From positions 1 through 64,000 of the forward strand of contig JBJKRI010000006.1 in the NCBI GenBank assembly GCA_046704725.1: a stretch of DNA of 64,000 nucleotides, given 5' to 3'. Under the pieces are notes generated by a model, which worked only from the letters and a program-made list of their open reading frames with translations, had not been told where the DNA came from and ran no database searches. A program made the position numbers and the translations under genes. This stretch comes from Candidatus Woesearchaeota archaeon. Its GTDB lineage: Archaea; Nanobdellota; Nanobdellia; Woesearchaeales; SKIA01. Shown one piece after another: positions 1 through 64,000 of this stretch (positions are counted from its first letter, which is position 1; each line of letters opens with the position of its first letter).

Positions 1-1522
1 ACACGTAGCCGCCGGTGTTCTGGACCTGCGACTCAAAGACCTCATGAGAACCGTCTCCATAAAGCGCGTCAAGGTTCTGGACGGTGATCCGCGGGGGCGG
101 GATGATGGTGAAAGTCCCGTTCGAGACCGCAGTACCAGTATTGAAACCATCGGAAGCGAGAACCTTGACCTTGTACTCCGTGCCGTACAAGAAATCAGAG
201 TTATTGAGCTCGTAAGAAGTTCGATTGATATCAAAGTCAATAGTGGTCCATGAAGAGCCGTTATCGGAACTGATGAGCAGAGCATAAAGAAGCGAGTTGT
301 TATCAGCATCAGAAGCATTCCACGTGATGTTAAAAAGAGATTTCATCGTCTCGCCAATGAAGGGAGAAATGATAGAGACATTTGGAATATGAGTACTGGC
401 ATTGCGTTGGTCCATCGTAATCCCGTTCAATTGCAAATCAATCTGTGATGCGTTAGAAGCATTAAGCATAAAGAAAAACGTTGTAATATTCGTGCTCGAA
501 TTACCTAGGGATCGAACCACCGAGACAGGATTAAACGAGATGTTATTTGTAATAATTCCGGATTTCGCTTTAACAATGATAGTGGCGTTTCCGGGGGAGA
601 TGTCGCGTTGAAGACTCAAACAACCTTTAGACAGCACATATACAGTCTGAATTGAAAACGCGCCAGTCGTGAGGTTATATGTTACTTTAAGAAGCATTTT
701 GGGAGAGATAAACACAGGGAGCTTGTTTGGCTGACTCGATAAATTGTCCAGAATAGTCAAATAACTGGCATTGTCGATCCAAATCGGACCATAATCAGCA
801 CTCCCCATAAGATTCTTTAACCAGCCAGAATGGGGTCCCGTCCCCGATAAGTTCAGTAAATCAATAACAGTCACATTGCTGTCTGGGAGGAAACAGCCGT
901 GAGAGTTGCAAGGAGGAGAGTCAAGTACACCATCACTAGGAGACGAATCATGATTAGGACAATGATGCTGCTCGTCTTGCTGGCTGAAATATTGATTCTC
1001 ATCACACAACCCGTATGTATGACCAATTTCATGAGCAGTAGCAATTGTGTAGTTGTCCTCCACTAAGACGAAATGACTATAAGGTCCAGGGATTTCAATC
1101 CCTCCATCACCGTTTCCAGCCAAATCTCCATGAAACACACCGACAACGCGGTCACAAGTATTTTTTTCGTCAAGAGATGTGGTTGCATATAGATTCTCAA
1201 CTGCGGCCTGAAAAGTATCATGTGGCTTCGATTCTTGGGCGGTCTTCACAGCGCTATCCTCAATTGTGACATTGAGCTCACCATCACCTAAGGGATAAAT
1301 TCGTTACAAAAAATCCAACTGTGAAGCTTCGGCAGAACGATATGCAGTTACATTAACGTATCCATTCCATTCAATTGGATGAACACTCACACGGAGATCA
1401 GGGACTTTAATAACAGAAATTGAAATAGATTTCTGATTATTTGTAGTATTATAATCAGATAGCGCACTAACGCAGGATGCAAATATTACCAGTAAGCACA
1501 ACAGATAGCACCTTGAAATCAT
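1..1522 (-). pseudogene. Secreted zinc metalloprotease (metzincin-like) with Ig/FN3-like C-terminal region; one in-frame TAA at 1304-1306; 3' end runs off the window
   Basis: Hand translation: signal-like MISRCYLLCLLVIFASCVSA, then ...QLDFL*RIYPLGDG... The same frame stays open to position 2 and contains HEIGHTYGLCD (1001-1033), a possible Met-turn NLMGS and FNITWNASDADNNSLLYALLISSDNGSSW. Confidence 0.75.
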
Positions 1523-2376
1523 AGCACACCCCTGCTCAAAATAATCGCCGAGGCTGTCAGACAACACATCGAAATTACAATAAAATAGAGTATTCTGCCA
1601 ACTCTCGACTTAATGTGATGCATTTGAAGATTCCACAAGTGTACTGCAACAGCAGCAGTAAGATAGAACCACACTAGAGCAAGAACAAACACAAACGCCG
1701 GGACATACGTAGGTACAAGATTTGTGAACACTTCGTCAAGCGCAAAAATGGGTGTCGAAACAAATCCGCAGCTAAGTTGTGCATTTCCAGGCATAAAGAT
1801 ATACATGTTCGCATGATAGCAGTATTCACTAAGAAACGGAATAAACGCGTCGAGATAAATGTAACCAATCCATAACATAACCGTAAGTTTTTTTGGACGA
1901 AAAACTTTACGAACGAAAGCACCTGCTCGTTTCAAATCAGATACAATGATGAGACGTGATCTCGAATCTTCTGCTGAATCATGAGTTATTCCAGAAATAC
2001 TATATTTCAGTTCAGAATAATTCGGCAAAGTAAATCGCTTGTAAAGCCATAGTGCTATAACAGAGATAAGAAACACCAGAGAAATACCCATCAACAAAGA
2101 TGATCCGATTATGATTCCAAATATAGATAACATTACTAAAATCAGCTTTTGAATCGGTAAAAGAGGAAAATACAGAAGGGAATATATCACCCCTGATGTT
2201 CCACAATGGTATGCAAGATAAGGGAATTGCGCGGTACGACTACAACGTAACACGAGGACAGAAAAAATTGTAAAGTACAGCACCAACATTCCAGCAACAA
2301 CAGAAATTTTCAAGAGAGGAAACCGCATACGCAGTCTTTCTTGACTCCTTATTGATTCTTTATCTGGTAGAATCAT
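1519..2376 (-). CDS. AT-rich multi-pass membrane protein, unknown function
   Basis: 285-aa ORF with many hydrophobic segments; ATGA overlaps with both neighbours. Confidence 0.7.
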   Translation of the reverse strand: MILPDKESIRSQERLRMRFPLLKISVVAGMLVLYFTIFSVLVLRCSRTAQFPYLAYHCGTSGVIYSLLYFPLLPIQKLILVMLSIFGIIIGSSLLMGISLVFLISVIALWLYKRFTLPNYSELKYSISGITHDSAEDSRSRLIIVSDLKRAGAFVRKVFRPKKLTVMLWIGYIYLDAFIPFLSEYCYHANMYIFMPGNAQLSCGFVSTPIFALDEVFTNLVPTYVPAFVFVLALVWFYLTAAVAVHLWNLQMHHIKSRVGRILYFIVISMCCLTASAIILSRGVL

Positions 2377-4553
2377 TGTATCTCCACACTCGCATTAATC
2401 GTGAGATTCGTGCCACTAATTTCCGGAACGAATGTGAACGCAAACCATTCCTTTGCGCCAGGATCAATCTGACGGGGATTGGTATTTGAGAATGAAAACG
2501 GACGGTCAGATGGACTAGGTGCGAGAGAGAGCTCGGTTCCGTTGAACCACGCACGGACATAGCCATTCGCAGAATAGTTTCCTTGATTCCGAACGCCCAC
2601 CAACACGTAGCCGCTCTTTCCTTCCACCATCGGCACGTTCGGAATGACTTGGATCGGGATAATATTCACAATCGCAAGATCGGTCCAGTTCGCGGGCTCA
2701 CACGTCCCCGACTGGCACGTGAGGTTCGTCAAACAGTCAGAATCCGAGCTGCAAGAACCTCCTTGCACAGTTCGGCACGGCGAACTCAGCGTGCACGATG
2801 CAGTAGTACAAGTTGCTCCAGCATAATTCGAGTCGCAAGTCATGTTTGAACCGCAACTATAGGCATTCAGGGTGACGTAAGAACCGGACGCATACCGTCC
2901 ACGGACAACGTAGTTACCGCTATTGCAAGCAGTCGACTTCTGATCGATGGAATAATACGTTCCTGAGCCAATGTCGTAGATATTGCAACTGCCAGAAACA
3001 TCATCCAAAGAGAATACTTTCGTTGTGTACTCACCAGGACCAACCCCAGTGAAGAACTGCGTGTACGCTCCCGAGCTGGTGCTGTCACAAGTAGCGGCAT
3101 TGTTACAATAGCTCGAACAGAGATTCTTGCTCGCAGTCGAGGTGAAACCACAGTAATCATACGTGCTGCTTTGGCCAGCGACATAATCAAAATACCAACA
3201 TTCGCCGATATGGCCTGAATTAGGATTCGTGAGCGTTCCACCAAGCGAGTACGAATTCTGCCAGACGACACCGTCGCTGGTAGTGCCACTAGAAGAATAG
3301 TCATCCGTGAACACAACATACGGCGAGAGAATATGGATCACACCGTCGTTATCTACAATTAGCGTCCGATTGTCCGAATAGTTGCCACGCGTCCGGACAA
3401 CAACATACGTGCCATTCGTGAGATTCACGTCATCGATAGAACCATTCCCCGACAGCCAATACGTCTCCGTCTGGTTCGACGTACCATAACCAGACACGTT
3501 ATACACGTCGTACGCATACCCGAACGACGCCGTAGAATGCGAAGTCCCGTTCGCCTGCACCAAACCATAACCATACGTGGTGTCAAGACCGCTGCTCCCA
3601 AGATCCACGGCCTTCTGCCGCAGCAGCGACCGCACACCAGAAGCGTTCAGGCTCGTATTCTCCGCCAACAAAAGCGCAGCCACACCAGCCACATGCGGAG
3701 CAGCAACACTCGTCCCGTTCACAACGACCGGCCCCGACAACCCATCAGTAGACACGTTCACGCCAGGAGCGACGAACTCAGTCTCCAACCCATGGTCGCT
3801 GAAATGCGCCAAGAGATCGCTCTGATCAGTCGCGCCCACACCGACCACCGACGAGTAACCAGCAGGATACTCGAGATCCGGCGCCCCAGAATTCCCCGCA
3901 GCAGCGACAAGCAAGACGCCATCCCTCGCCGCTGCCTCAACCGCGTCGCGAAAGATAGGAGAGTAGTCAGCAAAGCCGAAGCTCATCGTGACAATACTCA
4001 TGTTATGGTCCACAGCCCACTGCAAGCCAGCAAGAGCATCGCTGAGACGTCCCGTGCTCGAATTCATAATCTTCACAGCATAGACTGAAGCGTTGGGCGC
4101 GACATCGCGCACGACCCCCAATACGGCCGTCCCGTGGCCGTCCGTATCTGCGTAGTTGCTCGAATTCACGAGCACATTATAGCCGCCGCTCGCATTGAGC
4201 GCTCCCGTATCGAGGACCGCGACGCGCACACCCTCGCCACCAGTGGTGTTCCACACCGCGGGCGCGCCGACGCGCTCGACGTTCCACGACTGCACGGAAA
4301 TCTGTTGGTCAGGCTCCACGCGCAGCACATGGGAGTCCTTACGCAGCGCGGAGACGTTCTTCGCTGAAGCCCGTATGGCATCGATACGAAGGCCCACTGG
4401 CTGTGCGCTAAGACCATGCATCTTCGCAGTGTCGAACCCCGGAGCGTACTCGATGAGATACCTCCCGTTCGCGTTCGGCACCGCCGCGAGCGCAGAGCTC
4501 GCACAGATACACACGAAAGCCCATGCCAGCACATTCACAAGAGTCTTCGACAT
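2373..4553 (-). CDS. Secreted S8 subtilisin-like serine protease with Cys-rich region and C-terminal CARDB-like domain
   Basis: Signal peptide; VAVLDTG, GHGT, AAAGN and GTSVAAPHVAG motifs; Cys/Ser/Thr-rich segment; DLAIVNI...VRNQGN. Confidence 0.93.
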   Translation of the reverse strand: MSKTLVNVLAWAFVCICASSALAAVPNANGRYLIEYAPGFDTAKMHGLSAQPVGLRIDAIRASAKNVSALRKDSHVLRVEPDQQISVQSWNVERVGAPAVWNTTGGEGVRVAVLDTGALNASGGYNVLVNSSNYADTDGHGTAVLGVVRDVAPNASVYAVKIMNSSTGRLSDALAGLQWAVDHNMSIVTMSFGFADYSPIFRDAVEAAARDGVLLVAAAGNSGAPDLEYPAGYSSVVGVGATDQSDLLAHFSDHGLETEFVAPGVNVSTDGLSGPVVVNGTSVAAPHVAGVAALLLAENTSLNASGVRSLLRQKAVDLGSSGLDTTYGYGLVQANGTSHSTASFGYAYDVYNVSGYGTSNQTETYWLSGNGSIDDVNLTNGTYVVVRTRGNYSDNRTLIVDNDGVIHILSPYVVFTDDYSSSGTTSDGVVWQNSYSLGGTLTNPNSGHIGECWYFDYVAGQSSTYDYCGFTSTASKNLCSSYCNNAATCDSTSSGAYTQFFTGVGPGEYTTKVFSLDDVSGSCNIYDIGSGTYYSIDQKSTACNSGNYVVRGRYASGSYVTLNAYSCGSNMTCDSNYAGATCTTASCTLSSPCRTVQGGSCSSDSDCLTNLTCQSGTCEPANWTDLAIVNIIPIQVIPNVPMVEGKSGYVLVGVRNQGNYSANGYVRAWFNGTELSLAPSPSDRPFSFSNTNPRQIDPGAKEWFAFTFVPEISGTNLTINASVEIQ

Positions 4554-4563
4554 AAGTAACCCC

Positions 4564-6525
4564 TCAGTACGTGGTGTTGATCAACTGCGATACATTGCCT
4601 CTGATCTGATCGGCGGTCAGGTCATATCCTTGCCAGACATAGAACACCGGCGAGATATTGTAGAACGTCGGGAACGAAGAACCGCTCGCGTTGTCGTAGT
4701 TGAACGCGTACCGCCGGTTTCCGCTCACGATGAAATAATCGAACCGGCCCAGCTCCTGCGTGCCATTCTCGAGGCGGATGTACACCTGTTGATCAGGATA
4801 CGCCGTGTAGCTCGCTCCCGCAGAAGAAGCGTTGACGCCATCCAGAATCGCTTGTACTCCAGCAGAGTCATTCAGCTCCGGGGGTGCAACGAAAAACGCA
4901 GCAGTCAGATTCTGCATGACTGCAGTATCAGTGCTGTTGCCGCCCGTCAAGTACACCGTATACTCGAACCGATCCCCTGAGGTGCACGCGGTCTTCACCC
5001 CACTAGACAAGGCTCCAGTCCACGTGGTTCCTCCATCGCAACTCGCATTCACAGTCGCACTAGCCGTAGAAGTGTTCCATGTCGCCAGTATCGCAGATTC
5101 GTTATCCGCCAAGTCAATGGGCGTGCTCACAAACAAGTTCCGGCTCGTATTGTATAAAGCAGGATTCACTCCCTTGCCATTCGCGTATGCATCTGCTATG
5201 GTCGTCGCGTTCCAGGCAACGCCTATATGCATCTCGATGTCGTCCATCGTCCCGGAAAACACCCGAGGAATGTCAAAACGCATTTTTCCAATTTGCAGAG
5301 GCAACTGGTTGGTACAAAGATTACCAGATCCAAGGCTCGAGTCGGTGAGGTTTGCTGAATAAAGTGTCTTATCCACGTACATCTTCCATTGTTCTGTGCT
5401 TCTGCTTCCATTATACACAAAGGTCAGCATGTGCGTTTCATTTTCCACCACTGTAGCATTAAGATCCGCTCTATTTCTGCTCCCTGAGCAGTCATATGAC
5501 TCAAGTATCCAATCACCAGATGAAACCCCAATGTTTATCGTGCGGTAACCGTTACTATAGCTGCTCCAGTTACCGACGCGCAGAATCCATCCCGTCGAAT
5601 TAGCTGTCATGTTGACCCACACATTCACCGTAAAAACATTCGTGGACGACGGTATATTGAAATTCGATATTGTCAAACTACTATTTGCTGAAGAATTAAA
5701 CAATGCGCCATCGCCATACACTATTCCTGTATCATAGGTGATGTCCATGGCCGAGAAGTTCCAGCCATGGCTCGATTTGCCGCTTGAGTCCCCAGAATCC
5801 ATGCGGAGATAGACGTAGCTGTCATTCGTCGCTCCAGTCATATAAGCTGAGTCTCCGTAAACAAGGTTCAATCCATCCAGAGTCACTCCTGCTGTTGTAG
5901 TGGTTGTGTTCTCATCCGAAAGCCAGTGGTTCGAAGCGTTCGACACGTTGCCAATCTCATATTCAGTGCTATTGATGAAAGGGTCGAGGAAATTCACGGA
6001 GTACTTCCACACCGCGCCTATGACGTTGCTCAGGCCCACCTTGAGCGCTTGGCACTGATTGCTGCTGAACTGCAGGCCGGTCGCGGTCGCTTGCTGCTTG
6101 CCGGCGTTCCTTTCGAAGCTCTTTCCGGGGACTCCTTTCCATGCGGAGCGCGTCTCAGTGAGATAGCTCGTCTTCACGACGGTCTGGTTGCTCCCATTGT
6201 CACTCCCGTTTCCGGAGAGAACAGAAACGTAGGTGACCGGGACCTGGACTTGTTCCGTATGGAGCTCCTGCATATCAAATGGCTTGAGAGAGTTAACAGA
6301 GAAATCAAGATTGAAGGCCTGATTGGAGTTCTGGAGGTTGCAGACCTGCAGATCAGCCCAGCATTCCGATCCCGTGCAACGGAAATCCGGCGCGCTGATA
6401 GAAAAACCATTCTGTGTCGCAGATTGCATCGAGAGCGCGAAAGCGCCTGAAGCGGTCGCCACCAAAAGCAACGCGAATGCACAGTACCGCAGAACTATCC
6501 GTCCGAAAGAGCTATCTCCCCCCAT
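4564..6525 (-). CDS. Large secreted/surface protein with LamG (ConA-like) domain
   Basis: Signal peptide; FTVNVWV, HMLTFVYNG, MYVD, LQIG, FSGTMDDI pattern; many N-x-S/T sequons. Start placed at ATG 6525. Confidence 0.8.
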   Translation of the reverse strand: MGGDSSFGRIVLRYCAFALLLVATASGAFALSMQSATQNGFSISAPDFRCTGSECWADLQVCNLQNSNQAFNLDFSVNSLKPFDMQELHTEQVQVPVTYVSVLSGNGSDNGSNQTVVKTSYLTETRSAWKGVPGKSFERNAGKQQATATGLQFSSNQCQALKVGLSNVIGAVWKYSVNFLDPFINSTEYEIGNVSNASNHWLSDENTTTTTAGVTLDGLNLVYGDSAYMTGATNDSYVYLRMDSGDSSGKSSHGWNFSAMDITYDTGIVYGDGALFNSSANSSLTISNFNIPSSTNVFTVNVWVNMTANSTGWILRVGNWSSYSNGYRTINIGVSSGDWILESYDCSGSRNRADLNATVVENETHMLTFVYNGSRSTEQWKMYVDKTLYSANLTDSSLGSGNLCTNQLPLQIGKMRFDIPRVFSGTMDDIEMHIGVAWNATTIADAYANGKGVNPALYNTSRNLFVSTPIDLADNESAILATWNTSTASATVNASCDGGTTWTGALSSGVKTACTSGDRFEYTVYLTGGNSTDTAVMQNLTAAFFVAPPELNDSAGVQAILDGVNASSAGASYTAYPDQQVYIRLENGTQELGRFDYFIVSGNRRYAFNYDNASGSSFPTFYNISPVFYVWQGYDLTADQIRGNVSQLINTTY

Positions 6526-6627
6526 ATTCACAACCAGAAAATAAATTGTACTTAAAATGCGCGGATATTTCATATATACCAAGCGAATAGCACTTTAAAG
6601 ACGTTTCGAGGACGCCAACGCCGGCGT

Positions 6628-7509
6628 CTATCGGCTGCTGTCGGCGGCGCGCTCGAGGTCGACCTTGCGGCTGATCGCCTGGGACTGCGGGTTCGAGGAC
6701 GCGGCGGCGAGGATCTCCTCGGCCAACGCCTGGGACGCGCTCTTCTTCTTGTTGAACGAGCGCGTGTAGGCGCCTTGCGCCATCATGCGCAGCGCCACGT
6801 CGACGCGGCGCTGGGGAGCGCACTCCACCGCCTTCGGGTAGCGGGCGCCGCCGTACTCGATGTTCACGATCTCCTCTCTGGGAGCCGCGTTCTCGACGGC
6901 CTGCACGAAGACCGCGACGGGATTCTTCTTGGTGCGCTGCTCGATGAGGATGAATGCGTCCTCCACGATCTGGTAGACGGTCGCGGCACGGCCGGTGTTG
7001 TGGCCGGACGAGGTCTTGTGCTTCTTGCCTTTGTGGCCGACGACCATGAGGTGGTTGATGAGCCGCTCGACGATGAAGACCTTGGACTTGTGGAACCGGT
7101 TGCCCGCGTAGCGCGCGCCCGTCTTGGGCACGATGCGGGGCTCGAGGGTGACGTACGCGACAAGACCCGGGTCCTCGACCTTGATGCCCGTGACGTCCCA
7201 GCGGTCGAACGCCTTTGCGACGCTCGTGGGCTTGGGAACTGGCATCGGAACAGGCTTGGGCGCTTCGGGCTTGGATGCCTCCTTCGCGGGAGCCTTGGAT
7301 GCCTTCTTGGCCGGAGCCTTCTTGGCGGGTGCTTTCGGAGCGGGCTTGGCTTCCTTCTTCTCGGCAGGAGCCTTGACCTCTTTCTCGGCAGGCTTGGGAG
7401 CTTCGGTCTTCGGGGCTTCGGGCTTGGCCTCGTTCTTCTCGGCAGGCTTGGGCTCAGCGGCCTTCACCGCTTTCTTCGCCGGCGCCTTCTTGGGGGTCTC
7501 GTCTGTCAT
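6628..7509 (-). CDS. rps7: 30S ribosomal protein S7 (uS7) with long K/A/P/E-rich N-terminal extension
   Basis: IVERLIN, NPVAVFVQAVENAAPREE, PQRRVDVALR; ATG 7509 overlaps the rps12 stop. Confidence 0.96.
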   Translation of the reverse strand: MTDETPKKAPAKKAVKAAEPKPAEKNEAKPEAPKTEAPKPAEKEVKAPAEKKEAKPAPKAPAKKAPAKKASKAPAKEASKPEAPKPVPMPVPKPTSVAKAFDRWDVTGIKVEDPGLVAYVTLEPRIVPKTGARYAGNRFHKSKVFIVERLINHLMVVGHKGKKHKTSSGHNTGRAATVYQIVEDAFILIEQRTKKNPVAVFVQAVENAAPREEIVNIEYGGARYPKAVECAPQRRVDVALRMMAQGAYTRSFNKKKSASQALAEEILAAASSNPQSQAISRKVDLERAADSSR

Positions 7510-7946
7510 CACTTCCTCGCCTTCTCGATCTTGCCGCCGCGCAGTGCCTGCAGCGACTGTTCGTTGACCTTGATGACCTGCCAGCGGATACCGCCGAGGT
7601 CGCCCTTCGCGCGGCCCATCTTGCCGCCGATACGCTCGATCATGACCTCGTCGTGCTCGTCGACGAGCTTGACCGCGCCGTCGCCGGGCAGGAAGGCCGT
7701 GACCTGCTTGCCGTTCTTGATGAGCTGGACGCGCACGCACTTTCGCATGGCGCTGTTGGGCTGCTTCGCCTCGACCTGGACCTTCTCCAAGACGATGGCG
7801 TTGGCCTGGGACGCTCCCTCGAGAGGGTCGGACTTCCGCAGGAGGCCGTACTTGCGCTTGACGTACCACTTGTCGGACTCCTGCGACTTGCGCCGGCGGG
7901 CCTTCAGCTTCTTGGCGGCGTTCAGGCCGCTCGCTTTCTTGCTCAT
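7509..7946 (-). CDS. rps12: 30S ribosomal protein S12 (uS12)
   Basis: [32 protein letters not shown]. Confidence 0.98.
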
Positions 7947-7969
7947 CTATGTCGCGCGAATCGAGGGGC

Positions 7970-7979
7970 GTTTTTAAAG
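7970..7979 (-). promoter_or_regulatory. Putative TATA box for rps12-rps7
   Basis: TTTAAAAA on the minus strand about 25 nt upstream of the rps12 ATG. Confidence 0.5.
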
Positions 7980-8051
7980 GTTGCTGTCCCCTCGAAGCAC
8001 TTCGCGCAACCGTCCAAAGGACCCATAACAAGTGACTACTGATAGGTAGCC

Positions 8052-8059
8052 ATATAAAA
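8052..8059 (+). promoter_or_regulatory. Putative TATA box for the kinase-like gene
   Basis: ATATAAAA ending about 20 nt before ATG 8080. Confidence 0.5.
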
Positions 8060-8079
8060 CTGGACCTCCTACAAAAGAC

Positions 8080-8934
8080 ATGACGCTGCATGACGCCGCA
8101 GGGCTATACGACGCCATCAAACGAGCGAAACGCCGCGGCAGATGGGGCGGCTTTCCCACCAGCGAGGAAACGGAGAGAGCACAAGAGGCGCGCGACGCCT
8201 GGAGCTTCGCGCATGCCATCCTCGTCTATGGCGGTGAGCAGCTCCACGTGAAGGTGCCAAGAATACTCGGAAGCCTCTTCATCCTGCGAGGACAGGCATG
8301 GGCGAGCGGAGCGTATGATTCGGAGCACATCGTTTCCATGGGCGCGAAAGAGACGATCGCCGAAGAGTACCGGCAGCTCGAACGGCTCGCCGGCAAGGCG
8401 GATGTCATCACACCCAGAAGGGACCTGCTCGAATGGAGCGGACAAAGCGGTGCGCTGCTCACAGACCAGCTCGTCGGAGTAAGGAACGTCACAGACCTCG
8501 CATACACGCACACTGCAGACCAACTACTCCCGCCCATCGGCGCATTGCTGCGGAGCATCCACGACGCGAACGAGCACTGGGTGGACGCACGCCTGGGGAA
8601 CGTGCTCCAAGACAGCACAGGACGATACATCGCATGCGATTTCGGAAGAAGCCTACGGACAACGAGTCAACACCGCAGAGCGGCATACGACCTGTTCCGC
8701 ATGGCCGCGAGCGCGAGCGAACGCACAGAAGAACGACCAGAGCTCATCTGGAGCGCGCTGCTCGAAGGGTACGGGGATGTGCAAGAAATCCGAGGAGCGC
8801 TCGGAAGCCAGGCGAGGCACTGGATATACATGCCGAAACTTCCGGGACAAGAACGCTTCATGCGGCTCGTATACGGGGTAGACCGCAACAAGATGGCGAC
8901 ACTCGCAGAAACGATACGCAACAGGCTCAGATGA
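8080..8934 (+). CDS. Protein-kinase-like fold protein (Kdo/WaaP/Bud32/RIO-like)
   Basis: HVK, EEYRQL, catalytic loop HWVDARLGNV, CDFG, downstream DL. Confidence 0.75.
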   Translation: MTLHDAAGLYDAIKRAKRRGRWGGFPTSEETERAQEARDAWSFAHAILVYGGEQLHVKVPRILGSLFILRGQAWASGAYDSEHIVSMGAKETIAEEYRQLERLAGKADVITPRRDLLEWSGQSGALLTDQLVGVRNVTDLAYTHTADQLLPPIGALLRSIHDANEHWVDARLGNVLQDSTGRYIACDFGRSLRTTSQHRRAAYDLFRMAASASERTEERPELIWSALLEGYGDVQEIRGALGSQARHWIYMPKLPGQERFMRLVYGVDRNKMATLAETIRNRLR

Positions 8935-9346
8935 CCTTGATCTCGGGGACCTCGTGGTACTTGCGGATCATCCACTCGAGATTGCGCAGGTTACGCGCCT
9001 TCTTGCCGATGAGAAGGCCATTGGTCTTCTCGTCCTTGCCCTTCAAGACGACGACGCCGTCGTCGCGCTCCTCGATATCGACAATCTCCAAGGGGCTGGT
9101 GAACGAACGGATCAACGCGATCTTGTCGGTCTTCCACTCGCTGATACGCACCTTCTTGCCCAGGCGGTTCTCGAGGTCGCGTAGGTTCTTGGCGCCTTTG
9201 CCCAAAGCCTTGCCCAAGTCGCCTTCTTCCACGATGAAGGTCAGTTTCCCGTTCTGGTCGTAGAAACAGTCACGCACGCGGGTGTGGGTGCGCTGCTCGA
9301 AATAAGAGATGAGCTTGATGAGCTCCGAATCGAATACCTGGGTCAT
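8927..9346 (-). CDS. nusA: Archaeal NusA-like KH-domain protein
   Basis: GKALGKGAKN and LLIGKKARN KH motifs; canonical position after rpl30e. Confidence 0.95.
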   Translation of the reverse strand: MTQVFDSELIKLISYFEQRTHTRVRDCFYDQNGKLTFIVEEGDLGKALGKGAKNLRDLENRLGKKVRISEWKTDKIALIRSFTSPLEIVDIEERDDGVVVLKGKDEKTNGLLIGKKARNLRNLEWMIRKYHEVPEIKVI

Positions 9347-9606
9347 TTTTTCACGGCCAGAAAAGCGATGGGAAAAGGCTTTCGGCAGATGGTACCGAGC
9401 TGGTCGTTGCGCGCCGAGGACACCTCGACGGGCACGGACACGGTCTTGGCGTGCGCCCGCACGCTCTCGGCGTCGAGATCCGGAGCGTTGGCTGCCATGA
9501 TGATCTTCACGGCGTCCCCCTTGCTGAGCGCGTCGCGAGACTCGCGCAGGCCGATGATGAGCTTTCCCTGGTCCAGGTATTTACGGAGTTCCTCTGTGGA
9601 TGTCAT
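9343..9606 (-). CDS. rpl30e: 50S ribosomal protein L30e
   Basis: [17 protein letters not shown]; synteny. Confidence 0.93.
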
Positions 9607-10736
9607 TTCATGTCCCTCTTGGTCACCAGACCCGGCAATCCCGTACCAACGGGGATGGGCTGGTTGACCATGACGTTCTCGACCACGCTGTTCAGGTAGT
9701 CGGTCTCGCCCACGAGCGAAGCGTTGATGATATGCTTGAACGGTGTCTCGAAGGACGCCCGAGCGAGAACAGAAGCCTTCTCGCGCACGATGCCCGTGCG
9801 GTTGATTCCCTGCAGCGAACCGCTCATCGTCATGGTATCAGCGACGAGCATGATATGGCGCAGGTCGATGTTCAATCCCTGCGCGTTGAGCACCTTCATC
9901 GTCTCCTTGATGATGGCGGCGCGGACGGCCTCGATGCCAAGCACCTTCTCGACCTCGTACAGGTCGTTGGAAGACGTGCGCGTCTGGTCGACGAACGGGA
10001 GCTTGAGCACGTCCTTGAGGTTCGTGCCCGCAGTGATGACGACATACTCATCGCCGCGCTTGACCGGCAAGACCTGCGTGACGCCCTTGACGCCGTGCAC
10101 ATAGACGGTCTTGACCTTCTCCTTGATGCGGTAGACGTCATTGAGCGTCTGCTCCTTGCCCGGCTTGATGATGATCGAATCGCCCTTGTGGCTGATCTTG
10201 ACCTTCTTGAAGCTCTTCGCGAGGATCTTGGAGACACGCTCGGCGTCGAGGTCGACGGCCTTGAGGCGCTGCGCGCTCAAGTCGATGGTGATCTGCGGCC
10301 CGGTCACGTCGATGGAGACGCTCGTGGCGTACTCGCCGACCGTCGTCTCCTTGATGCGCTGGGCGATCGCCTTGACATCCTTGCCCTCGCTGTAGGGCTT
10401 CTCCAGATAGATCTCCATCTGCGGGGTCTTGATGGTCTTCCTGGCATCGAAGATCTCGATGATACGCGGAAGACCGGTGGTGACCTGCATCTCCGACACG
10501 CCCGCGAAGTGGAACGTACGCAAGATCATCTGCGTGGACGGCTCGCCGATGCTCTCGGCGGCGACGATGCCCACAGCGTCGCCGGACTCGGCGAGCGTGT
10601 CATCATACTCCTGCGCGACCGCATCGAGGATGCGCTTGAGCCGCGCGGCCGAAATCTTGGAAGGCACGTTCGCCTTCACTTCTGAGAGGATCGCTTCGGG
10701 AAGCCTGTCCTTGTAATCGGAATACACGTCTGCCAT
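9603..10736 (-). CDS. rpoA2: RNA polymerase subunit A'' (Rpo1C)
   Basis: [35 protein letters not shown]. Confidence 0.98.
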
Positions 10737-10737
10737 C

Positions 10738-13305
10738 CTATTTCACCTGCTCCATGATCTTCTTGACGTCGATCTTCCCGCCCTGCGTCTTGGCGACCGC
10801 CATGCCGTCCTCGCCGTAGCGGAACTGCACGACCTTGCCGGACGCGTCGCGGACGGTGCCGTCGTACTCGATCTTGATGTCCTGCAAGGCGTTCGCGAGA
10901 CGCCGATAGAGATACCCGCTCTTCGGCGTGCGCAAAGCGGTGTCCATGAGGGAGTCGCGACCGGTCATCGCCATGAAGAAGAACTCCCACGGCTTCATGC
11001 CCTGACGGAATCCCTGCCGGATGAAACCGTGCGCGGGCGGAGACAGGTCGCCCGCCTCGAAGCAGGACAGGGTACGTCCCTTGTAGCCGCGGTCGATACG
11101 GCCGCCGCGGAAGGACTGCTGCCCAACGCAAGCCGACATCTGCGACATGTTGATGACGTTTCCGCGCGCGCCGGACTGCGCCATGATCATGACCGGTCCC
11201 TCGAGCGGCGCTGCCTTGGCGGCGATGCGGCCCGCGTCGTTACGCGCCCGGTTGAGGCGGTCGAGGATGCGCAGTTCGAGCGTCTCGCGCGTGCTGCGGC
11301 CCGGGAACGCCTCGAGCGTGCCCTTGTCGAAAGAAGCGATGAGGTCCTTGACGTCGCTGTCGGCGGACGCCAGGATATCCTCGACCTTCTTCTCCACGTC
11401 CTTGGTGAGGACGATGTCGTCGTAGTTGAACGAGAAGCCGTACTTGAGGAGCGCTTGGGTCCCGAGGCGGTAGAACTTGCCCAGGATGTCAAGAGCGCGG
11501 TCCTCGCCGTAGCGCTTGTGGATGTTACGCAGCATGAGACCGGCGCCCTCTCCGAGGTTCGCCTTGTCCATGAAGCCCTCCTTGAGCACGCCGTCCTCGA
11601 TGACGACCTTGGTGCCGTCGCGCGTCTCGCCGTAGAAGGTGAAATCCTCCGGCAAGAGCACGCTGAAGACGTCGCGCCCGTGCACGGTCTTGCGCTTGGG
11701 AAGGCGCGAGAAATGCTCGACGCCGATCTGCGTGAGAAGATCGACGGCCTCCTCGTGCGGGAGCTCCAAGTACTTCGTGAGCACGTAGTTGCCCGTGATA
11801 GCGTCTTGGTTGCAACCGATGATGGACAATCCGTAACGGGGACTGATGATCTGCGTCTGGACCTGCATCAACACCTCCGCTTCCGCCCGGGCCTCCTCGG
11901 TCTGGGGGATGTGCAGGTTCATCTCGTCGCCGTCGAAGTCCGCGTTGTAGGGGGCGCAGACGGCCGGATTGAGACGGAAGGTCTTGCCCGGCAATACGCG
12001 CACGCGGTGCGCCATCATGCTCATCTTGTGGAGCGACGGCTGGCGGTTGAACAACGCGATGTCGCCATCCATGAGATGCCGCTCGACGACAAAGCCCGGC
12101 TCGAGCTCCTCGAGGAGCTGTTCGCGGGTCTCGTCGGTGATCTTCTTCTTCTTGCCGTCCGGGCGAGCGATATAATTGGCCCCGGGATACTCCTCGGGAC
12201 CGCGCTCGATGAACGCCTTGAGATAGTTGTAGTTCCAGGGCGTGACGCGCTCCGGAACAGTCAGCTTCATCGCCACGGTCAACGGCACGCCGACCTCGTT
12301 GAGCTCGATCTTCGGGTCGGGGCTGATGACGGTGCGCGCCGAGAAGTTCGTGCGCTTACCAGCCAGGTTGTGCCTGATACGCCCTTCCTTGCTCTTGATA
12401 CGGCTGGTCAGCGTCTTGAGGGGCTGTCCCGAGCGATGACGTGCGGGCGGCAACTGACTGATGTCATTGTCGTAATAGGTGGTGACGTGATACTGCAGCA
12501 AGTCCCAAAGGTCCTCGATGATGATCTCCGGCGCGCCAGCGTTGATGTTCTCGAACAAGCGCTGGTTGATGCGCACGATGTCGCCGAGCTTGTGGGTGAG
12601 GTCGTCCTCGGAACGCTCGCCCGACTCGAGGGTGATGGACGGGCGCATGGTGACCGGCGGGATCGGCAGGATGGTCTGCACGAGCCACTCGGGACGCACG
12701 AACTTCGGGTTGAGGCCGAAGAGCATCATGTCCGGGTCGGTGATCTTCTCGAGGCGCGTGCGGATCTCGATCGGGCTGATGCGCTTGTCGTTCTCCAGGT
12801 ACGTGGTCGGCCGCTCGAGCTTGATCTTCTGCTGCTTGGCCTGACAGTGCGGGCACTGCTTGATGGTCTTGAGCTTGCGCAAGGACTCCTTGACCGCCGC
12901 GCGGCGCTGGGAGAATCCCCCTTCCTTCTCGGCGCGGTCGAACTCCTCCTTGAGCTCGTCGCGCTTGTCGTCAGGGATGAGGGAGCGGCCGCACTCGCGG
13001 CACGTGACGCGCAAGAGGTCGAGGATGATATTGGCGAACTTGACGTGGATGACCGGGCGCGCGAGGCTGATATAGCCGAAGTGGCCGATGCATTCCTTGA
13101 GACGGCTTCCGCAGGTCTTGCAGCGCAGGCCCGGGTCGATGACGCCGAGACGCACGTCCATGAGCCCGCCGTCGACGGGATAACCCTCCATATCATAGAG
13201 TTCGGGAGTGACGATCTTGGCCGCCGCCATGTCCTTGGTTTGTTGCGGCGAGAGGATGCCGAACACGATCGCCCGCAGCTTCTTGTGGATATTCTCTTGT
13301 TCCAT
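10738..13305 (-). CDS. rpoA1: RNA polymerase subunit A' (Rpo1N)
   Basis: NADFDGD catalytic motif, NRQPSLH, CKTC...CIGHFG; start ATG 13305 (MEQENI). Confidence 0.98.
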
Positions 13306-15107
13306 CAGTACTTGCTCTCCAACAATATCTTGGGATAAATCCCTAGTGCCTTGAACTCGTCGAGCATGAGCTTGAACGCATAGCTCACCTCGACGTTGCT
13401 GACCTCGACGTTCTCGCCGCACGACGTGCAGAAACCACGGTTACGACGATAGTCCCAGATTGCGATCATACCGCAGTTCTCGCAGACCGGAACGACGGTG
13501 CGGTCCGAGTCGAAGCGCTCCTTGAGCAGCAAGGAAGCGCCGTGGGCGACGAAGGTGTCCTTCTCCATCTCCCCCAGACGCAGGCCGCCCTCTTTCGCGC
13601 GACCCTCGGTGGGCTGGCGCGTGAGGAGCTGGATGGGTCCGCGAGCGCGGCTGTGCAGCTTGTTCGCGACCATGTGCTTGAGGCGCATGTAGTACATGTT
13701 GCCCACCATGATGCGGGCCATGAAGCGCTCGCCGGTCACGGCGTTGTACATGGTCTCCTGGCCGGAGTCGCGGAAGCCCATGCTCGCGAGCTGACTACGC
13801 AGATCCTGCTCCCTCTCGGATTCGAAGAGCGTGCTATCCACGAAACGCCCGGACAGCGCGCCGACCTTGCCGCCGATCATCTCGATGAGATGGCTGACGG
13901 TCATGCGGCTGGGCAGTCCGTGCGGACCGAAGATGAGGTCGGGCTTGATGCCGGACGCGGTGAACGGGACGTCCTGCTCGGGGACGATGAGCCCGATGAC
14001 GCCCTTCTGGCCGTGGCTGGATGTGAACTTGTCGCCGATCTCCGGCGTGCGCGGGTCGCGGATGCGGACCTGGATGAGCTTCTTGCCGTCCTCGTTCTCG
14101 GTGAGGAGCACGAAGTCGATGACGCCCTTCTCGCCGTGCTTGAGGCTGACCGACGATTCGCGGCGCGCATTGGTCGCGAGGTTGTACTCGTCGAGAGCCG
14201 AGAGGAAGCGCGGCGGGCTGGTCTTGCCGATGATGACATCGCCCTCCTGGACGACCGCCTCGGGGAAGATGATGCCGTCATCCTCCAAGAAGCGGTAATC
14301 ATGCTCCGACTTGTAGCCCTTGGTCTCCTTGTCGGGGACGCTGACCTCGTCCATGAGGCCGCCGCTGTAGCGCAATTCCTCGGTCGTGACGGGGCGGAAG
14401 TACGCGCTGCGGCCGAAGCCGCGATCGATGCTGCCCTTGTTGACGACCACAGCGTCCTCCATGTTGTAGCCCTCGTAGCTGAGGACCGCGATGGTCACGT
14501 TCTGCCCGGACGGGTGCTTGTTGAAGTCCGACAACTCGTGCATGAGGCCGTGCACGATGGGCATGGCCGGATAGTAGAGGAGCGAGAGGTCCATGTCCAT
14601 GCGGGTGTAGAAGTTCGCCGCGTAGAAACCGACTGCCTGCTTCTGGTTCTTCGCGCCCTGCGCGTTGCGCACGCCGTGGTTGTGCTGGCCGAACGGCACG
14701 AGGCTCGTGGTCAGGCCGACCATGGCCATGGGAGCGATCTCGAGATGCGTTGTGCGCTCATTGATGTCGTCCTCGTAGAAAGCGGTGAGCGCGGACTCCT
14801 CCTCGGTCGCGTCGAGGTACTCGATCACGCCCTGGCTGACCAGGTCGCTCCACGACAGCTCTCCCTTGCGGAGCTGCTCGACATGACGGTCGGTGAGAAG
14901 CGGCTTGCCCTCCTTGACGACGATGAGGGGGCGCTGCGCGCGTCCGGCGGCGGTCTCGACGAAGACGGCGTCAAGCGAGTCGTCGAAACGGACGTTCACG
15001 TTCGTGTCGACCTTGCCAGAGCGGCGCTCGGAGAGCACGCTCTCAACGAAGGCCTGGGCGTCCTTGACGGTGCCCGAGTACTTGTGATCGATATAGACTT
15101 CAGTCAT
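13305..15107 (-). CDS. rpoB1: RNA polymerase subunit B' (Rpo2C)
   Basis: GYNMEDA, GDKFTSSHGQKG, GGLRLGEMEKD, Zn-finger CENC/CTSC; start ATG 15107. Confidence 0.97.
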   Translation of the reverse strand: MTEVYIDHKYSGTVKDAQAFVESVLSERRSGKVDTNVNVRFDDSLDAVFVETAAGRAQRPLIVVKEGKPLLTDRHVEQLRKGELSWSDLVSQGVIEYLDATEEESALTAFYEDDINERTTHLEIAPMAMVGLTTSLVPFGQHNHGVRNAQGAKNQKQAVGFYAANFYTRMDMDLSLLYYPAMPIVHGLMHELSDFNKHPSGQNVTIAVLSYEGYNMEDAVVVNKGSIDRGFGRSAYFRPVTTEELRYSGGLMDEVSVPDKETKGYKSEHDYRFLEDDGIIFPEAVVQEGDVIIGKTSPPRFLSALDEYNLATNARRESSVSLKHGEKGVIDFVLLTENEDGKKLIQVRIRDPRTPEIGDKFTSSHGQKGVIGLIVPEQDVPFTASGIKPDLIFGPHGLPSRMTVSHLIEMIGGKVGALSGRFVDSTLFESEREQDLRSQLASMGFRDSGQETMYNAVTGERFMARIMVGNMYYMRLKHMVANKLHSRARGPIQLLTRQPTEGRAKEGGLRLGEMEKDTFVAHGASLLLKERFDSDRTVVPVCENCGMIAIWDYRRNRGFCTSCGENVEVSNVEVSYAFKLMLDEFKALGIYPKILLESKY

Positions 15108-16585
15108 TGCGGCACCTCCATGCCGAGCGTCTGCAGGCGCTTGTTGAGCTCCTCCTCGTTCACCGGGTGGGTGACCTGCGCGAGCAGCGCGAGGTTCTTT
15201 CGCAGGCCGATGTTGCCTCCCTCGGGGGTCTCGGTCGGGCACAAGCGTCCCAAGTGGGTGCTGTGCAGGCTGCGCGCCTCGAAGTTCTCCTGCGTCGCCG
15301 ACAACGGGCTGACCACGCGCTGCAGATGCGAGAGCGTCGCGAGCTGGTTCATACGGTCCATGCGCTGGCTCACTCCCTTGCGACCGCCGATCCACACGCC
15401 GGTGGCCATGGCGCTGTAGATGCGCTGGGTGAGGAGCTTGTCGCGGATGATGACCTTGATGGATGGGAACTTGCCGCGCTTGACGATGCGCTGGAAGTTG
15501 TAGAGCATGTCCCCGATGAGGACCTTGAGGTTGACGCGGAACAGGTCAGCGAGCAGGTCCCCGGAGAGCTTGAGCCGCTTGTTCTGGTAGTGGTCCTTGT
15601 CGTCGACGGGGAGTTCTCCGGAAGTGACCTGGATGAAGGTGCGCAGGTACTTCGCGAGGTTGATGCCCTTCTCGCGGCGGCTCGCCTCGGTGAGGCCGAC
15701 GTGCGGGAGCAAGTACTTGTCGAGGATGTCGCGGATGCGGTCGAGACGGATCTCTCGCGTCTGCGTGATGCCGATCTTCTTGGCGATCGCGTCCTGGGCG
15801 TCGTCCACGTCCTTGATGTCCACGTACTCGTACAGGTTGATGAGCACCTCGCCGTTGTCCTCGAGGCCGACGTGGCGGACGATGTCCTCGTCCGTGAAGC
15901 CCAACGATTTGAGGATGAGCACGATGGGGATGCGCTTGACGCGCGTGAAGGTGAGGTAGAAGACGCCGTCGCGGAGGCGCTCGATGGTGTGCGGGATCTT
16001 GTAGGAGCCCTTCTCGCTGAATATCTTGCCGAGATAGTCGCTGATGCCCGCGCGCTGCTCCTCGACGTTGAAGACGTTCGCGGCGAGGTCCTCAATCTTG
16101 ATGAGGACCTTCTCGGTGCCGTTGATGATGAAATAGCCGCCAGGGTCGTCGGGATCCTCGCCGTGCGCGATGAGCTCGTCGCGCGACAAGCCATGCAGGT
16201 GGCAGTACTTGCTCTTGAGCATGATCGGGAGGTTGCCGATCTGGGTCTTGAAGGACTCCCGCTGGATGCCGTTGATGTGCGCGGAGATCTCCATGTAAAT
16301 AGGGGCGGCATAGCTGAGGTTGCGCAAGCGCGCCTCGGTCGGGAACAACTGCCGACGGCTGCCGTCGGCCTCGGTGATCTCGGGCTTGGTCACCCAGATC
16401 TTGTCGAGACGGATCTTGAACTCCTCGATGTTCGCGGGGATAATCGTCGGCTCGACCTCGCGGTTCTCCTCGATGATGTCTTGCAGGTCGGTCTCGACGA
16501 AGTTGTTGAAACTCTCGATGTCGGAAGCGACGAAGCCGTGCTCGTCGAAATAGCGAGTGATGAGTGCTTGGGTGCGCTTATTCAT
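15104..16585 (-). CDS. rpoB2: RNA polymerase subunit B'' (Rpo2N)
   Basis: PTEARLRNLSY, GGYFIINGTEKV, LCPTETPEG. Confidence 0.97.
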   Translation of the reverse strand: MNKRTQALITRYFDEHGFVASDIESFNNFVETDLQDIIEENREVEPTIIPANIEEFKIRLDKIWVTKPEITEADGSRRQLFPTEARLRNLSYAAPIYMEISAHINGIQRESFKTQIGNLPIMLKSKYCHLHGLSRDELIAHGEDPDDPGGYFIINGTEKVLIKIEDLAANVFNVEEQRAGISDYLGKIFSEKGSYKIPHTIERLRDGVFYLTFTRVKRIPIVLILKSLGFTDEDIVRHVGLEDNGEVLINLYEYVDIKDVDDAQDAIAKKIGITQTREIRLDRIRDILDKYLLPHVGLTEASRREKGINLAKYLRTFIQVTSGELPVDDKDHYQNKRLKLSGDLLADLFRVNLKVLIGDMLYNFQRIVKRGKFPSIKVIIRDKLLTQRIYSAMATGVWIGGRKGVSQRMDRMNQLATLSHLQRVVSPLSATQENFEARSLHSTHLGRLCPTETPEGGNIGLRKNLALLAQVTHPVNEEELNKRLQTLGMEVPQ

Positions 16586-17105
16586 AGGAGACCCTCCGGT
16601 AGAAGACCGATTCGTTGGCAGTGTGCGACGGACGCGTGATGCGGATGATATCGCCCATCTTCACCTGCAAGCCCTTCAATGCGGGATCCAGGCTGGAGAT
16701 GGTGGGAAGATTGGTGGGTTGGACGTCGAAGCGATCGAACAATGCAGCGACCTCCTCTTCAGTAAGGACCTCGTGATTGGGCACGAGGACGTGGGAGCGC
16801 ACATCGAAGGGACGCTTGTCCTCCTCGACTTTTTTCGCGCGCTTGGCGGTGCGCTTCTTGACCACCTTGACGGCCTTTCGCGACGGGCGCTTGGCAGCCT
16901 TTTTCGCCGTCTTCTTGGGAGCGGCGCGAGAAGCCGTCTTGCGCACGCTCTTGACCTTCTTCGCGGCACTCTTCGGCTTCTTGGCCGCTTTCTTAGCGGT
17001 CTTGACAGTAGACTTCTTGGCAGAAGCCTTAGCCGTCTTCTTCACGACCTTCTTGACGGTGGACTTCTTGTGCGGTGCCTTCTTGGTGGATTTTGCCTTC
17101 GCCAT
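16578..17105 (-). CDS. rpoH: RNA polymerase subunit H (Rpo5) with about 95-aa Lys/Ala-rich N-terminal extension
   Basis: C-terminal HVLVPNHEVL...LPTISSLDP...GDIIRITRPS...YRRV. Confidence 0.96.
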   Translation of the reverse strand: MAKAKSTKKAPHKKSTVKKVVKKTAKASAKKSTVKTAKKAAKKPKSAAKKVKSVRKTASRAAPKKTAKKAAKRPSRKAVKVVKKRTAKRAKKVEEDKRPFDVRSHVLVPNHEVLTEEEVAALFDRFDVQPTNLPTISSLDPALKGLQVKMGDIIRITRPSHTANESVFYRRVSYE

Positions 17106-17115
17106 TTGCCGATGA

Positions 17116-17210
17116 TGGGCCCGAGGGGATTCGAACCCCCGACCAGCCGCTTAAAAGGCGGATGCTCTAGTGCCCGTGCTTTCGTGCACTCCAGGCTGAG
17201 CTACAGGCCC
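17116..17210 (-). tRNA. tRNA-Lys(UUU) with 21-nt D-loop insertion (about 17170-17190)
   Basis: GGGCCTGTAGCTCAGCCTGG[AGTGCACGAAAGCACGGGCAC]TAGAGCATCCGCCTTTTAAGCGGCTGGTCGGGGGTTCGAATCCCCTCGGGCCCA. Confidence 0.9.
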
Positions 17211-17215
17211 GTGGA

Positions 17216-17288
17216 CGCCCTGGCCGGGATTTGAACCCGGGTCGGAGCCTCGACAGGGCTCCATGCTAGGCCTCTACACTACCAGGGC
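17216..17288 (-). tRNA. tRNA-Asp(GUC)
   Basis: GCCCTGG acceptor stem; GAGCC-CTGTCGA-GGCTC anticodon arm; GGTTCAAATCC T-arm. Confidence 0.96.
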
Positions 17289-17379
17289 TTGCGTAGCCGC
17301 GGAGCAGAGCGCCATCTGGAACCAATCGAATCCAGAACCGTCCCAGCCCGTCATGCACAGCAGGGCGAATCCCGGTCTG

Positions 17380-17387
17380 TTTATAAA
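17380..17387 (-). promoter_or_regulatory. Putative TATA box upstream of tRNA-Asp/tRNA-Lys/rpo cluster
   Basis: TTTATAAA in the intergenic region. Confidence 0.5.
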
Positions 17388-17455
17388 GCTTACCCATAAG
17401 GTATGATAGAGCGACGCCTACCGAAGGCAGTAGTGGCTCATGGGGGAGGGAGTAC

Positions 17456-18352
17456 TTAATGGTTGTGGATGGAGAGCTCGGAGACGATGATGTCATGACG
17501 GTAGACAGCGTTTCCATCACGCTCGATACGCTCCAGGCCCCGACCGAGCAGATCAGCGAGGACGCTGGGCTCGAGCGTCTTGGTCCGGAGCTGGCGCTGG
17601 TGCGATGGATCCTTGTCCGCGTACTCGACGGTGAAATCGACCTTTGAGGACTGTCTCTCATCACGAACTGCATGCATGAAGAACCCGTGCGTGGCCGCCG
17701 CTTCAGAGACCTCCCTATTGACGAGCGAACTATGTCCGATGAGCAGCGTAGCACCAGCCTGCCTCGCGATGCCCGCGAACGTGTCGTAGACCTGCGGGAA
17801 ATACTCGTCCACGCCAGGGATGAAGTACGGGGCGCACAAGAGGAGATCCGGCTCCACGGGAGGGACCGTGCTGCGGGCGTCACCGACGAGGAAAGCGAGC
17901 GTACGGTCGAGCTCTGCGTGACGGAGCACCGGACCGTCCTCCCACGAGAGCTGGCGCGCGAGCAAGCCCCAATCATCCGGCAGCGCCATGGTGCGCATGT
18001 AGCTGGCCAGCCCCTGGCGCATGCTCTCTGCGCGCAGGTCGGCGAAAGCGACATATGAAGCGTTGCCCGTGGCCGCGGCGACCCCGAGCGCTCCGCAACC
18101 GCTACCCAAGTCGACCACGCGCTTCTCAGAGACGTACGTGCGGGCGACGCGTCCGAGCACGATATGCATCCGCGTAGGGTTCGGATACGCGTCCAGCACC
18201 GTCCTGCTATACACCTTCGTGTCATTGACGCGGATGACCCTCACCTTGTGGTGTGCGGGCGCGGTGAGGCCACTGACATCTACCCCCCTCGGCCAGCGCA
18301 GACGTCCGAGCGCATCGCCGACCTCCAGGATGTCCTTTTCTGGGTCCTCCAT
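17456..18352 (-). CDS. Class I SAM-dependent methyltransferase
   Basis: VVDLGSGCGALGVAAA motif I, acidic FAD strand, CAPY motif IV; start ATG 18352. Confidence 0.75.
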   Translation of the reverse strand: MEDPEKDILEVGDALGRLRWPRGVDVSGLTAPAHHKVRVIRVNDTKVYSRTVLDAYPNPTRMHIVLGRVARTYVSEKRVVDLGSGCGALGVAAATGNASYVAFADLRAESMRQGLASYMRTMALPDDWGLLARQLSWEDGPVLRHAELDRTLAFLVGDARSTVPPVEPDLLLCAPYFIPGVDEYFPQVYDTFAGIARQAGATLLIGHSSLVNREVSEAAATHGFFMHAVRDERQSSKVDFTVEYADKDPSHQRQLRTKTLEPSVLADLLGRGLERIERDGNAVYRHDIIVSELSIHNH

Positions 18353-18384
18353 AACCCCGAGAGCGTGCCAACAGTCAAAAAGCT

Positions 18385-19236
18385 TCACATGAGCGAAAGA
18401 GCGACGACCATAGCCAGGCACACGATGACGCCGGCCCATTGGTGTGAACGCAAGCGCTCCTTGTTGAGGAATACACCGAGCAATACCGAAACGGCCACGA
18501 AACCTTCGCTGATGGCAACGGCGACAGCGACGGGCATGTACAGCGCGGCTCCCATGAACGCGAACCAAGCGAGGTTGTCAAGAATGGACAATCCGAGGAC
18601 CGTGCGCGGATTGCTCCGCAAGCCATTCCAGAGGGTGCCGAGTCGACCCTCCACTGCCAGAGCGGCGATGCCTGCGAGCGCGAGAAAGCCGTGGACGGCC
18701 CAGATGGTGACCACCGGGGACGACGCGCGCCCGGAAGCTCCCCAGAGGATGTCCGTCCCTGCGATGCCGATTGCCGCAAGCACCGCCAGCAAAGCGCCAT
18801 GCTCGAGCGTGCTGCGCACGTCGATGCGCGCTAGCACGACGAGGATAACACCGACGAAGAGCAGCCCGATGAGGATGAGCTGCACCGGAAGCAGGGATTC
18901 GCCGAGCAACAACGTGCCGAGTATCGCCGCGAAAGGGATCTCCAACACAAGGACAGGCTGGACGACAGCGAGCTTGCCTTTCCGGAGCGCGATGAAATCG
19001 AGCAGGGCGGCAACCAGCGATACCACGGCCGCCGCGGCCAGGAGACCGAGCGCGTACGAGCCGATGCCGGAGAGGCGCGGGAGAGCGAAAGGCGCGAAGA
19101 TGATCGCACCGGCAAGACCGATGTAGGTCATACTCTGGAGCACGCCCGTCCGGCGGGCGCCACGCTGTATCAGGAAATCGCCAACACCCCATGCGAAGAG
19201 CGCGAAGAGCGCGAGGAGGACGCCGATGAGCAGCAT
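18385..19236 (-). CDS. EamA/DMT family transporter
   Basis: About 10 TM helices in two repeats; WG, LLLGE and FLNKE motifs. Confidence 0.88.
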   Translation of the reverse strand: MLLIGVLLALFALFAWGVGDFLIQRGARRTGVLQSMTYIGLAGAIIFAPFALPRLSGIGSYALGLLAAAAVVSLVAALLDFIALRKGKLAVVQPVLVLEIPFAAILGTLLLGESLLPVQLILIGLLFVGVILVVLARIDVRSTLEHGALLAVLAAIGIAGTDILWGASGRASSPVVTIWAVHGFLALAGIAALAVEGRLGTLWNGLRSNPRTVLGLSILDNLAWFAFMGAALYMPVAVAVAISEGFVAVSVLLGVFLNKERLRSHQWAGVIVCLAMVVALSLM

Positions 19237-19313
19237 GGACCAAGAATCGCCGCGGGCCGTATTTAAGATGCCACGATTGCGTGCGGCGCTGTGCGAACGA
19301 ATATATACGCCCG

Positions 19314-19829
19314 ATGCCAGGGGAGGTTGTGCGTTTCGAGACCGACCTTGCGCGGATACGCGAAGAGCCCATGCGGCTCAAGCAGCTCAAGCAGGACATC
19401 GATACGATCATGCAGACGATAGCGCGCATGCGCGATGCGCGGCAGGACGTGGACTCCGCGCGGCCGGTGCCCTTCGAGGAATACCTGCGTTCGGAGCAGC
19501 ACGTGCACGCCATCACCTCCGAGAACCGCTCGCGCTACGAGCACCGCTACGACGAGTACACGCGCATGATGGACAGGCGCTACCAGGATGCGCTCGCGCG
19601 CCTGGAAGGGCTGCGGCAGCGGCTGAAGGAACTGCTATCGTCGGCGCGTCCGCGCATCGAGACGGAGAAGACGCGCTTCGGGGAGCTCGCGCGGACATTG
19701 TCGCATCTTTCCGACGGAATAGAGGAGGCGCAGTCGCATCTCGAGCTCGGAGCGAGCCAGATCACGCCAGACCAGATCGCGCGCATGAACGACGCTTTCG
19801 CCAATCACGACTGGCTCAAGCAATCGTGA
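19314..19829 (+). CDS. Hypothetical helical/coiled-coil protein
   Basis: Gap-filling ORF with charged heptad character; TATA-like upstream; start uncertain. Confidence 0.6.
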   Translation: MPGEVVRFETDLARIREEPMRLKQLKQDIDTIMQTIARMRDARQDVDSARPVPFEEYLRSEQHVHAITSENRSRYEHRYDEYTRMMDRRYQDALARLEGLRQRLKELLSSARPRIETEKTRFGELARTLSHLSDGIEEAQSHLELGASQITPDQIARMNDAFANHDWLKQS

Positions 19830-21071
19830 TTACTCATAGCGCAAGGCGTCCACAGGCTTGAGGCGCGAGGCGCGGTACGCCGGGACGACGCCCGCCATCA
19901 TGCCGAGCGCGACCGAGAGCAGCAACGAGCCGATCAGCAATGACGGGGGGAGCACGGTCGTAAGATGCCCTCCAGGACCTATCCGCAAGCCAATGAGATT
20001 GGGCAAGGCGTAGCTGATGAGCGCCCCGAACAGTACGCCGATCACCCCGCCGACCAAGCCGACGAGTCCGGCGTTGAGGAGGAATATGGAGAGGATATCC
20101 CTGTTGCGCGCGCCGATCGCCTTGAGGATGCCGATCTCCTTGGTCTTCTCCAATACGGAAGTGAACATCGTGTTCGTGATACCGACCGCGCCGACGAGAA
20201 GCGACACGGCAGCGATCGCGGCGAGGAAGATCGTGAACGTGTCGGTCACGCTCGAGACGCGCTGCTGGATGGCCTGCGGCGTGGAGACGGTGAAGTCGCG
20301 CGTGCGGTTCGTCTCGTGGCGACTGATCTGCAATCGCGTGGTGATATCATTAGCGACCTGGGTGGCGAGAGAAGCGTCGCGCACCTTGACGATGAGCGAA
20401 TCATACGAATCCTTCCCCACACCGGTCAACGTCTGCTGCGCGGTCTTGACGGGCATGTAGATCGTGCTGTCATCACGGCCGCCCGCCGATTGCAGGACGC
20501 CGACGACCTTGAACGCGTGCCCTTCGATGGAGATCATGCGATTGACCGCGATGGGCTGCTTGAAGACGCTGTCCGCGACCGAGCTGCCCAAGACGACGAC
20601 GTTCGTGTCGCCGGGATTGAGATAACGCCCGGAAGCGAGGCTCGTCGACACCATGTTCTGCCAAGCGAGCGGGTCGACCCCGTCGACAGAGAGCTGCGCG
20701 GACTGCGCGAGATACGTGACCGTCGCGCGCCCGGAGACGGTCGGGTCCACGAAGAGCACGCCATCCACCGTGCTCACGATGCGCACGTCCTGGTCGGTGA
20801 GGTTCTTGGACGTGGCAGCGGTGGTCGTCGTGCCGAAGTCGCGACCGCCGCCGAAGAACGATGCGCGCGACGCGCCGGCGCTCACGGTCACCTGGTCGGC
20901 TCCGAGACCGCCGAGGCGCTGCTGGATGTTCGTCTGCGCGCCCGCGCCGATGCTCACGATAGCCACGATCGCCGCGACGCCGATGACGATACCCAGTATC
21001 GTCAGGTAGCTGCGCAGACGCGCGTGCACCAGGATGTTCCAGGCGAGCCGGAACGCCTTCTGCCATCTCAT
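19830..21071 (-). CDS. MacB/FtsX-type ABC permease
   Basis: RSYLTILGIVIGV, GITNTMFTSVLEKTKEIGILKAIGA, PAYRASRLKPVDALRYE. Confidence 0.95.
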   Translation of the reverse strand: MRWQKAFRLAWNILVHARLRSYLTILGIVIGVAAIVAIVSIGAGAQTNIQQRLGGLGADQVTVSAGASRASFFGGGRDFGTTTTAATSKNLTDQDVRIVSTVDGVLFVDPTVSGRATVTYLAQSAQLSVDGVDPLAWQNMVSTSLASGRYLNPGDTNVVVLGSSVADSVFKQPIAVNRMISIEGHAFKVVGVLQSAGGRDDSTIYMPVKTAQQTLTGVGKDSYDSLIVKVRDASLATQVANDITTRLQISRHETNRTRDFTVSTPQAIQQRVSSVTDTFTIFLAAIAAVSLLVGAVGITNTMFTSVLEKTKEIGILKAIGARNRDILSIFLLNAGLVGLVGGVIGVLFGALISYALPNLIGLRIGPGGHLTTVLPPSLLIGSLLLSVALGMMAGVVPAYRASRLKPVDALRYE

Positions 21072-22375
21072 CTCTTGCGCGCCTTCCGCCGTCGATACCA
21101 GAAGATACCGCCGCCGATGAGCACGAGCACAACGACGATGAACAATGGGTTCGCGTACAGCGGCGTCGAGGAGCGCGACGAGCGGAAGTTGCCCGCGGTG
21201 CCCGTCCCGGCCGCCGAAGCGAAGGACGACGCAGAGGCCTGGACAGGGATCTGCTTGACGACCGTGCGACGCACGCCCGTCGTGTCCGTGTACTCGATGT
21301 CGACGGTCAAGTCGTGCTGGGTCTGCGCGCTATCGTTCCTCGCGGCAAACGAGCCGCTCCTGTTGAACGCAGCGAAGCGCTGCGCACGATCGGTCGTGTT
21401 GCCTCCCGAGAGGTTCGAGCCGCGCTCGGACAAGGAGAAGGTGACGAGCGTGTAATCCCCCTTGTTGAGGTTGCCGATGATCGACGAGGTGCTCCCCGAA
21501 GTAGTGAATCCGGGTTGCGGGGGAACGCTCACCTTGACCGCATAGGCGGGGTTGTTCCCGGTGTTCGCGACAGACAAGGAGGTCTGGCCGCCGCTGCTCT
21601 CCGAATAGGAGACGTCGAAGTCGGTCTGGCCGCCGATGAGCACGCCCGACGTGGCCGAGAGCACGTTCGTGGTCGCGTTGTTCGTCGACTCGTAGGAAAG
21701 GCTCAAGGAGAGCTTGTCGAGGCCTGCGGGAGCGTTCACATCAGCGACGACATCGTACGAGACGGTGGCGGACTGCCCGACATCGAGGTACTTGATGTAC
21801 TTGGTGCTGTCCGAATGGACGGGGAGCACGTAGCTGTTCGCGTCGCTCCATGAGAACACGAGGTTCTGCAAGGGAGCGTCGCCCACGTTGGTGATCGTGA
21901 AGTTCAATGGCGTGATGACACCGGGCGCCAGCTCTGCCTGGCTGACGGATGATATCTGCGCGAACGCCTTGTTCGTGACCTGGACGCTATAGCTCTGACC
22001 GATCCACGCGCCGCCATTGATGCGGTAGCGCAGTTTCAGGTCATAGGTGCCGTCGACCGCGGTCTTGTCCACAAGGGAGGTCATCTCCAGGTTCACGTAG
22101 TTATTGTAGGTAGAGTAGGGTCCGAGCGTGAAGTTCTGGGTCGCCTGCGAGGCGGGCGTGAAGGGGTAGCTGTTGAGCAGCTGCACCTCGACGTTCTCCG
22201 TGTTCGGCCCCTCGTTGTCGATGCGGAAGCGGAAGTCCGCGCTCGCTCCCGCGCGCACAGGGCTCGGGTCCGAATTAAGCAATGTGATGCCTGTCTGCGG
22301 GTTGGTTCCAGTGTCTGCGTGCACCGCTCCCGCGAGGACCGCGGCGAGCAGCACGAACAATAGTGCGTACTTCAT
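21068..22375 (-). CDS. COG1361 S-layer-domain family protein with C-terminal TM anchor
   Basis: Signal peptide; Ig-like repeats (ITNVG, VANTGNNPA); C-terminal TM followed by RRRKARKR; between ABC genes. Confidence 0.85.
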   Translation of the reverse strand: MKYALLFVLLAAVLAGAVHADTGTNPQTGITLLNSDPSPVRAGASADFRFRIDNEGPNTENVEVQLLNSYPFTPASQATQNFTLGPYSTYNNYVNLEMTSLVDKTAVDGTYDLKLRYRINGGAWIGQSYSVQVTNKAFAQISSVSQAELAPGVITPLNFTITNVGDAPLQNLVFSWSDANSYVLPVHSDSTKYIKYLDVGQSATVSYDVVADVNAPAGLDKLSLSLSYESTNNATTNVLSATSGVLIGGQTDFDVSYSESSGGQTSLSVANTGNNPAYAVKVSVPPQPGFTTSGSTSSIIGNLNKGDYTLVTFSLSERGSNLSGGNTTDRAQRFAAFNRSGSFAARNDSAQTQHDLTVDIEYTDTTGVRRTVVKQIPVQASASSFASAAGTGTAGNFRSSRSSTPLYANPLFIVVVLVLIGGGIFWYRRRKARKR

Positions 22376-23070
22376 TTCCTTCCTCCTTGCACGACCCGTC
22401 CGTCGAGCAGCTCGACGCGCCGGTGGGCGCGACGGGCGATGCGGGGATCGTGCGTTACCATGATTATCGTCTTGTGCTCGTCCTTCCAGAGGCGCTCGAG
22501 CACGTCCATGACCGCGGTTCCGGCGCTCGTGTCGAGATTGCCGGTGGGCTCGTCGGCGAGGATGACCTCAGGATCGTTGGCGAGGCTCCTCGCGATGGCC
22601 ACGCGCTGCTGCTGGCCGCCAGAGAGCTGCGTGGGCAGGTGATGGAGACGGTCGGAGAGATCCACCATCTCGAGGAGCTGCCGGGCGCGCTCGTCCGCCT
22701 TTGCTTGGGGGGCGTCCTGCAGCTCGAGGGGGAGCGTGACGTTCTCCAGGGCGCTGAGCGTGGGGATGAGATTGAATTGCTGGAAGATGAAACCGATGCG
22801 CTGCCCGCGGATCTGCGCCAGCGAGGATTCGGGCAAAGAGGCGATATCCTTGCCGTCGAGATACACCGCGCCGTCGGTCGGCAGGTCGAGACAGCCAACG
22901 AGGTTCATCATCGTGCTCTTGCCCGAGCCGGACGCGCCCGTGATAGCCACGAAATCGCCGGATTCGATGGACAGGTCGACACCACGCAGCGCGGTGACCT
23001 CCACCTCTCCCATACGATAGCGCTTGGAGACCTTGCGCAGCTCTATGATGGGTCGCTTGGCACGTGGCAT
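22372..23070 (-). CDS. ABC ATP-binding protein (LolD/SalX/MacB type)
   Basis: GASGSGKST, LSGGQQQRV, ILADEPTGNLD, VTHD; start 23070 or 23094. Confidence 0.96.
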   Translation of the reverse strand: MPRAKRPIIELRKVSKRYRMGEVEVTALRGVDLSIESGDFVAITGASGSGKSTMMNLVGCLDLPTDGAVYLDGKDIASLPESSLAQIRGQRIGFIFQQFNLIPTLSALENVTLPLELQDAPQAKADERARQLLEMVDLSDRLHHLPTQLSGGQQQRVAIARSLANDPEVILADEPTGNLDTSAGTAVMDVLERLWKDEHKTIIMVTHDPRIARRAHRRVELLDGRVVQGGRK

Positions 23071-23168
23071 GGTTTTCCCCGAACGTTTTGCCATTCTTAA
23101 GGCGGGTGGACGGATAGTGCACTCCCGCTCCATCCATCATTAAATAGGAAGAAGGCTCTCCGCCGAGC

Positions 23169-23819
23169 ATGCCTCTTCCCGAAGCGTGGTTCGTGGTGCC
23201 CGAACTCGTCTTCACCGTCCTGGCGGTCGCGGCGTGCGCGGCCATCTACTGGAAGACGAAACAGAGCTATGACCTGACCCGCCACCGCGGCATCAAGTAC
23301 TTCCGCGACGCGTTCGTCCTGTTCGGCCTGGCGTACGTGACGCGATTCCTGTTCAGCCTCTTGTTCTTGTCGCGGCTCGTGCTCGATGTGATCGTCGCGC
23401 GGCGCGTGGCGTTCATGCTGTCATTGCTGCCGCTCGCGTACTTCAGCACAGCAGCGGCACTGTACCTGGTCTTGAGTCTCGTGTGGCGCAAGCTGCCAGA
23501 GCGCGGCACGGTCTTCGGGCTGCACGCCATCGCGCTTGCGCTGTCGGTGGCGGCGTTCCTGACGCGCTCGCAAGAGCTCTTGATCGCCTTGCAGGCGGTG
23601 CTCATGATCGTGATCGCCGCTTTCGTCCTGATGCGCCGTCCGCGGCGCAAGGGAAGCCCGACGCGCATCCTGTACCTCCTGGTCATCGCGTTGTGGCTGG
23701 TCAACCTGGGAGGCATCACGCGACGGCATGAACTGCCCTGGTGGGTGAACATCGCGTTCCATGCCGCCGCACTGATCACACTGCTCATCATCTATTTGCG
23801 GGTCCGGAAATGGGCGTGA
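23169..23819 (+). CDS. About 7-TM membrane protein, unknown function
   Basis: 216 aa with about seven hydrophobic helices. Confidence 0.75.
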   Translation: MPLPEAWFVVPELVFTVLAVAACAAIYWKTKQSYDLTRHRGIKYFRDAFVLFGLAYVTRFLFSLLFLSRLVLDVIVARRVAFMLSLLPLAYFSTAAALYLVLSLVWRKLPERGTVFGLHAIALALSVAAFLTRSQELLIALQAVLMIVIAAFVLMRRPRRKGSPTRILYLLVIALWLVNLGGITRRHELPWWVNIAFHAAALITLLIIYLRVRKWA

Positions 23820-24088
23820 AGCGACGCGACCGGCTCGAGGTCGTCTACGACATCCTGCGCATCGTGCGCGACCACCACAACAGCATATTGCCCACACCAT
23901 TGCTGCGAAAGAGCAACCTGTCATCGAGCAGCTTCGCCGAATACCATGATGAATTGCTGGAGAAGGATTTCATCAAGGAGGTGCAGGACGAGAAAGGACG
24001 GACGTACATCACATTGACCGACCGCGGATTCCTCTTCCTGGACAAGTACCAGCTCATCCTGCGCTTCATCGACGAGTTCGAACTGTAG
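23810..24088 (+). CDS. Winged-helix transcriptional regulator (COG3432-like)
   Basis: RRDRLEVVYDIL...KSNLS...YITLTDRG. Confidence 0.85.
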   Translation: MGVKRRDRLEVVYDILRIVRDHHNSILPTPLLRKSNLSSSSFAEYHDELLEKDFIKEVQDEKGRTYITLTDRGFLFLDKYQLILRFIDEFEL

Positions 24089-24123
24089 CGAACGCTTATA
24101 ACCTGAATCGCCATGTATAGGGC

Positions 24124-24309
24124 ATGGTCAAACGATGGAAAGAGGAATGGAAAGGCTGCCCCACCGTGAAGGTATCGCTCGCGGGGATCTGGTTCGCGGG
24201 ATGGCTGTTCACGCTCGGTTTTCTCAAGCTCGCGTTCTGGTACGGCGTGCTCGCGATCGTCGTGTGGCCGTACTATCTCGGGAGCTTCTACTCGGGGATC
24301 GTGCACTGA
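24124..24309 (+). CDS. Small membrane protein (61 aa)
   Basis: Hydrophobic WFAGWLFTLG...VWPYYLG; TTATAA upstream. Confidence 0.65.
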   Translation: MVKRWKEEWKGCPTVKVSLAGIWFAGWLFTLGFLKLAFWYGVLAIVVWPYYLGSFYSGIVH

Positions 24310-24368
24310 ACACCCCACTGGACTTGCATGCCGAACAGATTCTAATTCGTGTTCTGCATGAGAACCAT

Positions 24369-25046
24369 ATGCGCATCCATCCACTCAAATTAGGTCATGA
24401 GAGGCTCACGCCCGCGAAAGCCCGAATCATCGCGCACCTCATCGGTGACGGTTGCGCATGCAGATCAGGGAGCGATTACCATATCAAATACGCATCCAAC
24501 GATGAAGCACTTCTTGAGCAGTTCTCGAAAGACATGTGTTTCGCGTACGGATTGCGCACGAAACGATATCTTGAGCGCAGCGGAAAGACAGGAAAGCCCT
24601 TGCCTCTAGTTCATGCGCGTTCCAAACGCGCGTTCCTCGACCTCATGCAATACTCCTCGTTCTATTCACGCGAGTGGATTGTTCCGGCAGACATACAGCA
24701 AGGCAATCCCGAGATACGACGTGCATTCCTGCAGGCGTTCTTCGATGATGAAGGGACTGCATTCCTCGTGAAGGGACGCTTGATGATCCGTGCGTATTCT
24801 ATAAACAAGCCAGGACTGATCGCAGTGCAAAGGATGCTATCCGACTGCAGAATCGAGACCCGTCTACGCTCAGGTTTCGGAATGCGACGGAACGTGTATG
24901 GTATTGAGATCATCGACCAAGAACGGTTCGCGGCAAGAATCGGTTTCTCTTTGAAGCGGAAGCAGGACATCCTCCTTGCAGAACTCTTCTTCATAAGAGA
25001 AGAAAAAGTCCCCCCTCCCAGACTCGAACCGGGGACCCCTCCGTGA
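24369..25046 (+). CDS. Free-standing double-motif LAGLIDADG endonuclease-like protein
   Basis: ARIIAHLIGDG and RAFLQAFFDDEG; terminal IGF...K motif; 3' end overlaps tRNA-Tyr antisense. Confidence 0.85.
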   Translation: MRIHPLKLGHERLTPAKARIIAHLIGDGCACRSGSDYHIKYASNDEALLEQFSKDMCFAYGLRTKRYLERSGKTGKPLPLVHARSKRAFLDLMQYSSFYSREWIVPADIQQGNPEIRRAFLQAFFDDEGTAFLVKGRLMIRAYSINKPGLIAVQRMLSDCRIETRLRSGFGMRRNVYGIEIIDQERFAARIGFSLKRKQDILLAELFFIREEKVPPPRLEPGTPP

Positions 25047-25138
25047 CTGCTGATCGCAGGTCATCCAGACCCGAACGGGTTTGTCTTGCGACGATTCTTT
25101 TCTACAGCGGAGTGCTCTAGCCACTGAGCTAAGGGGGG
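25009..25138 (-). tRNA. tRNA-Tyr(GUA) with canonical 37/38 intron (25045-25101, 57 nt)
   Basis: C1-G72 pair; CTCCG-CTGTAG/A-CGGAG anticodon arm; BHB-like CTGT/GCAG helix with AGA and TCA bulges; spliced length 73 nt. Confidence 0.93.
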
Positions 25139-25163
25139 CTCACACCACGGAGCCCTGCCCCGT

Positions 25164-26099
25164 TTATAAGGGTTTTCCGTCCGCGGCCTTACGCAAGCGG
25201 TCCATGACCGCACCGCCGATACCCCTTTCGGGAACGGCCTCGATGAGCACAAAGGACAACCCAGCGTCGTCGGCAGCGCGCAAGTATGCATACAGGTTGC
25301 GCGCGAGGGATTCGGCATCCTCGAGATGAATCCACTTCTCGCAGTCCACGCGCTCGCGACTGATGACCATCGTTTTCTCGGGAACATCGTCTTGCGTGAT
25401 TCGTTCGAAAACACGCACGGTCGCTTTCGGACTGTAGTGCCTGTACTTCATGCCAGGACTTCTCGGCCGGCCCGCATCTCCTCCCATAGACACCGGTCGA
25501 CCGATCACGCGTGAAAGCTGCTCGGCGGATACTGCGCCCGGACGGAGGATGGTGACATGCGCGACATCGAAGACCGTGCTCTCCACGCCGACACGGCACG
25601 CGTCGCCGTCGATGACGAGCGGAATCTTCCCGTCCAGGTCGGCGAGGACGTGCTGTGCGGTCGTCGGGCTCGGACCTCCCGAACGGTTCGCGCTGGGCGC
25701 GGCGAGCGGGCCGACCCGATCGATCAGCTTCTTGAGAAAATGGTCGTCCGGCATGCGCACACCCACAGTGTCGAGTCCGGTCGTCGCCCGGAGCATCGGC
25801 AATCGCTTCTCGAGCACGAGCGTGAGGGGACCGGGCCAGAACGCGTCCATGAGTTTTTCCGCGTCGGGCGTGACGCGAGCGATGCGCACAGCCATCTCTT
25901 TAGAGGAGACATGCACGATGAGCGGGTTGTCCTGGGCGCGTCCTTTCACCGAGAAGATGCGCTCAACAGCAGCGTCGTCCTCGGCGAGCCCGGCAAGGCC
26001 ATAGACGGTCTCCGTCGCTATAGCGACGACCTCTCCATCAGCGAGCAGTCGTGCCGCGGCATCGAGCGCCTCGGCGGTCTCGGGAATGACGCGGGTCAT
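25164..26099 (-). CDS. sua5: L-threonylcarbamoyladenylate synthase with Sua5 C-terminal domain
   Basis: TETVYGL, KGRAQDNPLIVH, WPGPLT, APSANRSG, SPGMKYRHYSP. Confidence 0.96.
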   Translation of the reverse strand: MTRVIPETAEALDAAARLLADGEVVAIATETVYGLAGLAEDDAAVERIFSVKGRAQDNPLIVHVSSKEMAVRIARVTPDAEKLMDAFWPGPLTLVLEKRLPMLRATTGLDTVGVRMPDDHFLKKLIDRVGPLAAPSANRSGGPSPTTAQHVLADLDGKIPLVIDGDACRVGVESTVFDVAHVTILRPGAVSAEQLSRVIGRPVSMGGDAGRPRSPGMKYRHYSPKATVRVFERITQDDVPEKTMVISRERVDCEKWIHLEDAESLARNLYAYLRAADDAGLSFVLIEAVPERGIGGAVMDRLRKAADGKPL

Positions 26100-26184
26100 A
26101 CGAGATGGAAAAAGCGTCGGCTCATAACGCTTATGGAAGTCGTCGCAGCGAATCCCTTAAAAGGGCGTGTTCCACGGACAGCAC

Positions 26185-27273
26185 ATGTTCATCCGCAAGG
26201 CGCACCTGCGGGCCGACCACGTCCTCGGCCAGCTCGCGCACGAACTGCCCTTCACGCTCATCAATCCCGAGAACGCTGACGCTGTCCGGAAGAAGTTCCT
26301 GCGAAAGCCGTTCGAGCCGGAGTTCGCGTACGCAGAAGCGCCGGACACGCAGCGCATCAGGCAGCGATTGTCCGGGCTGCGCCTGGGACGGACGCGTCCG
26401 GGACGTTTGCTGCGCGCGGAGCGCGACGAGCTCAAGCGCCGTTGCGGTTTCGCGGAGGCGATCGGAACGAAGGATATCGGCAAGTCGTCAACCGCATTGT
26501 ACGGCGAACCGGGCACGGGATTGGTCCGCTCCGCGAAGGGCTTCCTCGACCTTCCCGGTACGCCGGAGGACGTGAAGATCGCTTTCCCGGAAGTGCGCGC
26601 GATCATGAAAGAGGCGTTCGCGCACCTCGGATTCTCCTATTCGATCAAACGATCGAGCATCGTGTCGAGCGCGTACGCGAGCACGGGGACGCGCACGCTC
26701 CAGTTGCGCAGCAAGGAGCGGTTCGGACGCGCCTTCGCGCTGCGCATGACTGTGCACGAGCTTGCGACGCACGCGTTGCGCGCGGAGAACGGCCGGCAGC
26801 AGCCGCTGTCCATCTTCAGCAGGGGGACGCCTGGCTACCTCTCGACGGAGGAGGGCTTGGCGGCGTACAACGAGGAGCGCGCGGGCCTGATGAGCACGGA
26901 CGTGCTGCGCACCTACGCGGGACGCGTGCTCGCCGTCGCGCATGCGAAAAAGCATTCATTGGTGGACACGTACGAGTACCTCCGGCAGTGGTACGGCAAG
27001 GACAAAGCGTTCATCCTCGCGTTGCGCGCCAAGCGCGGGGTCCCCCATGGTTCTGACAAGGGCGGCTGCACCAAGGACCTCGTCTACCTCAAGGGATACC
27101 TCGCCGTCAAGGAGTACGCCGCCGCCGGAGGGGACCTCAACATCCTGCACGCGGCGAAGATCGGTCTTGGCGACCTTCCCGTCTGGGCCGAGAAGCTCGA
27201 GGCGCCGAAGCACTCTCCGCAGCCGCTCATCGAGTGGGCGCGCCAGGAAGCGCTCAAGACGCGAAAGGCTTAA
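26185..27273 (+). CDS. DUF1704/MATCAP-like metallocarboxypeptidase
   Basis: VHELATHALRAENG (HExxxH), TEEGLA, RAKRG, TKDLVYLKG. Confidence 0.85.
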   Translation: MFIRKAHLRADHVLGQLAHELPFTLINPENADAVRKKFLRKPFEPEFAYAEAPDTQRIRQRLSGLRLGRTRPGRLLRAERDELKRRCGFAEAIGTKDIGKSSTALYGEPGTGLVRSAKGFLDLPGTPEDVKIAFPEVRAIMKEAFAHLGFSYSIKRSSIVSSAYASTGTRTLQLRSKERFGRAFALRMTVHELATHALRAENGRQQPLSIFSRGTPGYLSTEEGLAAYNEERAGLMSTDVLRTYAGRVLAVAHAKKHSLVDTYEYLRQWYGKDKAFILALRAKRGVPHGSDKGGCTKDLVYLKGYLAVKEYAAAGGDLNILHAAKIGLGDLPVWAEKLEAPKHSPQPLIEWARQEALKTRKA

Positions 27274-27298
27274 GGAACATCCGCGCATCGCATGGGTC

Positions 27299-27817
27299 AT
27301 GCGGATCGCCATCGCTTCGGACAGCCACGAGAACTACCACCACCTCGAATGGTTCCTGAAGGAATGCGCTGAGAGGAAGATCGACACATGCGTGTTCTTG
27401 GGGGACAGCATCAATCCCGGCTTCACGCGGCAGTTCGCCGAGAGCATGCCGCACCTGTACTGGGTGTGGGGCAACAACGACGGGGACAAGCTCGCCATGG
27501 CGCGCGCACTCTTCGACAACAAGCATCACGTCGCCAAGCAATCCTTCGACGAGCTCGAGCTCGACGGGAAGAGGGTGTTCGCGACGCACTATCCCGTGCT
27601 GGCGAAGAACGCAGCGAAGAGCAGGGATTATGACGCGGCCTTCTACGGCCACGACCACGTCAAGCATGAGGAACGCATCGGAGACACGCTCTTCGTGAAT
27701 CCGGGGGAATTGTCGGGACAGAAGACGGGCATCGTCACGTTCTATGTCTGGGACACGGAGACGAACACGGGTGAGTTCGTGCAGAACACCAAGCCGCAGC
27801 TCACCAGGGACATCTAA
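27299..27817 (+). CDS. Metallophosphoesterase (MJ0936/YfcE family)
   Basis: SDSH, LGD, GNND, TH, GHDH, NPG. Confidence 0.92.
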   Translation: MRIAIASDSHENYHHLEWFLKECAERKIDTCVFLGDSINPGFTRQFAESMPHLYWVWGNNDGDKLAMARALFDNKHHVAKQSFDELELDGKRVFATHYPVLAKNAAKSRDYDAAFYGHDHVKHEERIGDTLFVNPGELSGQKTGIVTFYVWDTETNTGEFVQNTKPQLTRDI

Positions 27818-27868
27818 TTTTATCACCTAATAGTAGTATTTATATAGTGCGTCTCATCCTGATACGAG

Positions 27869-28243
27869 ATGCACATCATTTACACCGGGACAAGGGCTCC
27901 GCTCAGCCTGGATGAACGCCTCTCACGCATATCGGATATCGCACACGGGTTCGGCCATGGAGTGCTGCATCCAAACGAAGGATTCCAGCCGCTTCAGCCG
28001 GATGCCAATGCAATCATCGACGACGAGCCGCGAACAGCGCGGACACGAAGCGCAACAGACAGTGGAGCCGTATTCCCGGCACATTACATCACCGCAGCGT
28101 ACCTCGGGTCCAACGCGACCCTCTTCGCGACCGCCGCGGCTACGCACCTGCTCGCAGCGGCAGCGGGAGCGGATGCCATGATCCATGGTGCATTGTCCGC
28201 CACGCTGGCAAACGCATACCTATACTTCAGGCGCCGCGGCTGA
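27869..28243 (+). CDS. Hypothetical protein with hydrophobic C-terminus
   Basis: Gap-filling ORF; TTTATATA about 25 nt upstream. Confidence 0.5.
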   Translation: MHIIYTGTRAPLSLDERLSRISDIAHGFGHGVLHPNEGFQPLQPDANAIIDDEPRTARTRSATDSGAVFPAHYITAAYLGSNATLFATAAATHLLAAAAGADAMIHGALSATLANAYLYFRRRG

Positions 28244-29675
28244 CGGTCACGTCATTGCTGTGGCTGGTTCTCTCACGGCCCGACGGCAGATCGTACTTCA
28301 CCTTCGCCGACGGCAAGGTGACATCGCCGACAAGCTTCAGACCGGTCTTGGCACGGTACGTGATGATGCGCTCCTCGAAGGGCTCGAGCTGGTCGAGGTC
28401 CCAGCGCAGCAAGGTGCCCTGGCCCTTCTTCTTGACGACCTTGGTCGGCTTGAGCGTGCCCAAGGCATCCTCCTTGATGATGTCGGCCATGCCGCTGATG
28501 CGGTCGATGATGCGCAGGTTGCGCATGGTCTTGGACGAGCGGTTCTTGACGAGCACACGCACGCGCACCTCGGAGACGCCCTCGGAGTGGCTTCCCGTGA
28601 TGCCCGCCTCCTTGCCCACGACGACAGGGCTGCGGAGGATGTAATATCCGATGACAGAGAAGATGGCGAGGATGATGAGCAAGACGAGCAAGCGGTAGTT
28701 CTGCGTGATGGTGATCGTGTCATCCTGCTGCGGGTCGAGAGACTCGTTGATGACAATCGAGTTGATGCCGTCGACGGTGGCGACATGGTAGTTGTGCGAG
28801 GAAGTGATGAACGGGCGCTGCAGGATGCTCGCGGGATAGGTGATATTCACCATCTTGGGGATGTTGCCCTCATCGTGCACCTTGTAGACGGTCGTGTACT
28901 TGAAGAAGCCGCCCGTCTGGTAGCTGCTCTGCTCGATTTGTCCGTAGGGGATGATGGAATACTGCTGGTTCTCCGTCGCGACGGTCTGGTTGCCGACAAG
29001 GAGCTTGACGACCAACGGATGATCTCCCGGCGCCTCGTGCGGATCGAGCGGGATGCGCAACTCGCTCGTGCGGTCGCCATCAGTGCCCACGCCGCCGAGC
29101 TGCGTGGTGAACTCCTTGTGGAACAGGTCGCTGTCGATGATGACGGTGATCGGGTCCTGCTGCGTGTAGACGCGCGCGTTGCGGTTGCGCATATGGATGT
29201 CGAGCACCATTGGCTGGCGCGGATCGACCTGCTGCGCGGCCCCGACGGACAATGCGATGCTCGGGACGTAGACTCCCTGCGTGCGGTTGGGGTTCTGCAG
29301 GTAGATGACGAGATTCACGTTCTTGGAGGTCCCGGTGTTCTGGCTGCGGACGGTGATCGGCACGATGTGCGTGCCCGTGTTGATGAAGCTGCGCGGCTGG
29401 ATCTCGACGCCGTACGTGCCCGTCGCGTTCGGGAGGACCTGCGAGGGGCTCGGATCGATGTAGAGGATGTAGCCGTACTCGCCGGATTCGATCGTGTAGC
29501 GGTCGGGAGCGGTCCCCGTATTGGTCACGTCGAGATGGAACAAGGCGCTGTCGCCCGGCAGGATGCTCTCCTTGATGGTCACGGTCTGTATGGAGAAGTC
29601 TGCGTGCGCGATGCCTGATACTGCCAGTGTCGCCACTAGCAGAACACCTATCCACAGAGCCGCTCTTCCACTCAC
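28227..29675 (-). CDS. Membrane-anchored Ig-like-domain surface protein (COG1470-like)
   Basis: Signal peptide; VTNTG...D Ig motifs; internal TM; C-terminal Ig-like domain. Confidence 0.75.
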   Translation of the reverse strand: MSGRAALWIGVLLVATLAVSGIAHADFSIQTVTIKESILPGDSALFHLDVTNTGTAPDRYTIESGEYGYILYIDPSPSQVLPNATGTYGVEIQPRSFINTGTHIVPITVRSQNTGTSKNVNLVIYLQNPNRTQGVYVPSIALSVGAAQQVDPRQPMVLDIHMRNRNARVYTQQDPITVIIDSDLFHKEFTTQLGGVGTDGDRTSELRIPLDPHEAPGDHPLVVKLLVGNQTVATENQQYSIIPYGQIEQSSYQTGGFFKYTTVYKVHDEGNIPKMVNITYPASILQRPFITSSHNYHVATVDGINSIVINESLDPQQDDTITITQNYRLLVLLIILAIFSVIGYYILRSPVVVGKEAGITGSHSEGVSEVRVRVLVKNRSSKTMRNLRIIDRISGMADIIKEDALGTLKPTKVVKKKGQGTLLRWDLDQLEPFEERIITYRAKTGLKLVGDVTLPSAKVKYDLPSGRERTSHSNDVTVSRGA

Positions 29676-29726
29676 TGCGCGGTGAACGGCCGAGACCGAT
29701 TTAAATACTTTTTCGTTCCCTGCGAA

Positions 29727-31751
29727 TCAGGACACCACGCTCACGCCCGCGTGCTTCTCGATACGGAGCACCCGATCCACGAACGCCTCCATCTTCTGCT
29801 CGTGGCTGACGATGATGACCTGGCGGTTCGACAATTCGCGCAGGACGTCCCGGACACGGTCGAGCTGCTCGGTCGAGAAACCGTCGGTGGGCTCGTCGAG
29901 GATGAGCAGGTCGGTGGTCCTGATGCCCTGGACAAAGCCGTTGACGACGGTATTGAGGGCGAGGCGGTAGGCGAGGGCGACTGCCGTGCGCTCTCCCCCG
30001 GACAAGTGCAGGATGTCGGCGTCATAACCGTCCTGGGAGACGAGCGGCGAGAAATCTTCCCCCAGCGTGCCGAACAAGGCGTCGTCCTCCAAGAGGGCGG
30101 CGCACCACTCGGTGAAGCGCCTGCCGAACTCCGCGTGGATGCTCCCGAGCACGGCGCGCTCGATACGTTCGGCGACCGGGGAGAACGCGTCTGACAACCA
30201 CTTCTCCTCCGTGCGGATCGCGGAAAGAGATGCCTTCTGCTTCTTGCGATCAGCGATGCGTCCCGCGAGCGACTCCTTCTCGCGCATGAGGGCCTCATGC
30301 TCGGCAGCGGCGCGCGCCGCGGCGACAGCGGCCTCCTGCGCCTTGTCACGGAGCGCCTCGAGCAGTTCCTTGTGGGCGGTGTAGGCATCATCGTCGAAAT
30401 CCGAACGTTGGACCGCGGCGAGCTCCTCTCTCGCCACAGAGATAGCGGTCGCGTTCTTTTCGAGCAGTTCGGAGATGTCGTTGAGACGCTTCTTCTCCGC
30501 TTCCATCCGGGCGAGATGGGCGGCGTGCTCCCGGTACGCCACCTCTCGCTCTCTCAGAAGCTTCTCTTGCGCTTGGATGCGATCGAGGATGTCACGGGCC
30601 TTCTGTATCTTCTCGCGGAGCGGCCCGTCCTCCGCGGCGAGCGTTCCCATCGCTCGCTTTCGTTCGGAAGCGATGTGCTCCTTGTGCTCGGGACCCACGG
30701 ACTGGCGACAGACCGGGCAGACGGTCAGCGCGTCGATCTTCGACGCGTCATCCGCGAGCTCCTTCCTGCGACGAGCGATCTCCTCGGAGCGCGCGGTCGC
30801 CCGTTCGAGGACGGTCCGTGCCTTCTCGCGCTTCTCGCGCAACGCGTCAAGCTTCGCCGACGGGTCCTCCACGGCAGGCTCTTCCTCCTCGGACGCTTTC
30901 TGGAGCGATTCTTGCTCGGTGAGAAGAGATTCCCTCTGCTGTTGCGCCTGGCGCAGGCGCTCCTCGATGCGCGCGAGGCGTTGCTTGCGCTCCTGCTCCT
31001 TCTGATAGGCGGCCTCGAGCCTCTCGCCCTTCTTCTTGGATTCGGACAATCGCTCCTCGGCCGATCCACGCTCTTTGGCCGCGCGCTCCTCGGAAGCGGC
31101 GGCCTCCACCAGGCGTTCGGCGAGAGAATCGCGTTGCTCCTCGAGATCGGAGAGGTCCTCGACCTGTCCTTCGAGGTAGCGGCGCTTCTCGCGCACGGCG
31201 CGCAGGACGAGCTGGGCGTTCTGCGCGACCGCCTTGTAGACATCCATGCCAAACACGCTGCGCAAGGTGTCGAGGCGCTCTTGCGGTGGTTCGAGCACGA
31301 TGCGCTTCATCTCCTCTTGCGGCGTGTACACCGTGTAGCGGAAGACGAAGCCCTTGCTCTTGGTCAAGAGCTGCTCTGGATAACCGAGGATGGAGAGCAC
31401 GCGCGCCTTGAGCTCGTTCGCGGAGAGCTCCTCCTTCACGCCTTCGGTGACGAGGTAGCCGCCGTCCTGGCGCACGCCGTTGGACGATCGCTTGAGGTCG
31501 CGGCGGACCGTGTATTCCTTACCGCAGGAGAAACGCAAGGTGACGCTGCCGTCCTTCGCGCCATGACGGAGCAGGCCGTCGCCGGCGAGGTCGCCGCGAC
31601 GGATACCGAACAAGGCGAACTCCACAGCGAGCAGGATGGTGGACTTGCCAGCGCCGATATCACCGGCGAGCAGCGTGACGCCCTCGGAGAAATCCACGGT
31701 CGCGTCCTCGTAGGAACGGATGTTCTTGAGCACGACCTCGTGGATGAGCAT
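29727..31751 (-). CDS. rad50: Rad50/SbcC-like SMC ATPase
   Basis: NIRSY, GDIGAGKST, coiled coil with CPVC hook, LSGGE, LILDEPT, SH. Confidence 0.88.
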   Translation of the reverse strand: MLIHEVVLKNIRSYEDATVDFSEGVTLLAGDIGAGKSTILLAVEFALFGIRRGDLAGDGLLRHGAKDGSVTLRFSCGKEYTVRRDLKRSSNGVRQDGGYLVTEGVKEELSANELKARVLSILGYPEQLLTKSKGFVFRYTVYTPQEEMKRIVLEPPQERLDTLRSVFGMDVYKAVAQNAQLVLRAVREKRRYLEGQVEDLSDLEEQRDSLAERLVEAAASEERAAKERGSAEERLSESKKKGERLEAAYQKEQERKQRLARIEERLRQAQQQRESLLTEQESLQKASEEEEPAVEDPSAKLDALREKREKARTVLERATARSEEIARRRKELADDASKIDALTVCPVCRQSVGPEHKEHIASERKRAMGTLAAEDGPLREKIQKARDILDRIQAQEKLLREREVAYREHAAHLARMEAEKKRLNDISELLEKNATAISVAREELAAVQRSDFDDDAYTAHKELLEALRDKAQEAAVAAARAAAEHEALMREKESLAGRIADRKKQKASLSAIRTEEKWLSDAFSPVAERIERAVLGSIHAEFGRRFTEWCAALLEDDALFGTLGEDFSPLVSQDGYDADILHLSGGERTAVALAYRLALNTVVNGFVQGIRTTDLLILDEPTDGFSTEQLDRVRDVLRELSNRQVIIVSHEQKMEAFVDRVLRIEKHAGVSVVS

Positions 31752-31802
31752 GGACTGGCGTGAGCACGGCCGCTTTTATGGTTTTGGTGGGCGTGTCCCG
31801 TG

Positions 31803-32102
31803 CTAGACGATACGCTGGATGGGGCGGAGCACCTCATAGACGTTCCCTCCGTAAGAGAACCACGCGCCGGAAGGACCTGTCTGCACGGGCTGGACCCGTT
31901 CCCTGTACGCTTCGGGGAAGCGTTCGAACGGAAAGTCGGTGAACAAGAGGAGATGGGGATTCATGCGCAGGGCCGCCTCCGCGGTCCGGCGATCGCGCGC
32001 ACGAGGCAATTCCCTCGCAGTCATCTCGCGGCGGCGCGTATCGCCGAACACCTCCCGCAATTGCTGACGGACCTGCGGCTCGAGCTGAGTATAGCCGAGC
32101 AT
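31803..32102 (-). CDS. Hypothetical protein
   Basis: Gap-filling ORF; no motif; start uncertain. Confidence 0.45.
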   Translation of the reverse strand: MLGYTQLEPQVRQQLREVFGDTRRREMTARELPRARDRRTAEAALRMNPHLLLFTDFPFERFPEAYRERVQPVQTGPSGAWFSYGGNVYEVLRPIQRIV

Positions 32103-32222
32103 GACGCCCCACGTCCGAGCAGGCCCGTTGCTACGCATAAGGAGCGGTTTGCGACAGCGCTTTTATTGCTTGCGGTAGACGCCGCGCTAAAGCTTTAATA
32201 ACGCTCTTGGCTTCAGGAAGAC

Positions 32223-32564
32223 ATGCGATACGCGATGCTCGCGCTCGTCGTGCTCGGCGCGTTGGCCGCCTGCACTGCGCAGACGGTCACGCTCACCTAC
32301 CAGCCGAAGCAATGCGACCAGACGCCATGGCAAGCGTGGTACGGCAACGGGAGCATACAGTTCGTGAAGGCGCCGACGGACGCGGAGCTCATCATCGCGT
32401 ACTACGGCTCGAAGAACATCACTGTCGACGACGTCAAGCGCGTGGACAGCGGGAAGCTCGCGTGCCAGGCATGCCATGTCTGCGACACGACGTACTCGTT
32501 CACGGTGCACGTCTCGCCGACGGACGCCGCGAGGCTCGAAGCGCTCAACTGGACGCGCGGATAG
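32223..32564 (+). CDS. Small lipoprotein-like secreted protein with CxxCxxC
   Basis: LGALAAC lipobox-like signal; QC..TPW and CQACHVC. Confidence 0.7.
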   Translation: MRYAMLALVVLGALAACTAQTVTLTYQPKQCDQTPWQAWYGNGSIQFVKAPTDAELIIAYYGSKNITVDDVKRVDSGKLACQACHVCDTTYSFTVHVSPTDAARLEALNWTRG

Positions 32565-32598
32565 GTTTTTAAGGGCCTGACGGGTTTCGGCCTGCAAC

Positions 32599-32671
32599 AG
32601 CCCCGTGGTGTAGAGGCCAAGCATCGAAGCCTTTGGAGCTTTGGACCGCGGTTCGAATCCGCGCGGGGCTA
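32599..32671 (+). tRNA. tRNA-Gln(UUG), no intron
   Basis: AGCCCCG acceptor (A1-U72); GAAGC-CTTTGGA-GCTTT; GGTTCGAATCC. Confidence 0.95.
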
Positions 32672-32780
32672 TCGCGAATTTTGCTTGAATGGGCGAGGAA
32701 TACGCAGATAAAACGCTAATCGCGCCCCGTTTTCGAGAAGCACCGAAAGTTTTAAGAGAGGACGATGACCACTCCAGACA

Positions 32781-33185
32781 ATGTATCCGGCGTTGCTCCT
32801 GGAGGATCCATTATCGCCAGGGAGGTACGGCTCGCACCGTGTCGAAGAGATTCCTGCAGGAGCCGCTCCCGTACTCGATCCTGATGCTCCTTGCTATGGC
32901 GCCTCGGCGTGGAACCACATCGACGATGCCATCCCCCTGTTGGAGCGTAGCGGACCTGCAGCGCTCGCAGAAGCGTATGATATCGCAAGAAAGAGGGGGG
33001 CCGCTTTCTTCAGCACGGCGCGCAACCCAGAGAGCGGGCGCGAAGAGGCCCATCTCCTCGCCTGGAACCAGCACGCGGTCCTAGACGGGATCAGGCGCAC
33101 CATACTTCGCGGCATCGACGGAAACGACGGACCATTTGCGCGCCGATTCGATTACGCCACTGGAAAGCTGGTCTGGGGAAACTAG
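32781..33185 (+). CDS. Hypothetical protein
   Basis: 134-aa ORF; TTTTAAG about 25 nt upstream. Confidence 0.55.
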   Translation: MYPALLLEDPLSPGRYGSHRVEEIPAGAAPVLDPDAPCYGASAWNHIDDAIPLLERSGPAALAEAYDIARKRGAAFFSTARNPESGREEAHLLAWNQHAVLDGIRRTILRGIDGNDGPFARRFDYATGKLVWGN

Positions 33186-33269
33186 AGCACACCACGCGTT
33201 CGCCAAACACCGATTGCCCATAACGCATAAATAGCCCGGAATGCCCGCCCAGGGGATGGAGGGAGGATT

Positions 33270-34469
33270 GTGAACCTGTTCGTCGTCTCGTTCCTCCTAC
33301 TGACGTTCCTGCTCTTGTTCATCCTCGTCTCGTCCTACATCGACTATCGCAGGAAACGCAGACGGACGAAGACGCCCTCCGTCTCTTTCTTCGTGCCCTG
33401 CTACAACGACGGAGACAGCGTCGAGGACGCCATCCACAGCATCTACAAGTCCTACGACAAGAAACATATGGAGGTCATCGTCGTCGACGACAAGAGCACG
33501 GACGACTCGCTCAAGAAGCTCCGCTCGCTCAAGAGACGGCTCGCGTTCCGCCTCATCGAGCAGAAACGCAACACGGGCAAGGCGGCCGCTCTCAACAACG
33601 CGACCAAGCACGCGAGAGGGGAGGTGTTCTTCTTCGTTGACGCTGACGTGCGGCTCAACAAGGCCGCGGTGGACGACATCCTCGCCCGCATGGAGGAGGA
33701 ACGCGTCGTAGCGGCGAGCAGCCCGTACCGTCCCAAGCAGCAGGCGTTCTTGCCGCTCATGCAGGAGATGGAGTACAACTACCTCTCGTTCATGCAAGGC
33801 GCGCACAACATGTTCAGCACGGTGAGCGTGTGGGGCGGTTGTTTTGCCGTCGAGAAAGGACCGTTCAAACGAGTGCACGGCCTCTCCCCCAATGCAATCA
33901 TCGAGGACATGGACCTCGCGCTCAAGCTCAAGGAGGCCGGCTTTCGCGTCGAGCAGAGCTTCAAGCCCATCGACACGGTCGTGCCGGACAAAGTGCCGGT
34001 CTGGTACAAGCAGAAGATCCGCTGGAGCTCGGGGGCGGGGCAGGCGTTCGTCCGCCACCTCAAGACATTCCTGGAGAGCCCGCTCCACATAATCTTATGG
34101 GCATTGTTCTCCGTGCTCAGCCTCATAACCGCGGTGAACCTCATCACGCAAATAGCCTATATCGAGAGCATCTATGACGTGTTCCATCTCGTGCATCTCA
34201 CCACACCGCTCCTGTCGAGCGTGGACGTGGTGGGGCACGCGTACGGGACGCAGATCCTGCTCGACGCGTTGGCGAGCGTCGCCTTCGCCGTCTTCTCCAT
34301 ACCGTTCACCGTCCCGCTCATGGAGGGCTGGAAGGATGTCTACAAGGCGCTCTACGCGATACCCTACGCCCTGCTTTACTTCCCGATATTCACCGTGGTG
34401 TCGACGTACGGTTTCATCATCGGCCTGGCGAAATACAAGCGGCTCGAGAAGGCCAAGCGCGCCTGGTAA
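33270..34469 (+). CDS. GT2 processive glycosyltransferase (PgaC/CesA-like)
   Basis: VPCYN, VDDKSTD, GKAAALN, DAD, ED, QKIRW; TM helices; GGAGG before GTG. Confidence 0.92.
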   Translation: MNLFVVSFLLLTFLLLFILVSSYIDYRRKRRRTKTPSVSFFVPCYNDGDSVEDAIHSIYKSYDKKHMEVIVVDDKSTDDSLKKLRSLKRRLAFRLIEQKRNTGKAAALNNATKHARGEVFFFVDADVRLNKAAVDDILARMEEERVVAASSPYRPKQQAFLPLMQEMEYNYLSFMQGAHNMFSTVSVWGGCFAVEKGPFKRVHGLSPNAIIEDMDLALKLKEAGFRVEQSFKPIDTVVPDKVPVWYKQKIRWSSGAGQAFVRHLKTFLESPLHIILWALFSVLSLITAVNLITQIAYIESIYDVFHLVHLTTPLLSSVDVVGHAYGTQILLDALASVAFAVFSIPFTVPLMEGWKDVYKALYAIPYALLYFPIFTVVSTYGFIIGLAKYKRLEKAKRAW

Positions 34470-34500
34470 GCTTAAATAGCACGTTCAGCGGAGAACACTC

Positions 34501-35532
34501 ATGGTCTTCGTGGAAGCGGTGCTGTTCGTCGTGGGGCTCGCACTGCTCTTGCAGGGGAGCGATTTTTTCGTGGAGGCGGCAAGCGACATCGCTACGCGTC
34601 TTGGCGTGTCGGAGTTCTTCATCGGACTGACCGTCGTGGCCATCGGCACGAGCATCCCCGAGCTCGCGGCGAGCATGACCGCGGCGGCGAGCAACGCGAG
34701 CGCATTGGTGGTGGGGAGCATCATCGGCAGCAACATCGCGAACATCGGGCTTGTCGTCGGTATCGGCGCGATCGCGATGGCCATCAAGACCGACCGGCGC
34801 ATGCTCGTGCGCGACGGGGCGATCATGCTGCTCGCGACCGGTCTGTTCTACATCGTCGCTCTCGACACGCGCATCACGCGCATCGAAGCGGGGATACTGC
34901 TATTGGTGTACTTCGCGTACCTCCTATTCTTGCTCAACGAGAACCCCAAGACCGAGGAGCGCGTCTCGCACATCGGATCGTTCGTGCGCTACTTCGTCGA
35001 GCTGCGCTACCTGCGCGACATCCAAGAGCGCGCCGTCCACGCCTTCAACGGCAAGAAGCACATTGACCGGGTCATGCTCCGCGACGGGGCCATCCTGGTC
35101 CTCTCGCTCGCCGCGATCATCTTCGGGGCGCGCGCGATGGTGCGCGAGGCGATCTACTTCGCCACGACGTTCGGCGTCGCGCAACAGCTCATCGGCATCA
35201 CCGTCGTCGCGATCGGCACGAGCGTGCCGGAGCTCGCGGTCACGTTCTCCGCGGCGAGGAAGCATCTCGGCAATATCGCTCTGGGCAACGTGATCGGCAG
35301 CAACATCGCCAACGTCTTGCTCGTCGCGGGAGGAGCCGCGCTCGTGCATCCGCTCGTCGTGTCGACAGCGACGCTCGCATTCAGCATCCCGTTCGCGATA
35401 TTCATCAGCCTCGTGCTCCTCTTGTTCCTGCGCACGAGCTGGAGGGTGCAGCGATCCGAAGGGGTGGCGCTCGTGTTCGTCTACGCGGCGTTCATCGCGC
35501 TGCTCGTCTTCCGGCCGGCGCTCGTCGGCTAG
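34501..35532 (+). CDS. Ca2+/Na+ antiporter (CaCA, YrbG-like)
   Basis: Two alpha repeats GTSIPE/GTSVPE and two GSNIAN motifs. Confidence 0.94.
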   Translation: MVFVEAVLFVVGLALLLQGSDFFVEAASDIATRLGVSEFFIGLTVVAIGTSIPELAASMTAAASNASALVVGSIIGSNIANIGLVVGIGAIAMAIKTDRRMLVRDGAIMLLATGLFYIVALDTRITRIEAGILLLVYFAYLLFLLNENPKTEERVSHIGSFVRYFVELRYLRDIQERAVHAFNGKKHIDRVMLRDGAILVLSLAAIIFGARAMVREAIYFATTFGVAQQLIGITVVAIGTSVPELAVTFSAARKHLGNIALGNVIGSNIANVLLVAGGAALVHPLVVSTATLAFSIPFAIFISLVLLLFLRTSWRVQRSEGVALVFVYAAFIALLVFRPALVG

Positions 35533-36092
35533 GTGAAGGCCGCTCCCTGGACTTGCATCCACGCGACGAACAGGAGCCAGCAGGCGAAGAGCAGGACCGC
35601 GAATACCGCGGTGGTGATGGCGACGACCGCGATGGAACGTCCCGTGCTCAGCTTCTCCACCTCCTTGACCGCGAACACGCCCACGACGAGCTGGTACAGG
35701 AGCGGCAGCCAGCCGATGATGGGGATGAAGGAGAGAACGCGCAGAGCGGTCGCGTAGCCGCGGGCGCGGAGCAGGCCGCGCACGCTCCCCCTGCCGCCGA
35801 AGCTGACCGCGAGCAGGTGGTACACGCCGCTCACCGCCCACAAAGAAACGACCGCGCCGATCGAGAACAGCACGCCAAGAATGAAGAGATTATAGAGCAG
35901 CCCGACAGCGGAGATGCCGTACCAGCGCGAAGCGGGGGACAGATCGCCGATGAAGAGGGACAACGCGACGGCCACGAGCATGGAGACGACGGCGATCCAT
36001 GTCGCGATAGTGGTGCTCCGGGGCCGCTTGGACAGACGGCGCATCGTCTTCTTGTCGAGGGCGAGCACGCGGAAGATGTCCTTGAAGAGCAT
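35529..36092 (-). CDS. Yip1-family membrane protein
   Basis: HLLAVSFGGRG...GYA...IPIIG...LSTGRS pattern. Confidence 0.8.
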   Translation of the reverse strand: MLFKDIFRVLALDKKTMRRLSKRPRSTTIATWIAVVSMLVAVALSLFIGDLSPASRWYGISAVGLLYNLFILGVLFSIGAVVSLWAVSGVYHLLAVSFGGRGSVRGLLRARGYATALRVLSFIPIIGWLPLLYQLVVGVFAVKEVEKLSTGRSIAVVAITTAVFAVLLFACWLLFVAWMQVQGAAFT

Positions 36093-36123
36093 TCGCGTGC
36101 CCCGGAGACCGCAGCATAAAAAG

Positions 36124-36648
36124 CTATTGCTGCGGGACCTCGCAGCGCTCGGACGTCGCGTTCCAATAGAGGGCGAAGAGCAGTATCCCGATGCTCAGGA
36201 TGGACAGCTCGATGCCGCCGAAGGGGAGGAAACCGACCCCTGCGGTGAGGCCGAGCAACGGGAGGATGCCGGTGGCGCACGACGGGCAGCCCGTGAGGGT
36301 GAGCCCCAAGAGGCTGCCCAGGCCGACCGTTCCCGCTCCGCGCACCCGCACGGCGCGCGCGACGATGAGCGCGACGTTGATACCAGTCAATACGCCCACG
36401 ATCGCGACAAAGACGGTCACGTACGAGGCTTGGCCGGTGAAGATGCCCACGATCAATCCACCGAGGACGTGCAGGGCGTATGAAGCGTCGCCGGAGAGCA
36501 TCGCGTTCCAGATGAAGGAGATGTTCGGAGCGAGCCCGACGAGCAGGAAGAAGACGACGGCGATCGCGGCGGCGATGAGCGATTGCCGCCAGCCCAGCTG
36601 CGCGCGCACGAAGCGCACGGTCTCCTTGACGTTCTCCGTGAAGCGCAT
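36124..36648 (-). CDS. Membrane protein with GCPSC motif
   Basis: 4-5 TM helices; TGCPSC followed by FLPFGG. Confidence 0.75.
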   Translation of the reverse strand: MRFTENVKETVRFVRAQLGWRQSLIAAAIAVVFFLLVGLAPNISFIWNAMLSGDASYALHVLGGLIVGIFTGQASYVTVFVAIVGVLTGINVALIVARAVRVRGAGTVGLGSLLGLTLTGCPSCATGILPLLGLTAGVGFLPFGGIELSILSIGILLFALYWNATSERCEVPQQ

Positions 36649-36715
36649 GGTCCTCTCGTGCGATAAGATGCTTTACATATAGTATGTTAAAGAAGAAAAA
36701 AAGAAAGGTTGGCGC

Positions 36716-37444
36716 TCAGCTGCTGAGCGCCTGGTCGATGGCCGAGGTGAAGACCGAGGTCGGCTGCGCGCCCACGATCTTCTTGCCGTTGACGAAGAAG
36801 GTCGGCGTGCCTTGCACACCGGCCGCCTGTCCTGCGGCCTCGTCCGCCATCACCGTCTTCTTGACCGAACCATTAGTGTCGGCGTAGCACTTGTCGAACG
36901 CCGTGCCGCTCATGCCCGCCTGGATGGCCCAGGTGCGCAGGTTCGCGTCGGTCAGGCTCTGCTGGTTCGCGAAGATCAGGTCGTGCATCTTCCAGAATGC
37001 TGTATTGCCAGCGTTCTCGTAGACGCACTCGGCCGCGATCGCTGCCGGCAAGGCCCGCGGGTGCAGGCTCGTCAGCGGGAAGTCGCGGTACGCGAACAGG
37101 ATCTTGCCCGTGTCGATGTACTTGCTCTTTATCGTCGGGTAGGTGTTCGTCTCCCATTCCCCGCAGAAGGGGCATTGGAAGTCGCTGAACTCGATGACGG
37201 TGACTTTCGCGTTCTTGTTGCCGATGGTTGGATCATTGCCGATCGTCGGCGCCTGCGTCGGAGCTGCCTGTGTAGGCGCGGCTTGCGTCGGCGTCGGAGC
37301 GGCGTTGTTCCCGATCGTCGTCCCCTGACCGCCGGTCCACCACAATGTGGCGAAGACGGCGTTGAGGAGCAACGAGACGAGGAGCAATGCGCCCAGAACG
37401 ATCGTGGCGATCATCCACGGTCTCTCGGCTTTCTTGGTTGCCAT
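36716..37444 (-). CDS. Membrane-anchored DsbA/BdbD-family oxidoreductase
   Basis: N-terminal TM; EFSDFQCPFC, RDFPL, GTPTFFVNG. Confidence 0.93.
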   Translation of the reverse strand: MATKKAERPWMIATIVLGALLLVSLLLNAVFATLWWTGGQGTTIGNNAAPTPTQAAPTQAAPTQAPTIGNDPTIGNKNAKVTVIEFSDFQCPFCGEWETNTYPTIKSKYIDTGKILFAYRDFPLTSLHPRALPAAIAAECVYENAGNTAFWKMHDLIFANQQSLTDANLRTWAIQAGMSGTAFDKCYADTNGSVKKTVMADEAAGQAAGVQGTPTFFVNGKKIVGAQPTSVFTSAIDQALSS

Positions 37445-37507
37445 AGGGTCGCTGAACGGCGGTCCGCTTAAGAACTTTGCGCGATAAATGCGTCATATAT
37501 ACGCGCT

Positions 37508-37543
37508 TTGAAACGCTTAATAAAGTTTATTTAACCGTTTCAA
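37508..37543. promoter_or_regulatory. AT-rich imperfect palindrome, candidate operator upstream of the DsbA-family gene
   Basis: TTGAAACG-CTTAATAAAGTTTATTTAAC-CGTTTCAA. Confidence 0.5.
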
Positions 37544-37565
37544 CGTTTAATGAAGGGTGAATGGG

Positions 37566-38063
37566 TCAGAACGACAGATGGACCCTGAAGGAGCGGCCCT
37601 CGGGGGTGCGACGGACAAGACCCTGCTCCTCGAAGCCAGACAAGACCTGTGAGACGCGGCCCGGGGTGAGGTTGGTGCGATAGGCGAGCGTGGACTGGAG
37701 GATGCCGTCCTCCTTCATGACAGCGGACAGCAATGCGCGCTCCCCGGGGGCCATGACCTTGCCGAGCAGTTCGACCTGCTCCTCACGGCTGCGCTGGCGC
37801 GCGCGCTCTTTCGCGAGTAGCTCCGCGGTGTCGCGGTGGAAGACGAGGAAGTAGACGCCCATGCTGAGCACGGCGGAGACGAAGCCGACAGCGATATTGC
37901 TGTAGGACAAGGACTGGGTCGCTTGCATGCAGCCGGGCGTGTTCGCGACGCAACCCAGCACCTGCGCCTTGTGCGTGAGCGACTCGATCGTCGCGTACAA
38001 GATACCGCCGAAAGCGAGCGAGACACCGACAAGCAAGCCCCCCACAGTCCGTTTGGAAACCAT
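37566..38063 (-). CDS. 2-TM protein with Cys pair and C-terminal wHTH (COG2512/MarR-like)
   Basis: TM, GCVANTPGC loop, TM, then GILQSTLAYRTNLTPGRVSQVL..FEEQGLV. Confidence 0.8.
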   Translation of the reverse strand: MVSKRTVGGLLVGVSLAFGGILYATIESLTHKAQVLGCVANTPGCMQATQSLSYSNIAVGFVSAVLSMGVYFLVFHRDTAELLAKERARQRSREEQVELLGKVMAPGERALLSAVMKEDGILQSTLAYRTNLTPGRVSQVLSGFEEQGLVRRTPEGRSFRVHLSF

Positions 38064-38140
38064 CCAACATCAAGATGCGCGTCGCACTTTATGAGTGTTA
38101 TGGACCAAAGCCTGAAATAGACGTGCGGGACCGGAAACGC

Positions 38141-38398
38141 ATGGCCTGGAACGCGGCGAAATCCCTCATTCTCAACGCCTTTTTTCCGGGAGTTGGAACC
38201 CTGCTCGGCGGACGCACCATAACCGGCTCGTTGCAGGTCCTCGGCCTGGTGATGGGCATCGTCGTCATCCTCGCAGGTCACGCAGCACAGAACGTGCTCA
38301 CAATCGTCTACGGCGTGGCTCTGGTCGTGCTGGTGTGGCTGTGGGCGATCGGGACCGGCGTGCGGATGGTGACAGCTAATGCACGGGCATCGCATTGA
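38141..38398 (+). CDS. Small membrane protein
   Basis: LNAFFPGVG plus 2-3 TM helices. Confidence 0.6.
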   Translation: MAWNAAKSLILNAFFPGVGTLLGGRTITGSLQVLGLVMGIVVILAGHAAQNVLTIVYGVALVVLVWLWAIGTGVRMVTANARASH

Positions 38399-38732
38399 GT
38401 TCCGCAATACAATGATGATGCAGCTTGCGAGGGACTCGCGTGTACCCGGGAGCAACGCTCATTTTACTGCGAGGAGAGTCAATCCTGCAATGACGGCCCA
38501 GATAACCTCCCTCAATCGCCATCACCCGCGCGTGCAACTCTTGCAGAGACGACGAATGAGCGAGCGAAAGCCCACGGAGCGTCGCAACGTATTCCTGCTG
38601 ACCATCCAGTTGCGCGCTCGCTCGGGAGACAACAATCGGCGCCCGCAGTTCATCCTCGGGCTGGAAGCGATAGACTTCTTCCCCAACGACGGCGAAGCCC
38701 TCCCTTGAGACTACAAGGTCTAACCCCCACAT
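38376..38732 (-). CDS. Hypothetical protein
   Basis: Gap-filling ORF; TATATAT about 25 nt upstream. Confidence 0.45.
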   Translation of the reverse strand: MWGLDLVVSREGFAVVGEEVYRFQPEDELRAPIVVSRASAQLDGQQEYVATLRGLSLAHSSSLQELHARVMAIEGGYLGRHCRIDSPRSKMSVAPGYTRVPRKLHHHCIAELNAMPVH

Positions 38733-38763
38733 GGACGGCAATCAACCACGGTCGCATATATAC

Positions 38764-40992
38764 TTATCGCAAGCGGAGGCTGTTAAGGACAACAGACAGC
38801 GACGAGAAGGCCATCGCCGCCGCGGCGACGCCGGGCGAGAGCAAGAGACCGATCGACGGGTACAGGACTCCCGCGGCGAGCGGGATGGCGATGATATTGT
38901 ATCCGAAGGCCCAGCCGAGGTTCTGCTTGACGATCATCATGGTGCGCCTGGCGTGCGACAATGCTGACGGGACGTCGCGGATGTCGTCGCGCACCAATAC
39001 AACTTCGCCCGCCTCCCGCGCGGCGTCCGTGCCGCCGCCAAGAGCGATGCCGACGTCGGCCTGCGCCAGGGCGGGAGCGTCGTTGACGCCGTCACCCACC
39101 ATGGCGACCGCGCGGCGCTTCTGCAGCTTGCGTAGCTCGTCGAGCTTGTCTTTTGGCGAGAGCTTCGCGCGTACGACCGAGACGCCGAGGGTCTTGGCGA
39201 CCGCGGCGGCGGTCTGCTCGTTGTCGCCCGTGAGCATGACCGTCTGGATGCGTGCGGAAGACAATGCCTTGATGCCATCCTTGGCGGACGGCTTGACGGG
39301 GTCTGCGACGCCGATGAGCGCCGCGAGGCTTCCGTCGACAGCGACGACGACAGGCGTGTATCCCTTGTCAGTGAGCGCGGGGATGCGCTCGCGCAGGTCG
39401 TAGATGCCCACGCCTTCCTCTTTGATGAAGTCGAGCGAGCCCACAAGCACCTTGCGGCCCTGGACCTTGCCACGCACGCCTTTTCCTTCGACGTTCGTGA
39501 AGTCGCGCGGATCGCCATAGCCGATATTCTTAAGCTCGGCGTACTGCACGATGGCCTGTGCGAGCGGATGCTCCGAACCGCTCTCCAGGGACGCGGCGTA
39601 GCGGAAGACCGCGGCCTCGCCGAGCTGGTGATACGTGCGGACAAAGACCACTGACGGCTCTCCCTTGGTGAGGGTGCCAGTCTTGTCGAAGGCGACCATG
39701 CGCACGTCCGCCGCCTTCTGGATGGCGACGGCGTTGCGGAAGAGGACGCCCTTCTTCGCGGCGGAACCGGTGGAGACCATGATGGCGACGGGCGTCGCCA
39801 GGCCGAGGGCGCACGGACAGCTGATGACCAGTACGCTCACACCAAGCATGACGGCAAAAGAGAGCGGGACGTTGAAGGCCAGCAGCCAGAGCAGGAAGGT
39901 GAGGACCGCAAGACCGATCACGGCGGGAACAAATACCGCCGCGACCCGGTCGGCGAGCCGCTGGACGGGCGCCTTGCTGCGCTGCGCCTCCTCGACGAGC
40001 CGCACGATGCGGGACGCCGCGGTGTCAGAGCCGACGTTCGTGGCCCGCATCAAGAACATGCCAGTCTTGTTGAGCGTTCCCGCGAAGACCTCCTCATGGA
40101 TGGTGCGCTTGACCGGAACGGACTCGCCGGTGAGCATGCTCTCGTTGATACGCGTTGAGCCGACGGTGATGATGCCGTCGACGGGAATCCGGTCGCCCGG
40201 CTTGACCTTGAGGATGTCTCCCTCCTTGATGTCGCTGACGAGCACCTCGGTCTCCTTCTTACCGTCCATGCGGCGGGCTTTTTCCGGAGCGAGATGCAAG
40301 AGCGCGTCGAGCTGTCCCTTGGTCGTGCCGCGCGCCTTGGCCTCAAGATACCGTCCGACGAGGATGAAGGCGATGATGAGCGCCGTGCTGTCGAAATACC
40401 ACGCGCCGCCGGTCAAAAGACCATAGACGCTGTACAGGAAGCTGACCGCGGATCCCAAGGCGATGAGCGTGTCCATGTTCGCGCTCTTCATGCGCAGCGC
40501 ACCAAGGACTCCCTGACGGTAGATGTCGCGCCCCGCCCAGATCGCCGTGGCGGCGAGCACGAGCTCGACGATACCAATAGCGAGGACGTGCGGAACGGGA
40601 ACACCGAACAATGGCAGCAACGAGAGGATAAGGAGCGGCAGGGCAGCGCCGGCGGCGAGCCACATGGCACTCTCGGCTCCGGCATGCTCGTGCATGTGGT
40701 CGTGCCCTTGCATCTTGCCAGGATCGTGATGCTTCATATCCGCATGGTCAACATGATCGTGCGCCCCTTTGGGCTTCGTCGGATCGTGGATGCTCGCGGA
40801 GTAGCCGGTCTTGGCGACCAGGGCGACAAGGTCTTCCTCGGACACTCGCGGGGTGTGCGAGACCTCCGCTGTGGCGCTCGCGTAATGGACGGTCGCGGAA
40901 TGGATGCCGGCTTGTTTTTCCAAGAAGCCCTGCACGGTGTTCGCGCACGAGGCGCAGTGCATCCCATGGATGTCGAGGAGCGTCTTAGGCAT
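38764..40992 (-). CDS. copA: Cu(I)-translocating P1B-type ATPase
   Basis: GMHCASC HMA domain, His-rich linker, TGES, CPCAL, DKTGT, SEHP, GDGVND, YN, MAFSS. Confidence 0.95.
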   Translation of the reverse strand: MPKTLLDIHGMHCASCANTVQGFLEKQAGIHSATVHYASATAEVSHTPRVSEEDLVALVAKTGYSASIHDPTKPKGAHDHVDHADMKHHDPGKMQGHDHMHEHAGAESAMWLAAGAALPLLILSLLPLFGVPVPHVLAIGIVELVLAATAIWAGRDIYRQGVLGALRMKSANMDTLIALGSAVSFLYSVYGLLTGGAWYFDSTALIIAFILVGRYLEAKARGTTKGQLDALLHLAPEKARRMDGKKETEVLVSDIKEGDILKVKPGDRIPVDGIITVGSTRINESMLTGESVPVKRTIHEEVFAGTLNKTGMFLMRATNVGSDTAASRIVRLVEEAQRSKAPVQRLADRVAAVFVPAVIGLAVLTFLLWLLAFNVPLSFAVMLGVSVLVISCPCALGLATPVAIMVSTGSAAKKGVLFRNAVAIQKAADVRMVAFDKTGTLTKGEPSVVFVRTYHQLGEAAVFRYAASLESGSEHPLAQAIVQYAELKNIGYGDPRDFTNVEGKGVRGKVQGRKVLVGSLDFIKEEGVGIYDLRERIPALTDKGYTPVVVAVDGSLAALIGVADPVKPSAKDGIKALSSARIQTVMLTGDNEQTAAAVAKTLGVSVVRAKLSPKDKLDELRKLQKRRAVAMVGDGVNDAPALAQADVGIALGGGTDAAREAGEVVLVRDDIRDVPSALSHARRTMMIVKQNLGWAFGYNIIAIPLAAGVLYPSIGLLLSPGVAAAAMAFSSLSVVLNSLRLR

Positions 40993-41293
40993 TGGCGGCC
41001 TCCAGGTCGAGGATGCTCCACAACGGCTCGACCCGCGCCTCATCGAGAGCGTAGATGCGGTACTGCCCGTCCTTATGGGACCGGACGATGCCGTGGCTCT
41101 CGAGCTGCTTGAGCGCGTGGCTGAGCGCGGACTGCTCGATACCGATCTCCTCTGCGAGCGCGGTCACGTTCTTGGGCCCGCGGCGCAGCGCCAGGACCAC
41201 GGACAAACGATTGGTGTTCCCGAGCGCGCTGAAAAAACCCGCGTGACGCTCACACGCGCAGTGCTCGCACGTGCATCCATCATGATGAGACAT
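40985..41293 (-). CDS. ArsR/SmtB-family regulator with Cys/His-rich N-terminus
   Basis: FSALGNTNRL, QSALSHALKQL, GQYRIY; HHDGCTCEHCAC. Confidence 0.9.
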   Translation of the reverse strand: MSHHDGCTCEHCACERHAGFFSALGNTNRLSVVLALRRGPKNVTALAEEIGIEQSALSHALKQLESHGIVRSHKDGQYRIYALDEARVEPLWSILDLEAANA

Positions 41294-41337
41294 ATGAAAA
41301 AAAATTCATATACAGTTTATATTGTTTACTGTCCCCA

Positions 41338-41709
41338 TCAAGACACATCCTTCACCGCGAGATACGCGTTGCTGCCTCCCGACAGCGTGTAGACCTGTGT
41401 GTATCCATCGAGCAGCAGGCGCTGCGCAGCATCCTCGCTCATCGCGCCGCCCTTACAGTACAAGACGACGGGCGCGTCCTTGTCGGGGGCCGCTGCCTCG
41501 ATGGCGGCGATATCCGTGAACGCGATGTCATCGTCCGTGCCCGGAAGATCCTGCATGCGCGGGACGTGCACGTTGATGACCGTCGCGTCAGGCTGCGCGG
41601 CGAGCGCGTCGAACCGGTCGGGCCCGATGCGCGTCGCCTGCGAGGAAGCCACCGCGCTGCAGCCAGCCATCACGACGAGGAGCGCGAGCGCGAACCGGAC
41701 GCTCAGCAA
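41338..41709 (-). CDS. Rhodanese-like domain lipoprotein
   Basis: VVLYCKGGAMS, GY..VYTLSGG; signal ending MAGC; TTG start inferred. Confidence 0.8.
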   Translation of the reverse strand: MLSVRFALALLVVMAGCSAVASSQATRIGPDRFDALAAQPDATVINVHVPRMQDLPGTDDDIAFTDIAAIEAAAPDKDAPVVLYCKGGAMSEDAAQRLLLDGYTQVYTLSGGSNAYLAVKDVS

Positions 41710-41912
41710 CTCCCCACCTGCTGGGGCAGTGCAGCGAGCGGTGTTGCGCCCGACTGGATGCCGCCCGGAGCCGCTTGCGGTGCGTCCGGCGATGCGGACG
41801 TCGTGTGCACGTTGAAGCTTGTCGTCGCGAGCTCGTATGCCTGCACGCCGCTGAAGACGATCAGCACCGCCAGCACGCCGAGCACGATGTATTCGATATG
41901 TTTGCGTTTCAT
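41703..41912 (-). CDS. Small membrane-anchored protein ending ALPQQVGSC
   Basis: N-terminal TM, low-complexity linker; TGATG coupling to the upstream gene. Confidence 0.8.
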   Translation of the reverse strand: MKRKHIEYIVLGVLAVLIVFSGVQAYELATTSFNVHTTSASPDAPQAAPGGIQSGATPLAALPQQVGSC

Positions 41913-42604
41913 CAGCAATCACCCACCTGTTGCGGAAGCGCCGTCGCAGCGCCGTCGCCGCCCGCGATTTGAGTGCCGAGCGAAATCATCTCCTGCGGGA
42001 AGAACAACGTCTTCCAGCGATAGACCTCTTGGAGCACCTGGGCGTCGGAGTAGTTCGTGTTGTGTATCAGCCACAGAGCGACGGACTGGAGCGCGGGCGC
42101 GTGCTGGCAGCCGCACATGTCCTGCCCTGTCGGCGTGATCTCGTAGGCGCCGATCCCGCAGCAGAACTCGCAGCTGATGCCCTTGGGCTGCGACGCGAGC
42201 CGCAGCCAACGGGCGTATCCTTGCGGGTCCTCCGTCTTGACCTCTTCTTTGAGCGCGGGATACGCGTTCGCGAGCTTGACCAAAGAGCCCTCGGGATCGT
42301 CGAAGGAGACGCCCATCGCCGCGGCGTAGTCGGGCGTGCCATGGGGCAGCATCGCCTGTTGCACCTCGGCGGGCGTCTTCCCTTGGAGAGCGAAGACCGC
42401 GTCTATGCCTTGCGCGGTGCTCTGGATGGAAGCGACGTCGACGCCGGCGAGAACGCTGGCGCCCGATGTCGGGTGGAGCCCCGGCAAGCCGATGCCCCGT
42501 TCGCTGAGCAGTACCTGGTTGAACACGAGGAACACCGCGAGGACCGCGGCGGCCCCGATGATCCATGGGACGAGCCAGGGCCCGTCCGTTTCTTTGTGAG
42601 CCAT
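41912..42604 (-). CDS. Membrane-anchored Cys-rich protein ending ALPQQVGDC
   Basis: N-terminal TM; CEFCCG and CGCQH. Confidence 0.82.
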   Translation of the reverse strand: MAHKETDGPWLVPWIIGAAAVLAVFLVFNQVLLSERGIGLPGLHPTSGASVLAGVDVASIQSTAQGIDAVFALQGKTPAEVQQAMLPHGTPDYAAAMGVSFDDPEGSLVKLANAYPALKEEVKTEDPQGYARWLRLASQPKGISCEFCCGIGAYEITPTGQDMCGCQHAPALQSVALWLIHNTNYSDAQVLQEVYRWKTLFFPQEMISLGTQIAGGDGAATALPQQVGDC

Positions 42605-42737
42605 GCCCATGGTTTCGTCGGGCCGGACGTTAGTTGTTGGGGCCGAAACAGCAATCCAAAGGGAGCGATAAAAGGTCTATTCCGACTAAAAATAGTTTAT
42701 TACCGTTCAGAATGAGGATATAATCATGTATAGAAAC

Positions 42738-43247
42738 TCACTTCTCGGGCGATTCTTTCGGCGCGCGCACGAAGACCTTCTTGGTGCTTCCCTTCGTCTC
42801 GCGGCTGATGAGCTCGCGCCGCTCGAGCTCGGACAATACCTGGGAGAGCTTGCTCTTGGAGAGGTCGGCACGGTACTTGAGCGTGGCCTGCGTGATGCCC
42901 TCCTCGTCGCGCACGATGCGCATGACCTTCGCCTCGTCAGCGTCGAGGGAACGCAGCATGACTGCGAACGCGTCGTCGCCGCGGAGCTTGTCGCCGTAGG
43001 TGGATACCTGGAGGAAGAACATCGTGTATATCCCCGTGGCGAGCACGAGCACCGACGGGATGAGCAACGCGATGAGCCAGTCGGTCGCGTCCTGATGGAT
43101 GCAACCCTCCGAAGTGATGCACTTGCCGCCGAGCGCGACGATCTGGTCGGCGAGGCTCGTGGAATACAGATACGAGAAATACGAGATGAGGCCGAGCGCG
43201 AGAGCGAGCACGACCAGCGCTCCACCCACCATCCGTTCGCGACGCAT
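42738..43247 (-). CDS. 2-TM protein with Cys pair and C-terminal wHTH (paralogue of 37566-38063)
   Basis: KCITSEGCIH loop; GITQATLKYRADLSKSKLSQVL.ELERRELI. Confidence 0.82.
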   Translation of the reverse strand: MRRERMVGGALVVLALALGLISYFSYLYSTSLADQIVALGGKCITSEGCIHQDATDWLIALLIPSVLVLATGIYTMFFLQVSTYGDKLRGDDAFAVMLRSLDADEAKVMRIVRDEEGITQATLKYRADLSKSKLSQVLSELERRELISRETKGSTKKVFVRAPKESPEK

Positions 43248-43283
43248 GGACGGGGCGACACGTTCAACGATATAAAGGATTCG

Positions 43284-44273
43284 TCAGACGGGGTTGCACG
43301 TGTTGCCCGCCGAGAAGCCCTGCACGTTCTCGATGGTCGTGTCGAGGATGCGCTGCAACGCCTCCTTGCTGTTGAAGGCGTTGTGGGGAGTGACGATAAC
43401 GTTGGGGAGATGTATGAGGATGTGTTCGGTGAGCATGCGGTGCAGGTCCACCTCGTTGCGGAACTCGGGAGAGAGAATCTGGCGCTCCTCCTTGATGTGC
43501 GACTCCTCCTCGAGCACGTCGAGGCCAGCGGCGAAGATGCGCCCGTCGGTCAATGCGGCGAACAGGGCGTCGCTGTCGACGAGTTTCCCGCGAGCGGTGT
43601 TGAGGAGGATGGCTCCATGCTTGATGCGCGAGAGATTGTCCGCGTTGAGCAAGTGGTGGGTGTGCTCGTTGTACGGGCAGTGCAAGGTGATGATATCGCT
43701 GTTCCCCAGCAAGTCGTCCAGACCGGTGTAGGTGAAGCCGAGCCTGTCTGAAAGACCGTCCTTGGGGAACGGGTCGTAGGCGAGAACAGGCATCTCGAAG
43801 CCGCGCGCGATGCGGATGACGTGCTGGCCGATGTGCCCGGTGCCGATGACGCCGAGCGTGCGTCCTTTCAGGTCGAAGCCCTGCAAGCCCTCACCGTCGA
43901 AGCTGCCCGCGCGCACGCGTGCGACAGAGGGAAAGACGCGGCGGCTGATGGTGAGCAGGAGCGCGAAAGTGTGCTCGGCCACAGTGTTCTCGCCATACGT
44001 CGGGACGTTGCACACCGTGATGTTCCGCTCCTTGCACGCGTCCAGATCGATGTGGTCGACGCCCGTGCTGCGCGTGCCGACGTAGCGCAGCTTGGGCATC
44101 TTGTCGAGGACCGCGCGCGAGACGGACGAGTAGATGAAGACGAGGATGCCCTCGGCGTCGGCCGGAGCGTTCTCCTCATCGAGGGGGCCGTCGATGAAGA
44201 CGAGGTCCTCCTGCAGGCGCTCGCGCAGATAGTCCTTCTCCCACTCCTCGCACTCGAAGACCACGATACGCAT
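43284..44273 (-). CDS. D-isomer 2-hydroxyacid dehydrogenase (D-lactate dehydrogenase-like)
   Basis: RSTGVDH, GVIGTGHIG, LHCP, NTARG, TPHNAF. Confidence 0.93.
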   Translation of the reverse strand: MRIVVFECEEWEKDYLRERLQEDLVFIDGPLDEENAPADAEGILVFIYSSVSRAVLDKMPKLRYVGTRSTGVDHIDLDACKERNITVCNVPTYGENTVAEHTFALLLTISRRVFPSVARVRAGSFDGEGLQGFDLKGRTLGVIGTGHIGQHVIRIARGFEMPVLAYDPFPKDGLSDRLGFTYTGLDDLLGNSDIITLHCPYNEHTHHLLNADNLSRIKHGAILLNTARGKLVDSDALFAALTDGRIFAAGLDVLEEESHIKEERQILSPEFRNEVDLHRMLTEHILIHLPNVIVTPHNAFNSKEALQRILDTTIENVQGFSAGNTCNPV

Positions 44274-44380
44274 ACGCTAATCCGCGGCGTGCGCATTCTT
44301 ATACGTTTCCTCTATGGACTGTATCGCTTCTAGGCAATGGTGAACGATAGGCTTATGAACGGTCCGCGATTGCCCCGCGC

Positions 44381-44824
44381 ATGCGAAATACGCTCATCCT
44401 TATCGCCGCGCTGCTCGTGCTCGCGGCGTGCACCGCGCAAGCGCCAACGCAGCAGACGGGAATCAAGCCGGGAGCGCAGCAGCTGCCTGGGGCGGCACCG
44501 GCGACCACTGACGCGTCGAGCGCATCAGGCACGCCGTACCCGAATGGGACGGTCATCAACATCACCGCCTTCCGCTACAGCTACGACCCGGACACGATCA
44601 CGCTCAAGGGCGGGGATACCTACACGTTCCGCATGACCAGCAAGGACACGCACCACGGCCTGGCCGTGCCGCAGCTCGGCATACAGGTCTCTCCCATCGA
44701 GCCGGGACAGTGGATCACCAAGACCTTCACGATACCGAACAATCCAGGGACCTATACGGGCTTCTGCGACGTGTTCTGCGGGCCAGGACACCGCAGCATG
44801 AAGATGACGGTCGTCGTGGCGTGA
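44381..44824 (+). CDS. Lipoprotein with CuA-type cupredoxin domain
   Basis: LVLAAC lipobox; DTHHG...FCDVFCGPGHRSM. Confidence 0.88.
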   Translation: MRNTLILIAALLVLAACTAQAPTQQTGIKPGAQQLPGAAPATTDASSASGTPYPNGTVINITAFRYSYDPDTITLKGGDTYTFRMTSKDTHHGLAVPQLGIQVSPIEPGQWITKTFTIPNNPGTYTGFCDVFCGPGHRSMKMTVVVA

Positions 44825-44929
44825 GCTATTCTGCGAGAGCGAAATCGTTAAATACACCACGCCGGAGAGCGACCACTATGCAGTGGGAGGGGGCTCAAAG
44901 AGTCTCGCAGAAACACGGATTCTGTACTG

Positions 44930-46309
44930 ATGCTGCTGGAGTGGACGGGGTTGGTGGAAAAGACAGAGAAGCTAGTACGCATCATTGAGCACAACGGTAT
45001 CGACGAAGAGTTCCAGCCACGAGCGGAACTGAGCATGCAGCGGCTCGTGACCAGGAAGAGACTGGACTATCCCGACGCGAAGCTCACGAAACGGATATTC
45101 ATGCAATCAGTGCAGGGCCATGCGCAAGCAGGCCACAGCGGATTCTTCAGCAAGCTCCCCGACGAAGACGTGCCCATCAACGAGCACCACGTGTACCCGG
45201 ACGCGACGATGTGGGACGTCGTCGAGGCGCTCGGCGACACTGCAGAGACGCTCGCATTCACGGACGATGTCATCAGCGGATGGCAAGACTATTTCCTCGA
45301 ACTCGTGGACGTCCTGCACGCGCACAGGGACATCCTCAGAGACCATAGGCGCAACGGACGGCTCATCGCGCCGGCGCACCCATTACAAGCGAAGTACTTC
45401 GGCGCCAAGCCAGGGGACATGGTACTGACCGCGGCGCAGGTGCAAGAATACCTCGGTGGCGTGTATCTGGGAAGCGTCATGGACAGCCACGAATGGCGGC
45501 AACGAGCTGAGGAACGCTATGACTCCCTGGAGAGAATGCACAAGGGAGCAACGCTCGCGATCGACACCAAGAAGCTGCAAGCAAAAGGGATCACTATACA
45601 GGATCTGAGCCGAGGCGCGTACCGAAAGCCGCTCGGACTCGCAGAAGACGCTTCCGCAGAACAAATCCTCTCTCGGCTCTTCCGCCTCGGGATCGCGAAG
45701 AAAGGCGACCGGCACAAGACGACGTCCACGGTGCAGAACCTGTACGTCGAATTGAGCCGGGGATGCGGGACGAGCGATGACACATCGATCATCACCAGCG
45801 GGCTGATGCTGACCATGCCCGCCTCTCTCGGAGTCGAGGCTTCCGACCAGATCGACACCCTCGACAAGTTCAGCCTCTACATCGTCAACGGAGGAACGGA
45901 CGAGGATATCGGCTCGCAAGTACGGCACTTCTATGAGTACCGCATGCAACAGCCGTTCCCCCTGGAGGATGAAGCAGCGCTCGCCCTCATCCGTATCGCG
46001 GCGAAGGAATCCGACTACGCATTCAAGGTCTCGAGCTCCCAGCGATACCTGCACGCGATCGACGGGGACGGGAAGAGCGCGTTGTCGCGCCACTTGAGCT
46101 TCGTGCGGACCCTGCGAGAGTGCAAGCCCCACGACCTGGGTGGACGAATCGGGTTCTTCCGCGTGGACGGAGAGGACTTCTACGATGACGTGCGACACTC
46201 GCTGGAGGTCGCGCTCCAAGAGCGCGTGCTCCAGGACCCGAACGGCATCCTCAACGGGAAGCGCCAGCCGGTCGGCCAGTACGAGCCCGCGCTGCGTCTC
46301 GTGAGCTAA
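44930..46309 (+). CDS. Hypothetical 459-aa soluble protein
   Basis: Long ORF with host-like codon usage; family not recognised. Confidence 0.75.
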   Translation: MLLEWTGLVEKTEKLVRIIEHNGIDEEFQPRAELSMQRLVTRKRLDYPDAKLTKRIFMQSVQGHAQAGHSGFFSKLPDEDVPINEHHVYPDATMWDVVEALGDTAETLAFTDDVISGWQDYFLELVDVLHAHRDILRDHRRNGRLIAPAHPLQAKYFGAKPGDMVLTAAQVQEYLGGVYLGSVMDSHEWRQRAEERYDSLERMHKGATLAIDTKKLQAKGITIQDLSRGAYRKPLGLAEDASAEQILSRLFRLGIAKKGDRHKTTSTVQNLYVELSRGCGTSDDTSIITSGLMLTMPASLGVEASDQIDTLDKFSLYIVNGGTDEDIGSQVRHFYEYRMQQPFPLEDEAALALIRIAAKESDYAFKVSSSQRYLHAIDGDGKSALSRHLSFVRTLRECKPHDLGGRIGFFRVDGEDFYDDVRHSLEVALQERVLQDPNGILNGKRQPVGQYEPALRLVS

Positions 46310-46345
46310 AGCTTTTTAAAGCGAATAGGGTTCACACGACCTCTT

Positions 46346-46419
46346 GGGCTCATAACTCAGCCTGGTAGAGTGACCGGCTCTTAACCGGTATGTCGGGGGT
46401 TCGAATCCCTCTGGGCCCA
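46346..46419 (+). tRNA. tRNA-Lys(CUU), no intron
   Basis: GGGCTCA acceptor; ACCGG-CTCTTAA-CCGGT; GGTTCGAATCC. Confidence 0.95.
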
Positions 46420-46523
46420 TTCTCTCTCACAATTTCAATGGCCTGAAGCTTGCTGGCATGATGTAGCGTTCACTGGACATTCGCGGCAGTCACCATTATA
46501 AGCCAGAATAGCTAGCCAAAGCC

Positions 46524-46652
46524 ATGGCTAATTTCCTGGCCCGTAAGAAGAAGACGAAGACAAAGCGTCCTGTGTCATTCAAGACAAAGAAAGGCACCGT
46601 CAGCTTCAGGGCACGAAGAAAACCCAAGCGACGCGTCAGGGTGAAGTTCTAG
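46524..46652 (+). CDS. 42-aa highly basic small protein (below the ORF-track cutoff)
   Basis: MANFLARKKKTKTKRPVSFKTKKGTVSFRARRKPKRRVRVKF; ATTATAAG about 22 nt upstream. Confidence 0.65.
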   Translation: MANFLARKKKTKTKRPVSFKTKKGTVSFRARRKPKRRVRVKF

Positions 46653-46693
46653 GAGAATCTACCTCCTGGTGCTTGTCCTCCTTAGACTGCTTG

Positions 46694-47176
46694 CTACAAC
46701 TGCCAGAGGCTCCTCTCTGATTCTACCGGCTCTTCTTCAGTCGCAGTGATCTCAATGACGTCTACTCGCGGGCCTTGGCCTCCGATTGGACTGCCTGCAT
46801 AATTGATATCTTGAATTGCCTCCTCAAGATCCTCTCGTGCATCGGAGTTAGTATTCCCAACAAGAACCACCAGTATGACATCATAGTCCTTCATGTATCG
46901 ACGAATCTGACCTGTGAGGCGGTCAATTTGTGCTTTGGACTTGAGATCCTTCTTGAGCTCAATCCCAACGACCCTGTTTACAGCAATATCGCACAACCCC
47001 CTCCCAGATTCCTTTTTCACGACAATCTTATCTTGTGGGCCAAACATCGATTGTTGATTAAGCGCTTTACGAAGAAAATCCGTAAGGGAATCACGATATT
47101 GCAGCTCTTTACTTAGCTCGCCTGGATTCCACTGCCTTACAGCCTGCAATACATCGTCAATGATTGATCCAAACAC
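46694..47176 (-). CDS. PD-(D/E)XK nuclease-like protein
   Basis: E...RGLCDIAV...GIELK...GQIRRY (D, ExK, QxxxY); AT-rich. Confidence 0.75.
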   Translation of the reverse strand: MFGSIIDDVLQAVRQWNPGELSKELQYRDSLTDFLRKALNQQSMFGPQDKIVVKKESGRGLCDIAVNRVVGIELKKDLKSKAQIDRLTGQIRRYMKDYDVILVVLVGNTNSDAREDLEEAIQDINYAGSPIGGQGPRVDVIEITATEEEPVESERSLWQL

Positions 47177-47292
47177 CGTACGTTGTCAGAAGAGCAGCTT
47201 TAATTCTTTTGCGATTGAACGCCAAGCCGCAAAATTAGCTCTGTCCACGGGCGAATCGTAGCGCTTATAAGGCAGGGCTCGGTGGCCCCGAT

Positions 47293-48375
47293 ATGGCAGA
47301 ACCGGTGAGCGCCCAGGCAGTCATGCAGATCGCGCACTGGCTGCCTTGGGTCTTGTCGCTCAATCCCTGGTTGTTCTTCGCGCTCATGCTCGTCGCGGCC
47401 GCCGTCGCGGCGCAAGCAGTCGTCCTGCTGCTGCGGCTTCTGACGAAACTGGTGACCGCGCGCACGAAGACCAACATCGACGACATCATCATCCGCAACG
47501 TGCACCAGCCCGTCGCGTGGGTCATCTTCAGCGCATTGCTGTACGTGGCCGTCGCGCCGTTGCCGTTGGCGAACGGCCTTGCCGTGTTCGTGAACGAAGT
47601 ACTGCTCACGGCAAACATCCTTGCGCTCGGCTTTCTCGCGCACCGCGTGGTGCGCGCCGTCTTCACCATCTGGCGACAGGAGTTCGCCACACGCACAGAG
47701 ACGACGCTCGACGACACCATGCTACCCATATTGAGCAAGTTCAGCATCGTGACGGTCTGGGCCGTAGCGGCGATCATCGCCCTAGGAGCGTGGGGCGTGC
47801 AGATAGGACCGTTCCTCGCGGGCCTGGGCATCGCGGGACTCGCCGTGGGACTGGCGTTGCAAGGGACGCTGTCCAACATCTTCGGCGGGGTGTCATTGGC
47901 GTTCGACCACGCCTACAAGGTGGGCGACAAGGTCAAGCTCGCCGACGGGACGGTCGGCGTGGTGCACGATATCTCGCTTCGCAGCACGCAGGTGCGCACG
48001 TACGACGGCGACCTGGTCATGGTGCCGAACGGCAAGATCGCAGCCGACAACATCTACACCTACGCGCAGCCCGCAAAGCAGAGCCGCGGTTCTGTGGAGT
48101 TCGGCGTGGTGTACGGCGCGGACGTGGAGAAGGTCAAGAAGCTGGTCCTGAAGACGCTCAAGGGGATCGAGAAGGTCTTGGACGATCCCGAGCCGGCCGT
48201 GTGGTTCATCGACATGGGCGCGTACGCATTGAACATGCGCGCGTACTTCTGGCTCGCCGACTACAACGACGTGTGGGTGACCGAGCGCGAAGCGACCGGA
48301 CGCATCTACGAAGCGCTCAACAAGGCGGGCATCGGCATCCCGTTCCCGACCCAGACCGTGCACGTCAAGAAATGA
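47293..48375 (+). CDS. mscS: MscS-family mechanosensitive channel
   Basis: [39 protein letters not shown]. Confidence 0.93.
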
Positions 48376-48397
48376 ACGAGAGTTCGGAGGAGAGAAA

Positions 48398-48799
48398 ATG
48401 AAGATCACACGAAACGATACGATACAAGAGAACGACGGACCCAGCGATTGGTTCACCGGAGAAGTCAAGGTCAAGATGCTGTTCGCCGCAGAGGACCCCG
48501 CAAGAGGCGCGGGAGCGAGCGTGGCATTCTCGCCGAAAGCACGGACAGCATGGCACACCCACCCCCTCGGACAGACCCTCATCATCACAGAAGGGCACGG
48601 TCTTGTGCAGCGCTGGGGAGGACCGATCGAGAGGATCGAACCCGGGGACGTGGTCTGGTTCCCGCCCGGAGAGAAGCACTGGCACGGAGCGGCGTCGGAC
48701 AGCGCGATGACGCACATCGCGATCCAGGAACGGCTCGACGGCAAGTCGGTCGACTGGCTCGAGCACGTGACCGACGAGCAATACGGCGCGAAAGAGTGA
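48398..48799 (+). CDS. Cupin domain protein
   Basis: [25 protein letters not shown]. Confidence 0.92.
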
Positions 48800-48863
48800 A
48801 GCGCCGACAACAGCTGTTCAGCGACCGTACAGGCAGAACCCAGCAAGGGACAACGAAGCGGGT

Positions 48864-49391
48864 TCAGCCATGCGTGAAGGGGACCGGTCCGCTCCAGCGA
48901 CCGTCCTCTTTCTCACGAAGATAGATAGTGTCGATGGGGAACTCCGTTCCAACAAGCCCGCCGAGGCGTTCCATCCGATCATCCACCGGGCCCGCGACGA
49001 TGTGCGGACGGTACCTGTCAAAGAAGACGATGTTCGAGAAGCTCCCTGCGATGAGCAGGTGAAGCGCCAGCCGCTGCCGCCAGGCATGCAGGTCCTCACC
49101 TTCAAGCGTGAGCGCCGCCAAGTCCTCGCGCGGTCCGAAACGCTCGACGCCAGTTATGCGCGCGCGTACGGGAAGCTCTTGCACATGCTCCCCTAGGATA
49201 GAACGCACTTCGTGAGGGGTTGAGACGAGATACGGTTGGCGCAGGAGCGTGATATGAAAACCGATGCCATCCGGCGTATAGCCGAGCGCGCCCAACTGGC
49301 CCCCCAACGGAGGTGCCGTGTATACCAGGAAATCCGCCTCCTCGTCCAGGACGCTCCGTGCCAAGGGACCGCTGCATGGATTGATGCGCAT
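48864..49391 (-). CDS. 2H-phosphoesterase-like protein
   Basis: FHITL and RPHIV (second HxT degenerate). Confidence 0.65.
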   Translation of the reverse strand: MRINPCSGPLARSVLDEEADFLVYTAPPLGGQLGALGYTPDGIGFHITLLRQPYLVSTPHEVRSILGEHVQELPVRARITGVERFGPREDLAALTLEGEDLHAWRQRLALHLLIAGSFSNIVFFDRYRPHIVAGPVDDRMERLGGLVGTEFPIDTIYLREKEDGRWSGPVPFTHG

Positions 49392-49422
49392 ATGGATGGA
49401 GAACGACGCGTCCTATATGAAA

Positions 49423-50031
49423 CTACACTCCGACGCCGATGCTCGCCAAATAGCCCGTGACGCCGTTGAAGATGAACTGCGCCGCGATGACGAGCACGAT
49501 GAGGCCGAGGATGCGCTCTGCGATGTTCGCGCCGTTCTCGCCGAGCACGTTGCTCAGAACGCTCGAGAAGCGCAGGAACAGCCAGCTCACGATGGCGACG
49601 AGCACGATGGCGACACCGATGAAGACGTACGACGAGAGGGACGCCGATTGGGCGAGGACGAGCGTGGCGGCCATGGAGCCGGGGCCCGCCAATAGCGGGA
49701 TGGCCACAGGGATGATGGCCACGTCATTCGAGGGTTTTTCCATGCCCTTGTAGAAGTCCTTGGAGAGCATGGAAAAGGCGATCTTGCCGAGGTACAGTCC
49801 GCCGGCAACGCGGAAGGCGTAGATGGTCACGCTGAAGAAATGCATGAGGGCCTGGCCGAGGACCAAGAAGATGAGGAGCGTGACCGCGAACGCTATTGCC
49901 GCGGTGTAGGCGAGGCGGTACTTGCGCTTTTTCGCCTCGTGCGCGGTGAGCCCGTCGAAGACGAAGGCAGCGCTGATCGGATTGACGATGGGAAACAGCG
50001 TTCCGAAGGCGACGAGGATCTCGGCGATCAT
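49423..50031 (-). CDS. MarC-family membrane protein
   Basis: IVNPI, FRVAGG, PVAIPLLAGPG, RILGLIV. Confidence 0.93.
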   Translation of the reverse strand: MIAEILVAFGTLFPIVNPISAAFVFDGLTAHEAKKRKYRLAYTAAIAFAVTLLIFLVLGQALMHFFSVTIYAFRVAGGLYLGKIAFSMLSKDFYKGMEKPSNDVAIIPVAIPLLAGPGSMAATLVLAQSASLSSYVFIGVAIVLVAIVSWLFLRFSSVLSNVLGENGANIAERILGLIVLVIAAQFIFNGVTGYLASIGVGV

Positions 50032-50156
50032 GCCTCGTTCCCGGAGAGGTTGTTTTTAAGGGTTGGGGAGCTGAAAAATTTCTCACGCGGTCGCAAAATA
50101 TTCGACCGGACAGACACGGGCGCAAGGGTTAGAAGCGAGTGCAGCATCGACCCTTT

Positions 50157-51041
50157 ATGAGCTTTCGCTTGCGGTTCGAACCTGGCGTCCAGCGAGCGTT
50201 CCTCATGGAGGCACGAGAAAGGCTCGAAGGGAGCTGGAAGGACCTGGCGGAATCCATCGGCGTGGACGCCGGGTCTATGCAGGAGTGGAAAGAGGAGCGG
50301 CAGCCCTTGCCGGAGATTGCGTACCAGCGGCTCAAATGGGACCGCAGCTATGATGCGTATATCCAGGAGGTGCTACGAGCGGCAGGCACGCAACGGCACC
50401 TGCGGATGCCGGAGAAGTCCGCGGAGCTCGCGGAGTTCATGGGAGCGATCATGGGGGACGGGAACATCAGCCGCATCCGTGGCAAACCGAAGGTCGTCTG
50501 CTACGAGGTCAGAATCGCGGGGCACGGCGAGCTCGATTACGACTATCTCAAACGCCATCTCGGAGGTATTGCGTCACGGCTGTTCGGTCTTGCAGGCAAG
50601 ATGCGGTTCCACCACAGCAAGGATCACAACTGCGTATACCTGACTTTCTCGAGCAAGGATCTCGTGGAATTCCTCGAGCAGATGGGCGCGCCCGTCGGCA
50701 ACAAGATGGAACAATTTCTCGAGATACCTGACTGGGTGATCGCGGAGGATGCATTCCTCCGCGCGTACATCCGCGGCCTCTTCGACACGGACGGGAGCGT
50801 CTTCCGCATGTCCAACAAAGACCCACAACTATTGCGGATTGGCTTAACATCGTACAACCACAGCCTGATATACGATGTTCGGGCAGCGCTGCGCAATCTC
50901 GGATTCCACCCGTCAAAACCGACGAATCATGAGCGCAGGATCTATCTCTCGCGGAAAGCGGACGTACGAAAGTATTTAAAAGAAATCGGGTTCGCCAATG
51001 ACAAGCACAAGCGAAGGCTTGCGCAGTTCACAGCCCCGTAG
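50157..51041 (+). CDS. Free-standing double-motif LAGLIDADG protein with N-terminal HTH
   Basis: SWKDLAESIGV...MQEW; LAEFMGAIMGDG; RAYIRGLFDTDG; IGF.N.KH; stop codon lies inside tRNA-Gln. Confidence 0.88.
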   Translation: MSFRLRFEPGVQRAFLMEARERLEGSWKDLAESIGVDAGSMQEWKEERQPLPEIAYQRLKWDRSYDAYIQEVLRAAGTQRHLRMPEKSAELAEFMGAIMGDGNISRIRGKPKVVCYEVRIAGHGELDYDYLKRHLGGIASRLFGLAGKMRFHHSKDHNCVYLTFSSKDLVEFLEQMGAPVGNKMEQFLEIPDWVIAEDAFLRAYIRGLFDTDGSVFRMSNKDPQLLRIGLTSYNHSLIYDVRAALRNLGFHPSKPTNHERRIYLSRKADVRKYLKEIGFANDKHKRRLAQFTAP

Positions 51042-51135
51042 TGTAGAGGCCAAATAGTCGTGCCTTCAATGGACACTAGGTAAATCATCTTCGGCCCTGG
51101 ACCGAAGGACCGCGGTTCGAATCCGCGCGGGGCTA
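51032..51135 (+). tRNA. tRNA-Gln(CUG) with about 30-nt D-loop intron (about 51054-51083) and C at position 33
   Basis: Acceptor stem and T-arm identical to tRNA-Gln(UUG); 104 vs 73 nt; TTCGG-CCCTGGA-CCGAA; T-tract follows. Confidence 0.88.
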
Positions 51136-51178
51136 TTTTTCGAAAGCCATTTCAATAGACTATGCGGACAGAAAGCCC

Positions 51179-51760
51179 GTGATAACGATCGGCGGCTCGT
51201 TGACCGTCGTGCTCGCGTGCTGGATCGTCATGGGACTCTACTGGGCGGTATCGGCGATCTTCGCCAAGAAGGCCGTCACCAAGCGGGACTGGCGGATCGC
51301 CATCCTCTGGCGGGTCGTGCTCATCGCGGCTGTCATCGTCTTCGTCGCTTCGGACAAGTCCGGCGCGATCGCGTTTTTCGACGCGGTCCTGAGCAGCGCA
51401 TACGCATCGCCCATCGTCGGCTCCATACTCACCGTGATCGGTGTTATCGGGGCGTTGTGGTCGCGCACCGTGCTCGGAAGGAACTGGAGCGGCTATGCGA
51501 CCTACAAGGAAGGGCACGAACTGGTGACGAGCGGTCCGTACCGCATCGTGCGCCACCCGATGTACCTGAGCATCATCCTGATGCTCATCGGCACCATCGT
51601 GTACTACGGCTCGCTTCTCATCCTCGTGGCGCTCGTCGGTTTCACCATCATGTTCGTGCGGCGCATCCACAAGGAGGACGCGTACATGCAGCAGCTCTTC
51701 GGCAAGCGTTTCGAGAGGTACGCGCAAAGCACTCGCGCATTGATCCCGTGGGTGTGGTGA
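51179..51760 (+). CDS. Isoprenylcysteine carboxyl methyltransferase / PEMT-family membrane protein
   Basis: HELVTSGPYRIVRHPMY, FG..FERY, LIP. Confidence 0.92.
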   Translation: MITIGGSLTVVLACWIVMGLYWAVSAIFAKKAVTKRDWRIAILWRVVLIAAVIVFVASDKSGAIAFFDAVLSSAYASPIVGSILTVIGVIGALWSRTVLGRNWSGYATYKEGHELVTSGPYRIVRHPMYLSIILMLIGTIVYYGSLLILVALVGFTIMFVRRIHKEDAYMQQLFGKRFERYAQSTRALIPWVW

Positions 51761-51765
51761 GGCGC

Positions 51766-52137
51766 TCAGCGACCATCGACAGGAAGTCGTTTCTCCCGGT
51801 TCCAATACCAGTCGGCATAGAACAGCCCCGAGACGAGGAACGCGGGCCCCGCTATCAGGAACATCCAGCCGAACATGTACGGCTCGAAGCTGCCGGCGAG
51901 AAAGACGATGTACGAGAAGCCGGCGATGAGGAATCCGAAGGCACCGATCACGGGTCGCTTCCAGGCGAGCACGACCACCGCGAGCAATACTAGGTCGGGG
52001 ATGTTGTGGATGAGGAGGGCGAGCACCGCTTCCCAACCAGTGGCGGTCGAGAAGACGTCGAAGGAGAACAAGGCGAGAAAGCCCACGAAGAGCAGCGCGA
52101 GGATGCGCGGCGTCCAGAACAGCCAGGGCTTTTCCAT
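51766..52137 (-). CDS. Small 4-TM membrane protein
   Basis: WTPRIL...FSFDVF...HNIP. Confidence 0.72.
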   Translation of the reverse strand: MEKPWLFWTPRILALLFVGFLALFSFDVFSTATGWEAVLALLIHNIPDLVLLAVVVLAWKRPVIGAFGFLIAGFSYIVFLAGSFEPYMFGWMFLIAGPAFLVSGLFYADWYWNREKRLPVDGR

Positions 52138-52229
52138 GCGGGATACATGTATCCGCTCCAAATAAGCCTGTCGCCTCGCCCGTATGTGCAACACAAGCAC
52201 CTATATAGTCGCTGCAGGGAGAAAAACCG

Positions 52230-53531
52230 ATGGGTGAGAAGATCGGATTCTGGTCCGCCACCGCCATCGGCATCGGCGGCATGGTCGGCGGAGGCATCTT
52301 CGCAGTATTGGGCCTCGCAGCAGGACTCGGCCACGGCGGGACGCCCGTCGCGTTCCTGGTCGCAGGGCTTGTCGCTCTCATCACCTCGTACTCGTACGCG
52401 CATCTTTCCGTGAAATACCCGTCAGAGGGCGGGACGGTCGCGTTCCTCAACCGCGCCTTCGGCAAAGGACCACTCACGGGCGGGCTCAACGTATTGCTCT
52501 TCTTGAGCTATGTCGTCATGCTCTCGCTCTACGCCTACGCGCTGGGAAGCTACGGGAGCGCATTCCTCCCGGAAGCGTACCGGGCGTTCGGAAAGCACCT
52601 CATCATCACGGGGAGCGTGCTCGCGCTCATGCTCGTGAACGTCCTGCAGGCCAACGTCGTCGGACACGTGGAGAAGATCATCGTGGGATTCAAGCTCACC
52701 ATACTCTCCTTGTTCATCGTCGTGGGCATCTGGGGGGTGCACACGGCCAAGCTCGCCGTCTCGAACTGGCCGTCGACGACGATGCTCCTCGCCGGGGGCA
52801 TGATCATCTTCTTGGCGTACGAGGGATTCGAGCTCATCGCGAACACCGCCAAAGACATCAAGGACCCGTCGAAGACGCTCCCACGCGCATACTACGCGTC
52901 GGTCATCAGCGTCATCGTCTTGTACGTGCTCATCGCGGCCATCACTGTCGGCACGCTCAGCCCATCAGCGATCGCCGCGGCGAAAGACTACGCGCTCGCG
53001 GCGGTCGCGCAGGGATTCCTCGGACAGACCGGCTTCATCCTCATCGGCATCGCCGCCATCCTCTCCACGGCGTCCGCGATCAACGCGACATTGTACGGGG
53101 CGTGCCGGATCAGCTACACCATCGCGAAGGACGGCCAGCTCCCACACGACCTGCAACGCAAGGTCTGGAAGCGACCCATCGAGGGATTGTTCATCTCGAC
53201 TGCCGTGACGATCATCGTCGCGAACTTCTTCAACCTCTCGCGCATCTCCTTGATGGGAAGCGCGGGCTTTCTCATCGTTTTCGCCGCGGTGAACTGGGCG
53301 AACGCGCGGCTCGCGCACGAGACTGGCAGCCGCCGGTGGGTCGCGATCACCGGGGCGCTGCTGTGCCTTGCCGCCTTCGGCTCGCTCACGTGGTATGTCG
53401 TGAACAACAGCCCTGGCGAACTGTGGTTCCTCGGAGGATTGGTGGCGGTATCGTTCCTCATCGAGCTCACCTACCGCTCCTTCGGACGCGGCCTTGTGTC
53501 GAGCAAGCCGGGCGCGCTGCAGCGCGAATGA
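52230..53531 (+). CDS. APC-superfamily amino acid permease
   Basis: GGMVGGGIF, YPSEGG, AYEGFE; about 12 TM helices. Confidence 0.94.
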   Translation: MGEKIGFWSATAIGIGGMVGGGIFAVLGLAAGLGHGGTPVAFLVAGLVALITSYSYAHLSVKYPSEGGTVAFLNRAFGKGPLTGGLNVLLFLSYVVMLSLYAYALGSYGSAFLPEAYRAFGKHLIITGSVLALMLVNVLQANVVGHVEKIIVGFKLTILSLFIVVGIWGVHTAKLAVSNWPSTTMLLAGGMIIFLAYEGFELIANTAKDIKDPSKTLPRAYYASVISVIVLYVLIAAITVGTLSPSAIAAAKDYALAAVAQGFLGQTGFILIGIAAILSTASAINATLYGACRISYTIAKDGQLPHDLQRKVWKRPIEGLFISTAVTIIVANFFNLSRISLMGSAGFLIVFAAVNWANARLAHETGSRRWVAITGALLCLAAFGSLTWYVVNNSPGELWFLGGLVAVSFLIELTYRSFGRGLVSSKPGALQRE

Positions 53532-53566
53532 AAGCGTAGTACGTACTGCGACAGATATTCCGCAAG

Positions 53567-54421
53567 ATGGGCGAAAAGCAGATGAAGCGGAACGAACTCC
53601 ACCACGGTATGGGGGACGACCCAGAAAAGCTAGCTGCCACCTTGCTGGACACGCCATTCGAACGGCTGGCCGGAGGCCGTAGCCGCTGGACGTATGCGGA
53701 TACTGATCGCGTCGCGACCATCGGACACGAGGACTTCTGTGTGCGGGCCGCAGTAGCGAGCATTCTGAGCGCGAACGGAATCCCGACGCCCAAGGTAGTC
53801 GCATACGGAGAACGTGACGGTCTCGGATTCCTCGTCACGACGAGAGTGGATGGCGCATTGATCCCCGAAGGAACGTCGCCGACCAGAAACGAGCAATACG
53901 CGGCAGGAGAACTCCTTCGACGCATCCATGGGGTTGCTGTGCAGGGGTATGGACCATTGAACGCGCGTCTTATCGGCCGGCAGCGCACATGGGAAGAAGC
54001 GTTCCAAGCGTATCGCACGGACTCGATCGAAACAGTACGGCAATCGGGGCATGACGAGATCGCCGACGAGCTCGGAGTTGCCACGGAACGCCCCGTCCAG
54101 CCCTGGACGAGTACGTTGCTTCACGGGGACTATCACATCCGTAATATCCTGTTCAACCACGAAAATCCAGCGATCATCGATCTTGAGCGCGTCATGGCAG
54201 GGCACCCGGCATGGGACGTGGCGTACTATCAACACACCTCCGGCGGCACGGACAAATATTTTTCCCTCGGCTATGGAACGATGCCCGCAGAAGAACAGGT
54301 GCTCATGTGCGCTGCGGTCCTCTGGGGAAAGAAGCTCGGCGTGCAGACACGCACACGTCCTGAGCTAGCTCGCCGGACAAGAAGCGTTCTCCTGGGGATA
54401 CTTGAGCGGCTCAGGACGTAG
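53567..54421 (+). CDS. APH/choline-kinase-family phosphotransferase
   Basis: IPTPKV, LRRIH, HGDYHIRN, IIDLE, WD. Confidence 0.88.
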   Translation: MGEKQMKRNELHHGMGDDPEKLAATLLDTPFERLAGGRSRWTYADTDRVATIGHEDFCVRAAVASILSANGIPTPKVVAYGERDGLGFLVTTRVDGALIPEGTSPTRNEQYAAGELLRRIHGVAVQGYGPLNARLIGRQRTWEEAFQAYRTDSIETVRQSGHDEIADELGVATERPVQPWTSTLLHGDYHIRNILFNHENPAIIDLERVMAGHPAWDVAYYQHTSGGTDKYFSLGYGTMPAEEQVLMCAAVLWGKKLGVQTRTRPELARRTRSVLLGILERLRT

Positions 54422-54995
54422 GCACATTAAGGGAAACGCATACGACACCCTCCCGACCATCGTCGAGAAGGAAGTGCGAAATCGCGCCGTGATCCACGCG
54501 CAGCCTAAATATCGCGCGCTCGATGGATAGATCGAGGAGCACGGAGAACAGGACCTTGAGGAACGCTCCATGGGAGACCACGACTACATCCCCATCAGTC
54601 GCTCGAAGCGCATCCAGGAAAGCGCGGGCACGACGCTCGACATCGAGGAGGCTCTCCCCGCCGGGCGGTCGTCGGGAGAGCACGTCCGACCCCAGCGATT
54701 CCCATTCCGCATCCGTCACGTGACGGCCTTCCCACTCCCCGCCTTCCTTTTCGCGCGCGAGAGCGGAATCGACGAGCGGGATCCCTAATGAATCGCTGAT
54801 TGCACGCGCCGCGTTACGACAGCGCGGAAGAGGACTTGTGAAAACGCGGTCGATTTTTCGGCCGGAGCACCAATCAACGAGCGCCACGGATTGCTCGCGG
54901 CCACTAGGAGAAAGATGCTCCTGATGAGAACGCTGGAGCACACGTTTCTTGTTGTCGACCGTTTCCGGATGCCTGACGAAATAGACGTGGCGCAT
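54411..54995 (-). CDS. Histidine phosphatase family protein
   Basis: FVRHPET, TSPL.R, PPGGES, VSHG. Confidence 0.92.
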   Translation of the reverse strand: MRHVYFVRHPETVDNKKRVLQRSHQEHLSPSGREQSVALVDWCSGRKIDRVFTSPLPRCRNAARAISDSLGIPLVDSALAREKEGGEWEGRHVTDAEWESLGSDVLSRRPPGGESLLDVERRARAFLDALRATDGDVVVVSHGAFLKVLFSVLLDLSIERAIFRLRVDHGAISHFLLDDGREGVVCVSLNVPTS

Positions 54996-55022
54996 CGATG
55001 ATTAGGGGGTCCTTGCTGGACC

Positions 55023-55450
55023 TTAAATCTGTCTGTTTGCTGCCTTAGCACCACCCGACAGGGCGGCACGCGCCACCTTGGTGTACCGGCTTTCAAGTGC
55101 CGGATTGTTCGCGATGTAGCGTAGCGTGGAGGGACTGACGCGCGCATGACGCCCGATGACCCGGAGGAGGTACCTATTCGCCGGCGCGGACGCGACTCGC
55201 GCGAGGCGGTCAAGAATACCGGAACTGCACAGAGGACTCGCGAGGATAGACCCGATGACCGCCCACTCGGAGCTTTGACAGAGCTGTTCCGCTAGGCGCT
55301 CGAATCCTTCCGCGTCGCCCGCTCGACTGCAACCCCACAGTGCCGCGATCTGCACCAGTCGGTCGTCGGTGAGGTCTACATCGGCATATGAGCCATCAAG
55401 CGCTGCGCGAATCCTCGGAATCGGGGCTCCCGCCCGCCTCAGAGAAGCGG
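55023..55450 (-). pseudogene. Probable 3' fragment of a helical protein gene lacking a clear start
   Basis: Frame is open well upstream of GTG 55355 without an in-frame start codon; no promoter space. Confidence 0.4.
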
Positions 55451-55852
55451 TCAGCGCAACATCAGCAGCACGCCGGAATACGTCGCCTCCACCTCGTTCT
55501 TCATGTTCGAGCCTTTGCGGAATTCGCCCTCGTACGCCTGCATCTGGCCGCCGAGAGTGGTCAATACCCCGCCCGAGACGCGGTAGACGACCTTGTACTG
55601 GACAGGAGCCGCCTGCGACGACGGCGTAGGCTGCGTGACGGTCTTGGGCGTGGAGGCTGGAGCGAAAAGACCGTTATCCACATGGAATACCGCGACGGCC
55701 ACGAAGGCGACGACGAGCAAGGCGACTACGATGAAGACGATGAGTCCGAGATGGCCCTTGCGCTTCTCGGGGGGAGCCGTTTCTGGAACCGGTGCGGCTT
55801 CCGTTGCTGCCTGTTCCTGCGCGACGGGCTGCGCATCCGTCGATACGTCCAT
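55451..55852 (-). CDS. Membrane-anchored protein, possibly C-terminally truncated
   Basis: Acidic N-terminus, TM, P/T linker, short beta-rich segment ending abruptly; TTTATAA upstream. Confidence 0.6.
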   Translation of the reverse strand: MDVSTDAQPVAQEQAATEAAPVPETAPPEKRKGHLGLIVFIVVALLVVAFVAVAVFHVDNGLFAPASTPKTVTQPTPSSQAAPVQYKVVYRVSGGVLTTLGGQMQAYEGEFRKGSNMKNEVEATYSGVLLMLR

Positions 55853-55918
55853 AATAGGACCTTTCCCGGATGGGGGAGTTATAAATGTTCGTCTTTACGT
55901 CGAAAGCGCGACAAGAGC

Positions 55919-56470
55919 CTATCCTCCGCGAAAACCCGTCGCTACCACGTACATCTCCTTGCTCGAGCTGCGCGAAGTCGGCGGCTTGGTCGTCTTCACG
56001 AAGGAGAAGTGCGGCCTGACGTGCGATAAGAACTCCTCGAAGTCCGGCCCCTGGAAGATCTTGCACACGAAGTTGCCGCCCGGGCGCAGACGCTGTTTCG
56101 CGATCTCCAAGACGCGCTCGGAGAGCAGGTAGGACAGGTACTGGTCGCGGGCGTTGCCAGCCGTGTTCACCATAGCGTCGGACAAGACGACGTCCGCAGC
56201 GGGCAGCCGCTCGAGGACGCTGTCGTCGAACAAATCGCCCTGGATGAAGGTGACGTTATCGACAGGAAGTTGCGGCTTGAGGTCCACGGCGGTCACCGGA
56301 GCGTATCGCGCGGCGACAAGGCTCCAACCCCCAGGCCAGCTGCCGAGATCAAGGATGCCCCTCGCCTTGGAGAGCAGGCTGTACTTCTTGTCGAGCTCCT
56401 TGAGCTTGTAGGCGCTGCGCGCGCGGAGTCCCTCACGCTTGGCCCGGTCGGTCGCTTTGCGGCTGCGCAT
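55919..56470 (-). CDS. rlmE: 23S rRNA 2'-O-methyltransferase RlmE/FtsJ
   Basis: RARSAYKL, DLGSWPGGWS, VLSD, CKIFQG, SKEMY (K-D-K-E). Confidence 0.93.
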   Translation of the reverse strand: MRSRKATDRAKREGLRARSAYKLKELDKKYSLLSKARGILDLGSWPGGWSLVAARYAPVTAVDLKPQLPVDNVTFIQGDLFDDSVLERLPAADVVLSDAMVNTAGNARDQYLSYLLSERVLEIAKQRLRPGGNFVCKIFQGPDFEEFLSHVRPHFSFVKTTKPPTSRSSSKEMYVVATGFRGG

Positions 56471-56644
56471 ACGCCAGAGAATCCTGCACGCTTCTTGAAA
56501 CTACCGCGCGATACAGTTAAATCGACCGGTAACATCCCCTCCAAAGTGGTACTCAATCCCGGACTGCGCTCCAAAAAGGCGCACGAGCTGCTCTATTGCC
56601 TCGAACCCCTGCTCTCGCAGCAGCCATACACAGGCAGGAGGATC

Positions 56645-57091
56645 ATGTGGAACGTTATCCACCGGACATCGACGGATTTCGACCTCATCCTGCAAGAGCG
56701 GTTCAGGAACACCACCTATCAGGCTCTGTGGCAGTACCGGTTCGATCTGGACCTCACCGAAGAAACCGATCTCTGGGACGCGCTCACGATCACCGTGCAC
56801 ACGGGACGCGAGGCGATCTTCGCCCAGTACACCCACCTGGACAGCGACCAGCATTATGAGAAGCTCGAAGCGCGCGTCGGGACGAGCCGCCTGCGCCCGA
56901 TCAGCCACGCGCAAGACCTGACGCCCGCCAGCGTGCGCAATTCCGTGCGCATCCCGTCGATCCGCCATGCATTCGACCATTGGATGTCGGATGACGCGGT
57001 CGACGAGCGTATCAATGGCTGGGTGTCGCATCTGAGCGCATACGCCAGACGAGGACAGACGGCGTACTTACTTGCGCTCGAACGACGGTAA
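56645..57091 (+). CDS. Hypothetical protein
   Basis: AGGAGG before ATG 56645; alternative GTG start at 56546. Confidence 0.55.
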   Translation: MWNVIHRTSTDFDLILQERFRNTTYQALWQYRFDLDLTEETDLWDALTITVHTGREAIFAQYTHLDSDQHYEKLEARVGTSRLRPISHAQDLTPASVRNSVRIPSIRHAFDHWMSDDAVDERINGWVSHLSAYARRGQTAYLLALERR

Positions 57092-57161
57092 AGAAACCAA
57101 CGCTTAAATACCGACCTTCGCTCCGAAATACGGTACGTCTTCTCCAGGACTTCCGCAGACA

Positions 57162-58382
<1,221 letters not shown>

Positions 58383-58422
58383 ATAAAGCGATTACGGCCA
58401 GACGAGCGCCGCGACACGCAGC

Positions 58423-58430
58423 TTTATATA
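58423..58430 (+). promoter_or_regulatory. Putative TATA box of the cold-shock gene
   Basis: TTTATATA about 90 nt upstream of the ATG, implying a long leader. Confidence 0.5.
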
Positions 58431-58521
58431 CCCAAGGGTCCTCCCCGGCATACCATCAACGTACCGTAACCGTTCACGATTCTTCGTACCAGTTACCGAG
58501 TACCGTTCGAGGAGGAACAAC

Positions 58522-58728
58522 ATGAAAACCGGAACAGTGAAATTCTTCTACAGCACGAAGAACTTCGGATTCGTCAAGGAAGACGACAATGAAGGAGTCG
58601 AGTACTTCTTCCACGGCAGCACCGTCCAAGGACCCGCCGTCAGCGACGGCGACAAGGTCTCGTTCGAGACCGAGCAGTCCGACCGCGGTCCACGCGCGGT
58701 GAACGTCAAGAAGGCGGACGCCGAGTAA
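58522..58728 (+). CDS. Cold-shock domain protein (CspA family)
   Basis: GTVKFF, KNFGFV, YFFH, GDKVSF, GPRAVNV; GGAGG SD. Confidence 0.96.
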   Translation: MKTGTVKFFYSTKNFGFVKEDDNEGVEYFFHGSTVQGPAVSDGDKVSFETEQSDRGPRAVNVKKADAE

Positions 58729-58730
58729 GA

Positions 58731-58766
58731 GCGGCGCAAGCCGCCCATTTTCTTTTTCATTTCTTT
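58731..58766 (+). terminator. Hairpin plus T-tract terminator
   Basis: GCGGC-GCAA-GCCGC followed by TTTTCTTTTTCATTTCTTT. Confidence 0.7.
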
Positions 58767-58785
58767 CCACAACACCTAAATTCTG

Positions 58786-59289
58786 ATGCCGTCTCGCGCT
58801 GGTATGCGATCCGCCAGGCCATGCAGATGGCGTTTGTACTCTACCGTATTCGCGGCAGGAGTCGCGCTCGGAGCCATCGGAACAACGCTCGTCCGACCGC
58901 GCGTGGAAGGGCGTATCGTGGCGCGTATCCCCTTCGAGAACTACACCATCACATTGACGCAACAGGCGTTCGACCCGCACAGCATCCAGGACACCGCTGG
59001 AAAGCACCTGCGGATGCGTTCGAACGAGGTGGACGTCGCGTTCCGCGACGGACGCGACATCCGTTGCTATCGGAGCGCTGCATTCCCGTTCTTCTCCGAC
59101 TCGATCCCCGAGGATTATGACCGGGTGGACTTCAGTTATACGAGCAGCGCCCACGGCAAGCAGACCATCGAAGTCACGCCCGATATCGCGCTGAGAGAAA
59201 TGGTCGAGCAGCCGTATCTGCGATGGGAAAGCATGTGCGAAGAAGGGGTCAATCTCCTGGGCAAGATCAGCAAGGAGCTTCTAAAATAG
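58786..59289 (+). CDS. Hypothetical membrane-anchored protein
   Basis: One hydrophobic N-terminal segment; gap-filling ORF. Confidence 0.55.
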   Translation: MPSRAGMRSARPCRWRLYSTVFAAGVALGAIGTTLVRPRVEGRIVARIPFENYTITLTQQAFDPHSIQDTAGKHLRMRSNEVDVAFRDGRDIRCYRSAAFPFFSDSIPEDYDRVDFSYTSSAHGKQTIEVTPDIALREMVEQPYLRWESMCEEGVNLLGKISKELLK

Positions 59290-59310
59290 AAAAAAAAAGA
59301 AAATGCGGTC

Positions 59311-59976
59311 TTAATGCTTACCAGTGCCGGAAGCGAAGTGCGCGTTCGGCGGCGTCTTCAGCAATCCCGTCGCATTCCCGATGCCCTTACCGGGGACGCT
59401 GTTGTTGAGCAGGATCGCAGCGCGCGTCGTGCTGTTCGTCTCATTTTCTCCCGTCTGATTGCCAGTGGTGTTTCCACCGGTCGAATTCTCGACCATGCCG
59501 GTCTCCGGGATGCCCGTCGTGTTCATCGTCGAACCGTTGATGTTGAAGCGGGTCCAGTTGAAAGCGTAGGGATACGTGCCGTTCTGAAGCGTGCCGAACA
59601 CTGAGCGCACCTCCACATACTGATATGCGTTTATCGTGTACGCTTCCGACGCGTTGGTGAGGCACAGATACGGGTAGAGATCCTGGAATGACGGATTGAA
59701 ATTGTAGATGCTGCTAGATTGGCTTGTGTCTCCGTCGGAGCGGATCTCGTAGCATTCCTGGATATGCATAGGATTGACGAACTTCAACGTGAGCCAGTTC
59801 GATGCGGAGCCCACGGTGAGCGTGATAGGGTTGTCCGTCCCCAATGGTATCTGATAGACGTATTGATGGCCCTGTTGCATGTTCAGCTGGTTCGTGCTCG
59901 GAAAGATGTACGCGCCCGCGGCGGCAGCCATGCCGAGCAGGAGAGCGACACCGATGAGACCTTTCATGAATCGCAT
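59311..59976 (-). CDS. Secreted protein, unknown function
   Basis: Signal peptide; N/T-rich linker; C-terminal PGKGIGNATGL; T-tract downstream. Confidence 0.72.
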   Translation of the reverse strand: MRFMKGLIGVALLLGMAAAAGAYIFPSTNQLNMQQGHQYVYQIPLGTDNPITLTVGSASNWLTLKFVNPMHIQECYEIRSDGDTSQSSSIYNFNPSFQDLYPYLCLTNASEAYTINAYQYVEVRSVFGTLQNGTYPYAFNWTRFNINGSTMNTTGIPETGMVENSTGGNTTGNQTGENETNSTTRAAILLNNSVPGKGIGNATGLLKTPPNAHFASGTGKH

Positions 59977-60102
59977 ATTGTATTCCCCCAAGGCGCGGCC
60001 TGCGGCCACGCCAGAGAAGGGCATTCCGGAATGCTATAAATATCCTGCGTCGGCAACCAGAGGTTCAGAGAAACTATAAAGCGGAGCGAGCCCCGAGCAG
60101 GC

Positions 60103-62418
60103 ATGGCCACTGTCCTGCGACGGCTCCGTGATTGGTTCTTGCACGCGAACACGCTCCAGAAGGCGTTCTTCATCCTCGCGACCGCGGCGGTGCTCATCGT
60201 CATCGCCGAGACGGTCTTCTTCCTCGTGATCGGCTACCAGAGCCTGCAGACCGGGCTGACGATATACCTCTCTCCGGACGCGCAGACGTTGAGCGTCGCG
60301 CACGGGCAGAACACGACGCTCTCGTTCAGCCTCGGAGCGCGCGACGCGCCCTTGTGCGTGGCGACCTGCGACTGGCGCGTGACGGACCTGACGACACGAA
60401 CGACAGTCAGGCACGGGACGCTCACGCCAAGAAGCAACCCGCAGACCCTCGGCACGACGATCGGGGCGCGCGGTAACAGCACCGGGACCGACGCGTACCA
60501 GATCGTCGTGGAGTGCCGCAACACGCAGGCGCTGCGCTGCCAACGCAAGAACGAGACGCAGGACGCGTCCGCGACGGTGCTCGTCACCACCACCTACAGC
60601 CCAGCGGAGAGAGCGGCCGCGGACGCCTACGCAATGAAAGCTCCCGGAGCGTTCGCGAACATGGCGAAGGACGCCGGAGCCTTGCTGCCCGTCACACACG
60701 TGAACGACCCGCGGGCGGCCACGGTCCGCGCCGACGCGGAGCGCCAGGCAGCCATGATCAGCGCATTGGCGGAGAACATCACCGCCGCCGTGCGCGCAGA
60801 CGATCCCGTCACCGCAGAACGGCTCCTCACGGAAGGGACTTCCGTGGACGCGGCGAGCGCGTACGAAAGACTGGTGGTCGAGGAGCGCAACGCGACAAGG
60901 CCCTATGACGAACTGCTCGCCCGCAACGACACCATCGCCGGACTGCTCGCGGCGGGCGACGCACCGACAGGGGCGCTCGCAACGGCACGCACGGCCTGGG
61001 GAGACTTCCCCGACGCGTCGCCCGCGAGCTCGGCGGAAGCGTTCTCCGGAGCGCTGCGCGCCGTCGACGCCGCGAACCAGACACCGAGCATCCTGCTCGC
61101 CGACCAGGGGAGCGCGCTCCTGCGCGGGGATCTCCTCGCGGCGTGCACGCTCAAGAGCACGACGTGTCCCGCTTCGATGCAGAACGTCACCGACGCGGCC
61201 CAGGCCGCGCAGAGGCTGCGCAGCGTCTGCGACGCCCTCTCATCGCTCGGCGCCACGTACTCCGCAGCTCAAGCGGCTTTCGCCCGACAGCTCGTCCCCA
61301 ACGCCACGCTCCAAGAAGCGCTCAACGCGACGGGCGCGCAAGCCCTTCGGCAATCGGCGGGATGGAACGCGACGCAAGCGGCGATCATACGGCAAGCGAG
61401 GAGAGGCGTTCTCTCCACGACGAACGACACCGTCCGTCTCGCCGTGGAGCTCGCTCCCAGCGACAACGCCACGGCGTTCCTCGCCGACTCGTGCCCCGTA
61501 CCGGACACGCACCTCCCGCCGCCGCTCACGCCGACGCTGCAGCCCGCCACGCCGATCCCTGTGTCGTTCACCGCACCAACGCTTCCTAGCGCACAATGCT
61601 GCGGCGTCGACGCGTGCGGGATATGCGCCGCATCAACGACGTACCCCGTCCTGCTCGTGCACGGGCACGCGTTCAGCGAGGACGCCGCCCCGGAGTACAG
61701 CATGGAGGCGTTCACGCCCTTCGCGCTGGCCATGCAGGGGACCGGACGTTTGTACGTGGGCAACGTGTTCCCCAGCGACACGCCCACCAGCGGACCGTAC
61801 AGCACCATCCCGGGCGGCGTGTCCGCCACGACGACCTACTACTACGACAGCTACGCCGAACAGGGCAAGACCGTGCTCGTCGCGCAGAAGACCGAGAACA
61901 TCGAGACGTACGCAATCCGGCTCAAGCAAGCCATCGACAACCTCAAGGCGGAGACGGGACAACCGAAGGTCGTGCTCGTCGCGCACAGCATGGGCGGATT
62001 GGTGGCGCGCAGCTACCTCGACATCTTCGGCTCGGATAGCGTCGCGGGACTCGTCATGATCGGGACGCCGAACCACGGCATCAACGGGACGGCGGCGCAG
62101 GTCTGTCCGATCGTCGGTGGGCAGGCGGAGTGCAGCGAGATGCTGCAGGGCAGCCTGTTCCTGCGCAAGCTCAACAGCGACCCGCAGCCCCACATACCGA
62201 TGCTCACCGTCACCGGCACGGGCTGCGACGGCAGGGCGTACGACGGGGTGGTCGAGGCGTCGAGCGTCTCCCTGCCCGGCGTCCCCGATAGCGTCGTGCA
62301 CGGCGCGTGCCACGGCACGCACCTCCTGCACACCGCGCTCATCGACCCGTCGCAGCATCCAGAGGTGCTGCATGTAGTGGAATCCTTCGTGGAGAACGTA
62401 TCGCATGCGCAGCGCTGA
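60103..62418 (+). CDS. Membrane-anchored protein with C-terminal alpha/beta hydrolase (lipase/PGAP1-like)
   Basis: N-terminal TM; PVLLVHG, AHSMGG, GTPNHG, DGVV, H. Confidence 0.88.
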   Translation: MATVLRRLRDWFLHANTLQKAFFILATAAVLIVIAETVFFLVIGYQSLQTGLTIYLSPDAQTLSVAHGQNTTLSFSLGARDAPLCVATCDWRVTDLTTRTTVRHGTLTPRSNPQTLGTTIGARGNSTGTDAYQIVVECRNTQALRCQRKNETQDASATVLVTTTYSPAERAAADAYAMKAPGAFANMAKDAGALLPVTHVNDPRAATVRADAERQAAMISALAENITAAVRADDPVTAERLLTEGTSVDAASAYERLVVEERNATRPYDELLARNDTIAGLLAAGDAPTGALATARTAWGDFPDASPASSAEAFSGALRAVDAANQTPSILLADQGSALLRGDLLAACTLKSTTCPASMQNVTDAAQAAQRLRSVCDALSSLGATYSAAQAAFARQLVPNATLQEALNATGAQALRQSAGWNATQAAIIRQARRGVLSTTNDTVRLAVELAPSDNATAFLADSCPVPDTHLPPPLTPTLQPATPIPVSFTAPTLPSAQCCGVDACGICAASTTYPVLLVHGHAFSEDAAPEYSMEAFTPFALAMQGTGRLYVGNVFPSDTPTSGPYSTIPGGVSATTTYYYDSYAEQGKTVLVAQKTENIETYAIRLKQAIDNLKAETGQPKVVLVAHSMGGLVARSYLDIFGSDSVAGLVMIGTPNHGINGTAAQVCPIVGGQAECSEMLQGSLFLRKLNSDPQPHIPMLTVTGTGCDGRAYDGVVEASSVSLPGVPDSVVHGACHGTHLLHTALIDPSQHPEVLHVVESFVENVSHAQR

Positions 62419-62434
62419 AACGGGTGCCGACGGC

Positions 62435-63163
62435 ATGCGTATCGACTACTGCGAGGAGTACCCCACGAGCGAGAACCTCTCGAGAGCCGCGGGACTGCCC
62501 CAAGGGACTGTCGTGTTCCTCGCCGCGCAGACGGAGCGGGAGTTCCGGTCCGCGGCGGAGGTATTGCGCAACCACGCGCCGGGCGCGGTGGCGGGCTGGT
62601 GGCCGATCCTGCCCGAGAGCTACTGGGTCTCTTCTTGGAGCGGACCAGAAGAACTGGAAGCGCTCGCGCGGGCGCTCGATTGGATGCCGCGCACGCACAT
62701 CCTCATCGACGCGGAACTGCCCTTCGTGCGTCCGAGACGGTTCATCATCGGATTGCCGCAGCAGCGTCGCGCGCGAAAGGCATTGCGAAAGCTCCACGAC
62801 GCGTCCAATCGGCACGACACCGTCTTCGCGACCTACCCGGTCATGCCGGGCTGGGCCAAGCGTCTGTTCGGCGTGCCGACTCCAGGGACCCCGTTGTTCA
62901 TGCACTACACGAGCATGATGCCCGCGTGGTTGGCACGAGTCTCCGAGCGTTCATTGCGTCGCAGGAAGAGGAAGGATGCCATCGTCATCGGGCTTGGCAC
63001 ACTCTCTCCGGGCGTGTTCGGCAAAGAACCGACGCTCCCGCCGGAGCGATTGTCACACGACCTCGATTTCTGCCGGGGGATCGGCTGTCGCCGCGTCGTG
63101 CTCTACCGGCTCGGCGGGCTCACGAGCGCGCACCGCGCGGTCCTCCGAACGAAAACCACTTAA
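62435..63163 (+). CDS. Hypothetical protein, possibly TIM-barrel
   Basis: Alternating beta/alpha pattern; WPIL, IDAELP, YRLGGL. Confidence 0.65.
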   Translation: MRIDYCEEYPTSENLSRAAGLPQGTVVFLAAQTEREFRSAAEVLRNHAPGAVAGWWPILPESYWVSSWSGPEELEALARALDWMPRTHILIDAELPFVRPRRFIIGLPQQRRARKALRKLHDASNRHDTVFATYPVMPGWAKRLFGVPTPGTPLFMHYTSMMPAWLARVSERSLRRRKRKDAIVIGLGTLSPGVFGKEPTLPPERLSHDLDFCRGIGCRRVVLYRLGGLTSAHRAVLRTKTT

Positions 63164-63185
63164 CCGACCGGTGTTGTGGAAGCGC

Positions 63186-63401
63186 ATGCAGGGGTTGATT
63201 GAGGAGCTGGACCGGCTGCCCAAGGCGACGCAGGACCACATCCTCTTGTGGCTGTCGGCAGAACCCCTCACGGATCCGGAGTACAAGGAATTCAAGAAGA
63301 TGAGACGGGCGATGACCCCCGCGCTCTACCGCAAGCTCGACAGCGTGCTCAGCGCCCGGCTCGTAAGGGCACGAAGCGGAAGCCGGAATGCTTCTCGATG
63401 A
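63186..63401 (+). CDS. Small hypothetical protein
   Basis: 71-aa helical ORF; CTTAA about 25 nt upstream. Confidence 0.45.
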   Translation: MQGLIEELDRLPKATQDHILLWLSAEPLTDPEYKEFKKMRRAMTPALYRKLDSVLSARLVRARSGSRNASR

Positions 63402-63981
63402 GGATATCGTCTTCCGATCGTTTCTCGACACGCCAGACCGCGTCCTGTACGGGTATGACCATGACCCCGCCCGTGCGGAGCTGCCCGACGAGTTCCTGGG
63501 GAAGCTCGTTCGCAGCGGCGCTCACGAGGATACGATGGTAGGGCGCTCCCGCCGGATAGCCCAGCACGCCGTCGGCGGGGATGATGCGCGCATCACCCTC
63601 ATCATAGGTCTCGAGGTTCGCGCGCCCGAACTCGACGAGAGAGGGTTCGCGCTCCACGCCGACCACGCCTCCCTCCGGACCGACGATGTCGCTGAGCAGC
63701 GCCGTCGTCCATCCGCTCCCGCTACCCACGTCGAGCACGTGCTCTCCGGGCAACGGCGCGAGGAGTTCGAGCATGATCGCGACGGTGTGCGGCTGGCTGA
63801 TGGTCTGTCCGGCGCCGATGGGAAGCGGCTGGTCGAGATACGCGAAGCGCTTGTCCTCTGGCCGCACGAAGCCCGCGCGGTCGACCCTCCGGAACGCGTT
63901 GACGATGCGTTCGGTCCGGAGCGATCCTTCCGCGACGAGTCCTTGCACGAGCGTCTCGTTCGTCTCCATGCTCCGGGACAT
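63349..63981 (-). CDS. pcm: Protein-L-isoaspartate O-methyltransferase
   Basis: GQTISQP, VLDVGSGSGW, APYHRILVSAA, FRFVPL. Confidence 0.95.
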   Translation of the reverse strand: MSRSMETNETLVQGLVAEGSLRTERIVNAFRRVDRAGFVRPEDKRFAYLDQPLPIGAGQTISQPHTVAIMLELLAPLPGEHVLDVGSGSGWTTALLSDIVGPEGGVVGVEREPSLVEFGRANLETYDEGDARIIPADGVLGYPAGAPYHRILVSAAANELPQELVGQLRTGGVMVIPVQDAVWRVEKRSEDDILIEKHSGFRFVPLRAGR

Positions 63982-64000
63982 GTCTTCGTGGCATAAAAAT

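Follow-up and report, generated by a model that had tools for sequence, protein, structure and literature searches.

A LAGLIDADG endonuclease gene that ends inside an intron-containing tRNA-Gln(CUG) gene of a woesearchaeal genome: a probable member of a tRNA-associated family of homing elements

The window analysed here, a whole stretch of 64,000 nucleotides from Candidatus Woesearchaeota archaeon, harbors a pair of overlapping genes. A gene for an endonuclease with a helix-turn-helix (HTH) domain and two LAGLIDADG motifs (50157..51041, + strand, 294 amino acids plus a TAG stop codon) runs into the 5' end of a tRNA-Gln(CUG) gene, which is itself interrupted by a short intron in the D-loop. Based on sequence comparison, we consider it probable that this gene is a free-standing LAGLIDADG homing element. 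It would belong to a selfish family that dwells at tRNA genes and inserts near tRNA nucleotide 25, while the intron would block re-formation of the target. Docking on tRNA genes throughout the genome and the family, the retained catalytic residues and the relics of older tRNA copies at related loci form the basis of this reading.

The reading frame is free of stop codons from 50133 to 51041 and offers three candidate starts (GTG 50139, ATG 50157 and ATG 50205), of which ATG 50157 is the point from which the conserved N-terminus of homologues aligns. Translated from there, the product matches Pfam LAGLIDADG_3 (PF14528) above the cut-off, with an E value of 2.4e-14. An N-terminal HTH domain comprises approximately residues 12-89 (50190..50423, + strand): positions 12-89 of the family profile match the MBF1-like HTH chain 2mez_A (E 7.2e-6), Pfam HTH_3 (PF01381) is found in one homologue, and the AF2 model, with a mean pLDDT of 90.4, shows helices at residues 11-75. 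In an alignment of 28 family members, the first LAGLIDADG motif (AEFMGAIMGDG, 50430..50462, + strand) contains the catalytic D101, and E93, G96, G100, D101 and G102 are invariant. The second motif (RGLFDTDG, 50772..50795, + strand) contains the catalytic D212, while R206, G207, L208, D210, T211, D212 and G213 are invariant. With both catalytic aspartates and a duplicated alpha-beta-beta-alpha-beta-beta-alpha fold in the AF2 model and by Foldseek, the protein has the features of a single-chain, two-motif LAGLIDADG enzyme. The best Foldseek matches are enzymes of inteins and archaeal introns, namely I-DmoI (E 1e-8, TM 0.75 on target length), I-Tsp061I and PI-PfuI. Together with the Tli VMA intein, these are the best profile or structure matches and share the fold and the two-motif catalytic layout. 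However, genes of the I-DmoI type reside inside rRNA introns or inteins and are spliced away, whereas the nuclease gene in the window is free-standing, carries an added N-terminal HTH domain and adjoins a tRNA gene. A TATA-like box, GTTTTTAAGG (50049..50058, + strand), was read in the sequence 5' of the ORF. It agrees with the tRNA-promoter motif of this genome, xTTTTTAAx, which is present upstream of most tRNAs, and is a possible promoter of the nuclease element.

The adjoining tRNA-Gln(CUG) gene (51032-51135) reaches 40.8 bits against the Rfam tRNA model, the gathering score being 29. Neither the Rfam run on the whole window at gathering threshold nor ARAGORN without introns detected it. Run with introns, ARAGORN mislabels it as Arg(CCU), as it does Arg(CCU) as Ala and Thr(CGU) as Leu, and its intron calls are unreliable. 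The Infernal alignment gives a D-stem of GUGU/UCAU, 35 nt in the D-loop compared to 2 in the model, and the anticodon arm UUCGG-CCCUGGA-CCGAA and thus the anticodon CUG. The 5' 22 nt and the 3' 29 nt are near-identical to those of tRNA-Gln(UUG) at 32599-32671. By straight count, the 5' exon corresponds to nt 1-22 (51032..51053, + strand; from the sequence, the bulge-helix-bulge (BHB) scan and Infernal). The 3' exon (51085..51135, + strand; from the sequence and Infernal) contains the anticodon at 51097-51099 within the loop CCCUGGA, a C at position 33 (51096) and the discriminator A at 51135. Between both exons the BHB scan places an intron of 31 nt (51054..51084, + strand), which is the best fit and whose edge is uncertain by one A. 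Its BHB motif is of a relaxed type only, with three of the four central pairs formed and 4 bp in the inner helix; introns of relatives at this D-loop site mostly show all four central pairs and long inner helices. Predicted splicing would yield the D-arm GUGU/AGAGGCCAA/UCAU, the same as in relatives, and many partner tRNAs of the family carry introns at the same site. A homologue of the tRNA-intron endonuclease is represented in the genome by one PF01974 match (106.8 bits, 187-codon frame, C3:90975-91235). The intron has no endonuclease gene of its own; instead, the nuclease ORF lies adjacent.

How closely both genes are interlocked becomes apparent at the C-terminus of the nuclease, which reads ...QFTAP. 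The final two sense codons and the TAG correspond to tRNA nt 2-10 and the TAG alone (51039-51041) to nt 8-10, and the intron begins 12 nt 3' of this stop codon, which is the arrangement that the original prediction had described. Its further claim, that the tRNA has no separate promoter, is doubtful, because a TATA-like sequence composed of rare codons, TATTTAAAA, lies inside the ORF (50973..50981, + strand), where it encodes Y-L-K of KYLKEIGF, 51-59 nt 5' of the tRNA. It includes the Leu codon TTA, which accounts for 0.9% of the Leu codons of the genome, and the minor codons TAT, AAA and GAA adjoin. Since the TATA boxes of the other tRNAs of the genome are mostly found at about -35 to -26, the spacing is atypical. 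We regard TATTTAAAA as a candidate for an embedded promoter of tRNA-Gln(CUG), which is probably transcribed either from this box or jointly with the ORF. If an ORF transcript extends into the tRNA, RNase P cleavage would deprive it of its stop codon. Immediately 3' of the tRNA, an oligo-T run (51136..51140, + strand) resembles an archaeal terminator, a role we presume from archaeal termination in general.

The association of LAGLIDADG genes with tRNAs in this genome is not chance. Six of its seven free-standing LAGLIDADG genes adjoin a tRNA, within 60 nt except for one gene at about 80-110 nt, while this holds true for only 50 of 2120 open frames of at least 200 codons (2.4%). Introns were found in five of the six partner tRNAs versus 8 of the 39 other tRNAs (Fisher p = 0.005). 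These genome-wide numbers agree with what had been noticed in the window, where both LAGLIDADG genes touch intron-bearing tRNAs: the other one (24102-25046, + strand) overlaps the 3' end of a tRNA-Tyr (25008-25138, - strand) by 39 nt. The three uninterrupted tRNAs of the window, Asp, Gln(UUG) and Lys(CUU), lack a LAGLIDADG neighbor as predicted, and the counter-example named at that time was found as well, tRNA-Lys(UUU), whose D-loop carries an insertion while no nuclease gene lies beside it.

Similar results were obtained for relatives of the nuclease, whose loci come from DPANN archaea and CPR bacteria. Among the best 80 family loci on genome contigs at least 65 are tRNA-docked, with a tRNA directly 3' and on the same strand in 46 of the 57 loci from archaea and 19 of the 23 from bacteria; ARAGORN adds downstream tRNAs at L120, L164 and L187. 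In 40 relatives there are 60 free-standing copies; a strict home-made finder, which is ad hoc, places a tRNA at most 60 nt away from 29 of these, and Rfam alone one at most 30 nt away from 16. Some of the automatic isotype labels were wrong (the correct ones being Gln for L121, Tyr for L032 and Leu for L021). The stop codon of the nuclease usually coincides with tRNA nt 8-10 or nt 13-15. Furthermore, nuclease clades track the tRNA isotype: the tree shows 29 label changes, against 60.2 when labels are shuffled, and none of 200 shuffles came as low. Archaeal and bacterial clades interleave.

The gene itself is distributed sporadically. It is present at only one of the 27 tRNA-Gln loci of the order, within the genus the states no gene/no intron, no gene/intron and gene/intron all occur, and nuclease copies with in-frame stops or frameshifts exist. 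With its sporadic presence at a conserved site and its decayed copies, the family follows the pattern of a homing gene. The introns are not strictly linked to the gene. Of 47 archaeal partner tRNAs, 23 carry an insertion in the D-region and 18 have none, CPR partner tRNAs are devoid of introns, and 4 of the 26 gene-less tRNA-Gln of the order, read by eye, have such an insertion. In this comparison of gene-bearing with gene-less tRNAs, lineages are mixed and genomes of relatives do not count as independent cases. A genome of the same genus encodes a tRNA of 91% identity that has the intron and lacks the nuclease gene. Introns can therefore persist, and perhaps arise, without the gene. The predicted tRNA-targeting homing system, in which the short intron plausibly protects the allele, gains comparative support from a patchy, isotype-bound family and from the eight relic loci described below, although the intron is not obligatory for it.

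An exact empty site could not be defined, since flanking regions are too diverged and the synteny of neighbors is uninformative. Flanks of the genomes G003 and G004 were not alignable past the tRNA. The upstream neighbor of the nuclease gene (49423-50031, a membrane protein) has orthologues in four genomes of the same genus, none of which adjoins a tRNA or nuclease gene, and for the downstream neighbor of tRNA-Gln(CUG) no clear orthologue was found. Among metagenome contigs, the exact 29-nt exon-intron pattern had no match, and a protein scan returned four distant relatives (36-41% identity) and no near-identical gene-less allele. A look for sequencing runs covering 49900-51400 yielded none.

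Traces of insertion were found among relatives. Eight loci (L117, L119, L123, L125, L136, L144, L150 and L186) carry, upstream of the ORF, the first 22-27 nt of the tRNA as an intron-less second copy. These relics cross the intron site unbroken and then end, with 25/25 identities in both L136 and L144 and 27/27 in L186. In all eight loci the D-arm of the complete tRNA is altered, either by a D-loop intron (five loci) or by substitutions (three loci), and in the five intron-bearing loci the relic continues for 3-5 nt past the intron site before it ends. A convergent copy, L042, shows the mirror image, with a relic of tRNA nt 54-74 past the 5' end of the gene. Upstream of the ORF at the tRNA-Gln(CUG) locus no relic was found (best local alignment 13, shuffled mean 13.9), and the other five LAGLIDADG loci of the genome showed none either, the relic search within this genome yielding only 14-mers at chance level. 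Because no local relic exists, the insertion model for this locus is borrowed from relatives of 30-46% identity. One of these 14-mers, the T-arm-like GCGGTTCGAACCTG, is located at 50171-50184; by our estimate about two such matches are expected by chance.

Drawing on the relatives, we propose the following mechanism. The enzyme would cleave an uninterrupted tRNA gene around nt 22-27, in the 3' strand of the D-stem. Repair would then copy in the element, in which the nuclease gene is accompanied by a promoter and by a substitute for the first ~21-25 nt of the tRNA, and a complete tRNA gene would thereby be re-made 3' of the nuclease gene. That the ORF extends into tRNA nt 1-10 and ends at the conserved UAG would result from the replacement 5' part which the element carries. 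At the rebuilt junction the cutting site would re-form, and carriers would escape either through an altered D-arm or because a short BHB intron interrupts the D-loop at a distance of 3-5 nt from the junction. The tRNA-Gln(CUG) locus would have taken the intron route, and its nuclease copy may still be active. More generally, one might speculate that this represents an undescribed lifestyle of homing genes, in which an element inserts into a tRNA gene and, rather than being spliced out, makes up for the damage by bringing along a promoter and a substitute for the 5' (or 3') part of that tRNA, with a short BHB intron in the D-loop or a recoded D-arm providing immunity; we put this forward tentatively, at somewhat short of even chances. 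In the openly accessible full-text literature, no paper was found that describes LAGLIDADG genes adjoining the tRNA genes of DPANN or CPR organisms.

Other explanations have to be weighed against a homing element. The nuclease gene, mobile now or formerly, might merely gather at the flanks of tRNA genes because these tolerate insertions, and the introns, common in such lineages, might be unrelated. Consistent with this view, introns are missing from the above 18 archaeal and from all bacterial partner tRNAs, one relative keeps the intron without the gene, tRNA-Lys(UUU) has its insertion without a nuclease neighbor, and the very few Rfam-detectable tRNAs in many relatives (among the best 150 of 1025) suggest a general disruption of tRNAs. 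However, every clade of the protein stays with a single isotype even across phyla, which calls for sequence-specific targeting. In addition, the ORF termini fall at fixed registers inside the tRNA, the partner tRNAs of the genome are enriched in introns, and the relics share one end-point close to the intron site, right where the rebuilt tRNA is altered in every case. We thus consider such a mere accumulation at tolerant sites unlikely.

More improbable still is a domesticated factor, an alternative already raised by the original prediction, in which a LAGLIDADG-derived DNA- or RNA-binding protein, comparable to WhiA or an intron maturase, would regulate or process the neighboring tRNA. WhiA has its HTH domain at the C-terminus and has lost the LAGLIDADG catalytic residues. 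The nuclease resembles it in combining a LAGLIDADG scaffold with an additional HTH domain, a WhiA complex appears at Foldseek rank 35 and the bI3 maturase is among the matches too, and the Pfam WhiA model (PF14527) gives 19 bits, which is below its cut-off of 23.2. The close linkage to one tRNA, with overlapping coding and tRNA sequence, would suit a regulator as well. Yet the HTH domain is N-terminal and the pair of catalytic aspartates is invariant throughout the family, which places the protein outside the WhiA-type definition. Furthermore, 26 of 27 tRNA-Gln loci of the order do without the gene, pseudogenised copies exist, archaea and CPR bacteria have the family in common beside differing isotypes, and the target relics point to insertion events. 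Least likely of all, in our view, the gene would once have been a passenger of the tRNA D-loop within a BHB intron of large size, comparable to archaeal rRNA introns; the 5' exon would have become duplicated inside this intron, of which the short intron would be the remnant. While the short intron at a single conserved site beside the gene and the 5'-exon copies upstream could be understood in this way, those copies pass the intron site unbroken and take in nt 22-25, which belong to the 3' exon. Consequently, they go back to genes that had no intron and broke at about nt 25, and not to a 5' exon ending at the intron site.

If the nuclease gene is indeed a homing element, parts of its strategy have parallels in known systems. 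In Allomyces, a mobile endonuclease ORF reportedly inserts into the mitochondrial atp6 gene and supplies a replacement 3' end, while the old end remains as a pseudo-fragment. Both elements would mend their own insertion damage with a substitute gene end and leave a resident relic; in contrast to atp6, the target here is a tRNA gene, the replaced part is the 5' end (the 3' end in convergent clades), and an intron acts at the RNA level in addition. A second parallel is collaborative homing, a concept for free-standing endonuclease genes beside a target gene whose endonuclease-less intron is located at or near the presumed cut (PMC2988022), such as F-CphI and the intron-containing psbA of cyanophage S-PM2 or T4 mobE and the nrdB intron; PMC2790892 and PMC6083498 concern collaborative or trans homing as well. 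Here too, the intron would confer immunity and travel with the adjacent nuclease gene. However, F-CphI and mobE involve group I introns, protein-coding genes of phages and enzymes of the HNH or EndoVII type, whereas the system in the window combines a LAGLIDADG enzyme with a 31-nt BHB intron in a cellular tRNA gene and carries a replacement for the 5' part of its target. According to the same review, the free-standing GIY-YIG enzyme SegB, encoded in the tRNA cluster of phage T4, cuts the tRNA region of a rival genome in an 'intronless homing', embedded host promoters help such free-standing genes to be retained, and their cut sites lie hundreds of bp from the gene (PMC2988022). SegB is a phage enzyme of another nuclease family, while the gene in the window overlaps its tRNA and the putative junction is only ~25 nt away.

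The origin and purpose of archaeal tRNA introns at non-canonical positions is an old question, and such introns have been proposed as a defence against mobile elements. If the proposed lifestyle holds true, repair of the cut would also bring D-loop introns into alleles that remain without the nuclease gene, which would provide a concrete route for the gain of non-canonical tRNA introns in archaea. The system offers a testable trio: a defined nuclease, a candidate target of 20-30 bp within a conserved tRNA gene, and natural alleles that would be unprotected or protected, the latter by an intron or a changed D-arm. Enzymes specific for tRNA genes may in practice serve as rare cutters. Replacing the damaged end of the target would be a third means, after introns and inteins, of neutralising the insertion of homing genes in essential genes. 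Finally, one element family is common to both radiations of ultra-small prokaryotes, DPANN archaea and CPR bacteria, and, again if this lifestyle holds true, would pass from one to the other.

The nuclease gene that meets tRNA-Gln(CUG) in the window lies in an open frame at 50133-51041, in which the alignment with homologues begins at the ATG at 50157 (N-terminus MSFRLRFEPG...), giving a protein of 294 residues that ends in QFTAP. Its TAG stop codon (51039-51041) occupies nucleotides 8-10 of a tRNA gene, which Infernal detects at 51032-51135 (40.8 bits) with the D-stem GUGU/UCAU, a stretch of 35 nt instead of the 2 nt of the model, and the anticodon arm UUCGG-CCCUGGA-CCGAA. ARAGORN labels this gene Arg(CCU), but both ends are nearly the same as those of tRNA-Gln(UUG) at 32599-32671 (22 nt on the 5' and 29 nt on the 3' side), which rules out that label and identifies the gene as tRNA-Gln(CUG). 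Its intron is best placed at 51054-51084 (31 nt, relaxed BHB motif), removal of which yields a D-arm as in relatives, and a TTTTT run follows directly 3' of the tRNA. The ORF stop, the tRNA and the intron are thus as originally predicted in every detail, and so is the counter-example tRNA-Lys(UUU). The latter lies 5 nt from tRNA-Asp on the minus strand (the pair spans 17116-17288) and carries a D-loop insertion of about 21 nt with a BHB-like motif, while it lacks both a LAGLIDADG neighbour and a TATA box of its own. The anticodon loop of tRNA-Gln(CUG) (51095-51101, CCCUGGA) has C for the near-universal U at position 33. This loop is shared by the partner tRNA-Gln(CUG) genes, i.e., those adjoining a nuclease gene, of the related loci L118 and L127, while tRNA-Gln(CUG) of relatives without the nuclease gene has CUCUGGA or UUCUGGG.

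The description of the protein as an HTH-fused LAGLIDADG enzyme proved right. Pfam finds LAGLIDADG_3 (PF14528) with E 2.4e-14, and both motifs (AEFMGAIMGDG and RGLFDTDG) are present, D101 and D212 being invariant in an alignment of 28 sequences. The profile of this alignment matches intein endonucleases, I-Tsp061I, I-DmoI and PI-PfuI, while its first ~90 positions match an MBF1-like helix-turn-helix (E 7e-6). In a Foldseek search, the confident AlphaFold model (mean pLDDT 90.4) falls among these enzymes too, with a TM of 0.75, normalised to target length, for I-DmoI. Nothing in sequence or model suggests that the predicted nuclease is dead.

The host genome (1.18 Mb, 60.7% G+C, 99.7% complete), of which the window is positions 1-64000 of contig C6, has intron-bearing tRNAs of the archaeal type. 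PF14528 matches eight of its genes, seven free-standing and one presumably an intein in a frame of 1116 codons; this frame (contig C5:72546-75896, two LAGLIDADG_3 matches) presumably belongs to a large ATPase-like protein. Six of the seven free-standing copies touch tRNA genes. Three end inside the 5' end of a tRNA on the same strand, namely Gln(CUG), Ala(CGC) and Arg(CCU), the last one re-read. Another (C7:63551-64588) runs through tRNA-Thr(GGU), its frame covering the whole intron-less tRNA (63559-63631) before the stop. A further copy (window 24102-25046, plus strand) overlaps by 39 nt the 3' end of an intron-bearing tRNA-Tyr (25008-25138, minus strand), and ~80-110 nt separate a frameshifted copy from the tRNA upstream of it, which was re-read as Thr(CGU). 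No tRNA lies near the seventh copy (C3:184277-185275). As background, 50 of 2120 open frames of at least 200 codons lie within 60 nt of any of the 45 tRNAs. Docking at tRNAs in this genome is more than chance, and introns are enriched at the partner tRNAs: five of six carry one vs. eight of the 39 others (Fisher p = 0.005). Two partner tRNAs had been given wrong identities by ARAGORN: C8:56442-56545 is tRNA-Arg(CCU), interrupted at 28/29 by a 29-nt intron, and C5:231656-231750 is tRNA-Thr(CGU), whose 21-nt intron lies at 37/38. In a same-genus relative, a sister of the C7 gene contains an in-frame TAG and lies beside a Thr(GGU) with a D-arm intron.

The family extends far beyond this genome. 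A scan with one genome per species gave 474 relatives, and the record titles of the best 80 name Woese-, Pace-, Nano-, Iain- and Aenigmatarchaeota as well as CPR bacteria. Of these 80 loci, 57 are archaeal and 23 bacterial; a same-strand tRNA lies directly downstream at 46 and 19 of them, respectively, and ARAGORN added three more. The stop codon typically coincides with tRNA nt 8-10, where the protein ends in ...AP, or with nt 13-15, where it ends in ...SPVV or ...SPIV. Gln, Glu and Asp predominate among the archaeal partners and Ser among the bacterial ones. In a FastTree phylogeny of 141 proteins (the frameshifted copy excluded, and five of 146 rows dropped for having fewer than 150 residues), clades follow tRNA isotype: 29 changes were counted vs. 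60.2 in shuffles, none of 200 shuffles being as low, a result that stands despite some wrong automatic isotype labels. Archaeal and bacterial clades are interleaved, the L118 protein is the sister of the window protein, and the partnered genes of the host genome each cluster with relatives' genes at the same isotype (support Tyr 98, Thr 99). The orientation of the window gene at 24102-25046 differs from that of the tRNA-Tyr-adjoining copies of three relatives with which its protein groups (support 98).

Forty relatives of the same order contain 60 free-standing PF14528 genes (frames <450 codons) among the matches listed. Rfam places a tRNA within 30 nt of 16 of the 60, and a home-made strict finder, requiring a T-arm and a perfect acceptor stem, places one within 60 nt of 29 (18 same-strand downstream, 9 convergent, 2 upstream). 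This is an undercount; many of these genomes show very few detectable tRNAs. Seven near-complete ones (G007, G008, G017, G019, G023, G026, G033) have only 9-12 Rfam-detectable tRNAs each under stricter filters, a sign that their tRNA genes may be interrupted very heavily. One of the seven, G033, has 18 LAGLIDADG_3 matches among those listed. The closest homologue in the order (41% identity) ends in ...YIAP-stop inside a tRNA-Gln(UUG) with a D-loop intron.

The original prediction had left open whether such genes form a homing system or are domesticated regulators. The gene occurs at one of the 27 tRNA-Gln loci found in the order. At the others the TATA box is an ordinary one, about -35 from the tRNA, and none of the PF14528 matches listed lies near. 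Within the genus, gene and intron occur in mixed states: tRNA-Gln of G002 lacks both, that of G001 lacks the gene and has a different D-arm intron, G004 has both, and G003 lacks the gene while its tRNA plus intron is 91% identical to that of G004. In the host genome itself, Gln(UUG) lacks gene and intron and Gln(CUG) has both. Decayed copies with stops or frameshifts are also seen in the family. Sporadic loci, mixed states and decayed copies favor homing and speak against a domesticated regulator, and the pattern is that of a homing endonuclease gene cycle.

Upstream of most tRNAs in the host genome, at -35 to -26, lies either xTTTTTAAx or TTTATA. At tRNA-Gln(CUG), TATTTAAAA (50973-50981) lies 51-59 nt upstream, within the codons for KYLKEIGF, and uses TTA, which makes up 0.9% of Leu codons, plus the minor codons TAT, AAA and GAA. 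TTTTTAA that includes a TTA codon also occurs in the Ala-linked gene, 12 codons before its end, and in the Arg-linked gene, 24 codons before its end. This suggests candidate tRNA promoters embedded in the nuclease genes, with atypical spacing at Gln(CUG); alternatively, tRNA-Gln(CUG) is possibly co-transcribed from GTTTTTAAGG (50049-50058). Embedded promoters would resemble the host promoters that lie inside T4 endonuclease genes, as described in a review (PMC2988022).

At 13 of 83 loci with a same-strand downstream tRNA, the first 12 nt of the tRNA (at most 2 mismatches) recur upstream of the ORF, where about 2 are estimated by chance; an earlier pass with 14 nt gave 11 loci. Of the 13 repeats, eight (L117, L119, L123, L125, L136, L144, L150, L186) are long, clean copies that match the spliced tRNA unbroken through the intron site, with identities of 25/25 in L136 and L144 and 27/27 in L186. 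They end at nt 24-27, and between this point and the ORF there is usually an AT-rich TATA-like stretch. Such copies are what is left of tRNA genes that had no intron and were broken on the 3' side of the D-stem. At each of the eight loci, the D-arm is precisely where relic and complete downstream tRNA differ: at five the complete tRNA has a D-loop intron with otherwise (near-)identical exons, and at three it has several D-arm changes without an intron. Since this comparison is confined to a single locus, lineage effects cancel. Among 47 archaeal partner tRNAs, 23 have a D-region insertion (13-71 nt), 6 an anticodon-loop intron only and 18 none; the D-loop introns mostly follow GG(C/U)CAA, and BHB-like motifs fit. 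D-region insertions occur in 4 of 26 gene-less tRNA-Gln of the order, a contrast that mixes lineages and is descriptive only. The convergent locus L042 (G001:C1), beside an intron-less tRNA-Lys(CUU), is a mirror image of this: an exact 21-nt repeat of tRNA nt 54-74 lies beyond the 5' end of the gene, which suggests that the element inserted at the T-loop and brought a substitute for the 3' part. L190, a CPR-type bacterial record, has the nuclease gene between two near-identical complete tRNA-Ser copies. At L049, L133, L134, L146 and L148, the last 14 nt of the partner tRNA-Gln (T-stem 3' strand and acceptor) recur ~70-105 nt downstream, some with a TTCGAA-like piece just before. These repeats may be alternative or left-over 3' ends, perhaps of tRNAs with T-loop introns.

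We propose that the element comprises a promoter, the nuclease gene and a replacement tRNA 5' part, and that it would be copied into a tRNA gene cut near nt 25, where it would rebuild that gene and not itself be spliced out. The rebuilt junction would restore the target unless an intron splits it or recoding alters it. Repair templated by the tRNA part alone would give alleles with the intron and without the gene, such as that of G003, and would resemble the trans homing of T4 mobE described in the same review (PMC2988022). For the window locus this model is extrapolated from relatives, because no relic is left there; none was found in a search that included the region upstream of the ORF. The component parts are all of known kinds, i.e., free-standing homing endonucleases, intronless homing and collaborative homing. 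A mobile ORF that replaces the end of a gene is a known kind as well, and SegB, a homing endonuclease among T4 tRNA genes, shares the tRNA-gene setting. No paper in the literature searched reports these parts together on tRNA genes of cells, where a BHB intron is the likely immunity device.
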